The notes under the pieces: model-generated
Told to the model about the DNA's origin: nothing
The model's database searches: none
What the model saw: only the letters and a program-made list of their open reading frames with translations
Program-made: the position numbers and the translations under genes
Shown: piece by piece, positions 1 to 11,449 of the stretch
How the letters are laid out: the number at the start of each line of letters is the position of its first letter
Numbering within the stretch: the stretch's first letter is position 1
Virus record (IMG/VR): IMGVR_UViG_2703718771_000002
Length of the DNA stretch: 11,449 nucleotides
Reading direction: 5' to 3' (one strand)
Origin: a virus
Lineage: Duplodnaviria > Heunggongvirae > Uroviricota > Caudoviricetes

Positions 1-5330: not shown

Positions 5331-5582
5331 ATGGAATTTCATGAAAGTGCGATTTGTGATTTTCGCGCTAACGCAAATTCAGTAAAACCACAGCCAATTG
5401 CAGTTCTTTTAAAAACAATGGGTGCGTGGGCTGTTTTATGCTTCGCCGCTGACGACACTGACGCAAGAATGGCAATAGGACAAGAGATGGAGATGGACCC
5501 GACAAACGATGAATTCATAATTTATGGCGCTCCATCTAATTACTTACTTGATACCTGCAACATTTACAACAAGGCTGCCTGA
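5331..5582 (+). CDS. Hypothetical protein, 83 aa, first gene after N (ral/sieB-equivalent position)
   Basis: ATG 5331 with SD GAGGTG 4 nt upstream. No family recognised. Confidence 0.55.
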   Translation: MEFHESAICDFRANANSVKPQPIAVLLKTMGAWAVLCFAADDTDARMAIGQEMEMDPTNDEFIIYGAPSNYLLDTCNIYNKAA

Positions 5583-5629
5583 TGGTGGCCTTTATTTTTG
5601 GCATAAACAACAGAATAAACACAGCACTG

Positions 5630-5657
5630 TGTATTCATTCCAACGAGTGAATACACG
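5630..5657. other. Inverted repeat: 9-bp stem GTGTATTCA / TGAATACAC with a 10-nt loop
   Basis: Perfect 9-bp arms at 5630-5638 and 5649-5657 in the untranslated gap between the 5331 ORF and cIII. No T-run follows. Confidence 0.4.
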
Positions 5658-5718
5658 GAGCAATGTCGCTCGTAACTGAACAGGAGCCGACTTGTTCTGA
5701 TTATTGGAAATCTTCTTT

Positions 5719-5744
5719 GCCCTCCAGTGTGAGGGCTTTTTTAT
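5719..5744 (+). terminator. Intrinsic terminator inside the early-left operon (tL1-like, presumably overridden by N)
   Basis: Stem GCCCTC / GAGGGC, 6-nt loop, then TTTTTTAT. Confidence 0.6.
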
Positions 5745-5808
5745 ATGCATACCAATAACGCTTCACTCGAGGCGTTTTCGTTATGCAATCAAATATAAGG
5801 AGTTACCC

Positions 5809-5943
5809 ATGATGCACTTTCAGCTCGCGGGTAGCGGCGTCATGTCCGCTTTCTACCCGCACGAATCTGAATTATCACGCCAAGTTAAACAATTAATCAG
5901 AGCAGCAAAGAAACAACTGGAGGCGTTATGCGCAATGAAATAG
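5809..5943 (+). CDS. cIII: cIII-like small protein (44 aa), putative FtsH/HflB inhibitor
   Basis: ATG 5809 with SD AAGGAG 6 nt upstream. The central segment ESELSRQVKQLIRAAKKQL resembles the lambda CIII amphipathic region (ESLLERITRKLRDGWKRL) as recalled. Position matches lambda cIII. Confidence 0.5.
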   Translation: MMHFQLAGSGVMSAFYPHESELSRQVKQLIRAAKKQLEALCAMK

Positions 5944-6080
5944 CCATTAATCACCAGATGCTTCGTGCTGCACAGAACAAAGCAGTAATAGCCCGATTTA
6001 TTGGTGATTCAAAAATGTGGCTTGAAGCAAATAAAGCGATGAAATCAGCTATCAACCTTCCGTGGTATCGCAGGAAATGA
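5928..6080 (+). CDS. Small protein (50 aa), kil-like by position and size
   Basis: ATG 5928 with SD GGAGG. Translation MRNEIAINHQMLRAAQNKAVIARFIGDSKMWLEANKAMKSAINLPWYRRK. Overlaps the cIII stop region and the next ORF (ATGA). The resemblance to lambda Kil is from uncertain memory only. Confidence 0.35.
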   Translation: MRNEIAINHQMLRAAQNKAVIARFIGDSKMWLEANKAMKSAINLPWYRRK

Positions 6081-6235
6081 GTTTTACAGATAACTGGTCA
6101 GACGAAGAATTCATTCGTCAGATGAAAGATTTAATCGGTAACGAAGGAGATATTCATGTCACTTGCAACCACAGTGAAGGAGAGCAAGTTACAGAGACGC
6201 ATGTACACGCAGAAAGCTCTCTGGTATCGCCATAA
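6077..6235 (+). CDS. Small acidic hypothetical protein (52 aa)
   Basis: ATG 6077 overlaps the upstream TGA (ATGA). Translation MSFTDNWSDEEFIRQMKDLIGNEGDIHVTCNHSEGEQVTETHVHAESSLVSP. Poor SD spacing, so only weakly supported. Confidence 0.3.
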   Translation: MSFTDNWSDEEFIRQMKDLIGNEGDIHVTCNHSEGEQVTETHVHAESSLVSP

Positions 6236-6334
6236 TGGCGACCGCGAAGGAATGCGGGTATGCCTTAATTTGTCCCGAGTCGAAGTATTAAATCAGCGTT
6301 ATTTTCTTGGGCCATGTCCATTCTGAGGTGAATT

Positions 6335-7042
6335 ATGGATTTGAACAAATTCGATGAGCCATTCAGCCCTGAAGATATCGAATGGCGAATACAGCAAAGC
6401 GGTAAAACACGCGATGGAAAGGTGTGGGCTATGGTGCTGGCTTATGTCACGAACAGGGCAATCATGAAACGCCTGGATGATGTTTGCGGCAAAGCAGGAT
6501 GGCGCAATGAATACCGCGATATTCCCAACAACGGCGGCGTTGAATGCGGCATATCAATAAAGATTGATTCCGAATGGGTAACCAAATGGGATGCTGCTGA
6601 AAACACGCAGGTAGAAGCCGTCAAAGGTGGTCGTTCCGGTGCAATGAAGCGCGCTGCCGTTCAGTGGGGAATCGGTCGGTATCTGTATAACCTTGAGGAA
6701 GGTTTCGCACAAACATCTCTCGATAAAAAGCAGGGGTGGCACAGGGCAAAACTGAAGGATGGAACAGGATTTTACTGGCTCCCTCCATCGCTTCCGGGAT
6801 GGGCAATCCCAGCATCAGATAACAAACCATCACCAGAAAATACCAACCAGAAATCTCCATCGGTTGACTGCGAACAAATCCTGAAAGACTTCAGCGATTA
6901 TGCGTCAACAGAAACTGACAAGAAAAAACTCATCGAGCGTTATCAGCGTGACTGGCAATTAATGGCTGGCAACGAGGAAGCGCAGGCTAAATGCGTTCAG
7001 GTAATGAACATCAGAGTTAACGAACTAAAACAGGCGGCATAA
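6335..7042 (+). CDS. Rad52/Sak-type single-strand annealing protein (phage recombinase)
   Basis: 235-aa ORF with SD GAGGTG. Contains a GIGRYLY motif (AAVQWGIGRYLYNL), which I associate with the Rad52/22 annealase family. Immediately followed by ssb and an exonuclease. Confidence 0.6.
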   Translation: MDLNKFDEPFSPEDIEWRIQQSGKTRDGKVWAMVLAYVTNRAIMKRLDDVCGKAGWRNEYRDIPNNGGVECGISIKIDSEWVTKWDAAENTQVEAVKGGRSGAMKRAAVQWGIGRYLYNLEEGFAQTSLDKKQGWHRAKLKDGTGFYWLPPSLPGWAIPASDNKPSPENTNQKSPSVDCEQILKDFSDYASTETDKKKLIERYQRDWQLMAGNEEAQAKCVQVMNIRVNELKQAA

Positions 7043-7549
7043 ATGGCAAGCAGAGGCGTAAATAAGGTGATTATCCTTGGTCGGGTAGGACAAGACCCGG
7101 AAGTTCGATACTCACCATCAGGAACAGCGTTCGCTAACCTGACAATAGCCACGTCAGAACAATGGCGAGATAAAAATACTGGCGAGCAAAAGGAATTGAC
7201 TGAATGGCATCGTGTTGCTGTATCCGGGAAACTGGCTGAGGTCGTGGGGCAGTATGTGAAAAAAGGTGATCAGATTTATTTCGAAGGAATGCTGAGAACC
7301 AGAAAGTGGAAAGACCAGTCAGGGCAAGACCGTTACACAACCGAGGTTCATGTCGGAATTAATGGCGTGATGCAAATGCTTGGCGGCATTGGCGACAGCA
7401 AACAACAAGCAGCCAGCAGGCAATCACAGAAGCCACAGCAGCAATCATCACCAGCACAACACAACGAACCTCCGATGGATTTTGACGACGATATACCCTT
7501 TGCACCAGTAACTCTCCCCTTCCCTCGTCACGCTATTCACGCAATTTAA
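7043..7549 (+). CDS. ssb: Single-stranded DNA-binding protein
   Basis: 168 aa with an OB-fold N-terminus ([18 protein letters not shown] ... TEWHRV), a Gln/Pro-rich linker and the acidic C-terminal tail DFDDDIPF typical of bacterial and phage SSB. Confidence 0.9.
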
Positions 7550-7557
7550 GGACTTAC

Positions 7558-8106
7558 ATGAATCACTTAATGGTTGACCTTGAAACAATGGGCAACGGGC
7601 CATACGCGCCAGTTATTTCTATTGGGGCGGTATTCTTTGACCCGAATACCGGAGAAACAGGAGAAGAGTTCTCGGTAAATATCTCGCTTGAGTCATCAAT
7701 GCGATATCGGGCGCGTCCTGACGCTTCAACGATTTTATGGTGGATGGAACAGAGTGAAGAAGCCAGAAAATCGCTAACCAGCAACACTCAAGAGCTTTCA
7801 ACGGCTCTTTCATGGTTATCTGAATTCATCATAAAGAACGCTAACCACAAATTCGTTCAGGTTTGGGGGAATGGAGCATCATTTGACTGCGTTATTCTCC
7901 GAAACAGTTATTCGCTGACAGGGCAGCCAGTTCCGTGGCAGTGGTGGAATGACCGCGACGTAAGAACAATCGTCGAACTTGGGAAGGTAATAGGATTCGA
8001 CCCTAAGCGAGATATGCCATTCAAAGGAACTCGCCACAACGCGCTTGATGATGCCATTCACCAAGCCAAATACGTTTCAGCGATCTGGAAAAAGTTAGCT
8101 AAATAA
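7558..8106 (+). CDS. DnaQ-like DEDDh 3-prime to 5-prime exonuclease
   Basis: 182 aa with Exo I-like VDLETMG, Exo II-like WGNGASFDCVIL and Exo III-like HNALDDAIHQAKY motifs. Confidence 0.65.
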   Translation: MNHLMVDLETMGNGPYAPVISIGAVFFDPNTGETGEEFSVNISLESSMRYRARPDASTILWWMEQSEEARKSLTSNTQELSTALSWLSEFIIKNANHKFVQVWGNGASFDCVILRNSYSLTGQPVPWQWWNDRDVRTIVELGKVIGFDPKRDMPFKGTRHNALDDAIHQAKYVSAIWKKLAK

Positions 8107-8122
8107 TCAACAGGAGAAAACC

Positions 8123-8419
8123 ATGCCAGCGCCTCTGTATGGTGCGGATGACGCGCGCCGCTGTTCCGGCAATTCCGTATCGGAGGTGCTGGATAAATTC
8201 AGGAAAAACTACGACAGGATAATGTCGCTACCGCAGGAAACGAAAGAGGAAAAGGAATTTCGCCACTGTATATGGCTTGCAGAGAAAGAAGAACGCGAGC
8301 GAATTTACCAGACATCAATCCGACCATTCCGCAAAGCCACATATACCCACTTCCCTGAATATATCGACCCGCGCCTGCGTAATTACCGCTCACGCTATGG
8401 CGCTATCAGTAATGGTTGA
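8123..8419 (+). CDS. Hypothetical protein, 98 aa
   Basis: ATG 8123 with SD AGGAG 6 nt upstream. Basic and charged; no family recognised. Confidence 0.55.
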   Translation: MPAPLYGADDARRCSGNSVSEVLDKFRKNYDRIMSLPQETKEEKEFRHCIWLAEKEERERIYQTSIRPFRKATYTHFPEYIDPRLRNYRSRYGAISNG

Positions 8420-8429
8420 GGAATTAACA

Positions 8430-8720
8430 ATGAAAACAATGAAGCTAAACATCGACCTCGGCAAATACGTTATTACCGGAACCAAACACGACCTGATTCT
8501 TAGTGAAAGAGGAATTATCAAAGAAGGTGAGAATGCAGGGAAAGAAACACTAAGTCGTATCGGTTATTACAGCAAGTTTGAGCATCTGGTTAAAGAGTTA
8601 TGCAACCGTGAAATTCTGTTATCTCAGGCGCAGACGTTACAGGATATTCAGCAGCATATCGAGACTGTATGTGTGTCACTTAGCATGGCTATTGACCAGT
8701 TCGTGGAGAGTAAATCATGA
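8430..8720 (+). CDS. Hypothetical protein, 96 aa
   Basis: ATG 8430 with SD GAGGAA 6 nt upstream. The track's longer version (from 8277) overlaps the preceding gene. Translation begins [17 protein letters not shown]. Confidence 0.55.
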
Positions 8721-8881
8721 GGGGACTTGCATACAATCCCGGCATTCTTCCGGCAGAAATGATTATTCGCCAACGCGTAAAGCCAATGCCATCGAGAGAG
8801 GAATTGCTTAAGAGAAATTCTTTTCCATCAGTGAATCAAAACAAATATCTGAATGCGATGTGGCGGAGTGGGAAGAAATGA
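8717..8881 (+). CDS. Small hypothetical protein (54 aa), translationally coupled on both sides
   Basis: ATG 8717 overlaps the upstream stop (ATGA); its own stop TGA 8879-8881 overlaps the next ATG at 8878 (ATGA). Translation [54 protein letters not shown]. Confidence 0.35.
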
Positions 8882-9378
8882 AACAAATGACACTAATTGA
8901 GATGGATGGTTTTCTGAAAGGTGAATGCATCCCACGAGATTTAAAGGTTAACGAAACAAACGCTGAATATCTTGTCCGTAAGTTCGGTGAACTTGAATCA
9001 AAACTAGAAACGGCGTTGCGGGAGTGTCGTTCTGCTGGAATCACGATTGATAACCTTGAGGCCAAGTGCGCGGCGCTGGTAGCGGAGAGTGCGGGGATGA
9101 AGAAGTTCTGCAAAGACGCTGCATTCGATGCCGATTACGAAGCAGAGCTAGGTATGGAGCGTGGTGGATTCAGTGATGCGCTTAACGAAATCAAAACCCC
9201 AGCCACCGATGCTTTCCTGGCTGAAGTCCGGGCTAAGGCGTTTGATGACCTTTGCGCGGCGTTCGTTAAGCACGCGTCGGTGTCCGGGCTGGACGATGGC
9301 GACTGCGTTACGGTGAAAGAGGCGACTGACGCTCTGCTGCATTGTGCGGAACAGCTTCACGAGGGAGTGCATTCATGA
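8878..9378 (+). CDS. Hypothetical protein, 166 aa, acidic
   Basis: ATG 8878 with SD GGAG about 9 nt upstream (alternative GTG at 8860). Its stop overlaps the Lar-like start (ATGA at 9375-9378). No family recognised. Confidence 0.55.
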
Positions 9379-9608
9379 GCAACCTACTACCATGTCCATT
9401 CTGTGGCGGCGCAGCGCACGTTGCCAGCGAAGCAGATCACCCTGAATATGGCTCTGGCGGTCGATTCTATTTCGTTCGATGCGGTACGTGTCGCGCTCAA
9501 TCTGGTAGCAAATATGCAGCGCCTGGAAATGACTGCGCGATTTTTTATTCAGAGGTTAGAGCAGAGTGGAATCAGCGAGCAAAGGAGGCAACCAGTGAGC
9601 GAAATTGA
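9375..9608 (+). CDS. Lar-like zinc-ribbon protein (putative restriction alleviation)
   Basis: ATG 9375 with SD GAGGGAG. Translation starts [16 protein letters not shown] with a second Cys pair at VRCGTC. The CPFCGG N-terminus is as I recall for the Lar restriction-alleviation family. Confidence 0.45.
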   Translation: MSNLLPCPFCGGAAHVASEADHPEYGSGGRFYFVRCGTCRAQSGSKYAAPGNDCAIFYSEVRAEWNQRAKEATSERN

Positions 9609-10191
9609 CTATCAGGCACTGCGTGAGGCGGCGGAACGTGCAATTCCAGCAATGGAACGCCTGTTAATGTTGCCAGTTGATGATGATTTGTTAAGTGAAC
9701 AGGAACTTAAAGATTACGGTGTGGATATTGATGCGCTCAACGCCTTCAAATTTCTGGCCGGACCAGAAACCGTGCTGGCACTACTGGATGAGATCAACGC
9801 ATTAGAGGAAACGCGTATCAACGATGTTTGCCGTATTGCGGAACTAACAAAACAACTGGAGTCGGCAAAATCAAAACTCAACGAGCAGCGTGAATATTAC
9901 GAGGGAGTAATCTCGGATGGGAGTAAGCGTATTGCAGAACTGGAAAGCAACGAAGTCCGTGAAGACGGAAATCAGTTTCTTGTTGTTCGCCACCCCGGGA
10001 AAACTCCTGTCATCAAGCACTGCACTGGTGACCTAGAAGAGTTTCTGCGGAAGTTAATCGAACAAGACCCGTTAGTAACTATCGACATCATTACGCATCG
10101 CTATTACGGGATTGGCGGTCAATGGGTTCAGGATGCAGTTGAGTATCTGCATATGATGTCTGACGCAGGCATTCGCATCAAAGGAGAGTGA
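9595..10191 (+). CDS. Ea22-like coiled-coil protein (ead/Ea22 family, function unknown)
   Basis: GTG 9595 preceded by the strong SD AAGGAGG. The track's ATG at 9403 would overlap the Lar-like gene by about 200 nt. The N-terminal YQALREAAERA motif and predicted coiled-coil resemble Ea22-like prophage proteins as recalled. Confidence 0.5.
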   Translation: MSEIDYQALREAAERAIPAMERLLMLPVDDDLLSEQELKDYGVDIDALNAFKFLAGPETVLALLDEINALEETRINDVCRIAELTKQLESAKSKLNEQREYYEGVISDGSKRIAELESNEVREDGNQFLVVRHPGKTPVIKHCTGDLEEFLRKLIEQDPLVTIDIITHRYYGIGGQWVQDAVEYLHMMSDAGIRIKGE

Positions 10192-10192
10192 T

Positions 10193-10741
10193 ATGACCAC
10201 TATAACCGATAAGAAACAGTATCCCAGCAAGCAATATCTTAATGAGCTGATCACCAACATAGAGTTTGCTGCAAGGGCACCAGTTGAAGTCGTGAGAGCG
10301 ATGGCAGCAGAGCTACAGAAGCGGCGCGAAGCTGATAGTGCAGAACCTGTAAGCCAAACTTACAAGTTGCCAGTTAATACACCTTGCCAAGATGCGCCAG
10401 CCCATATCTGGCTGCAAACGGCTGGAGTATGGCCAGAAGATGGCGAGTTAAGCGAATTAACGTGGTGCAGCCACAATCAGCACCATGATGACACGCTATA
10501 TGTTCGAGCTGACCTTGTGAATGGCAACTCTCCGGTAATTCCGGATGGTTGGATAAGCTGTAGTGAGCGAATGCCGGATAAGTTAATTCCGGTAATGGTC
10601 ATGTATGAAGACGGTGAGATGTGGTCTGCAATGTGGAATGGTAATCGCTGGGATGATGGCACCGAATATCCGGATCCGCACTCAGTTACGCACTGGCGTG
10701 AAATGCCAGCAGCACCGAAGCAGGAGGTTAACCGTGGCTAA
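10193..10741 (+). CDS. DUF551-domain phage protein
   Basis: 182 aa, ATG 10193 with SD AAGGAGAG. The C-terminal segment (WISCSERMPDK ... VTHWREMPAAPK) matches the DUF551 signature as recalled. Confidence 0.6.
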   Translation: MTTITDKKQYPSKQYLNELITNIEFAARAPVEVVRAMAAELQKRREADSAEPVSQTYKLPVNTPCQDAPAHIWLQTAGVWPEDGELSELTWCSHNQHHDDTLYVRADLVNGNSPVIPDGWISCSERMPDKLIPVMVMYEDGEMWSAMWNGNRWDDGTEYPDPHSVTHWREMPAAPKQEVNRG

Positions 10742-11018
10742 CCTGCAACTTGCCGTTAAAGGTGAATACTTCGATGCCATGATTCGCGGAGAGAAAACGG
10801 AAGAGTATCGCCTGTGTAATGACTACTGGAAAAAGCGCCTCGTTAACCGTAAGTATGACCGCCTGATTATCACAAAGGGATATCCGAAGCGCGACGACTT
10901 CAGTCGCAGAATTGATGTCCCGTATGACGGATATGAAATCAAGACAATCACACATCCCCACTTCGGCGATAAACCGGTAAAGGTATACGCGATAAAGGTG
11001 AATATCAGCAATGAATAA
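10734..11018 (+). CDS. ASCH/PUA-like domain protein (94 aa)
   Basis: GTG 10734 preceded by SD AGGAGG, overlapping the previous gene by 8 nt. N-terminal pattern AVKGEYFDAMIRGEKTEEYRL is reminiscent of ASCH domains. The track's longer ORF from 10605 is rejected. Confidence 0.45.
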   Translation: MANLQLAVKGEYFDAMIRGEKTEEYRLCNDYWKKRLVNRKYDRLIITKGYPKRDDFSRRIDVPYDGYEIKTITHPHFGDKPVKVYAIKVNISNE

Positions 11019-11022
11019 CAAT

Positions 11023-11048
11023 CCTCGCATTCGCGGGGATTTCTTTTA
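11023..11048 (+). terminator. Candidate intrinsic terminator after the ASCH-like gene
   Basis: Stem CCTCGC / GCGGGG (one G-U pair), loop ATTC, then ATTTCTTTTAT. Confidence 0.35.
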
Positions 11049-11089
11049 TCTGAACTCGCTACGGCGGGTTTTGTTTTATGGAGATGATT

Positions 11090-11389
11090 ATGGCCTGTTC
11101 AACATTCAACCCTCTAACGTTACAGAAATACCAGCCAGACCCTGAAGATTTATGCTCACTGTGTGGCGGAAATCATGGTAAAGCAGCCATGATCGAATGT
11201 AAGGACAAAATCCACATTTGCCTTAATTGCGTTGATGTCCTCGTTGATATCAAAAATGAGAGAGAAGATAAAAAGCGTAGCGAGGCTGTTCGCGCCTTAG
11301 ATTCATGGATGCGAGATGGATATAGTGCCGCGCAAATTTATGACTTAGCAATATCAAAAGGCGAAATACCAGGAGTACGCATCGAATAA
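11090..11389 (+). CDS. Cys-rich hypothetical protein (putative zinc ribbon), 99 aa
   Basis: ATG 11090 with GGAGA 5-6 nt upstream (alternative in-frame ATGs at 11078 and 11084). Cys pairs CSLCGG and CLNC. Confidence 0.5.
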   Translation: MACSTFNPLTLQKYQPDPEDLCSLCGGNHGKAAMIECKDKIHICLNCVDVLVDIKNEREDKKRSEAVRALDSWMRDGYSAAQIYDLAISKGEIPGVRIE

Positions 11390-11430
11390 GACGTAACCGA
11401 TATTCGAATTGAAGAACTGAAAGAACACCA

Positions 11431-11449
11431 AGCCGCCTGATGGCGGTTT
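11431..11449 (+). terminator. Possible terminator hairpin truncated by the window edge
   Basis: Stem AGCCGCC / GGCGGTT with loop TGAT, then TTT where the window ends. Confidence 0.25.

What the first reader, a model, noticed from the sequence alone, without database searches (positions are those of the whole stretch)
5331..5744. Unknown first gene after N, followed by a structured untranslated gap and an internal terminator
The N-to-cIII interval in lambdoid phages is a second hotspot for exclusion and restriction-alleviation genes (ral, sieB). Here it holds an 83-codon gene of unknown family (5331-5582), then about 225 bp without a credible ORF that contains a perfect 9-bp-stem hairpin (5630-5657) and an intrinsic terminator (5719-5744). 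The terminator would confine later-gene expression to N-modified transcription, while the 83-aa gene would be expressed from pL even without N.
Basis: partly seen in the sequence, partly recalled or inferred. Interest (0 to 1): 0.45.

Follow-up and report, generated by a model that had tools for sequence, protein, structure and literature searches.

The report
Known phage sRNA PreS, unknown gene
The "structured gap" after the 83-codon gene is a near-identical copy of phage lambda's recently described PreS small RNA with its flanking terminators, so it is already explained. The 83-codon gene is a real, conserved gene whose function is still unknown.

Summary
orf83 (5331-5582) is a real gene. 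The next 226 nt have no conserved ORF. The hairpin and the terminator exist.

The gap is not anonymous. Window 5567-5738 is about 96-98% identical to the phage lambda ral-ea10 spacer, and 5745-5785 matches the lambda ea10-cIII spacer. The window is therefore lambda's arrangement without the ea10 cassette.

Primer sequences in the Silverman/Melamed preprint define lambda sRNA LPR1/PreS. They place its homologue at 5658-5743: one substitution, a 2-nt loss, and an identical seed. PreS is Hfq-dependent and activates host dnaN. Its pairing is kept through compensatory changes in 10 of 13 pairs.

orf83 equals VT2-Sakai H0090 and HK106 gp42 (PHROG 2471, function unknown). It is under purifying selection, acidic, and almost always the first gene after N. 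It has no detectable homology or fold match and is not Ral.

Verdict: ordinary and already known, apart from the uncharacterised orf83.

The parts
4782..4810 (+). pL promoter (TTGACC-17-TACTAT)
   Evidence: Promoter scan. Coincides with the 'putative major leftward promoter' of VT2-Sakai at a constant offset of 3249; window 3601-5747 is 99.6% identical to that record.
4856..4896 (+). nutL (N-utilisation site)
   Evidence: Sequence identical to the annotated VT2-Sakai nutL.
5000..5272 (+). N antiterminator gene (90 aa)
   Evidence: Pfam N_peptide, E = 2e-31; PHROG 271.
5321..5327 (+). Ribosome-binding site of orf83 (GAGGTGA)
   Evidence: Read from the sequence.
5331..5582 (+). orf83: an 83-aa acidic protein (pI 4.2, charge about -7) of unknown function, equal to VT2-Sakai H0090 and HK106 gp42
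   Evidence: PHROG 2471 at E = 8e-61, function unknown. No Pfam, NCBIfam or PADLOC hit. dN/dS 0.06-0.26 where estimable. Sits directly after N-family genes. Charge.
5571..5598 (+). Terminator-like hairpin overlapping the orf83 stop codon (AAGGCTGCC-TGAT-GGTGGCCTT, then TATTTT). Its 5' arm encodes the K-A-A-stop tail.
   Evidence: dG -13.9, z = -4.1. The same element ends lambda ral and BTP1 ral. In diverged orf83 copies the G.U pair becomes G-C.
5627..5658 (+). 14-bp hairpin with a CAAC loop, immediately 5' of PreS +1.
   Evidence: dG -21.7, z = -7.0. Four unrelated stem sequences in relatives all fold. Compensatory changes in 10 of 13 pairs with 96.6% of cells paired on the structure-guided alignment; 7 of 13 on the plain MAFFT alignment.
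5658..5743 (+). Homologue of the lambda sRNA PreS/LPR1 (86 nt; lambda 88 nt = complement 33924-34011)
   Evidence: Ends defined by primers P810/P1103 and P1104/P1108 of the preprint, mapped. Differences from lambda: one substitution at 5678 and loss of 'GA' before the U-run. Numbering confirmed by the alaS pairing figure.
5678..5697 (+). PreS stem-loop 2 (GAACAGG/CUUGUUC), about where the ~68-nt processed form would begin
   Evidence: Fold. A-U to G-C covariation in 18 sequences and G-U to A-U in 17. Processed form described in the preprint.
5693..5719 (+). PreS seed: 11-nt (5693-5703) and 12-nt (5708-5719) blocks exactly complementary to the E. coli dnaN leader
   Evidence: using the dnaN leader rebuilt from the preprint's primers. 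Identical to the lambda seed. Sites of the preprint's M1, M2 and seed-deletion mutations.
5719..5742 (+).
   Evidence: Annotated as a terminator in HK106 and HK97. Equated with lambda tL2a in the preprint. The stem covaries in Salmonella phages.
5743..5746 (.). Junction where lambda and Stx phages carry the ea10 cassette; the slot is empty here
   Evidence: Alignment A1; BLAST break at 5747. About 10 different gene families occupy this slot in other phages.
5757..5782 (+). Second downstream hairpin plus U-rich tail (AACGCTTC-ACTC-GAGGCGTT, then TTCGTT), just before the cIII ribosome-binding site
   Evidence: z = -2.9. Homologous to the lambda ea10-cIII spacer: 97.5% over 40 nt, and the window lacks one T of lambda's U-run.
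5809..5943 (+). cIII gene (RBS AAGGAG at 5797-5802)
   Evidence: Pfam cIII, E = 1e-29; same extent as cIII in HK106 and HK97.

Best explanation
This is an ordinary stretch of a lambdoid early-left (pL) operon made of two independent modules.

**Module 1: orf83.** orf83 is a small acidic cytoplasmic accessory protein. It occupies the variable first slot after N, the slot that holds ral in lambda. It is probably made as an immediate-early product, because no intrinsic terminator precedes it. Its function is unknown. My best guess, at low confidence, is that it inhibits a host defence or housekeeping protein, working like an anti-restriction or anti-defence factor.

**Module 2: the conserved non-coding cassette shared with lambda.** It has four parts:
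- a hairpin over the stop codon;
- a 14-bp hairpin;
- the 86-nt sRNA PreS/LPR1, ending in an intrinsic terminator;
- a further hairpin before cIII.

**How it works.** By homology with lambda, PreS is cut out of pL transcripts. No conserved promoter lies upstream, so its 5' end is made by processing next to the 14-bp hairpin. It binds Hfq through its terminator and U-tail. Its seed pairs with the host dnaN leader to raise DnaN translation, and it represses alaS. This supports phage DNA replication in the lytic cycle. The same terminators stop RNA polymerase that lacks N modification, so cIII, kil, erf and the genes beyond depend on N.

**Shown versus inferred.** Shown here: sequence identity, seed complementarity, structure and covariation. 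Inferred from lambda: expression, Hfq binding, processing and the regulatory effect.
For: - Gap versus lambda: about 96-98% identity from the last 15 nt of the gene to the terminator, then the ea10-cIII spacer, with ea10 absent.
- Lambda LPR1/PreS lies between ral and ea10. It is Hfq-bound, about 88 nt with a processed form of about 68 nt, is expressed in the lytic cycle only, and its 3' end is tL2a.
- The preprint tested dnaN activation and alaS repression with compensatory mutations.
- The preprint's primers map PreS to window 5658-5743, with an identical seed.
- The seed has 12-nt and 11-nt blocks of exact complementarity to the dnaN leader.
- Hairpins and terminators fold far better than shuffled sequence.
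- The upstream hairpin shows compensatory changes in 10 of 13 pairs; PreS stem 2 and the terminator stem also covary.
- No ORF in the gap is conserved.
- orf83 is under purifying selection and sits after N. It is independent of PreS: directly adjacent in 35 of 79 loci and separated or unlinked in the rest.
- Variable slots lie on both sides of the cassette.
Against: - Nothing here shows that this copy is transcribed, processed or bound by Hfq.
- Rfam 15 has no family for it, so there is no independent model match.
- How the PreS 3' end forms when N-modified polymerase reads through terminators is unexplained.
- The role of the 14-bp hairpin is inferred only from its position and covariation.
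- For orf83 there is no homology, fold or context evidence for any particular activity. The AlphaFold model is weak (pLDDT 60) and fold searches were uninformative.
- The PreS work is a preprint (2024) plus one review citing it.
Confidence: 0.85

Rival explanations
1. The gap is only transcriptional punctuation: a structured spacer with one internal terminator that makes later genes N-dependent. It yields no functional RNA product.
For: Terminator-like hairpins are real and clustered. In lambda this region is a known termination site, which the preprint calls tL2a. HK106, HK97 and ES18 records annotate only a terminator here.
Against: The 60 nt upstream of the terminator stem are as conserved as the stem itself, including the seed, which is 100% identical to lambda. 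In lambda this RNA accumulates, binds Hfq and regulates dnaN and alaS, as shown with compensatory mutations. The terminator role and the sRNA role are compatible, so this view is incomplete rather than wrong.
Confidence: 0.08
2. orf83 and the downstream sRNA form a type I toxin-antitoxin pair, like RalR/RalA of the rac prophage. The sRNA would pair with the orf83 mRNA.
For: The layout is similar: a small gene in the ral region followed by an Hfq-dependent sRNA with a terminator.
Against: The longest exact complementarity between PreS and the orf83 mRNA is 6 nt, and the predicted duplex is weaker than for shuffled PreS (-36 versus a mean of -46 kcal/mol). PreS sits behind at least 19 unrelated genes. 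orf83 occurs without an adjacent PreS in more than half of loci.
Confidence: 0.03
3. The gap encodes a small protein in a frame the reader missed.
For: Mechanical ORFs exist: 51 aa at +5524-5679, 52 aa at -5592-5750, and a TTG-started extension of cIII from 5704.
Against: These ORFs are intact in only 3 of 103 distinct homologous sequences. Relatives differ by indels that are not multiples of three, and by insertion of whole genes at 5743-5746. cIII has its own ribosome-binding site and ATG at 5809.
Confidence: 0.02
4. orf83 is a functional analogue of Ral, alleviating type I restriction, even though it is unrelated in sequence.
For: It occupies exactly the slot of ral and is joined to the same stop-codon hairpin, giving the same ...NKAA tail. 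It is small, acidic and early.
Against: No similarity to Ral (hhalign probability 0.2%). At least 19 unrelated families use the same slot, so position alone says little about function. No family or fold hit.
Confidence: 0.12

Closest known systems
Phage lambda sRNA PreS / LPR1 (Silverman, Nashef, Bruner, Noy, Melamed; bioRxiv 10.1101/2024.10.31.621285)
   Same: Same position in the pL operon. 85 of 86 aligned bases are identical. Same seed, same terminator stem, same upstream hairpin.
   Different: - A to G at 5678, which adds a G-C pair to stem 2; only 4 of 68 sequences have it.
- The 'GA' between the terminator stem and the U-run is absent.
- The upstream gene is orf83, not ral.
- ea10 is absent downstream.
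Lambda tL2 terminators of the early-left operon (from my memory: Luk and Szybalski 1983; tL2a named in the preprint)
   Same: Homologous sequence and position. GC-rich hairpins followed by U-runs between the ral slot and cIII.
   Different: The window lacks ea10, so two lambda terminators that lie about 430 nt apart are only about 40 nt apart here. Which lambda name belongs to 5571-5598 and 5757-5782 could not be checked with these tools.
VT2-Sakai H0090 / HK106 gp42 (PHROG 2471), hypothetical proteins
   Same: One amino-acid difference (L27F); same position after N.
   Different: None of substance. No member of this family has a known function.
Lambda Ral (restriction alleviation)
   Same: Same slot. 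Same stop-codon hairpin, and therefore the same C-terminal ...NKAA tail.
   Different: No sequence or profile similarity outside that tail.
RalR/RalA type I toxin-antitoxin of the rac prophage (PMC4041452)
   Same: A small gene of the ral region with a neighbouring Hfq-dependent sRNA.
   Different: No sRNA-mRNA complementarity here, and the modules assort independently.
DicF of the Qin prophage (comparison from my own knowledge)
   Same: An Hfq-dependent sRNA processed from a prophage early operon transcript and ending at an intrinsic terminator.
   Different: No sequence relationship. Rfam found no DicF or any other family in the gap.

Membership tests
PreS / LPR1 sRNA of lambdoid phages | Sequence homology to lambda LPR1 over its full length | tested here: met
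   Window 5658-5743 against the primer-defined lambda LPR1: 1 substitution and a 2-nt deletion.
PreS / LPR1 sRNA of lambdoid phages | Location in the pL operon between the ral-slot gene and ea10/cIII, on the pL-transcribed strand | tested here: met
PreS / LPR1 sRNA of lambdoid phages | Seed complementary to the E. coli dnaN leader (and to alaS) | tested here: met
   12-nt and 11-nt exact blocks against the dnaN leader. The alaS-pairing nucleotides 42-56 are identical to lambda.
PreS / LPR1 sRNA of lambdoid phages | 3' GC-rich hairpin plus U-tail (Hfq-type terminator) | tested here: met
   Stem 5719-5736 plus six U.
PreS / LPR1 sRNA of lambdoid phages | Accumulates as RNAs of about 88 and 68 nt in the lytic cycle, binds Hfq, and regulates dnaN | not testable with these tools
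   Known only for lambda.
Lambda tL2-type intrinsic terminators | GC-rich inverted repeat followed by a U-run, homologous to the lambda sites | tested here: met
Lambda tL2-type intrinsic terminators | Stops unmodified RNA polymerase and is read through by N-modified polymerase | not testable with these tools
   Needs transcript mapping with and without N.
Ral (restriction alleviation) - for orf83 | Sequence or profile similarity to lambda or P22 Ral | tested here: not met
   hhalign probability 0.2%; no Pfam hit.
Ral (restriction alleviation) - for orf83 | Alleviates type I restriction or enhances modification | not testable with these tools
   Needs plating assays.
SieB or other known exclusion and defence proteins - for orf83 | Match to a defence or exclusion profile | tested here: not met
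   PADLOC, Pfam and NCBIfam gave nothing. The only PHROG hit is family 2471, function unknown.
PHROG 2471 (function unknown) - for orf83 | Full-length profile match | tested here: met
   E = 8e-61 over residues 1-83 of 83.
Type I toxin-antitoxin (RalR/RalA-like) | sRNA complementary to the mRNA of the adjacent gene | tested here: not met
   Longest complement is 6 nt; the duplex is weaker than for shuffles.
Any Rfam 15 family | Covariance-model match in 5583-5808 | tested here: not met
   No hit at E <= 1 anywhere in the gap. No match shows only that nothing reached threshold for any Rfam 15 family.

The most novel reading that the evidence does not exclude
orf83 founds a new family of immediate-early anti-restriction or anti-defence inhibitors. 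It travels with N in Stx and other lambdoid phages and is made before any terminator, independently of N. In addition, the covarying 14-bp hairpin is a so-far undescribed element needed to make or stabilise the PreS 5' end.
Probability: 0.2. Interest if true: 0.5.

Novelty: already known. Interest (0 to 1): 0.22.

Why it matters
Little is new. The non-coding part is a copy of an sRNA and terminators already described in lambda.

Three points still have practical value:
- Annotated Stx-phage, HK106 and HK97 records mark this site, at most, as a terminator. They should carry a PreS gene there.
- orf83 is present in medically important Stx2 phages (the VT2-Sakai type). It is conserved, linked to N and completely uncharacterised, so it is a reasonable candidate for anti-defence screening.
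- The conserved RNA cassette lies between two highly variable gene slots. It is therefore a convenient anchor for mining accessory genes in lambdoid prophages.

Tried and rejected
- **Rfam scan of the whole window.** Nothing in the gap; only a sub-threshold RsmY hit at 10911-11042.
- **orf83 family searches.** Pfam, NCBIfam, PADLOC and a PDB profile search gave nothing credible.
- **Exhaustive HMMER search over 1.84 billion representatives.** Only two full-length 50% clusters were found. There were also weak hits to a 53-residue tandem repeat in two giant proteins (E = 1e-6 and 9e-5, about 30% identity). I judge these to be repeat-inflated chance matches.
- **AlphaFold2 on a 10-sequence alignment.** pLDDT 60. 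Foldseek against PDB and BFVD gave no hit better than E = 0.2.
- **Literature search by locus tags.** Z1449 turned out to be cII, so it was irrelevant.
- **Searches for the original tL2 papers and the tL2a-d names.** Nothing usable.
- **RalR/RalA-like toxin-antitoxin idea.** Rejected for lack of complementarity.
- **Coding potential of the gap.** Rejected.
- **An own promoter for PreS.** The -10 region falls in the 3' arm of the upstream hairpin, which has four unrelated sequences in relatives. The only promoter-like site nearby (5494-5521) lies inside orf83.
- **Full-length RNAduplex of PreS with the dnaN leader.** Not meaningful, so I used exact complementary blocks instead.

Full report
**Context.** The window is a mosaic lambdoid (pro)phage with its early-left operon on the + strand. 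Its layout is:
- cI at 2547-3248;
- a pRM-operon terminator at 4573-4594;
- pL at 4782-4810;
- nutL at 4856-4896;
- N at 5000-5272;
- orf83 at 5331-5582;
- a 226-nt gap;
- cIII at 5809-5943;
- kil, a small recombinase-associated gene, erf and ssb.

Window 3601-5747 is 99.6% identical to the Stx2 phage VT2-Sakai. Further left it follows HK97/HK106-type sequence.

**The observation.**
- orf83 has a good ribosome-binding site.
- Its homologues diverge mostly at synonymous sites: dN/dS is 0.06-0.26 where dS could be estimated, and dS is saturated in the most distant pairs. It is therefore a real gene.
- The gap has no conserved ORF. The two mechanical ORFs that cross it are intact in 3 of 103 distinct homologous sequences.
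- The 9-bp hairpin is at 5629-5656, one base off. It is really a 14-bp stem (5627-5658) with dG -21.7 kcal/mol and z = -7.0.
- The terminator is stem 5719-5736 plus six T.
- Four of the six terminator-like sites in 2.1 kb fall in this 226-nt gap.

**What the gap is.** BLAST finds the 226 nt in 372 phage records, 315 of them at 95-99% identity, including lambda itself.
- The alignment with lambda shows that homology starts in the last 15 nt of the gene. Both lambda ral and orf83 end ...AAC AAR GCT GCC TGA, that is ...NKAA-stop.
- Homology then runs through the whole lambda ral-ea10 spacer to the terminator.
- It resumes in the ea10-cIII spacer.
- The window is thus lambda's arrangement with the ea10 cassette missing, as in HK106 and HK97.

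**The sRNA.** A full-text search for the lambda tL2 terminators led to the preprint of Silverman et al. (10.1101/2024.10.31.621285). They used RIL-seq during lambda infection.
- They found an Hfq-bound sRNA, LPR1 (renamed PreS), "between ea10 and ral".
- Its 3' end is the tL2a terminator.
- It appears as a band of about 88 nt and a stronger processed band of about 68 nt.
- It is expressed only in the lytic cycle.
- It activates dnaN translation and represses alaS. Both effects were verified with compensatory mutations.
- Seed or full deletions lower spontaneous phage yield 2- to 4-fold and reduce phage DNA replication.

Their cloning and T7 primers define the RNA ends.
- Mapped onto lambda, these give complement(33924..34011).
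- Mapped onto the window, they give 5658-5743, with one substitution (5678 G for A) and loss of a 'GA' between stem and U-run.
- Their alaS pairing figure confirms the numbering.
- The seed is identical. Window 5708-5719 and 5693-5703 are exact 12-nt and 11-nt complements of the E. coli dnaN leader.

**Structure and evolution of the cassette.** I collected relatives by BLAST, including diverged copies (73-77% identity) in P22-like Salmonella phages. I also collected them by a motif scan of IMG/VR. That scan required the PreS 5' motif, so invariance of stem 1 is by construction.
- The upstream hairpin occurs in four unrelated sequence versions. All fold into 9-14-bp stems ending 1-3 nt before GAGCAAU.
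- On a plain MAFFT alignment, 7 of its 13 pairs show changes on both sides.
- On a covariance-model-guided alignment, 10 of 13 do, with 96.6% of cells paired, and no shuffle or slid register comes close. That alignment is fitted to the structure, so the count leans towards it.
- PreS stem 2 (5678-5684 with 5691-5697) shows A-U to G-C in 18 sequences. The terminator stem also covaries.
- The hairpin versions and the PreS versions recombine freely.
- The four hairpin versions share no -10-like hexamer. The PreS 5' end is therefore most likely made by processing of the pL transcript, with the hairpin as a processing or stability determinant. This is inference.
- A much more diverged PreS-like element, with the GUUCUGAUUA core and a terminator, precedes cIII in an Enterobacter prophage.

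**Flanking slots.** Among 82 loci carrying the cassette, at least 19 unrelated gene families end just upstream: ral in 18, HK97 gp45-like in 10, orf83 in 4, and others. About 10 families start just downstream: ea10 in 26, several others, or cIII directly, as here.

**orf83.**
- It differs by one residue from VT2-Sakai H0090 and HK106 gp42 and matches PHROG 2471, function unknown.
- Its 90% cluster has 429 member sequences, all named "hypothetical".
- The family is narrow: two full-length 50% clusters among 1.84 billion representatives.
- Pfam, NCBIfam, PADLOC, a PDB profile search, AlphaFold2 (pLDDT 60) and Foldseek gave nothing. It is not related to Ral.
- It is acidic (12 D+E against 5 K+R, pI 4.2) and not hydrophobic overall (GRAVY -0.02).
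- In 81 contexts it is preceded by an N-family gene in 68, at 8, 58 or 290 nt in most (53) of them. In 6 more it is preceded by what I read as an arginine-rich, P22/phi21-like N.
- It is followed directly by the PreS cassette in 35 of 79 loci. In the rest it is separated from the cassette by other genes or not linked to it.
- PreS has no meaningful complementarity to its mRNA, so the two are independent modules.
- Its function remains unknown. A host-protein inhibitor or anti-defence role is a guess based on size, charge, timing and slot.

**Mechanism.** Steps taken from lambda or inferred are marked.
1. After repressor loss, pL transcripts run through nutL, N and orf83 without meeting an intrinsic terminator (shown by scan).
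2. Polymerase not modified by N stops at the tandem hairpins 5571-5598, 5719-5742 and 5757-5782 (inferred; classical for lambda tL2).
3. N-modified polymerase continues into cIII, kil, erf and ssb (inferred).
4. PreS is released by cleavage next to the 14-bp hairpin and by termination at, or trimming back to, its terminator. It is trimmed further to a form of about 66 nt starting near 5678, and it binds Hfq (from lambda).
5. Its seed opens the dnaN leader to raise DnaN and represses alaS, which helps phage replication (from lambda).

An open point is how the PreS 3' end forms when N suppresses termination.

**Comparison and verdict.** The non-coding part is a member of the PreS/LPR1 family and of the lambda tL2 terminator set. 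All sequence-level criteria are met; the functional criteria cannot be tested here. orf83 is a member of an uncharacterised family and is not Ral. The finding is real but already explained. The only unknown left is what orf83 does.

Noticed in passing
window 5567-5598; L003 (lambda ral end); L006 989-1035 (BTP1 ral end); L012/L014 orf83 ends: Unrelated genes in the slot (ral, orf83, a 207-aa gene) share a C-terminal ...(K/E)AA-stop tail. The mosaic junction lies inside the last codons, which form the 5' arm of the stop-codon hairpin. In diverged orf83 copies a G.U pair of that stem becomes G-C.
   Followed up: partly
L005 1468-1603, L006 1468-1603, L008-L011 and about 15 IMG/VR loci (e.g. L135, L133, L119): P22-like Salmonella phages carry a diverged PreS (73-77% identity, below the preprint's 92% cut-off). 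It has an insertion of about 13-15 nt, a changed second seed block and a different terminator stem, but keeps the GUUCUG(A/G)UUA core. Hybrid forms also exist. Their targets may differ.
   Followed up: partly
L016 3357-3492 and L017 1217-1352 (Enterobacter prophage): A very diverged PreS-like element (covariance-model E = 1.6e-4) lies just upstream of cIII. It has a hairpin, a UGUUCUGAUUAAU core and a GCCCGGC/GUCGGGC terminator.
   Followed up: no
window 5743-5746 and the equivalent site in 82 loci: The site right at the U-run of the PreS terminator is an insertion point for about 10 different gene cassettes (ea10 is the commonest). The 0-2 bases between the stem and the U-run vary with whichever cassette follows.
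   Followed up: partly
window 5678: The window's single substitution relative to lambda PreS (A to G) creates an extra G-C pair at the base of stem 2. Only 4 of 68 distinct sequences have it.
   Followed up: no
window 3750-4271 (+) and 4445-4567 (+): Between cI and the pRM-operon terminator (4573-4594), in the position of lambda rexAB, lie a 173-aa gene of unknown function and a 40-aa ORF. The 173-aa gene matches PHROG 2602 and VT2-Sakai H0093 and has only weak sub-threshold integrase-SAM-like hits. The 40-aa ORF equals H0092. The 173-aa gene hits no PADLOC or NCBIfam model.
   Followed up: partly
window 10911-11042 (+): A sub-threshold Rfam RsmY match (18.4 bits against a gathering score of 57; E = 0.61), driven by a terminator-like hairpin. 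Probably chance.
   Followed up: no
P0019 (3126 aa) and P0020 (3604 aa): Residues 24-70 of orf83 give weak, repeated matches (about 26-33% identity) to a 53-residue tandem repeat in a giant protein of unknown origin. Probably a repeat-inflated chance hit, but it is the only remote similarity found.
   Followed up: partly
window 5494-5521 (+): A promoter-like site (TGGACC-16-CATAAT, 9 of 12 matches) lies inside orf83, about 130 nt upstream of PreS. It is not shared with lambda, which has ral there.
   Followed up: no

What the first reader, a model, noticed from the sequence alone, without database searches (positions are those of the whole stretch)
5630..5657. Perfect 9-bp-stem hairpin with a 10-nt loop in the early-left untranslated gap
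GTGTATTCA and TGAATACAC form a perfect stem around the loop TTCCAACGAG, with possible extension by flanking C-G and U-G pairs. It is not a terminator (no T-run). At the DNA level it could be a protein-binding dyad. At the RNA level it could be an RNase III-type processing site or a transcript-stabilising element.
Basis: seen in the sequence. Interest (0 to 1): 0.35.

Follow-up and report, generated by a model that had tools for sequence, protein, structure and literature searches.

The report
Conserved hairpin flanking phage sRNA PreS
The hairpin is real and is an evolutionarily maintained RNA stem-loop in the early-left transcript of lambda-like phages; its 3' foot coincides with the 5' end of the recently described phage small RNA PreS (LPR1), so it most likely marks where that RNA is cut out of the long transcript.

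Summary
The inverted repeat exists, one base left of the stated coordinates (arms 5629-5637 and 5648-5656). As pL-sense RNA it extends to a 14-bp stem (5627-5640/5645-5658) with a CAAC loop, -23 kcal/mol. The window is an HK106-like lambdoid early-left operon, + strand = pL sense: N, orf83, hairpin, then cIII. A 2024 preprint describes the Hfq-dependent lambda sRNA LPR1/PreS (88 nt plus a 68-nt processed form, ending at tL2a). Its primers place PreS +1 at window G5658, the last nucleotide of the extended stem. The preprint text read here does not mention the hairpin. In about 250 related loci the hairpin occurs in six sequence types (lambda/HK97, P22, a P22 variant, ES18, BTP1 and one more). 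All sit in the same register between invariant flanks. Nine of 11 core pairs show compensatory changes, the G.U pairs fit only the pL-sense strand, and a U.G/U-A apex never varies. The lambda-type hairpin never occurs without PreS. Best reading: it is the 5' processing and insulating stem-loop of the preS module, and after cleavage it caps the upstream mRNA. The nuclease is unproven (RNase III favoured in part by analogy with DicF). A DNA dyad or a terminator is not supported.

The parts
5627..5658 (+). The hairpin as pL-sense RNA. 14-bp stem 5627-5640/5645-5658 (perfect 9-bp core 5629-5637/5648-5656) with CAAC loop 5641-5644. The conserved 11-bp core is 5629-5639/5646-5656.
   Evidence: Covariation. 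CM hit at 5613-5676, 71.8 bits, the only one in the window.
5613..5626 (+). Conserved 5' flank GAATAA(A/G)CAC...GCAC. GC 5624-5625 can pair with GC 5660-5661 to form a weak lower stem. In P22 and mEp043 the TAA of this motif coincides with the annotated end of the upstream CDS.
   Evidence: Alignments A1/A2. Folds. 22-position inverted repeat 5619-5640/5645-5666, 77% complementary.
5658..5743 (+). PreS (LPR1) sRNA homologue. The 5' end GAGCAATGTCGC is at 5658. SL1 is GAGC/GCUC (5658-5661/5668-5671), SL2 is 5678-5697, and the seed region is about 5693-5710. 84 of 88 positions are identical to lambda LPR1.
   Evidence: Primers P810, P1103/P1104 and probe P843 of bioRxiv 10.1101/2024.10.31.621285 map here. 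Text of the preprint.
5719..5742 (+). Intrinsic terminator GCCCTCCAGTGTGAGGGC followed by TTTTTT, equivalent to lambda tL2a. This is the 3' end of PreS.
   Evidence: Terminator scan. Annotated as a terminator in HK106 and HK97 and as 'tL2a' in phage O276. The preprint states that LPR1 ends at tL2a.
5331..5582 (+). Upstream ORF (83 aa, hypothetical, HK106 gp42-like). Its mRNA would end with the hairpin after cleavage.
   Evidence: No Pfam hit.
5809..5943 (+). cIII, the next gene downstream of the PreS module in this phage.
   Evidence: Pfam PF08134, E = 1.1e-29. HK106 annotation.

Best explanation
The hairpin is the conserved 5'-flanking stem-loop of the preS (lpr1) small-RNA module of lambdoid and P22-like phages, and it acts as RNA on the pL (early-left) transcript. 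Shown: it is an autonomous 11-14 bp stem-loop maintained by compensatory evolution. It is fixed in register one nucleotide upstream of the invariant PreS 5' sequence GAGCAAU. The lambda-type form is never found apart from PreS. Inferred: PreS has no recognisable promoter of its own and is made only when pL is active, so it must be excised from the polycistronic pL transcript. An endonuclease cuts at the 3' foot of the hairpin (window G5657|G5658) and creates the 5' end of the 86-88-nt PreS. I favour a single RNase III nick at the junction between the upper stem and a weak lower stem formed by the flanks (GCAC with GAGC). This is the geometry I recall for phage T7 intercistronic sites. It also parallels DicF, where RNase III makes the long form and RNase E the short form. 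After the cut the whole hairpin stays on the 3' end of the upstream N-orf83 (ral in lambda) mRNA, where it would block 3' exonucleases. The freed GAGC then pairs with GCUC to form PreS stem-loop 1. RNase E later trims at the AU-rich GUAACUGAAC to give the 68-nt form. The hairpin also insulates PreS folding from whatever gene lies upstream in these mosaic genomes.
For: The window + strand is the pL sense: the HK106 annotation has the pL promoter, N, cIII and kil all on +, and Pfam finds N and cIII. The preprint defines LPR1/PreS between ral and ea10, about 88 nt plus a 68-nt processed form, ending at tL2a, expressed only in the lytic cycle. Its cloning and T7 primers start at GAGCAATGTCGC, which is window 5658, and its T7 template spans exactly 88 nt in lambda. 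Its full-deletion primer keeps the hairpin up to ...ACACG. Six hairpin sequence types fall in one register. On 21 distinct sequences 92.5% of cells are paired, against 28-46% when the 3' partner is slid. Nine pairs carry double changes, and the covariation score is 0.674 against at most 0.124 for slid controls and 0 of 500 shuffles. RNAalifold independently returns the same 11-bp helix, a 1-nt linker and PreS SL1. In all seven representatives folded, the + strand is more stable than the - strand. Conserved U.G pairs (columns 18-45 and 27-36) would be A.C on the other strand. Hairpin types reassort with PreS types: mEp043 has a P22-type hairpin with a lambda-type PreS. The hairpin is nevertheless always present. 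A scan of 2.9 M viral contigs for the lambda-type hairpin not followed by G found only one point variant of PreS. No sigma-70-like promoter was found near it. DicF precedent: the 5' end of the 190-nt species is made by RNase III and that of the 53-nt species by RNase E, and the authors suggest RNase III processing may stabilise the upstream mRNA. In the window the full helix spans 22 positions, the length quoted for the RNase III valley.
Against: No RNA end-mapping or rnc/rne data exist for this site in anything I could read. The PreS +1 comes from primer design plus an ~88-nt Northern band, not from a mapped 5' end. In types B-E the helix above the putative cut is only 11-12 bp, and the lower stem is 3 bp with a mismatch. 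The two positions that would lie between staggered RNase III cuts are a mismatch and a U.G there. In vivo RNase III sites usually have both positions paired with at least one G-C. The constant stem length may simply reflect common descent. The invariant flanks could be conserved for PreS function or as recombination joints rather than for a lower stem. Phage O276 carries an IS903 in the 5' arm and is still a deposited complete phage genome, so the hairpin is not essential for phage growth.
Confidence: 0.6

Rival explanations
1. The hairpin is only a passive structural element. It would act as an insulator that keeps variable upstream mRNA from pairing with PreS, and/or as a 3'-exonuclease barrier for the upstream mRNA. 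The PreS 5' end would be set by another nuclease (RNase E, RNase G or other) that reads the PreS sequence, not the hairpin.
For: The module is found behind many different annotated upstream genes: ral, gp45, ORF87, gp53, an HNH endonuclease and a Nun-like protein. An insulator therefore makes sense. The stems are stable (-13 to -20 kcal/mol) but short for RNase III in types B-E. O276 tolerates loss of the 5' arm.
Against: A pure barrier or insulator would not need to sit exactly 1 nt from the sRNA start in all six types, nor keep an invariant U.G/U-A apex. From my memory of the published RNase E preference (RN|WUU), the sequence at the end (CG|GAGC) is neither AU-rich nor U at +2. A 1-nt linker between two helices is a poor single-strand site.
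Confidence: 0.25
2. The hairpin acts during transcription as a pause, attenuation or Rho-blocking hairpin in the untranslated stretch after the upstream ORF. It would tune how many polymerases reach tL2a and cIII.
For: It lies a few nucleotides after the upstream stop codon in P22 and mEp043. It also sits between two terminator-like hairpins.
Against: There is no U-tract and the stem is AU-rich. From general knowledge, N-modified polymerase ignores such signals. This reading does not explain the strict adjacency to PreS +1 or the obligate linkage to PreS.
Confidence: 0.07
3. It is a DNA-level dyad bound by a phage or host protein, or a cruciform or recombination joint at a mosaic boundary.
For: It sits at the left edge of a mosaic module. 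Many BLAST matches start at window 5623 or 5658.
Against: The arms are completely replaced between types while pairing is kept, and the flanks are invariant. The lambda-type stem is shared by lambda, 434, HK97, HK106 and Stx phages, which are annotated as distinct phages. Conserved G.U pairs are strand-specific, which a DNA duplex site does not explain.
Confidence: 0.04
4. It is a chance inverted repeat with no function.
For: A perfect 9-bp stem occurs in 33% of shuffled windows of this size.
Against: Covariation across six types, a fixed register and obligate linkage with PreS.
Confidence: 0.02

Closest known systems
LPR1 / PreS sRNA of phage lambda (Silverman et al., bioRxiv 10.1101/2024.10.31.621285)
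   Same: Same locus. Window 5658-5743 is 84/88 identical to lambda LPR1, has the same tL2a terminator and the same position in the pL operon.
   Different: The hairpin lies just outside the annotated sRNA. It ends 1 nt before +1, or includes +1 if the C5627-G5658 pair is counted. It is not mentioned in the parts of the preprint I read or searched, and that text says nothing on how the 5' end is made. In this phage ea10 is absent and PreS is followed directly by cIII.
DicF sRNA of the Qin prophage dicBF operon
   Same: An Hfq-dependent sRNA embedded in a lambdoid early-type operon and excised from the polycistronic RNA. A longer form has its 5' end made by RNase III in the 3' arm of an upstream hairpin, and a shorter form is made by RNase E. 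The 3' end is an intrinsic terminator. The authors suggest processing may stabilise the upstream mRNA.
   Different: There is no sequence similarity. The DicF hairpin is a much longer irregular helix, and the long form is 190 nt, not 88. The nucleases are demonstrated for DicF and not for PreS.
Phage T7 intercistronic RNase III sites (e.g. R1.1); from memory, not tested here
   Same: A stem-loop between cistrons of a phage polycistronic RNA. There is a single cut on the 3' side at an internal-loop junction. This leaves the hairpin on the upstream RNA as a 3' stabiliser, and the downstream RNA starts right after it.
   Different: As I recall them, T7 sites have a well-formed lower stem of several bp. 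Here the lower stem is 3 bp with an A.A mismatch (longer only in the lambda subtype). Cleavage is unproven.
Lambda sib and N-leader RNase III sites (from memory)
   Same: RNase III hairpins in the same pL transcript that control the stability or translation of neighbouring genes.
   Different: As I recall, those are longer helices with double cuts. At sib, cleavage removes a protective hairpin and destabilises int mRNA. Here the predicted cut leaves the hairpin in place.

Membership tests
preS/lpr1 sRNA module of lambdoid phages | Sequence of LPR1 as defined by the authors' primers and probes | tested here: met
   P810 and P843 match the window exactly at 5658 and 5685. P922 has 1 mismatch. 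84/88 identity to lambda LPR1.
preS/lpr1 sRNA module of lambdoid phages | Location in the pL operon with the 3' end at the intrinsic terminator tL2a | tested here: met
   The hairpin itself lies immediately 5' of the annotated sRNA, not inside it.
preS/lpr1 sRNA module of lambdoid phages | Hfq binding, lytic-cycle expression, regulation of dnaN | not testable with these tools
   Reported for lambda only.
E. coli RNase III processing signal | Double-helical substrate of about two turns (~22 bp), or at least ~11 bp beyond the scissile bond | tested here: inconclusive
   Window: 22-position helix, 77% Watson-Crick, with 13 bp between cut and loop. Types B-E: 11-12 bp upper stem plus a 3-bp interrupted lower stem. 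The size criterion is from PMC6212723.
E. coli RNase III processing signal | The two positions between staggered cuts are paired, usually with at least one G-C | tested here: inconclusive
   Type A has U.G plus G-C, so it is met. Types B-E have a mismatch plus U.G, so it is not met. The scoring matrix of that paper is not available.
E. coli RNase III processing signal | rnc-dependent cleavage giving a 5'-phosphate and a 2-nt 3' overhang | not testable with these tools
   No data found in eight relevant literature searches.
Intrinsic (Rho-independent) terminator | G+C-rich stem followed directly by a U-tract | tested here: not met
   The stem is AU-rich and is followed by GAGCAAUGUC. It was not reported by the terminator scan.
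RNase E cleavage site | Single-stranded AU-rich site, preference RN|WUU (recalled from the published TIER-seq motif) | tested here: not met
   At 5657|5658 the sequence is CG|GAGC, in a 1-nt linker between two helices. The motif does fit the region of the 68-nt form (GUAACUGAAC, 5672-5681).
nut site (boxA + boxB) for N antitermination | boxA followed by a 5-bp G+C-rich stem with a GNRA-like pentaloop (recalled) | tested here: not met
   The stem is 11-14 bp and AU-rich with variable 3-5 nt loops. A boxA-like CGCUCGUAA lies downstream of the hairpin, not upstream.
Known Rfam family | Match at gathering score | tested here: not met
   No hit at gathering threshold. Only chance-level hits at E of about 2. 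No tRNA or tmRNA.

The most novel reading that the evidence does not exclude
The hairpin is a dedicated maturation signal whose invariant apex (U.G wobble plus U-A under a small loop) and invariant flanks are read by a specific factor. That factor could be RNase III or an unidentified phage or host protein. Release of PreS, and the stability of the upstream N/ral mRNA, would then be set by that factor's activity. If the factor is RNase III, PreS and its boost of host DnaN would join N, cII, cIII and int (recalled from the lambda literature) in the RNase III-sensitive layer of the lysis-lysogeny decision. This would hold in a module present in about 40% of complete E. coli genomes.
Probability: 0.3. 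Interest if true: 0.6.

Novelty: new member of a known kind. Interest (0 to 1): 0.45.

Why it matters
PreS/LPR1 is one of the first trans-acting Hfq sRNAs shown to help lambda replicate, by raising host DnaN. How it is cut out of the pL transcript is not addressed in the preprint text read here. This analysis supplies a concrete, testable maturation signal. It is an 11-14 bp stem-loop with nine covarying pairs, an invariant U.G/U-A apex and a fixed 1-nt spacing to the sRNA start. It is present wherever the sRNA is, including P22-like Salmonella phages, Stx phages and 2236 of 5426 complete E. coli genomes. It also suggests that the 'gene' for PreS should be drawn about 45 nt longer on its 5' side. 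Deletions designed like the published one leave the hairpin behind, fused to new downstream sequence. For annotation, it explains a conserved unannotated block in lambdoid genomes.

Tried and rejected
- Rfam at gathering and at permissive thresholds found nothing. ARAGORN found nothing.
- The sigma-70 scan showed no promoter that could make 5658 a primary start. By eye, the -10 region would fall in the covarying 3' arm, so I rejected a promoter.
- Coding: the overlapping ORFs have no Pfam hits, and the hairpin types differ in length by 1-7 nt, so I rejected coding.
- The genome-contig scan with the PreS 5' motif returned a few Escherichia and Shimwellia contigs. The rest look like lambda contaminant contigs in unrelated assemblies or chance hits, so it added no diversity.
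- Scans for further hairpin types with other first stem bases found only point variants of type A.
- Papers on P22 sncRNAs (PMC13397905), BTP1 transcriptomics (PMC7067206) and HnrS (PMC13502914) do not cover this locus.
- The RNase III scoring matrix of PMC6212723 is not held, so no quantitative substrate score could be computed.
- The 1980s papers on pL processing sites could not be found in the library. I cannot exclude that an RNase III site near tL2a was mapped then.
- I considered RNase P (cut 5' of a helix) and dropped it. PreS SL1 is only 4 bp and is not followed by RCCA.

Full report
**Observation.** The two arms are present as written, at 5629-5637 (GTGTATTCA) and 5648-5656 (TGAATACAC). 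Folded as + strand RNA, the structure is larger than described. The result is a 14-bp stem (5627-5640/5645-5658) with a CAAC loop. The MFE is -23 kcal/mol for 5615-5670, with z = -6.2. The minus strand folds less well (-20.6, z = -3.75). A perfect 9-bp stem is not in itself improbable, because 33% of dinucleotide-shuffled windows contain one. However, this is the most stable 40-nt local fold on the + strand of the window. No T-run follows the stem.

**Context.** The window is 98.7% identical over 5300-6000 to phage HK106, in reverse orientation. In that record the pL promoter, N, a hypothetical gene, a terminator, cIII and kil all read in the window's + direction. Pfam confirms N (4928-5272) and cIII (5809-5943). 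The hairpin therefore lies in the pL-sense transcript, between ORF 5331-5582 and cIII. It is flanked by terminator-like hairpins at 5571-5592, 5719-5742 and 5757-5781. The same hairpin is present in lambda between ral and ea10, and in 434, HK97 and several hundred lambdoid and Stx phage records. The region is found in 2236 of 5426 complete E. coli genomes, with no annotated feature in the records listed. The terminator at 5719-5742 is annotated 'tL2a' in phage O276.

**The key link.** A 2024 preprint (bioRxiv 10.1101/2024.10.31.621285) describes LPR1, renamed PreS, an Hfq-bound lambda sRNA.
- It lies between ral and ea10 and ends at tL2a.
- It is seen as an ~88-nt band plus a stronger ~68-nt processed band.
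- It is made only in the lytic cycle.
- It activates host dnaN translation.

The preprint's primers define its 5' end as GAGCAATGTCGC, and its T7 template spans exactly 88 nt in lambda. In the window that 5' end is G5658, the last nucleotide of the extended stem and two nucleotides past the perfect core. The window's PreS (5658-5743) is 84/88 identical to lambda's. The authors' full deletion keeps the hairpin up to ...ACACG. In the sections I read and the term searches I ran, the preprint says nothing about the hairpin, a promoter or the nuclease that makes the 5' end. A later review adds nothing on this point.

**Comparative evidence.** I anchored on the invariant PreS 5' sequence and collected about 250 genuine loci from phage records and IMG/VR. 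Every one has a stable hairpin ending 1-2 nt before GAGCAAU. The only exception is phage O276, where an IS903 has replaced the 5' arm. A few single-mismatch variants also occur. The hairpins fall into six sequence types:
- A: lambda, HK97, 434, Stx phages and this window.
- B: P22, mEp043.
- B': one compensatory A-U to U-A flip relative to B.
- C: ES18.
- D: BTP1.
- E: IMG/VR contigs only.

MAFFT places all types in one register between invariant flanks, (C)GAAUAAGCAC on the 5' side and GAGCAAU on the 3' side. On 21 distinct sequences:
- 92.5% of cells form standard pairs, against 28-46% when the 3' partner is slid by 1-3 columns.
- Nine pairs carry changes on both sides.
- The covariation score is 0.674, against at most 0.124 for slid controls, and 0 of 500 shuffles reach it.

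RNAalifold was given no structure. It returns the same 11-bp helix, in which 9 of 11 pairs are compensatory, then a 1-nt linker, then the invariant PreS stem-loop 1, GAGC/GCUC. The middle seven pairs change freely. The apical U.G wobble and U-A pair never change type (U.G in 20 of 21 sequences, U-A in 21 of 21). In all seven representatives folded, the pL-sense RNA is more stable than its complement. The conserved U.G pairs would be A.C mismatches on the other strand. This points to an RNA of the pL sense rather than a DNA dyad or an antisense RNA. Hairpin types and PreS sequence types reassort, for example mEp043 has a P22-type hairpin with a lambda-type PreS, yet the hairpin is always there. 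A scan of 2.9 million viral contigs for the lambda-type hairpin not followed by G found only one point variant of PreS itself. A covariance model of hairpin plus flanks hits the window once, at 5613-5676 with 71.8 bits.

**Mechanism.**
- Shown: the hairpin is a selected RNA structure. It abuts the assigned 5' end of an experimentally detected sRNA. It belongs to the same mosaic module as that sRNA.
- Inferred: no promoter-like site lies upstream, and the would-be -10 region lies in covarying stem positions. PreS appears only when pL is on. PreS is therefore excised from the pL transcript, with the 5' cut at the foot of the hairpin.
- Consequences of the cut: the upstream product would end in a hairpin with a 1-nt tail, which from general knowledge is a poor substrate for 3' exonucleases. 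The GAGC released from the weak lower stem (GC 5624-5625 with GC 5660-5661) can then form PreS stem-loop 1.
- The 68-nt form fits a cut in the AU-rich GUAACUGAAC (5672-5681).

**Which nuclease?** The position at the base of a duplex, in a 1-nt linker and in a non-AU context (CG|GAGC), argues against RNase E. That judgement relies on my recollection of the RN|WUU motif. The position argues for a duplex-specific enzyme.
- In favour of RNase III: in the window the whole helix spans 22 positions, the length quoted for the RNase III valley. The cut would lie 13 bp below the loop. In type A the two positions between the predicted staggered cuts are U.G and G-C.
- Precedent: the closest case is DicF in the Qin prophage. 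RNase III makes the long species by cutting the 3' arm of an upstream hairpin, RNase E makes the short one, and the authors suggest processing may stabilise the upstream mRNA.
- Against RNase III: types B-E have only an 11-12 bp upper stem, a 3-bp interrupted lower stem, and a mismatch plus U.G at the inter-cut positions. This is unlike typical in vivo RNase III sites.

I therefore commit to 'processing and 3'-capping stem-loop of the preS module' at about 0.6. Within that, RNase III is the single most likely enzyme but is unproven. The main rival (0.25) is that the hairpin is only an insulator or exonuclease barrier and another enzyme sets the end.

**Rejected readings.**
- Intrinsic terminator: no U-tract and an AU-rich stem.
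- nut boxB: wrong stem and loop.
- Coding sequence: no family hits, and the types differ in length by 1-7 nt.
- DNA-binding dyad: the arms are wholly replaced while the flanks are invariant, and one type is shared by phages annotated as distinct.
- Chance: excluded by the covariation.
- Known RNA family: no Rfam hit, no tRNA.

**Novelty and limits.** PreS is known. In the literature I could search, the hairpin next to it is not described. Its kind is familiar: an intercistronic processing or stabilising stem-loop next to an operon-embedded phage sRNA. I therefore rate it as a new member of a known kind, of moderate interest. I could not reach the 1980s mapping papers on pL transcript processing, so an old report of a processing site near tL2a cannot be excluded. 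No RNA-end data were available, so the PreS +1 rests on the authors' primer design and band size.

Noticed in passing
window 5571-5600: A terminator-like hairpin (AAGGCTGCCTGATGGTGGCCTT followed by TATTTTT) overlaps the stop codon of ORF 5331-5582. The same T-rich tail and downstream sequence precede the hairpin in lambda, just after the ral stop. I do not know whether it corresponds to a named pL terminator.
   Followed up: partly
window 5746-5787: A long imperfect hairpin (19-nt arms, 79% complementary, 4-nt loop) includes the second, weaker terminator (5757-5781). It ends 22 nt before the cIII start codon. On length it looks like a better RNase III substrate than the hairpin under study. 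It may relate to the reported RNase III stimulation of cIII translation (recalled, not checked).
   Followed up: no
window 5667-5675: PreS nucleotides 10-18, CGCUCGUAA, differ by one base from the nut-site boxA sequence CGCUCUUA as I recall it. They also form the 3' half of PreS stem-loop 1. This is possibly coincidental.
   Followed up: no
L163 (phage O276, NC_049951.1) about 1-420: An IS903 transposase gene ends just upstream of the hairpin loop and has replaced the 5' arm. This is a natural hairpin knock-out with PreS and tL2a intact.
   Followed up: partly
window 5678 and 5737: The window's PreS differs from lambda LPR1 by A to G at 5678, in the stretch where the 68-nt form should begin. 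It also lacks the GA between the terminator stem and the U-run.
   Followed up: yes
L158 (P22) 401-500; L005 (ES18), L006 (BTP1) 601-705: P22-like Salmonella phages carry a diverged PreS homologue. The first 19 nt are nearly identical, the rest is about 74-87% identical, and each has its own terminator. In P22 it lies upstream of gene 17, elsewhere upstream of cIII. It is not among the ten P22 small RNAs listed in PMC13397905.
   Followed up: partly
window 5613-5626 and homologues: The motif CGAATAAGCAC is conserved behind unrelated upstream genes. In P22 and mEp043 its TAA coincides with the annotated end of the upstream CDS. In HK97 it follows gp45's TAG in frame. In lambda and this window the stretch CACTG appears duplicated. 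It looks like the left recombination joint of the module.
   Followed up: partly
window 1143-1190 and 5823-5866: These are the next most stable 40-nt local RNA folds on the + strand. The second lies at the start of the cIII coding region and includes the perfect 8-bp repeat 5827-5834/5853-5860. Alternative mRNA structures are known for lambda cIII there (recalled).
   Followed up: no
Genome-contig hits L134, L141, L154 and others: The motif scan hit contigs of about 48.4-48.5 kb, some at low coverage, in assemblies of Shewanella and Pseudomonas, and shorter low-coverage contigs in other unrelated genera. These look like lambda DNA contamination rather than real prophages.
   Followed up: no

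Follow-up and report, generated by a model that had tools for sequence, protein, structure and literature searches.

The analysed stretch of DNA (11,449 nucleotides, hereafter referred to as the window) is lambdoid prophage DNA of E. coli. Its region 5700-8800 shows 99.9% identity with a prophage in E. coli 2013C-4974, and 117 of 5426 complete E. coli genomes contain a match to at least 80% of its length. The region carries a Rec module, which is located within the early-left operon. The features on which our analysis is based are as follows:

5809..5943, + strand: cIII (Pfam cIII, E 1.1e-29), marker of the early-left, pL-type operon
5928..6080, + strand: kil (Pfam Lambda_Kil, E 1.7e-20), context gene
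6062..6326, + strand: two overlapping small open reading frames (6062-6235 and 6156-6326) at the position of P22 arf
6335..7042, + strand: Sak/Rad52-type single-strand annealing protein, 235 aa (Pfam Rad52_Rad22, E 5e-26)
7043..7549, + strand: phage SSB of the bacterial OB-fold type, 168 aa (Pfam SSB, E 1.6e-36)
7558..8106, + strand: DexA-like DEDDh 3'-5' exonuclease, 182 aa (PF16473, Pfam E 2.8e-73)
7576-7578 (D7), 7582-7584 (E9), 7885-7887 (D110), 8035-8037 (H160) and 8050-8052 (D165), + strand: catalytic codons of the exonuclease
8123..8419, + strand: Abc2, RecBCD-modulating (anti-RecBCD) protein, fourth gene of the module (PF11043, E 4.7e-61)

As can be seen, cIII and kil are located upstream of the annealase gene. 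The positional analogy with lambda gam-bet-exo drawn in an earlier note, which was made from the letters of the window alone, is thus correct: the module lies in the early-left operon, downstream of both genes. All genes of the module are co-directional and tightly packed, no promoter or terminator signal within it rises above the chance level, and terminator-like hairpins were confined to positions 5571-5776, upstream of cIII. A promoter scan of the module returned fewer matches than shuffled sequence, and the exonuclease gene had no promoter of its own above chance; the scan therefore provides no evidence of independent exonuclease expression. The two small open reading frames matched phrog_2123 (E 1.4e-41) and phrog_1723 (E 9.4e-36), both tagged "recombinase", and are kept beside the annealase gene in many loci. 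Their identification as homologues of P22 Arf is unsupported, the likeness being limited to an SDEEFI motif (E 1.6). A DUF5405 gene is located downstream of the module. There are no Chi sites in the window, which, at 11.4 kb, is too short for this count to be informative.

The earlier note had described three of the genes, at 6335-7042, 7043-7549 and 7558-8106 on the plus strand, as a tightly linked module coding for a Rad52/Sak-type annealase, an SSB and a DEDDh exonuclease. The three open reading frames have these coordinates, the first two abutting at 7042/7043 and the third following after a spacer of 8 nt (7549/7558), and the family assignments were confirmed for all three products by the Pfam matches listed above.

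The annealase scored 91.9 bits against the Rad52_Rad22 profile (curated cut-off 20.3), matching profile positions 7-153 of 153. Over residues 6-159, it shares 59% identity (E 9e-67) with Lactococcus phage ul36 Sak, a Rad52-like annealase and a founder of the Rad52-like Sak family (PMC2896510, PMC5928155). These matches place the 235-aa protein within the SSAP families. The Sak/Rad52-type core extends from residue 1 to residue ~160 (nucleotides 6335 to ~6814), and a C-terminal three-helix domain occupies residues ~180-235 (nucleotides ~6872-7039). Residues 157-235 match the C-terminal end of P22 Erf (63% identity, E 2e-30), a protein whose core is unrelated at the sequence level. The same C-terminal segment is also present on the Erf-family annealase of one locus (L051) and, with weaker similarity (33%, E 2e-5), on the AAA_24/Sak4-like P-loop annealase of another (L046). 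The domain was modelled as a three-helix bundle (pLDDT 79). A fold search with this model yielded no diagnostic match, a database search with the C-terminal 62 residues retrieved nothing but short pieces of this protein itself, and querying the PDB with the annealase sequence gave nothing significant, a WW-like stretch being matched at E 0.1. As judged from these alignments, the annealase is a domain chimera composed of a Sak/Rad52 core and an Erf-type C-terminal domain, which accounts for its double labelling in databases, as "Rad52/22" and as "Erf-like". The chimera fits the shuffling of partner interaction domains that is suspected in PMC12315714.

The stop codon TAA of the annealase gene abuts the ATG of the SSB gene (…GCATAA/ATG). 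The SSB protein matched TIGR00621 (E 4.5e-49, 166.9 bits, cut-off 53.95) in addition to PF00436, the Pfam SSB family listed above. Its acidic tip, DDDIPF (7484-7501), is not at the C-terminal end of the protein and is followed by an unusual 15-aa extension (7502-7546).

The 8-nt spacer between the SSB and exonuclease genes holds the ribosome-binding site TAAGGACTTACATG. The exonuclease matched the Rv2179c-like 3'-5' exonuclease profile PF16473 over its full length, and motifs Exo I (DxE), Exo II (D) and Exo III (Hx4D) are complete. The earlier note's reading of the DEDD catalytic residues holds: when 19 homologues with identities down to 60% were aligned, D7, E9, D110, H160 and D165 did not vary. 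The only solved structures matched in a PDB sequence search were those of T4 DexA (8KEL/8KEN, E 7e-14). DexA was also the top fold match of the exonuclease model (pLDDT 91.8), with an E-value of 1e-12 and a TM-score of 0.79, ahead of all others by six orders of magnitude. The next Foldseek matches were RNase T, Cap18, Orn/REXO2, ExoI and RNase AS (that is, Rv2179c). The Foldseek probability was 1.00 for DexA, RNase T, Orn/REXO2, ExoI and RNase AS, in agreement with an RNase H-like DEDD fold. A proofreading subunit (DnaQ proper) is unlikely, since neither the module nor the open reading frame list of the window includes a polymerase gene.

The abc2 gene begins 16 nt past the end of the exonuclease gene and has its own ribosome-binding site, CAGGAGAAAACCATG. 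Its product scored 203 bits against PF11043 and is 93% identical to the characterised Abc2 of P22. The earlier note had found no Gam-like nuclease inhibitor nearby, and this claim has to be given up in view of an anti-RecBCD gene at such a distance. Neither a Gam-type inhibitor nor a 5'-3' exonuclease of the lambda Exo or RecE type was found among the ten open reading frames between positions 5809 and 9378 using Pfam and PHROGs. In the account of Murphy (2000) given in PMC5928155, and in PMC12315714, Abc2 binds RecC, whereupon the host RecBCD comes to supply resected ends. The P22 and HK620 modules function without a phage nuclease (PMC12315714, PMC5928155).

The module type is already known: several sequenced phages have it annotated, a 2025 catalogue includes it, and both the gene arrangement and the polarity puzzle are in the literature. 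In a survey of 325 lambdoid phages, Zheng, Casjens, Davidson, Amundsen and Smith (Genome Res 2025, PMC12315714) treat DnaQ-type nucleases as probable members of Rec modules and point out that 3'-5' exonucleases usually lower recombination. The remark in the earlier note that a 3'-5' enzyme has a polarity opposite to that of lambda Exo is legitimate and had already appeared in print in that survey. Coliphages mEp235/mEpX2 and Salmonella phage epsilon34, which belong to the SAP + SSB-1 + DnaQ-type nuclease + Abc2 class of the survey, contain the same four genes in the same order, and in mEp235 and epsilon34 these are annotated as a Rad52/22 protein, an SSB, an exonuclease and Abc2. Nucleotide identity over 5700-8800 is 97.6% with mEp235 and 90%, with the same gene order, with epsilon34. 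The annealase is 100% identical to its mEp235 counterpart and the four core genes are essentially alike in the two elements, whereas ~9% of the 3.1-kb query, outside the core genes, did not align. The accessory neighbours also differ, with DUF5405 downstream in the window and DUF2737 in mEp235.

Other well-known systems share parts of this organization. The arf-erf-abc1-abc2 genes of P22 occupy the same operon position, and similarity extends to Abc2 and to the annealase C-terminal domain (93% and 63% identity, as given above); however, the annealase core of P22 is Erf and not Sak/Rad52_Rad22, and P22 has neither an SSB gene nor a nuclease gene. A search of the window for P22 Abc1 and Arf gave no match. 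The hkaM-sak4-ssb-abc2 module of HK620 (Hutinet et al. 2018, PMC5928155) follows the same logic of an annealase, a cognate SSB, which stimulates the phage annealase in that module (PMC5928155), and Abc2. It differs in having a RecA-like and not a Rad52-like annealase core, in the family of its SSB and in the absence of a nuclease. Phage ul36, whose Sak is 59% identical to the annealase core over 155 residues, also has an SSB gene next in order, but there the annealase C-terminal domain is unrelated and the SSB gene is followed by a replisome organizer gene and not by an exonuclease gene or abc2. With lambda Red (gam-bet-exo), the module shares the genomic position and the presumed role, an annealase combined with control of RecBCD. 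In lambda, the nuclease is a 5'-3' exonuclease of another fold and RecBCD is blocked outright by Gam, while the window has an SSB gene of its own, a nuclease of the DEDDh 3'-5' type and Abc2, by which RecBCD would be modulated.

Comparison with phages HK75 and Sf6 revealed that the exonuclease gene is a clean, gene-sized cassette of 565 bp, inserted in the 13 nt that separate the stop codon of ssb from the ribosome-binding site of abc2. Both phages code for the same annealase/SSB/Abc2 set. In HK75, abc2 comes directly after ssb, without an exonuclease gene; in Sf6, an HNH endonuclease gene occupies the exonuclease position. At 80% identity or more, 14 phage records contain the exonuclease compared to 92 with the annealase, and among complete E. 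coli genomes the exonuclease is present in 173, the Sak core in 397 and Abc2 in 1101. The exonuclease is thus a dispensable, minority member of the module. It follows that the three-gene module of the earlier note is only partly retained: the three genes are real, but Abc2 brings their number to at least four and, as seen in HK75 and Sf6, the exonuclease is optional.

For 80 viral and 80 species-dereplicated genomic loci, we determined which kinds of gene flank the exonuclease. In 39 viral loci, the exonuclease had at least 71% identity to that of the window; of these, 37 had the SSB gene directly upstream (four with an HNH gene between) and 37 had an Abc2 homologue directly downstream. Among the dereplicated genomic loci, 11 with at least 68% identity were informative (from Escherichia, Citrobacter, Lelliottia, Enterobacter, Kluyvera, Pantoea, Photorhabdus and Providencia), and in all 11 the SSB gene was directly upstream. 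Overall, SSB directly preceded close relatives of the exonuclease in 48 of 50 viral and genomic loci, the phylogenetic independence of which is incomplete. The annealases of the 11 genomic loci belong to Sak (three loci), Erf (three), AAA_24, which is Sak4-like (two), and short Sak4 (three). The SSBs are either of the canonical type or of the unrelated HK620 type; in Providencia, Kluyvera, Pantoea and Photorhabdus, the exonuclease relatives follow a pair of Sak4 and HK620-type SSB genes. Since the exonuclease adjoins two unrelated SSB families, its position is not due to simple block inheritance, which argues for a functional link with SSB.

Paralogues with 53-63% identity to the exonuclease almost never have an SSB neighbour. 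In at least 22 of 41 viral loci, which is most of those with a classifiable downstream flank, they are located just before xis/int, and they are often found within a few kilobases of a gene for a deoxyribonucleoside 5'-monophosphate (dNMP) phosphatase (phrog_318). One viral contig (L040) holds both paralogues. The family therefore has at least two context classes, SSB-linked and xis/int-linked.

A more distant member of the family is EcD, an E. coli homologue of DexA. According to Kang et al. (NAR 2025, PMC12153337), who also solved the structure of DexA, EcD degrades 5hmC-containing T4 DNA, leaves unmodified DNA intact and gives cells protection against T4. The likely sequence of EcD was recovered using the forward cloning primer from the supplement of PMC12153337; a two-primer pattern gave no match in viral contigs, while the forward primer alone did. 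The recovered protein is 189 aa long, starts with MIDTET… and contains Ala78, as described in PMC12153337. Its gene lies beside genes for a DNA methyltransferase and a nucleoside deoxyribosyltransferase, in the early region of another prophage; dexA itself is found among the early genes of T-even phages. DexA and EcD share the Pfam family PF16473 (E 1.7e-49 for EcD), the DEDDh set and the fold with the exonuclease of the window, which is ~30% identical to DexA and 37% identical to EcD and lacks the extra loops of DexA. Taken together, the location of the ~60% paralogues by xis/int and the non-recombination context of EcD imply that the family also acts outside Rec modules.

The module is very probably a P22/epsilon34-type Rec module, made up of the arf-position open reading frames, annealase, SSB, exonuclease and Abc2 and operating by an Abc2-based logic. 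By analogy with the systems described above, during lytic growth Abc2 would bind RecC and reprogram the host RecBCD, so that 3' single-stranded tails are produced and the phage ends are spared. Phage SSB would coat the resected single-stranded DNA, and the annealase, by means of its Rad52-like ring core, would pair the SSB-coated strands with complementary single-stranded DNA, its portable C-terminal helical domain probably making partner contacts. Annealing would lead to genome circularisation or repair and would feed recombination-dependent, concatemer-forming replication. The most likely supplier of resected DNA is thus Abc2-modified RecBCD and not the DEDDh enzyme. With this source of resected DNA, the DEDDh enzyme would not be an analogue of lambda Exo, and the polarity puzzle largely disappears. 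The most likely role of the exonuclease is instead that of an accessory associated with SSB, which would trim the 3' single-stranded ends or flaps left unpaired or in surplus on annealed intermediates, the trimmed 3' ends making the intermediates ligatable or usable as primers. We infer this 3'-end trimming role tentatively and rate its chances at slightly below even. Counting against it are the usual effect of 3'-5' exonucleases, which is to lower recombination (PMC12315714), the dispensability of the gene and the family members outside Rec modules. The explanation as a whole, with module identity, mechanism and exonuclease role taken together, we regard as somewhat more probable than its opposite.

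Three other roles of the exonuclease have to be weighed. One can suppose that it is an independent "moron", HREX- or EcD-like, which excludes modified-DNA phages by digesting the 5hmC-containing DNA of T-even phages while its own and the host DNA are spared, and which plays no part in recombination. The common Pfam family with EcD, the activity of EcD against T4 DNA and the discrete cassette form of the gene, together with the other paralogues outside Rec modules, speak for such a role. The residues that define HREX enzymes in PMC12153337 (equivalents of DexA W152 and D169 present, the tetramer residue D90 absent) give a mixed picture in the window exonuclease. W130 aligns with W152, and at the D90 position there is a gap, beside Ala83; however, D169 aligns with F147, with D148 adjacent, so that its equivalent is ambiguous, and Trp130 varies within the subfamily. 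Identity with EcD is just 37%, and PADLOC returned only a weak, generic DEDDh match for the exonuclease. Genes of a repressor-controlled early-left operon should be silent in a lambdoid lysogen, and the exonuclease gene is inside such an operon, where no separate promoter for it stood out from chance. Finally, a moron would leave unexplained the near-constant place of the gene after two unrelated types of SSB. We therefore consider this role unlikely.

Nucleotide salvage would also account for the likeness to T4 DexA, the closest solved structure, since scavenging is among the two established roles of DexA (PMC12153337): the enzyme would convert single-stranded DNA and oligonucleotide debris, e.g., RecBCD products, to dNMPs for phage replication. 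The ~60% paralogues often share an operon segment with the phrog_318 phosphatase, but this association is a feature of the other tier of paralogues, not of the SSB-linked one; identity with DexA is only about 30%, and the adjacency to SSB is again left unexplained. We know of no degradation of the host chromosome by temperate lambdoid phages, which also counts against salvage, and we find it rather improbable. A self-contained system of three genes along the lines of the earlier note, in which the 3'-5' exonuclease itself makes single-stranded DNA for the annealase and replaces lambda Exo, with no RecBCD inhibitor, has in its favour the tight packing of the genes at the position of lambda red. 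It is contradicted by abc2, 16 nt downstream, by the HK75 set, which lacks the exonuclease, by the Sf6 set, which has an HNH gene instead, and by the P22 and HK620 modules, which need no phage nuclease (PMC12315714, PMC5928155). Such a system is very improbable.

Returning to the SSB-associated trimming role, the SSB-linked clade of DexA-like enzymes might be a dedicated 3'-end-processing factor of SSB-containing annealase modules that is recruited by phage SSB, although we would rather bet against this more specific proposal. The internal acidic tip of the SSB, its 15-aa tail and the C-terminal domain of the annealase possibly form one interaction network. To our knowledge, a step in which 3' tails or flaps are trimmed has been demonstrated for no phage recombination system. 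The puzzle that the proposal addresses is that a 3'-5' exonuclease, a class of enzymes that usually lowers recombination, is kept behind SSB in modules with annealases of four types. If the proposal is true, an SSB-recruited 3'-trimming factor could improve recombineering toolkits.

A C-terminal three-helix domain of ~55 aa recurs in annealases of three types whose cores are unrelated (Sak/Rad52, Erf and AAA_24/Sak4-like) and is probably a portable partner-interaction domain; a fold search with it returned nothing informative. Upstream of this domain, the window annealase contains a WW-domain-like stretch (Prp40, E 0.1-0.14; the match alone is not significant), which is kept in the Sak protein of ul36.
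Window 6872-7039: three-helix domain of the annealase; corresponding entries, P22 erf (L124) 1102-1719, Erf-family locus L051 2333-2983, AAA_24/Sak4-like locus L046 2587-3459
Window 6719-6826: WW-like stretch GWHRAKLKDGTGFYWLPPSLPGWAIP, annealase aa 129-164

The annealase is intact in the window and is annotated as a frameshifted pseudogene in the closest genome, E. coli 2013C-4974, where the prophage integrase adjoins host sbcB (exonuclease I). Two small ORFs, both conserved and both labelled "recombinase" in PHROG, share 80 nt, read in different frames, at the position held in P22 by arf, and no significant similarity to Arf was detected for either of them. Farther upstream, an ORF preceding terminator-like hairpins at 5571-5776 encodes an arginine-rich motif that recalls N-type antiterminators.
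2013C-4974 (L004) 12636-13342: annealase; 17943-20727: prophage integrase/sbcB region
Window 6062-6235 and 6156-6326: small ORFs, phrog_2123 and phrog_1723
Window 5000-5272: ORF with arginine-rich motif …GTAASRRRARRANLQ…

DDDIPF, the canonical acidic tip of SSB, is internal in the window protein and is followed by a 15-residue tail, as in HK75 and more than 30 further loci. At loci with an HNH gene after ssb (Sf6, with gp26, and L018, L020, L024 and L036), SSB terminates precisely at …DIPF, and the C-terminal end of the HNH protein is a 14-residue stretch. Judging by these two protein ends, the HNH cassette seems to have entered ssb within the 3′ end of that gene. The SSB tail may be a functional peptide or may just mark a conserved DNA boundary.
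Window 7484-7549; Sf6 (L003) 4766-5245; HK75 (L002) 3332-3838: SSB acidic tip and C-terminal tail

One viral contig, L040, carries the SSB-linked exonuclease and, farther down the same operon, its 60%-identical paralogue; this co-occurrence suggests that the two have non-redundant roles. In Aeromonas, the SSB gene is located after, not before, a 56%-identical exonuclease, which is a further independent exonuclease-SSB juxtaposition.
L040 4001-4546 and 7339-7884: the two exonuclease paralogues
Aeromonas loci L197 and L198, 4001-5037: exonuclease-SSB juxtaposition

The likely sequence of EcD, the DexA homologue published as a "bacterial" defence nuclease, is carried by viral or prophage contigs, and the gene adjoins those for a DNA methyltransferase and a nucleoside 2-deoxyribosyltransferase.
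Contig L121 6401-6991, minus strand: likely EcD gene, found also in L100, L105, L115, L116 and L118
EcD is probably prophage-encoded rather than a core bacterial gene.

Follow-up and report, generated by a model that had tools for sequence, protein, structure and literature searches.

The four small genes between positions 8123 and 9378 of the window, the whole 11,449-nucleotide stretch of phage DNA analysed here, are the known Abc2–DUF5405–DUF2737–EaE/Oad2-like cassette of P22/HK446-type prophages, and the block is in this sense largely ordinary. By similarity, named families cover the four genes in order: Abc2 (PF11043) for ORF A, DUF5405 (PF17399) for ORF B, DUF2737 (PF10930) for ORF C and P22 EaE (phrog_614) for ORF D. 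The preliminary description had recognised no family in any of them, so that the main yield of the analysis is a corrected annotation gap: what stands there is the usual Abc2 cassette known from P22-like prophages and those of the HK type. The label "uncharacterised" given to the block does not hold for ORF A, whose family is characterised both experimentally and structurally, and was overstated for ORFs B and C, which belong to known DUFs, and for ORF D, an Ea-type gene. All four are widely conserved beyond this element. With a probability of roughly 0.75, we consider the block to be a cassette of the early-left (pL) operon in which ORF A acts as Abc2, ORF D as a binding-type inhibitor of defence, and ORFs B and C as small accessory proteins. 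The suggestion that this early-left position houses host-takeover and anti-defence functions proved sound as to the position; an anti-defence role is supported for ORF A and plausible for ORF D, a member of Oad2's family, whereas no evidence of such a role was found for ORFs B and C.

Organization and genomic context of the block

The arrangement of the block as four consecutive plus-strand ORFs of 98, 96, 54 and 166 aa, linked by Shine-Dalgarno (SD) sites or ATGA overlaps, was confirmed from coordinates, SD sites and overlaps. ORF A (8123–8419, 98 aa) is preceded by AGGAG at 8112–8116, 6 nt 5' of its ATG, and ORF B (8430–8720, 96 aa) by GAGGA at 8418–8422, 7 nt 5' of its ATG. The ATG of ORF C (8717–8881, 54 aa) overlaps the TGA of ORF B, that of ORF D (8878–9378, 166 aa) overlaps the TGA of ORF C, and the stop of ORF D is in turn overlapped by the Lar-like gene, whose start is at 9375. 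The four ORFs are genuine genes and not chance frames, because each has a strong family match, dN/dS is low and no promoter or terminator lies within the block. In comparisons with ES18 or P22, dN/dS amounts to 0.14–0.23 for ORF A and 0.13 for ORF B, and ORF C displays a dN of 0.2 with saturated dS, pointing to purifying selection on these three genes. Three minus-strand ORFs inside the block (8199–8393, 8808–9113 and 9148–9372) were rejected since the family matches all fall in plus-strand frames. Promoter- or terminator-like sites on the plus strand are absent from about 6000 to 11000, block included, which fits a single long pL transcript, and no Rfam RNA family was found across the whole window. 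For the four ORFs, PADLOC defence-system profiles gave no significant matches, NCBIfam profiles nothing further, and a PDB sequence search Abc2 as its sole match.

The neighbouring genes, likewise on the plus strand, place the block in a phage recombination module. Directly upstream of ORF A lie a Rad52/22-family SSAP (6335–7042; PF04098, E 5e-26; phrog_1097), whose C-terminal 79 aa form a P22-Erf-like tail 63% identical to that of Erf, an SSB (7043–7549; PF00436, E 1.6e-36) and a DEDDh 3'-5' exonuclease of the Rv2179c-like type (7558–8106; PF16473, E 2.8e-73). Further upstream, at 6077–6235, is a homologue of HK446/HK75 Gp33 (86.5% identical to HK446 gp33; phrog_2123), a gene present in 70 of 80 Abc2 loci; Gp33 has been reported as a trigger of OLD and is a suspected manipulator of RecBCD (bioRxiv 10.64898/2026.07.10.737580). 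On the other side, ORF D is ATGA-coupled to a Lar-family restriction-alleviation-like gene (9375–9608; PF14354, E 1.4e-9), which scores 29.4 bits against TIGR03655, under the cut-off of 39.6, and is followed by an Ead/Ea22-like gene (9595–10191; PF13935, E 2.8e-24, the model beginning at residue 2) with a GTG start and AAAGGAGG just before it. The block would represent the downstream end of the recombination/accessory module in the pL operon of a P22/HK446/Sf6-type lambdoid E. coli prophage, its genes, in the order abc2, DUF5405, DUF2737 and EaE/Oad2-family gene, being translationally coupled and presumably co-transcribed with those for the gp33-like protein, SSAP, SSB and exonuclease that lie upstream.

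The same cassette can be followed through other phages. The closest counterpart is gp30–gp27 of HK446 (Abc2, gp29, gp28 and Oad2), with identical gene order and coupling, 98%, 98% and 96% identity for ORFs A, B and C, respectively, and a gp33 homologue upstream in both. HK446 differs in having gp31 where the window has the SSB and DEDDh exonuclease, and the window has additional Lar-like and Ead genes downstream. The four-gene order is also that of ES18, the first three genes come in the same order in Sf6, and P22 has the order abc2-ORF56-eaE. Of 5426 complete E. coli genomes, 1483, or roughly one in four, have the Abc2 cassette.

ORF A as the anti-RecBCD protein Abc2

By homology, ORF A is Abc2, the anti-RecBCD protein 2 of P22. 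Its residues 1–97 align to positions 1–96 of the 97 of Pfam PF11043 (E 4.7e-61; 203.4 bits, cut-off 25), and equally clear matches were obtained to phrog_656, "abc2 anti-RecBCD" (E 1e-55), and to "Anti-RecBCD protein 2" in PDB entries 8B1T/8B1U (E 2e-55). The protein is 92% identical to P22 Abc2 over its full length, with three substitutions in residues 1–68, whereas its C-terminal 20 residues have slightly diverged. The region of the RecC-binding helices (residues 3–66 in 8B1T) falls within this near-identical stretch, and Pro68, the PpiB site, is kept (features described in PMC9836394). Like its P22 counterpart, ORF A is located in a pL recombination module beside the SSAP. However, the SSAP of the window is Erf-like in its tail only, its N domain being of the Rad52 type, and the window lacks Abc1 and Arf, for which tblastn returned nothing beyond chance matches along its whole length (E ≥ 0.57).

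In line with the described mechanism of Abc2 on RecBCD (PMC9836394, PMC12315714), ORF A would bind the RecC subunit of the host enzyme, so that the latter no longer responds to Chi and works as a resection engine on behalf of the phage annealing protein; this action is expected to protect phage DNA ends and to support recombination-dependent growth. It is from the 92% identity to P22 Abc2 that we infer both RecC binding and loss of the Chi response.

ORF D as a mosaic EaE-family protein

The match to phrog_614 (E 1.7e-54) places ORF D in the EaE family, as a mosaic gene of the known Ea type. Its N module (aa 1–72; 8878–9093, plus strand) is common to Oad2 (gp27) of HK446 and gp28 of HK75, is 97% identical to residues 1–72 of Oad2 and is present in 47 of the 80 Abc2 loci. 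The variable middle segment (aa 73–106; 9094–9195, plus strand) is unrelated to its counterparts in Oad2, HK75 gp28 and P22 EaE, is swapped for different sequences in close homologues and occurs in only 4 of the 80 loci; at least ten unrelated types exist. The remainder consists of a junction motif followed by the C module (aa 107–166 plus stop; 9196–9378, plus strand). Oad2, HK75 gp28 and P22 EaE all have this motif unchanged, whereas the C module differs from that of Oad2, matches phrog_27745, is found in 6 of the 80 loci and is also encoded on its own, in proteins of about 70–90 aa. Although overall identity to Oad2 reaches 64% over 138 aa, the middle and C-terminal modules of Oad2 have no counterpart in ORF D, residues 73–106 and 120–166 of which do not align. 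The AF2 model of ORF D, built on a 22-sequence alignment, is unreliable (pLDDT 43) and lends no structural support.

Other occupants of the slot after DUF2737 (P22 EaE, HK97 gp37, HK75 gp28 and ES18 gp43) resemble ORF D in their position, junction motif, C-terminus of the "QLRKGxxx" type and helical acidic composition. The C module of ORF D is nevertheless unlike theirs, its N module is unlike those of P22 and ES18, and identity to P22 EaE is just 43% over 82 aa. The slot is hypervariable: in 65 loci whose Abc2 is 97–100% identical, it holds 60 unique proteins with a median pairwise identity of 4%, and 726 clusters defined at 50% identity match differing segments of ORF D.

The residual value of the block resides in ORF D, as a recent report describes the HK446 occupant of this slot as neutralising OLD, an abortive-infection nuclease. 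According to a single, recent (July 2026) and unreviewed preprint, HK446 gp27 is Oad2, which binds OLD, the abortive-infection tRNase of P2, and inhibits both its toxicity and its defence activity, whereas the HK75 gp28 homologue was inactive against OLD (bioRxiv 10.64898/2026.07.10.737580). The mapping of HK446_027 to Oad2 was confirmed because its 54% identity to HK75_28 equals the figure given in the preprint. OLD fires once RecBCD is compromised, and ORF D, an acidic, apparently all-helical and modular protein, fills the hypervariable slot in which HK446 has Oad2. ORF D is most likely a binding-type inhibitor of a host or prophage defence that senses phage recombination functions, and which defence it targets, not necessarily P2 OLD, would depend on its variable middle and C-terminal modules.

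Tentatively, ORF D may be regarded as a specificity variant of a modular EaE/Oad2 anti-defence scaffold, and DUF2737 as part of an Abc2/gp33 core for RecBCD manipulation. With comparable caution, the N module of such a scaffold would be the constant part, and the swapped middle and C modules would retarget it to other OLD-family or RecBCD-guarding defences. If this were true, the hundreds of module combinations would amount to a natural library of inhibitors against defence variants.

It is unlikely that ORF D lacks an anti-defence role and is instead a mosaic "moron" that affects the lysis-lysogeny decision, an effect reported for Ea22 of lambda, or simply debris of recombination that is tolerated between the conserved motifs at the junctions. 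The extreme shuffling of EaE modules, which occur alone or fused to Ead/Ea22 N-termini, would be compatible with such an origin; the conserved motifs could serve as recombination boundaries, Sf6 being annotated with "boundary sequences" there, and the Oad2 preprint itself ties EaD/Ea22 to lysogenisation. However, the 166-aa protein recurs in exactly this form on 981 contigs, the modules are well conserved where they occur, and one EaE-family member has a demonstrated inhibitor function.

More doubtful still is the proposal that ORF D is a functional Oad2 orthologue directly inhibiting the P2 OLD tRNase, which would let the gp33-like protein and Abc2 of the prophage act without triggering OLD. 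ORF D occupies the slot of Oad2, is ATGA-coupled to DUF2737, shares with Oad2 the nearly identical N-terminal 72 aa, the junction motif and an acidic character, and stands in a window that encodes the reported OLD trigger gp33. Yet HK75 gp28, with this very N module and motif, is reported as non-protective against OLD, so that anti-OLD activity of ORF D cannot be deduced from these shared parts; moreover, the middle and C modules, in which ORF D is unrelated to Oad2, are exactly those that must carry specificity. Returning to ORF D as an inhibitor whose target is set by its variable modules, the active HK446 Oad2, the inactive HK75 gp28 and ORF D have one N module and differ in the rest, and constitute a natural set for locating the specificity determinant, which also bears on whether other variants target other defences.

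ORFs C and B as small companions of abc2

ORF C, a protein with a pI of 11, is assigned to DUF2737 by its match to PF10930 (residues 1–52 aligned to positions 1–52 of 53; E 2.6e-31; 107.7 bits, cut-off 25) and to phrog_1117 (E 4e-38). Equivalents are found in HK620 (HkaI, 100% identical), P22 (ORF56, 75%), HK446 (gp28) and ES18 (gp44). This very basic protein of 54 aa is a conserved companion of abc2, which DUF2737 follows in 70–71 of 80 related loci (~88%) independently of the SSAP type. Nearly as constant beside abc2 as any gene of the module, DUF2737 is a candidate, inexpensive to examine, for a component still missing from the manipulation of RecBCD.

ORF B is assigned to DUF5405, its marginal score against PF17399 (24.6 bits, cut-off 21.6) being accompanied by a much stronger match to phrog_154 (E 3e-32). 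Its homologues include Sf6 gp24, HK446 gp29, ES18 gp45, P2 Orf83 and 186 gp31, and with those of Sf6, P2 and 186 it shares both the sequence family and the predicted fold. This fold, a β-sheet with two helices, is predicted with confidence and is matched by DUF5405 proteins in BFVD (TM 0.75–0.85); the fold search found no informative structural relative. DUF5405 is present in only 16 of the 80 Abc2 loci (20%), and also in P2-like phages, where it precedes gene A in the replication operon, whereas ORF B is inserted between abc2 and DUF2737. DUF5405, ORF B included, is a small early-operon gene of presumably non-essential function, and an optional cassette that P2-like phages likewise have in their early operons. 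A search for functional literature on DUF5405, DUF2737 or orf83 returned nothing relevant, and the supplements of the Silas accessory-gene screens contain no sequences of ORFs B, C or D. ORFs B and C are most likely non-essential small accessory or host-factor-binding proteins in early DNA transactions.

Another reading makes DUF2737, perhaps along with DUF5405, an auxiliary of the recombination system formed by Abc2 and the SSAP: in the manner of Abc1 and Arf in P22, it would modulate RecBCD or load the annealing protein, and would have no anti-defence role. The constancy of DUF2737 after abc2, whatever the SSAP type, and the lack of P22 Abc1 and Arf in the window speak in its favour, as does the proximity of DUF5405 to a DEDD exonuclease, directly adjacent in phage 186 and nearby in the window. 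This is nonetheless improbable, as neither family is similar in sequence to Abc1 or Arf, and cloned abc2 by itself reportedly suffices to modify RecBCD. In addition, virulent phages (Jerseyvirus and Kagunavirus) likewise encode the C-terminal half of DUF2737, with other gene neighbourhoods in the Jerseyviruses, and phage records matching DUF2737 outnumber those matching Abc2 (702 versus 225), while DUF5405 is infrequent at Abc2 loci and extends to P2-like phages. ORF B in particular was rejected as an Abc1 analogue for this same distribution, for its lack of similarity and for its different fold: the likeness is limited to neighbourhood, both being small genes adjoining abc2, and Abc1 has a reported HTH domain in contrast to the β-sheet and helical hairpin of ORF B.

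A function of DUF5405 as a replication initiation protein, the name carried by phrog_154 and by RefSeq labels, is very improbable despite the position of the P2 homologue directly upstream of replication gene A, since the label appears in only a few phage records, such as phiKT, with no supporting experiment found in the literature search, the 186 homologue is annotated as "unknown function; not essential", and ORF B, at about 95 aa, is similar to no known initiator, lacks structural relatives among the proteins of replication and belongs to the pL recombination module, far away from the replication genes O/P (823–1644). ORF B also has an alternative in-frame ATG at 8439, giving 93 aa, which is the start used by RefSeq and by many homologues.

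Identity and coupling of the four small genes

All four small genes at 8123-9378 (+), here ORFs A to D, fall into described families, contrary to the preliminary description, which had recognized none: ORF A matches Abc2 (PF11043), ORF B DUF5405 (PF17399), ORF C DUF2737 (PF10930) and ORF D phrog_614. The RefSeq annotation already reads anti-RecBCD, DUF5405, DUF2737 and hypothetical, and the cassette is widespread: 1483 of 5426 complete E. coli genomes contain a match. The cassette genes are members of kinds already known; their main value lies in the trio of ORF D, Oad2 (the HK446 protein gp27) and HK75 gp28, natural module swaps with which anti-defence specificity could be mapped.

The window corresponds to the immunity and early-left region of a lambdoid E. 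coli prophage. Along the + strand, a cI-like repressor gene (2547-3248) is followed by N (ending at 5272), cIII (5761-5943), kil (5928-6080), a gp33-like ORF (6077-6235) and the genes for a Rad52-family annealing protein (6335-7042), SSB (7043-7549) and a DEDDh 3'-5' exonuclease (7558-8106). After ORFs A-D come a Lar-like gene (9375-9608), joined to the end of ORF D by an ATGA overlap, an Ead/Ea22-like gene (9595-10191) and a DUF551 gene (10193-10741). The proposal of four coupled ORFs holds exactly in coordinates, sizes and couplings: on the same strand, ORF A (8123-8419; 98 aa) has AGGAG 6 nt upstream and ORF B (8430-8720; 96 aa) GAGGA 7 nt upstream, while ORF C (8717-8881; 54 aa) and ORF D (8878-9378; 166 aa) each overlap the preceding ORF by ATGA. 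Neither promoter-like nor terminator-like sites were found on the + strand from about 6000 to 11000, and an Rfam search of the window returned no match, which is consistent with a single pL transcript and translational coupling. ORFs A-D are genuine genes; against ES18 or P22, dN/dS is 0.14-0.23 for ORF A and 0.13 for ORF B, and ORF C has a dN of 0.2 with saturated synonymous sites.

The four-ORF stretch recurs at 100% identity in E. coli 2013C-4974 and OkiPb01713, adjoining ybhC in both. The exonuclease gene (7558-8106) is intact in the window and interrupted by an IS3-family insertion in 2013C-4974 (locus L001, 7146-9007), so that the window represents a different copy of the same prophage.

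ORF A is a homologue of the anti-RecBCD protein Abc2

RecBCD is re-programmed by Abc2 via RecC. By homology, ORF A is Abc2, among the best-characterized anti-RecBCD proteins: it gives a full-length match to PF11043 (E 4.7e-61) and also matches phrog_656 ('abc2 anti-RecBCD') and the 'Anti-RecBCD protein 2' chains of PDB 8B1T/8B1U (E 2e-55), with identities of 92% to P22 Abc2, 97% to Sf6 gp25 and 98% to HK446 gp30. Residues 1-68 carry just three substitutions relative to P22 Abc2 and retain Pro68; this is the part that has been modelled on RecC, with Pro68 engaging the host protein PpiB (PMC9836394). Abc2 prevents RecBCD activation at Chi, and a hijack of RecBCD for the phage annealing protein has been proposed (PMC9836394). 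The annealing protein of the window (6335-7042, +) is chimeric, with a Rad52/22-type N-terminal domain and a tail (the last 79 residues) that shares 63% identity with the C-terminal tail of P22 Erf. This tail might be the portion that works with Abc2-modified RecBCD or SSB.

ORF D is a mosaic relative of Oad2

ORF D, a mosaic protein of the Ea type, matches phrog_614 (E 1.7e-54), is acidic (pI 4.7) and is predicted to be all-helical, the AF2 model having a pLDDT of 43, too low for use. The identical protein is encoded on 981 contigs, and its more than 7,800 relatives are all labelled 'hypothetical'. An alignment of close relatives reveals a constant N module (residues 1-37 invariant, 1-72 usually conserved), an exchangeable middle, an invariant 13-residue junction and then a C module; P22 EaE has the central part alone in common with ORF D (43% identity over 82 aa).

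Among phages, HK446 matches the block best; by annotation, its abc2 (gene 30), gp29, gp28 and gp27 form the same four-gene cassette. A recent preprint reports that HK446 escapes the P2 OLD abortive tRNase because gp27 (Oad2) binds OLD and keeps it from being activated, that OLD is triggered by Gp33 of HK75 and HK446, which is also suspected to be a new RecBCD manipulator, and that the HK75 homologue of Oad2, 54% identical, gives no protection (bioRxiv 10.64898/2026.07.10.737580, July 2026). HK446_027 and HK75_28 are 54% identical, and this agreement confirms the mapping of Oad2 to gp27. The window encodes a gp33 homologue (6077-6235, +; 52 aa, acidic, phrog_2123) that is 86.5% identical to HK446/HK75 Gp33, and the phage therefore has the reported OLD trigger together with an Oad2-type gene. 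Both OLD inhibition by Oad2 and triggering by gp33 come from this one preprint; gene identities, coupling, synteny with HK446, ES18, Sf6 and P22, and the modularity of ORF D can be read directly from the sequence.

Over 138 aa, ORF D and Oad2 share 64% identity. Residues 1-72 (97%) and the junction motif account for all of this likeness, residues 73-106 and 120-166 being unrelated. The N module of ORF D recurs in HK75 gp28, which reportedly does not protect; this module is therefore insufficient for OLD inhibition, and specificity must sit where ORF D differs from Oad2 and HK75 gp28. These comparisons place ORF D in the EaE/Oad2 family but do not allow it to be named an OLD inhibitor, and P2 OLD itself would be an improbable target. 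Our main reading, to which we give a probability of about 0.45, is that ORF D would bind and inhibit some defence that senses phage recombination functions, the variable modules of ORF D determining the target.

A hypervariable slot after DUF2737

The setting of ORF D was followed in 80 IMG/VR loci with an Abc2 at 97-100% identity to that of the window. In nearly all of them an ATGA overlap joins DUF2737 to the gene 3' of it, and the 65 complete cases hold 60 different proteins with a median pairwise identity of 4%. About 40 of these 65 open with the N module shared by ORF D and Oad2; the others carry an Ead/Ea22 N-terminus or are unrelated genes, e.g. Sf6 gp22-like. Thirty-one slot proteins with the N module and the TPATDAF junction motif have at least 10 unrelated middle types and at least 13 C-tail types, the middle segment of ORF D recurring in 4/80 loci and its C module in 6/80. 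Different segments of ORF D are matched by 726 clusters (50% identity) in an exhaustive HMMER search. The C module also stands alone as a protein of ~68-90 aa (slot gene of locus L043; representative proteins P0385 and P0429) and in one case is fused directly to an Ead/Ea22 N-terminal peptide (VSKIDYQ...), which shows recombination of modules at short conserved junctions. Conserved neighbours around a shuffled cassette would fit an arms-race locus and mosaicism mediated by the junction motif equally well.

ORFs B and C

ORF C is, by profile match, a DUF2737 protein (PF10930, E 2.6e-31; also phrog_1117), strongly basic (pI 11) and identical to HK620 HkaI (100%), with 96% identity to HK446 gp28 and Sf6 gp23 and 75% to P22 ORF56. 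DUF2737 lies 3' of abc2, directly or after DUF5405, in 70-71 of the 80 loci and is 90-100% identical there. It is as constant as gp33 (70/80) and more so than the type of annealing protein, the Rad52 type being present in just 40/80. Matches in phage records number 702 for DUF2737 and 225 for Abc2, and no published function for DUF2737 was found in the literature. It may act together with Abc2 or gp33, a suggestion we regard as tentative and rather unlikely. The C-terminal half (PxPSREELLxRNSFPSxNxNKYLNA) is also conserved in virulent siphophages of the Jerseyvirus and Kagunavirus groups, such as the Jerseyvirus Salmonella phage SHWT1 (locus L006, 3151-3306). Its neighbourhood is different there: a cluster of small unknown genes flanked by the lysozyme and terminase genes.

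ORF B is assigned to DUF5405 by PF17399 (24.6 bits; cut-off 21.6) and phrog_154 (E 3e-32), with identities of 95-98% to Sf6 gp24 and HK446 gp29, 67% to ES18 gp45 and ~33% to P2 Orf83 and 186 gp31; the phage 186 homologue is annotated as 'unknown function; not essential'. It would be an optional small accessory protein in early DNA transactions. An Abc1 analogue was considered and rejected: ORF B has no sequence similarity to Abc1, its fold is unlike the HTH reported for Abc1, it occurs in just 16 of the 80 Abc2 loci and it has homologues in P2-like phages. The name 'replication initiation protein', used by PHROG and RefSeq, was discarded, as no evidence for it could be traced in the literature. 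The preliminary description had argued from the position beside a restriction-alleviation-like gene in the early-left operon, where lambdoid phages keep host-takeover and anti-defence functions; the anti-defence interpretation stands for ORF A, is plausible for ORF D and is unsupported for ORFs B and C.

The DUF5405 gene has two candidate starts: SD spacing favours ATG 8430, and ATG 8439 (MKLNI...) is the start in RefSeq and in most Salmonella and Klebsiella homologues. In phage 186 (locus L004, 2423-3279) the DUF5405 gene is directly 3' of a DnaQ-like DEDD exonuclease gene, and in the window the DEDDh exonuclease gene lies two genes upstream; this pairing may be recurrent.

Other features of the region

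The variable stretch between cI and N holds a 173-aa ORF (3750-4271, +; phrog_2602), replaced by a DUF3024 gene and a Ser/Thr kinase in the otherwise matching 2013C-4974 prophage, and that between N and cIII an 83-aa ORF (5331-5582, +; phrog_2471), both outside any Pfam family. For the Ead/Ea22-like gene, RefSeq places the start at ATG 9514, with a 95-nt overlap with the Lar-like gene (9514-9608). GTG 9595 is the better start because AAAGGAGG lies upstream and the product begins with MSEIDYQALREAAE, the usual N-terminus of the family; position 1 of the Ead/Ea22 Pfam model falls on residue 2 of this product.

What the first reader, a model, noticed from the sequence alone, without database searches (positions are those of the whole stretch)
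9375..9608. Lar-like zinc-ribbon protein as a candidate anti-restriction function
A 77-aa protein beginning [12 protein letters not shown] with a second Cys pair matches what I recall of the Lar restriction-alleviation family from Rac-type prophages. If so, the phage carries a counter-defence gene directly upstream of the Ea22-like gene and coupled to the preceding unknown ORF.
Basis: partly seen in the sequence, partly recalled or inferred. Interest (0 to 1): 0.4.

Follow-up and report, generated by a model that had tools for sequence, protein, structure and literature searches.

The report
Lar-family zinc-ribbon gene in prophage
The 77-codon gene is real and belongs to the Lar "restriction alleviation" zinc-ribbon family, as public databases already say, but it is only a distant relative of the one tested member, whose own function is disputed, so the anti-restriction role is a reasonable guess and not a result.

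Summary
Window 9375..9608 (+) encodes a 77-aa protein, [12 protein letters not shown]…, with CxxC pairs at C7/C10 and C36/C39. It has a Shine-Dalgarno site, an ATGA overlap with the upstream ORF, and a 14-nt overlap with a true lambda Ea22 orthologue.

It passes Pfam PF14354 Lar_restr_allev (38.5 bits, threshold 28.6) and matches PHROG 599. It is under purifying selection (dN/dS about 0.1). RefSeq already names the identical gene "Lar family restriction alleviation protein" in 47 complete E. coli genomes. Phage HK106 encodes an identical protein.

Three things limit the functional reading:
- It fails the narrower NCBIfam Lar model (29.4 bits, cut-off 39.6) and does not match the RalR equivalog.
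- It is only 26% identical to Rac Lar/RalR over 42 residues.
- It carries a 9-residue insert with a fifth conserved Cys that RalR lacks.

Rac Lar itself is contested: restriction alleviation (King & Murray 1995) versus DNase toxin (Guo 2014). Here the residue matching RalR K52 is Q, the same change as the inactive K52Q mutant, and no RalA-like antitoxin is present.

Verdict: an ordinary, already annotated early-operon accessory gene. It is probably a counter-defence factor, with its target unproven. Low interest.

The parts
9375..9608 (+). Lar-family zinc-ribbon CDS, 77 aa plus stop
   Evidence: ORF and sequence. Pfam PF14354 38.5 bits vs GA 28.6. PHROG 599. RefSeq annotation of the identical gene. 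dN/dS about 0.1. AF2 model pLDDT 81.5, three strands plus a C-terminal helix.
9361..9367 (+). Shine-Dalgarno-like GAGGGAG, 7 nt upstream of the lar ATG
   Evidence: Read directly from the sequence.
9393..9404 (+). First zinc knuckle C7-P-F-C10 (codons TGT 9393-9395 and TGT 9402-9404)
   Evidence: Sequence. C7 and C10 are invariant in 161 of 161 aligned domains.
9480..9491 (+). Second zinc knuckle C36-G-T-C39
   Evidence: C36 and C39 are invariant in 161 of 161 aligned domains.
9522..9548 (+). Subfamily-specific insert P50-G-N-D-C54-A-I-F-Y58, containing a fifth conserved Cys and absent from Rac RalR
   Evidence: In the domain alignment RalR has a gap opposite residues 50-58; C54 is present in 153 of 161 sequences. 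The linker from the second CxxC to WNxR is 25 aa here, 16 aa in RalR, and 16 aa is the family mode.
9567..9578 (+). Family motif W65-N-Q-R68 in the C-terminal helix; Q67 aligns with RalR K52
   Evidence: W 159/161, N 148/161, R 155/161; the K52-equivalent position is variable (T, R, Q, N). RalR K52Q is inactive (PMC4041452).
8878..9378 (+). Upstream, translationally coupled ORF of unknown function (phrog_614; called 'EaE' in some P22-like phage records). The longest ORF starts at GTG 8860; RefSeq starts it at the ATG equivalent to 8878.
   Evidence: ATGA overlap with lar. The C-terminal 'TPATD' motif recurs directly upstream of lar only in relatives at least 64% identical.
9595..10191 (+). Ea22 orthologue; most likely start GTG 9595 with AGGAGG at 9583-9588, overlapping the lar 3' end by 14 nt
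   Evidence: Pfam Ead_Ea22 model position 1 aligns to residue 2. 65% identity to lambda Ea22, aligned 1:1 from the first residue.

Best explanation
Shown: window 9375..9608 is a genuine protein-coding gene in the leftward (PL) early operon of an E. coli lambdoid prophage. The gene order is N, cIII, kil, erf, ssb, exonuclease, abc2, DUF5405, DUF2737, EaE-like, lar, ea22, DUF551, ASCH, and then, in the sister prophage, xis and int. Tight overlaps on both sides imply co-translation with its neighbours. The protein is a four-Cys zinc ribbon (three strands) followed by a helix carrying the WNxR motif, and it belongs to Pfam family PF14354. Inferred: like Rac Lar, it is made early in infection or induction and acts as a small host-directed counter-defence factor. 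The most likely mode of action is to bind the type IA restriction-modification complex (EcoKI-type HsdM2S) and speed up methylation of unmodified phage or recombinant DNA, which lowers restriction. No lambda Ral homologue occupies that role in this operon. The confidence given here refers to this functional claim. Membership of the Pfam family is near certain.
For: Family: PF14354 above threshold; PHROG 599; sub-threshold but significant TIGR03655 match, E = 7e-7; the best structural neighbours among viral models are almost all Lar-annotated, TM up to 0.81. Real gene: dN/dS 0.09-0.12 and invariant Cys ligands. Position: it lies downstream of the recombination genes and upstream of xis and int, the same place ralR occupies in Rac, between recT and xisR. 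Close relatives always sit in early operons, either PL or the nin region. There is no lambda Ral homologue in the window. Reviews credit Rac Lar with enhancing methyltransferase activity of type I systems (PMC2993543; PMC10286901). A Lar homologue in phage Bas63 shows host-dependent importance (PMC11482910).
Against: No member of this long-linker subfamily has been tested. Identity to Rac Lar is 26% over 42 aa. The protein fails the NCBIfam Lar subfamily cut-off and shows no match to the RalR equivalog. [quoted passage not shown] In Bas63 the effect appeared in hosts without an intact type I system. No solved structure or fold match suggests how it would bind HsdM. PF14354 is very large, with many different C-terminal fusions, so a single function across the family is unlikely.
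Confidence: 0.4

Rival explanations
1. It is a counter-defence or host-takeover factor with a target other than type IA restriction-modification, for example type IV methyl-dependent restriction, another defence system, or a host DNA-metabolism protein. The zinc ribbon would act only as a small protein- or nucleic-acid-binding scaffold.
For: The subfamily differs from RalR by a 9-residue insert with a fifth conserved Cys. The NCBIfam Lar cut-off is not met. The Bas63 Lar homologue matters in strains that lack an intact type I system but have type IV systems. The family has 1832 or more representatives, many with unrelated C-terminal extensions. The surrounding genes are mosaic accessory 'ea' genes of unknown function.
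Against: No positive evidence points to any particular alternative target. The only genetic phenotype ever assigned to the family is type I restriction alleviation.
Confidence: 0.38
2. It is a RalR-like non-specific DNase toxin of a type I toxin-antitoxin pair.
For: It shares a Pfam family with RalR, which was reported to be a Mg2+/Ca2+-dependent DNase toxin (PMC4041452). RefSeq calls K-12 RalR an endodeoxyribonuclease toxin.
Against: Six RalR positions were reported where changes reduce toxicity (14, 37, 39, 49, 51, 52). They align here to G12, S43, S45, E64, N66 and Q67. Only the Asn is kept; R49 becomes E; and K52 becomes Q, the same change as the inactive K52Q mutant. There is no hit to the RalR equivalog NF007260 (compare). 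No RalA-like sequence is complementary to the gene, no Rfam hit was found, and no promoter-like or terminator-like sites occur on either strand in 8700-10400. The gene is embedded by overlaps in an operon of functional phages (HK106, ST104). The fold shows no nuclease-like match.
Confidence: 0.1
3. It is a chance ORF, or only the 5' extension of the overlapping Ea22 reading frame (the ORF 9403..10191), and not a gene of its own.
For: An alternative frame is open across the same DNA from GTG 9403, and some public records start Ea22 there or at the position equivalent to 9514.
Against: There is purifying selection in the lar frame, a Pfam hit, and invariant Cys residues. Lambda Ea22 aligns from its first residue to GTG 9595.
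Confidence: 0.01

Closest known systems
Lar / RalR of the Rac prophage, E. coli K-12 (b1348, 64 aa)
   Same: Both belong to Pfam PF14354 (RalR 53.5 bits, this protein 38.5). Both have N-terminal xPCPFCG, a second CxxC and a C-terminal WNxR helix motif. Both sit in the same part of the lambdoid PL operon, between the recombination genes and xis/int.
   Different: Identity is 26% over 42 aa. This protein has a 25-residue linker with an extra conserved Cys, against 16 residues in RalR. It fails TIGR03655 and gives no NF007260 match, both of which RalR passes. The K52 equivalent is Q. No RalA sRNA or rcbA neighbour is present.
Identical or near-identical proteins already in databases: WP_071532516.1 (E. 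coli prophages), phage HK106, Salmonella phages ST104 orf9, UAB_Phi20 and Salfasec13b gp033
   Same: 96-100% protein identity and the same neighbours, EaE-like upstream and Ea22-like downstream.
   Different: Nothing of substance differs. Some records call it hypothetical, and none reports an experiment.
Ral of phage lambda (66 aa)
   Same: It is the proposed functional analogue: a small, early PL-operon protein that alleviates type IA restriction by enhancing modification (PMC12707154).
   Different: There is no sequence similarity. Ral lies just after N in lambda, whereas this gene lies next to ea22. The window has no Ral homologue.
Gene 32 of phage Bas63 (Lar homologue, PhageMaP preprint)
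   Same: It is annotated as Lar family and has a host-dependent fitness effect, consistent with a counter-defence role.
   Different: It comes from a virulent phage. The effect was seen in hosts lacking an intact type I system. Its sequence relationship to this subfamily was not examined here.

Membership tests
Pfam PF14354 Lar_restr_allev | Score at or above the curated gathering threshold (28.6 bits), covering the whole model | tested here: met
   38.5 bits, E = 1.4e-9, residues 3-69 on model positions 2-58 of 58.
Pfam PF14354 Lar_restr_allev | Four-Cys zinc ribbon (CPFCG … CxxC) followed by a helix with the WNxR motif | tested here: met
   C7, C10, C36 and C39 are invariant; W65, N66 and R68 are at least 92% conserved in 161 domains. 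The AF2 model has three strands plus a helix. Its nearest viral models are Lar-annotated. Zinc binding itself was not tested.
NCBIfam TIGR03655 anti_R_Lar (subfamily) | Score at or above the curated cut-off of 39.6 bits | tested here: not met
   29.4 bits. Rac RalR scores 55.3. Other members of this long-linker group also fall below the cut-off, at 30-35 bits.
NCBIfam NF007260 RalR endodeoxyribonuclease toxin (equivalog) | Score at or above 113 bits | tested here: not met
   No hit at E <= 0.01. RalR scores 166 bits.
RalR/RalA type I toxin-antitoxin system | An adjacent, oppositely oriented sRNA antitoxin with complementarity to the toxin mRNA | tested here: not met
   No Rfam hit in the window. 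No RalA match complementary to 9375-9608. No promoter-like or terminator-like sites on either strand in 8700-10400. This rests on sequence-level tests only.
RalR/RalA type I toxin-antitoxin system | Residues needed for RalR toxicity or DNase activity (positions 14, 37, 39, 49, 51, 52) | tested here: not met
   They align to G12, S43, S45, E64, N66 and Q67. Only the Asn is retained, and K52 is replaced by Q, as in the inactive K52Q mutant.
Lar restriction alleviation (functional class) | Alleviation of type IA (EcoKI) restriction and enhancement of modification in vivo | not testable with these tools
   This needs plating and modification assays. No experiment on this subfamily turned up in the literature searches.
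Lambda Ral family | Sequence similarity to lambda Ral | tested here: not met
   BLASTP of lambda Ral against this protein gives E = 11; tblastn against the whole window gives nothing better than E = 0.45.

The most novel reading that the evidence does not exclude
The long-linker, five-Cys Lar variant (KYAxxGNDCPxFY insert) found here and in many enterobacterial and Vibrio phages may be a functionally separate branch. It would neither be a RalR-type DNase nor an EcoKI modification enhancer, and would instead neutralise a different defence system. It might work together with the translationally coupled upstream 'TPATD'-motif protein, which accompanies it in both PL-operon and nin-region contexts.
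Probability: 0.25. Interest if true: 0.45.

Novelty: already known. Interest (0 to 1): 0.15.

Why it matters
It matters little as a discovery. The gene and its family label are already in RefSeq, PHROGs and several phage records. The useful point is a caution about annotation. The name "restriction alleviation protein" is spread over at least 1832 cluster representatives from one 1995 genetic result on a 64-aa protein whose function was later disputed. This particular branch differs from that protein at the residues and in the linker that would matter. A simple plating, toxicity and DNase test on this widespread HK106/ST104-type variant would show whether the label is valid for a large part of the family.

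Tried and rejected

(2) Domain fusions were uninformative. All 92 longer relatives match PF14354, but their C-terminal extensions have almost no Pfam matches (Ogr_Delta in 5, DUF551 in 2).

(3) I tested for a conserved two-gene module with the upstream ORF. The 'TPATD'-motif partner sits directly upstream only where the Lar protein is at least 64% identical. In that set the Kluyvera nin-region locus has it, and L008/L009 (70% identity over part) lack it. tblastn finds it in 4 of 76 loci. This is best explained as one mosaic block (the 3' end of the upstream gene plus lar) and not as a family-wide partnership.

(4) A RalA-like antitoxin was not found, by Rfam, blastn of K-12 ralA, or promoter and terminator scans. 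The single 14-nt exact match at 8964-8977 is in the sense orientation and lies outside lar, so it was dismissed.

(5) No lambda Ral was found elsewhere in the window.

(6) The dN/dS comparison with Salfasec13b had too few differences (5 nt) to be informative. More distant relatives were used instead.

Full report
**Observation**

ATG 9375 to TGA 9606-9608 encodes 77 aa: [77 protein letters not shown].

- It has two CxxC pairs (C7/C10 and C36/C39) and a fifth Cys at C54.
- A GAGGGAG Shine-Dalgarno sequence lies at 9361-9367.
- The upstream ORF ends at TGA 9376-9378, so the two genes share an ATGA overlap.
- The downstream gene is a genuine Ea22 orthologue: Pfam Ead_Ea22 scores 86.7 bits.
- Started at GTG 9595 (AGGAGG at 9583-9588), that gene aligns residue 1 to residue 1 with lambda Ea22 at 65% identity. 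It therefore overlaps the lar 3' end by 14 nt.

**Is it a real gene?**

Yes.

- Against relatives 89-93% identical in protein (L011, L012), the lar frame gives dN/dS of 0.09-0.12. dS is saturated for more distant relatives while the protein stays alignable.
- In 13 close homologues the four ribbon Cys are invariant. In 161 aligned domains they are 161 of 161.
- A profile of the close homologues finds 1832 representatives of 50%-identity clusters at E <= 1e-3.

**Context**

The window is 99.6% identical over its full length to a prophage of E. coli 2013C-4974. A second prophage in the same strain, at ybhC, carries the identical gene.

The window holds the immunity region and the whole leftward early operon:

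- cro, cII and replication genes on the minus strand;
- on the plus strand cI, N-like, cIII, kil, Erf, SSB, exonuclease, Abc2, DUF5405, DUF2737, an EaE-like unknown (phrog_614), lar, ea22, DUF551 and ASCH. The ASCH name comes from the RefSeq annotation of the sister prophage.

In the sister prophage, xis and int follow. Rac ralR holds the equivalent position, between recT and xisR.

No promoter-like or terminator-like site occurs on either strand in 8700-10400, which fits read-through expression from PL. Close relatives are also in early operons, but not always the same one:

- PL near int in a Serratia prophage;
- the nin region after O/DnaB in a Kluyvera prophage, with an Ea22-like gene two genes downstream;
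- next to a Dam methylase in an unclassified phage contig.

**Family membership**

| Model | This protein | Rac RalR | Threshold |
|---|---|---|---|
| Pfam PF14354 Lar_restr_allev | 38.5 bits | 53.5 bits | 28.6 |
| NCBIfam TIGR03655 anti_R_Lar | 29.4 bits | 55.3 bits | 39.6 |
| NCBIfam NF007260 RalR equivalog | no hit | 166 bits | 113 |

PHROG 599 "Lar-like restriction alleviation protein" also matches at E = 1.4e-12.

The AlphaFold model (pLDDT 81.5) has three strands and a C-terminal helix. Its best neighbours among predicted viral structures are almost all annotated as Lar, with TM up to 0.81.

RefSeq names the identical gene "Lar family restriction alleviation protein" in 47 complete E. 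coli genomes. Phage HK106 encodes a 100% identical protein, and ST104, UAB_Phi20 and Salfasec13b encode proteins 96% identical. The label is therefore already public.

Direct BLASTP against RalR gives 26% identity over 42 residues.

Motif-anchored alignment shows a shared core: xPCPFCG, a second CxxC, and WNxR. This protein has 25 residues between the second CxxC and the Trp, including a conserved GNDCPxFY-type insert with a fifth Cys (153 of 161). RalR has 16 residues there, which is also the family mode.

The protein is thus a member of the broad Pfam family. It is not a member of the narrower curated Lar/RalR groups.

**What the family name is worth**

Guo et al. [quoted passage not shown] They describe it as a Mg2+/Ca2+-dependent non-specific DNase toxin, controlled by the antisense sRNA RalA. 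They found toxicity-reducing changes at positions 14, 37, 39, 49, 51 and 52, and an inactive K52Q protein.

Mapping those positions through the gap-free motif anchors gives G12, S43, S45, E64, N66 and Q67. Only the Asn is kept. The Arg becomes Glu. The Lys is naturally Gln, which is the inactivating substitution.

No RalA-like element is present:

- Rfam gives no hit in the window.
- blastn of K-12 ralA finds nothing complementary to the gene.

The gene also sits inside overlapping reading frames in functional phages. I therefore rate the DNase-toxin reading as unlikely for this protein, at about 0.1.

**Mechanism**

Shown:

- an early-operon gene, translationally coupled to its neighbours;
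- a conserved small zinc-ribbon protein of the Lar family;
- no lambda Ral homologue in the same operon.

Inferred: it acts on a host defence function early in infection. The most likely action is the one assigned to Lar, binding the type IA methyltransferase core to favour de novo methylation (confidence about 0.4).

An almost equally likely alternative (about 0.38) is a different host target. Three things point that way:

- the divergent architecture;
- the size and heterogeneity of the family;
- the Bas63 Lar homologue, whose conditional importance appeared in hosts lacking an intact type I system but carrying type IV systems.

**The upstream partner**

That ORF (phrog_614) shares a C-terminal "TPATD…" segment with the ORF directly upstream of lar in the Serratia and Kluyvera prophages and in three viral contigs. 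All of these carry a Lar protein at least 64% identical. L008/L009, at 70% identity over part of the protein, lack the motif. Loci with more distant Lar genes also lack it.

Tight overlap with whatever gene lies upstream is general across the family. I read this as a shared mosaic block, not a dedicated two-component system, though the latter is not excluded.

**Verdict**

The function remains inferred and is weaker than the name suggests. The gene is ordinary and already annotated, so interest is low (0.15). The only mildly novel possibility is that this long-linker, five-Cys branch has its own target.

Noticed in passing
window 9403-9608 (also L001 9640, L002 3553): Public records start the Ea22-like gene inconsistently. 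RefSeq uses the ATG equivalent to window 9514, giving a 95-nt overlap with lar. Salfasec13b uses the GTG equivalent to 9403, giving a 206-nt overlap. GTG 9595, preceded by AGGAGG, aligns 1:1 with the first residue of lambda Ea22, so both annotations are probably too long.
   Followed up: yes
window 8860-9378 and 9595-10191: phrog_368 matches both flanking genes. The N-terminal part of its profile matches the Ea22-like protein, and the C-terminal part matches the upstream EaE-like protein. This suggests the coiled-coil 'ea' proteins are mosaics of shared segments, and that lar is inserted between two halves that are fused elsewhere.
   Followed up: partly
L001 6371-8232 (E. coli 2013C-4974 prophage at ybhC): The sister prophage carrying the identical lar gene has its 3'-5' exonuclease gene split by an IS3-family insertion. 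The window's copy (7558-8106) is intact.
   Followed up: no
window 5331-5582 and 3750-4271: Two conserved phage ORFs of unknown function (phrog_2471, 83 aa, just after the N-like gene where lambda and P22 carry ral; phrog_2602, 173 aa, between cI and N) have no Pfam match. Neither resembles lambda Ral.
   Followed up: partly
window 8123-8419: A P22-type Abc2 anti-RecBCD gene (Pfam 203 bits) lies about 950 nt upstream of lar, so the same operon already carries one established host-nuclease countermeasure.
   Followed up: no
L008 4833-5435 / L009 524-1126: In an unclassified phage contig, a Lar relative (70% identity over the domain, with a 40-aa C-terminal extension) lies two genes downstream of a Dam-family methyltransferase. 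This is possibly relevant to a methylation-linked role.
   Followed up: no
window 8964-8977: There is a 14-nt exact match to K-12 ralA (blastn-short E = 0.006) inside the upstream ORF. It is in the sense orientation and is judged to be chance or irrelevant.
   Followed up: partly
window 10193-10741; relatives: Two distant Lar-domain proteins are fused to DUF551, and a DUF551 gene lies two genes downstream of lar in this window. This may hint at a functional link, or may just reflect shared mosaic neighbourhoods.
   Followed up: no

Follow-up and report, generated by a model that had tools for sequence, protein, structure and literature searches.

Four accessory genes between lar and xis in the distal early-left segment of a lambda-like prophage

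Which proteins are encoded between lar and xis in this lambda-like prophage, and how do they relate to the genes that lambda carries at the same place? The stretch of DNA analysed here (the window, 11,449 nucleotides) had been predicted from its letters alone to end in an accessory tail of the early-left (pL) operon, made up of four consecutive genes at 9595-11389 termed Ea22-like, DUF551, ASCH-like and Cys-rich. The four genes are indeed present there, consecutively on the + strand and well above what is expected of chance ORFs, and they do close the window, since it ends 31 nt before the start of xis. The features referred to below are listed here by window position:

823-1644: lambda-O-type replication protein gene
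9375-9608, + strand: Lar-family restriction-alleviation gene, given for context (Pfam Lar_restr_allev, E=1.9e-9; PGAP)
9595-10191, + strand: gene 1, ea22 orthologue with a GTG start, 198 aa (Pfam, PHROGs, PDB 8DSX, BLASTP and DNA comparison with lambda)
10193-10741, + strand: gene 2, EaA-like gene, 182 aa, C-terminal DUF551 at residues 119-176 (Pfam, PHROGs, PGAP)
10734-11018, + strand: gene 3, small ASCH-like gene with a GTG start, 94 aa (phrog_625, PGAP, GxKxxExR motif)
11020-11041, + strand: terminator-like hairpin 1 in the spacer between genes 3 and 4 (-13.1 kcal/mol, z=-5.5), followed by a U-run
11052-11071, + strand: terminator-like hairpin 2, in tandem with the first (-11.0 kcal/mol, z=-3.4), conserved in lambda
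11090-11389, + strand: gene 4, 99 aa, 933W L0063 family, phrog_3680 (PHROGs, PGAP start, family alignment)
11390-11440, + strand: relic of the lambda orf55 type, last 16 codons and stop (DVTDIRIEELKEHQAA, then the stop codon), in frame directly after the TAA of gene 4
11430-11449, + strand: terminator-like hairpin 3, GCCGCC-TGAT-GGCGG (-15.4 kcal/mol, z=-3.5), identical in lambda

Operon setting and start codons

The neighbouring genes agree with a location in the pL operon. CI, N, cIII, a Rad52-type recombinase, SSB, a 3'-5' exonuclease, Abc2, DUF5405, DUF2737 and Lar are encoded upstream on the same strand, and xis-int-ybhC follows downstream, the ybhC neighbourhood being the attB-lambda locus. 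Positions 9300-11449 match two RefSeq E. coli chromosomes with one mismatch. All four genes are annotated by RefSeq/PGAP in both chromosomes, under names that coincide with the predicted ones for genes 1-3 and as "hypothetical" for gene 4. The lar gene, whose ATG at 9375 shows an SD pairing of -8.0 kcal/mol, overlaps the start of ea22 by 14 nt with its 3' end; the ATG of gene 2 lies one base past the ea22 stop (1-nt gap), and the start of gene 3 overlaps the stop of gene 2 by 8 nt. The lar, ea22, DUF551 and ASCH-like genes are thus packed for translational coupling. In the scan of the segment for sigma-70-like promoters none was found, with 3.9 expected (the promoter and terminator scans report consensus matches only), and Rfam gave no matches. 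The four ORFs are genuine genes and probably make up the distal exo-xis/ea accessory part of a pL transcript, antiterminated by N, in a lambda-like prophage beside ybhC. Their expression would then require pL and N read-through at an early stage of infection or induction. The segment is a known region built from known families. As it stands, the analysis provides an accurate annotation of mosaic DNA that is already well known.

Three of the start codons had been placed differently from the ORF track, at GTG 9595, GTG 10734 and ATG 11090, and the mechanical ORF list does contain GTG 9403, ATG 10605 and ATG 11078 as starts. SD pairing, PGAP, lambda and PHROG alignment between them support all three choices. 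For gene 1, SD pairing was -11.6 kcal/mol at 9595 versus -2.8 at 9514 and +1.5 at 9403, and for gene 3 it was -11.0 kcal/mol at 10734 versus -3.0 at 10605, both GTG codons being preceded by AGGAGG. For gene 4 the value was -6.4 kcal/mol at 11090 versus -5.5 and -5.2 at the alternatives. A strong SD, as claimed for each chosen start, is therefore found at 9595 and 10734, but the one at 11090 (GGAG at 11080-11083, after hairpin 2) is moderate. GTG 10734 and ATG 11090 are the same as in PGAP and correspond to position 1 of their PHROG profiles, and ATG 11090 lies at the site of the lambda orf55 ATG, behind a conserved spacer. In the alignment with lambda Ea22, whose own start is a GTG, GTG 9595 falls on Met1, and DNA homology to lambda begins at this codon, while the RefSeq start of gene 1, ATG 9514, entails a 95-nt overlap with lar. 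Since GTG 9595 corresponds to lambda's own GTG start, ATG 9514 is probably too long, and moving it to GTG 9595 likely corrects a RefSeq start error for this Ea22 allele.

The ea22 orthologue and the DUF551 and ASCH-like genes

Gene 1 belongs to the predicted family, although "Ea22-like" is too weak a label for what is a true orthologue of lambda Ea22. The domain search placed it above Pfam's own threshold (Ead_Ea22, PF13935: 86.7 bits versus a gathering cutoff of 27, E=2.8e-24, profile positions 1-139), and in PHROGs it matched phrog_250 with E=1e-54. As in lambda Ea22, a short segment at the N-terminus precedes a coiled coil with the Ead_Ea22 signature, and residues 118-198 form a C-terminal domain of the lambda type, which is identical to the lambda domain in PDB 8DSX at 77/81 positions (95%, E=1.6e-49). 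Identity to lambda Ea22 is 65% overall (BLASTP, E=1e-88): the middle, coiled-coil stretch has diverged, and gene 1 carries an insertion of about 20 residues, with 198 aa versus 182 aa in lambda. Its place in the pL operon, after the recombination genes and before xis, is also that of lambda ea22. Ea22 has been described as a coiled-coil tetramer on which the C-terminal domain is presented in dimeric form (PMC10834534); for lambda this domain has been solved as a mixed alpha-beta dimer (PDB 8DSX). Variants of Stx phages carry other C-terminal domains (PMC10834534), unlike the lambda-type domain of gene 1. In lambda and Stx phages Ea22 biases the decision towards lysogeny, a measured phenotype (PMC7093339), and the 95% identity of its C-terminal domain to lambda suggests that gene 1 would act as a pro-lysogenic developmental regulator of the same kind. 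Of the four genes, ea22 alone has a role established by experiment, namely in lambda and Stx phages; the functions given for the others are inferred.

The DUF551 assignment of gene 2 was likewise confirmed above Pfam's own threshold (PF04448: 65.4 bits versus a gathering cutoff of 22, E=8.6e-18), with residues 119-176 covering profile positions 1-68. PHROGs returned phrog_6847 and phrog_60 (E=4e-30 for the latter), and the coordinates are identical in PGAP. P22 EaA, 933W L0065 and Ea22_V2 have both the C-terminal DUF551 and the genomic neighbourhood in common with gene 2, which is 28% identical to L0065 (E=1e-14). In Stx Ea22_V2, DUF551 forms the C-terminal domain and is regarded as a portable module (PMC10834534). 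There it is fused to the Ea22 scaffold, whereas in the window it is part of a separate polypeptide encoded just after Ea22. Gene 2, like gene 3, is a portable module of the pL accessory segment.

Gene 3 bears the weakest label of the four. In its favour, PGAP calls an "ASCH domain-containing protein" with an identical start, phrog_625 is matched over positions 1-93 of 98 (E=9e-50), and the signature GxKxxExR is present as G19-E-K21-T-E-E24-Y-R26. Among 60 diverse relatives K21 never varies, and each of G19, E24 and R26 is kept in at least 90%. This motif is documented as ASCH-specific and located in the alpha1-beta2 region (PMC6803910); EOLA1 has it at the same residue numbers (G19, K21, E24, R26), and in gene 3 it falls in the alpha1-beta2 region predicted by AF2 (helix 10-17, strand 23-27). 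Members of the ASCH (PF04266; YqfB, EOLA1, ZmASCH)/DUF3850 group of the PUA superfamily have a domain of about 90-100 aa, as does gene 3. Unlike them, however, gene 3 aligns to ASCH profiles only over its N-terminal 17-24 residues, and the Pfam ASCH match, with 24 residues aligned, reached 14.6 bits versus a cutoff of 21.2 (E=0.054). ASCH and DUF3850 were the only weak HMM matches of gene 3. Matches to either, also below threshold, were obtained for 18/34 close and 7/60 diverse relatives, with best ASCH E-values of 0.002 and 0.001, respectively. An hhalign comparison with the YqfB family alignment covered 17 columns, the motif only (E=0.059), and a profile search of the gene 3 family against the PDB found no ASCH structure. 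The AF2 model is poor (mean pLDDT 58.7) and Foldseek gave no meaningful match to the PDB with it; hits such as DNA polymerase lambda (rmsd about 10 A) were discarded. Two database proteins (P0157, P0158) look as if the N-terminus of Ea22 were joined to an ASCH-like domain, but their common junction RRRRLTV reads as a translation through the SD and GTG. These are treated as putative long-ORF calls or deletion derivatives and not as domain fusions. ASCH domains belong to the PUA superfamily, with nucleotide-binding cavities (PMC6803910), and the cavity motif suggests that the small gene 3 protein may bind nucleotides or RNA.

In a rival reading, the segment serves chiefly in counter-defence. The DUF551, ASCH-like and Cys-rich proteins would then disarm anti-phage systems of the host, perhaps through binding to modified nucleic acids or to nucleotide signals, and would have no part in regulating phage development. 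The immediate neighbours include the anti-defence genes for Lar restriction alleviation and the anti-RecBCD protein Abc2. DUF551 occurs in a MazZ-type dATP/dGTP pyrophosphohydrolase (PMC10834534), and in other E. coli prophages dATP/dGTP pyrophosphohydrolase-domain proteins occupy the slot of the DUF551 gene. The nucleotide-binding cavities of the PUA superfamily would fit, and the genes are highly mosaic, as arms-race accessory genes tend to be. However, PADLOC gave no matches, two large accessory-gene screens (Silas et al.) make no mention of the families, and the measured phenotype of Ea22 is developmental and not anti-defence. We regard counter-defence as a possible but rather unlikely main role, and retain the description as an exo-xis/ea accessory segment.

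The cassette slot before xis

The lambda exo-xis region (orf60a, orf63, orf61, orf73, ea22, ea8.5, orf55) occupies the same place, from the recombination genes to xis, and the comparison with it shows where the two phages differ. Both have a GTG-started ea22 and, in nearly identical form, the spacer with two hairpins and an SD, the 3' end of orf55, a hairpin and xis. Upstream of ea22 the window has lar whereas lambda has orf73; the DUF551 and ASCH-like genes stand in for lambda ea8.5, and gene 4 for the main part of orf55. The spacer with hairpins 1 and 2 (11020-11071) corresponds to the ea8.5-orf55 spacer of lambda, and gene 4 lies exactly in the orf55 slot with conserved flanks on either side. 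Downstream of it are the orf55 relic and hairpin 3, whose U-run falls immediately outside the window, ahead of xis. In 933W, too, "a portion of orf55" has been noted close to xis (PMC8614690). Gene 4 is a separate cassette, with two tandem hairpins and an SD upstream and a third hairpin downstream, both flanks being common to lambda. Judged by these sequences, cassettes are exchanged at the slot immediately upstream of xis, which is bounded on the left by the two hairpins and the SD and on the right by the orf55 tail and hairpin 3.

[quoted passage not shown]

The prediction of a Cys-rich gene was correct, and gene 4 can be described further, as carrying a predicted ClpX-ZBD-like zinc finger. 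It matches phrog_3680 with E=2e-69. The N-terminal half contains C-x2-C-x18-C-x2-C, followed by a long helix and a conserved tail of the form IYDxIxxGxIPxIRI(D/E). All 22 sequences compared within the family keep the four cysteines (C22, C25, C44, C47), and their spacing is that of E. coli ClpX and its zinc-binding domain (ZBD; PF06689; PDB 2DS5-2DS8, 1OVX). Both proteins have the motifs CS[LF]CG and ICxxCVD, the latter as ICxECVDL in most gene 4 family members, with 32% identity over 37 residues, and the gene 4 positions aligned with the F16/I46 binding patch of ClpX are hydrophobic. Gene 4 differs from ClpX in that it stands alone at 99 aa, without the AAA+ module, and in its helical C-terminal half.

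In every single-library search this resemblance stayed below the curated cutoff: the Pfam ClpX zinc-binding family gave 15.7 bits versus a gathering cutoff of 27, and the NCBIfam ClpX equivalogs 17 bits versus a cutoff of about 360, a shortfall to be expected when a single domain matches. With hhalign, the ClpX ZBD was aligned over 37 columns with a probability of 93.4% and a pairwise E=2.4e-7, and shuffles with the cysteines fixed reached the real score in only 2/10,000 and 24/10,000 cases. By this measure, the sequence similarity exceeds that of the Cys scaffold alone. When the gene 4 family profile was searched against the PDB, the ClpX ZBD was the sole family matched. Structural comparison was less specific. 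The AF2 model (pLDDT 77) superimposed on 2ds7 with a target-normalised TM of 0.75 and an rmsd of 2.2 A over 38 columns, but at a non-significant Foldseek E=1.2 among generic treble-clef fingers, and the fold search in BFVD returned generic zinc ribbons only.

The C4 finger suggests that gene 4 would bind zinc in the manner of ClpX, and its most likely mode of action, held with low confidence, might be through partners of the ClpX N-domain. A tentative reading, which we consider improbable at present, is that gene 4 is a free-standing mimic of the ClpX N-terminal ZBD, produced early from pL, that competes for or pairs with ZBD-docking partners and so retunes ClpXP proteolysis. Such partners could be the phage's own lambda-O-type replication protein, or SspB, RssB or trigger factor, and the retuning would fall in the lysis-lysogeny decision of lambdoid and Shiga-toxin phages. 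If gene 4 does engage the ClpX N-domain network, an exo-xis gene would be tied to O-protein stability and phage development. The ClpX resemblance offers an initial hypothesis, open to testing, on a conserved "hypothetical protein" of 933W-type Shiga-toxin phages, whose gene 310/5,426 complete E. coli genomes carry intact with at least 95% identity.

The family was found only in prophages of Enterobacteriaceae (36 clusters) and includes L0063 of the Stx phage 933W. In three genera, among them Enterobacter and Klebsiella, the homologues always lie 1-2 genes upstream of xis-int in spite of different integrases and attachment sites. This constancy would suit a small zinc-finger nucleic-acid-binding factor that aids or regulates Xis/Int recombination, the ClpX resemblance then reflecting a shared treble-clef scaffold; generic RING/PHD/LIM treble-clef fingers do score similarly to ClpX in Foldseek, and the C-terminal half, which is helical, has a conserved tail. 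However, the excess over Cys-fixed shuffles speaks against a mere scaffold, the profile-library search detected no HTH family in gene 4, and the tail, tried as a helix and wing of the Xis/HTH_17 type, reached an hhalign probability of only 0.2% against the neighbouring Xis proteins. Since the lambda slot holds the unrelated orf55, the position of gene 4 may just reflect a cassette-exchange hotspot. A recombination factor is in our judgement a doubtful candidate as well.

Other identities for gene 4 were discarded. Lambda Ea8.5, a homeodomain/zinc-finger hybrid, is also small, Cys-containing and encoded near xis, but the sequences have no significant similarity (BLASTP E=0.29) and no PDB chain of the Ea8.5 family was found at E<=10. 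Lambda Orf55 gave an hhalign probability of 2% over 16 C-terminal columns, and Phi24B gp05 is a wHTH/PVQ-repeat/coiled-coil protein (PMC8614690). Truncated or chimeric variants of gene 4 are present in databases (P0126, P0129-P0131, P0155).

Such variants, together with the many recombination joints of the region and the evident orf55 3' relic, could suggest that mosaic recombination has left decaying and now functionless remnants among the ORFs, with gene 4 and the ASCH-like gene as the main suspects. We find this very hard to reconcile with their conservation. When clustered at 50%, the gene 3 family still has 1,247 representatives, its motif residues hardly vary, and gene 3 is intact in 1,465/5,426 complete E. 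coli genomes, compared with the 310 for gene 4. Good SD sequences precede both genes, and the Enterobacter and Klebsiella orthologues of gene 4, only about 50-60% identical, keep the four cysteines, His42 and the C-terminal tail.

Setting and annotation of the four distal genes

It had been predicted that the four + strand genes closing the window, namely gene 1 (ea22, 9595-10191), gene 2 (DUF551, 10193-10741), gene 3 (ASCH-like, 10734-11018) and gene 4 (Cys-rich, 11090-11389), form the tail of the early-left (pL) operon in a lambda-like prophage. The surrounding gene order confirms this placement. The window contains the following landmarks:

823-1644, strand opposite to that of CI, N and cIII, O-type replication gene
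2547-3248, + strand, CI repressor
4928-5272, + strand, N
5704-5943, + strand, cIII

After cIII, the + strand continues with genes for a Rad52-type recombinase, SSB, a 3'-5' exonuclease, the anti-RecBCD protein Abc2, DUF5405, DUF2737, a hypothetical gene and Lar. In RefSeq, two E. coli chromosomes match window positions 9300-11449 with one mismatch, and in one of them, NZ_CP027587.1, the next genes downstream are those for excisionase and integrase, and ybhC. This upstream gene set, with xis, int and ybhC downstream, places the segment at the promoter-distal end of the pL operon.

At this position, PGAP names an 'ead/Ea22-like family protein', a 'DUF551 domain-containing protein', an 'ASCH domain-containing protein' and a 'hypothetical protein'. 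A domain search upheld the predicted Ea22 and DUF551 labels, both with Pfam matches above threshold (Ead_Ea22, E=2.8e-24; DUF551, E=8.6e-18). The ASCH label stood in part, as it is backed by the PGAP name and a GxKxxExR motif, but the Pfam ASCH match of gene 3 scores 14.6 bits, below the cutoff of 21.2. All four genes have a strong match in PHROGs, each to a family of unknown function. No match to defence-system models or to Rfam was obtained, and base composition is unremarkable. Both the observation and the interpretation of the original prediction are sound. Novelty is low, since elements of this kind (the exo-xis accessory region of lambda) and their families are known and RefSeq already carries the annotation; new here are the correction of the Ea22 start, the anatomy of the cassette in the orf55 slot and the putative assignment of the Cys-rich protein as similar to the zinc-binding domain (ZBD) of ClpX.

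The gene for the Rv2179c-like 3'-5' exonuclease (7558-8106) is intact in the window, while an IS3-family insertion splits the copy in NZ_CP027587.1 (6946-8807 of L003, the locus of this chromosome that extends beyond the window into xis-int). Despite the near-identity downstream, the window therefore does not derive from that assembly as deposited. Between the CI repressor and N, the window holds a 173-aa ORF with no Pfam match (3750-4271, + strand) and NZ_CP027587.1 holds DUF3024, a hypothetical gene and a Ser/Thr kinase instead, so that these prophages, though otherwise related, carry different cargo in the immunity region.

Start codons, gene packing and transcription

The starts predicted for genes 1, 3 and 4 (GTG 9595, GTG 10734 and ATG 11090) were all corroborated. 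In the alignment with lambda Ea22, the residue encoded by GTG 9595 (VSEIDYQALREAAE) pairs with Met1 (MSEINSQALREAAE), and the Pfam Ead_Ea22 profile also starts there. GTG is also the start codon of lambda ea22, and at the nucleotide level the window resembles lambda from this codon on; 5' of it lies orf73 in lambda versus lar in the window. The Shine-Dalgarno (SD) sequence of GTG 9595, AGGAGG, has -11.6 kcal/mol, compared to -2.8 for ATG 9514 and +1.5 for GTG 9403. Because the lambda GTG start, the profile start, the mosaic joint and the SD agree, we favour GTG 9595. The RefSeq/PGAP start at ATG 9514 (225 aa, lar overlap of 95 nt; NZ_CP027587.1 locus C6998_RS02730, WP_425341584.1) is probably 27 codons too long, GTG 9595 giving a product of 198 aa.

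GTG 10734 agrees with PGAP and with position 1 of phrog_625, and ATG 11090 with PGAP and position 1 of phrog_3680. The latter is independently supported, since the conserved lambda-type spacer ends exactly there, at the place of the lambda orf55 ATG. A strong SD, predicted for each start, was found at 9595 and 10734 (AGGAGG, -11.0 kcal/mol at the latter), but 11090 has only GGAG (-6.4 kcal/mol).

The 3' end of lar shares 14 nt with the ea22 start at GTG 9595, ATG 10193 comes one base past the ea22 stop, and GTG 10734 and the DUF551 stop overlap by 8 nt. This spacing from lar to the ASCH-like gene suggests translational coupling. The 71-nt spacer between genes 3 and 4 contains two tandem hairpins (-13.1 and -11.0 kcal/mol), each followed by a U-run, and none of 200 shuffles folded as well; a third such hairpin (-15.4 kcal/mol) follows gene 4, just 5' of xis. 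In L003 9900-12500 (window 9199 to its end and on into xis-int), no sigma-70-like promoter was detected on either strand versus 3.9 +/- 2.0 in shuffles, and terminator-like hairpins were enriched (5 versus 2.0). Both results fit a segment expressed only by antiterminated read-through. Because of them, the simplest reading is that the segment would be expressed via N-antiterminated read-through from pL.

Ea22, DUF551 and ASCH-like proteins

Gene 1 is 65% identical to lambda Ea22 overall. Its residues 118-198 are identical to the solved lambda C-terminal domain (PDB 8DSX) at 77 of 81 positions, while its coiled-coil section is divergent, with an insertion. The Ea22 protein is tetrameric, with a coiled coil between its short N-terminus and its dimeric C-terminal domain (PMC10834534), and ea22 tips lambda and Stx phages to lysogeny rather than lysis (PMC7093339). 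Among 5,426 complete E. coli genomes, this exact gene 1 allele is rare, with 8 genomes matched across 80% or more of its length, and fragments are found in 1,605, a pattern typical of mosaic genes.

In gene 2, DUF551 is limited to residues 119-176 (Pfam), and a separate PHROG covers the first 60 residues; identity to L0065 of 933W, annotated as P22 EaA-like, is 28%. DUF551 is a portable domain, being the C-terminal domain of Ea22_V2 and also occurring in YfdS and MazZ-type pyrophosphohydrolases (PMC10834534). Pyrophosphohydrolase-domain proteins fill the gene 2 position in other E. coli prophages, and there are hints that DUF551 may be an adaptor module for different effectors. The prophages H27, H28, H30 and H51, with the same Lar/Ea22 and ASCH-like flanks, carry a 'dATP/dGTP pyrophosphohydrolase domain-containing protein' in this slot, with part of the sequence in common.

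An exhaustive profile search yielded 1,247 representatives of the gene 3 family. Sub-threshold ASCH matches were obtained for 18 of 34 close and 7 of 60 diverse relatives, DUF3850 being the sole other PUA-type match. All 60 diverse relatives have K21, and conservation of G19, E24 and R26 is at least 90% in this set. These residues form GxKxxExR, an ASCH-specific motif of the alpha1-beta2 cavity, and have identical residue numbers in human EOLA1 (PMC6803910). Judged from its sequence, gene 3 is probably ASCH-like and not a demonstrated family member. Of the 5,426 genomes, 1,465 carry it intact. Two relatives, P0157 and P0158, are long ORFs that begin with an Ea22-type N-terminal region, or another one, and continue in frame through RRRRLTV to the ASCH-like domain; this junction equals an SD plus GTG start translated as codons. 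Both probably reflect long-ORF calling or are derivatives of deletions; were they real, the ASCH-like module would be another swappable Ea22 C-terminal domain. Antisense to gene 3, a 100-aa ORF (10728-11030, - strand) without annotation, family match or SD evidence is most likely a chance ORF.

Gene 4 in the orf55 slot and its likeness to the ClpX ZBD

The spacer 11015-11089 is nearly identical to the ea8.5-orf55 spacer of lambda, and lambda identity returns at the first base past the gene 4 TAA. Directly after this stop, 16 in-frame codons (11390-11440) correspond to the lambda orf55 tail (DVTDIRIEELKEHQAA*), and the stop of this relic (TGA) sits in the loop of the pre-xis hairpin. With lambda-type flanks on both sides, gene 4 thus replaces the orf55 body. 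In 933W, which carries gene 4 as L0063, 'a portion of orf55' near xis has already been remarked (PMC8614690). The C-terminus of gene 4 (...IPGVRIE) faintly resembles that of orf55 (...NIRIE), which may reflect microhomology behind the joint.

Gene 4 was found in 310 of the 5,426 genomes, and other Stx phages carry it with about 96% identity. It has Enterobacter and Klebsiella homologues one or two genes 5' of xis-int, beside different integrases. The family is small (36 clusters at 90% identity, Enterobacteriaceae only), with C22, C25, H42, C44 and C47 invariant and a conserved C-terminal tail.

The ClpX N-terminal ZBD is a weak match for gene 4 in every library (Pfam, E=0.014; NCBIfam, E=0.002) and in PDB (phmmer, E=0.05; family profile, E=0.024, ClpX being the sole family matched). 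Both have identical Cys spacing and share CS[LF]CG and ICxxCVD (ICxECVDL in most gene 4 family members). When the family was aligned by hhalign to 40 distinct gammaproteobacterial ZBDs, a probability of 93.4% and a pairwise E=2.4e-7 were obtained over 37 columns. Against the HMM of the gene 4 family, only 2 of 10,000 ZBD shuffles with the four Cys fixed reached the real score, and 24 of 10,000 did in the reverse test. The AF2 model (pLDDT 77) consists of zinc knuckles followed by a long helix and superposes on 2ds7 with a target-normalised TM of 0.75 and an rmsd of 2.2 A; Foldseek E-values were non-significant. Lambda O, MuA, SspB, RssB and trigger factor dock on the ZBD around F16 and I46 (PMC7804408), and the residues of gene 4 aligned with these two positions, L24 and I54, are hydrophobic. 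We infer that gene 4 might conceivably act as a ZBD mimic. The ClpX-ZBD-like assignment is put forward as a hypothesis, which merits a bench test of the gene 4 protein.

Two chimeric relatives were observed: P0155 joins an unrelated N-terminal half to the C-terminal 35 residues of gene 4, and P0126 keeps the zinc finger with a different C-terminus. The two halves of gene 4 act as modules that can be separated.
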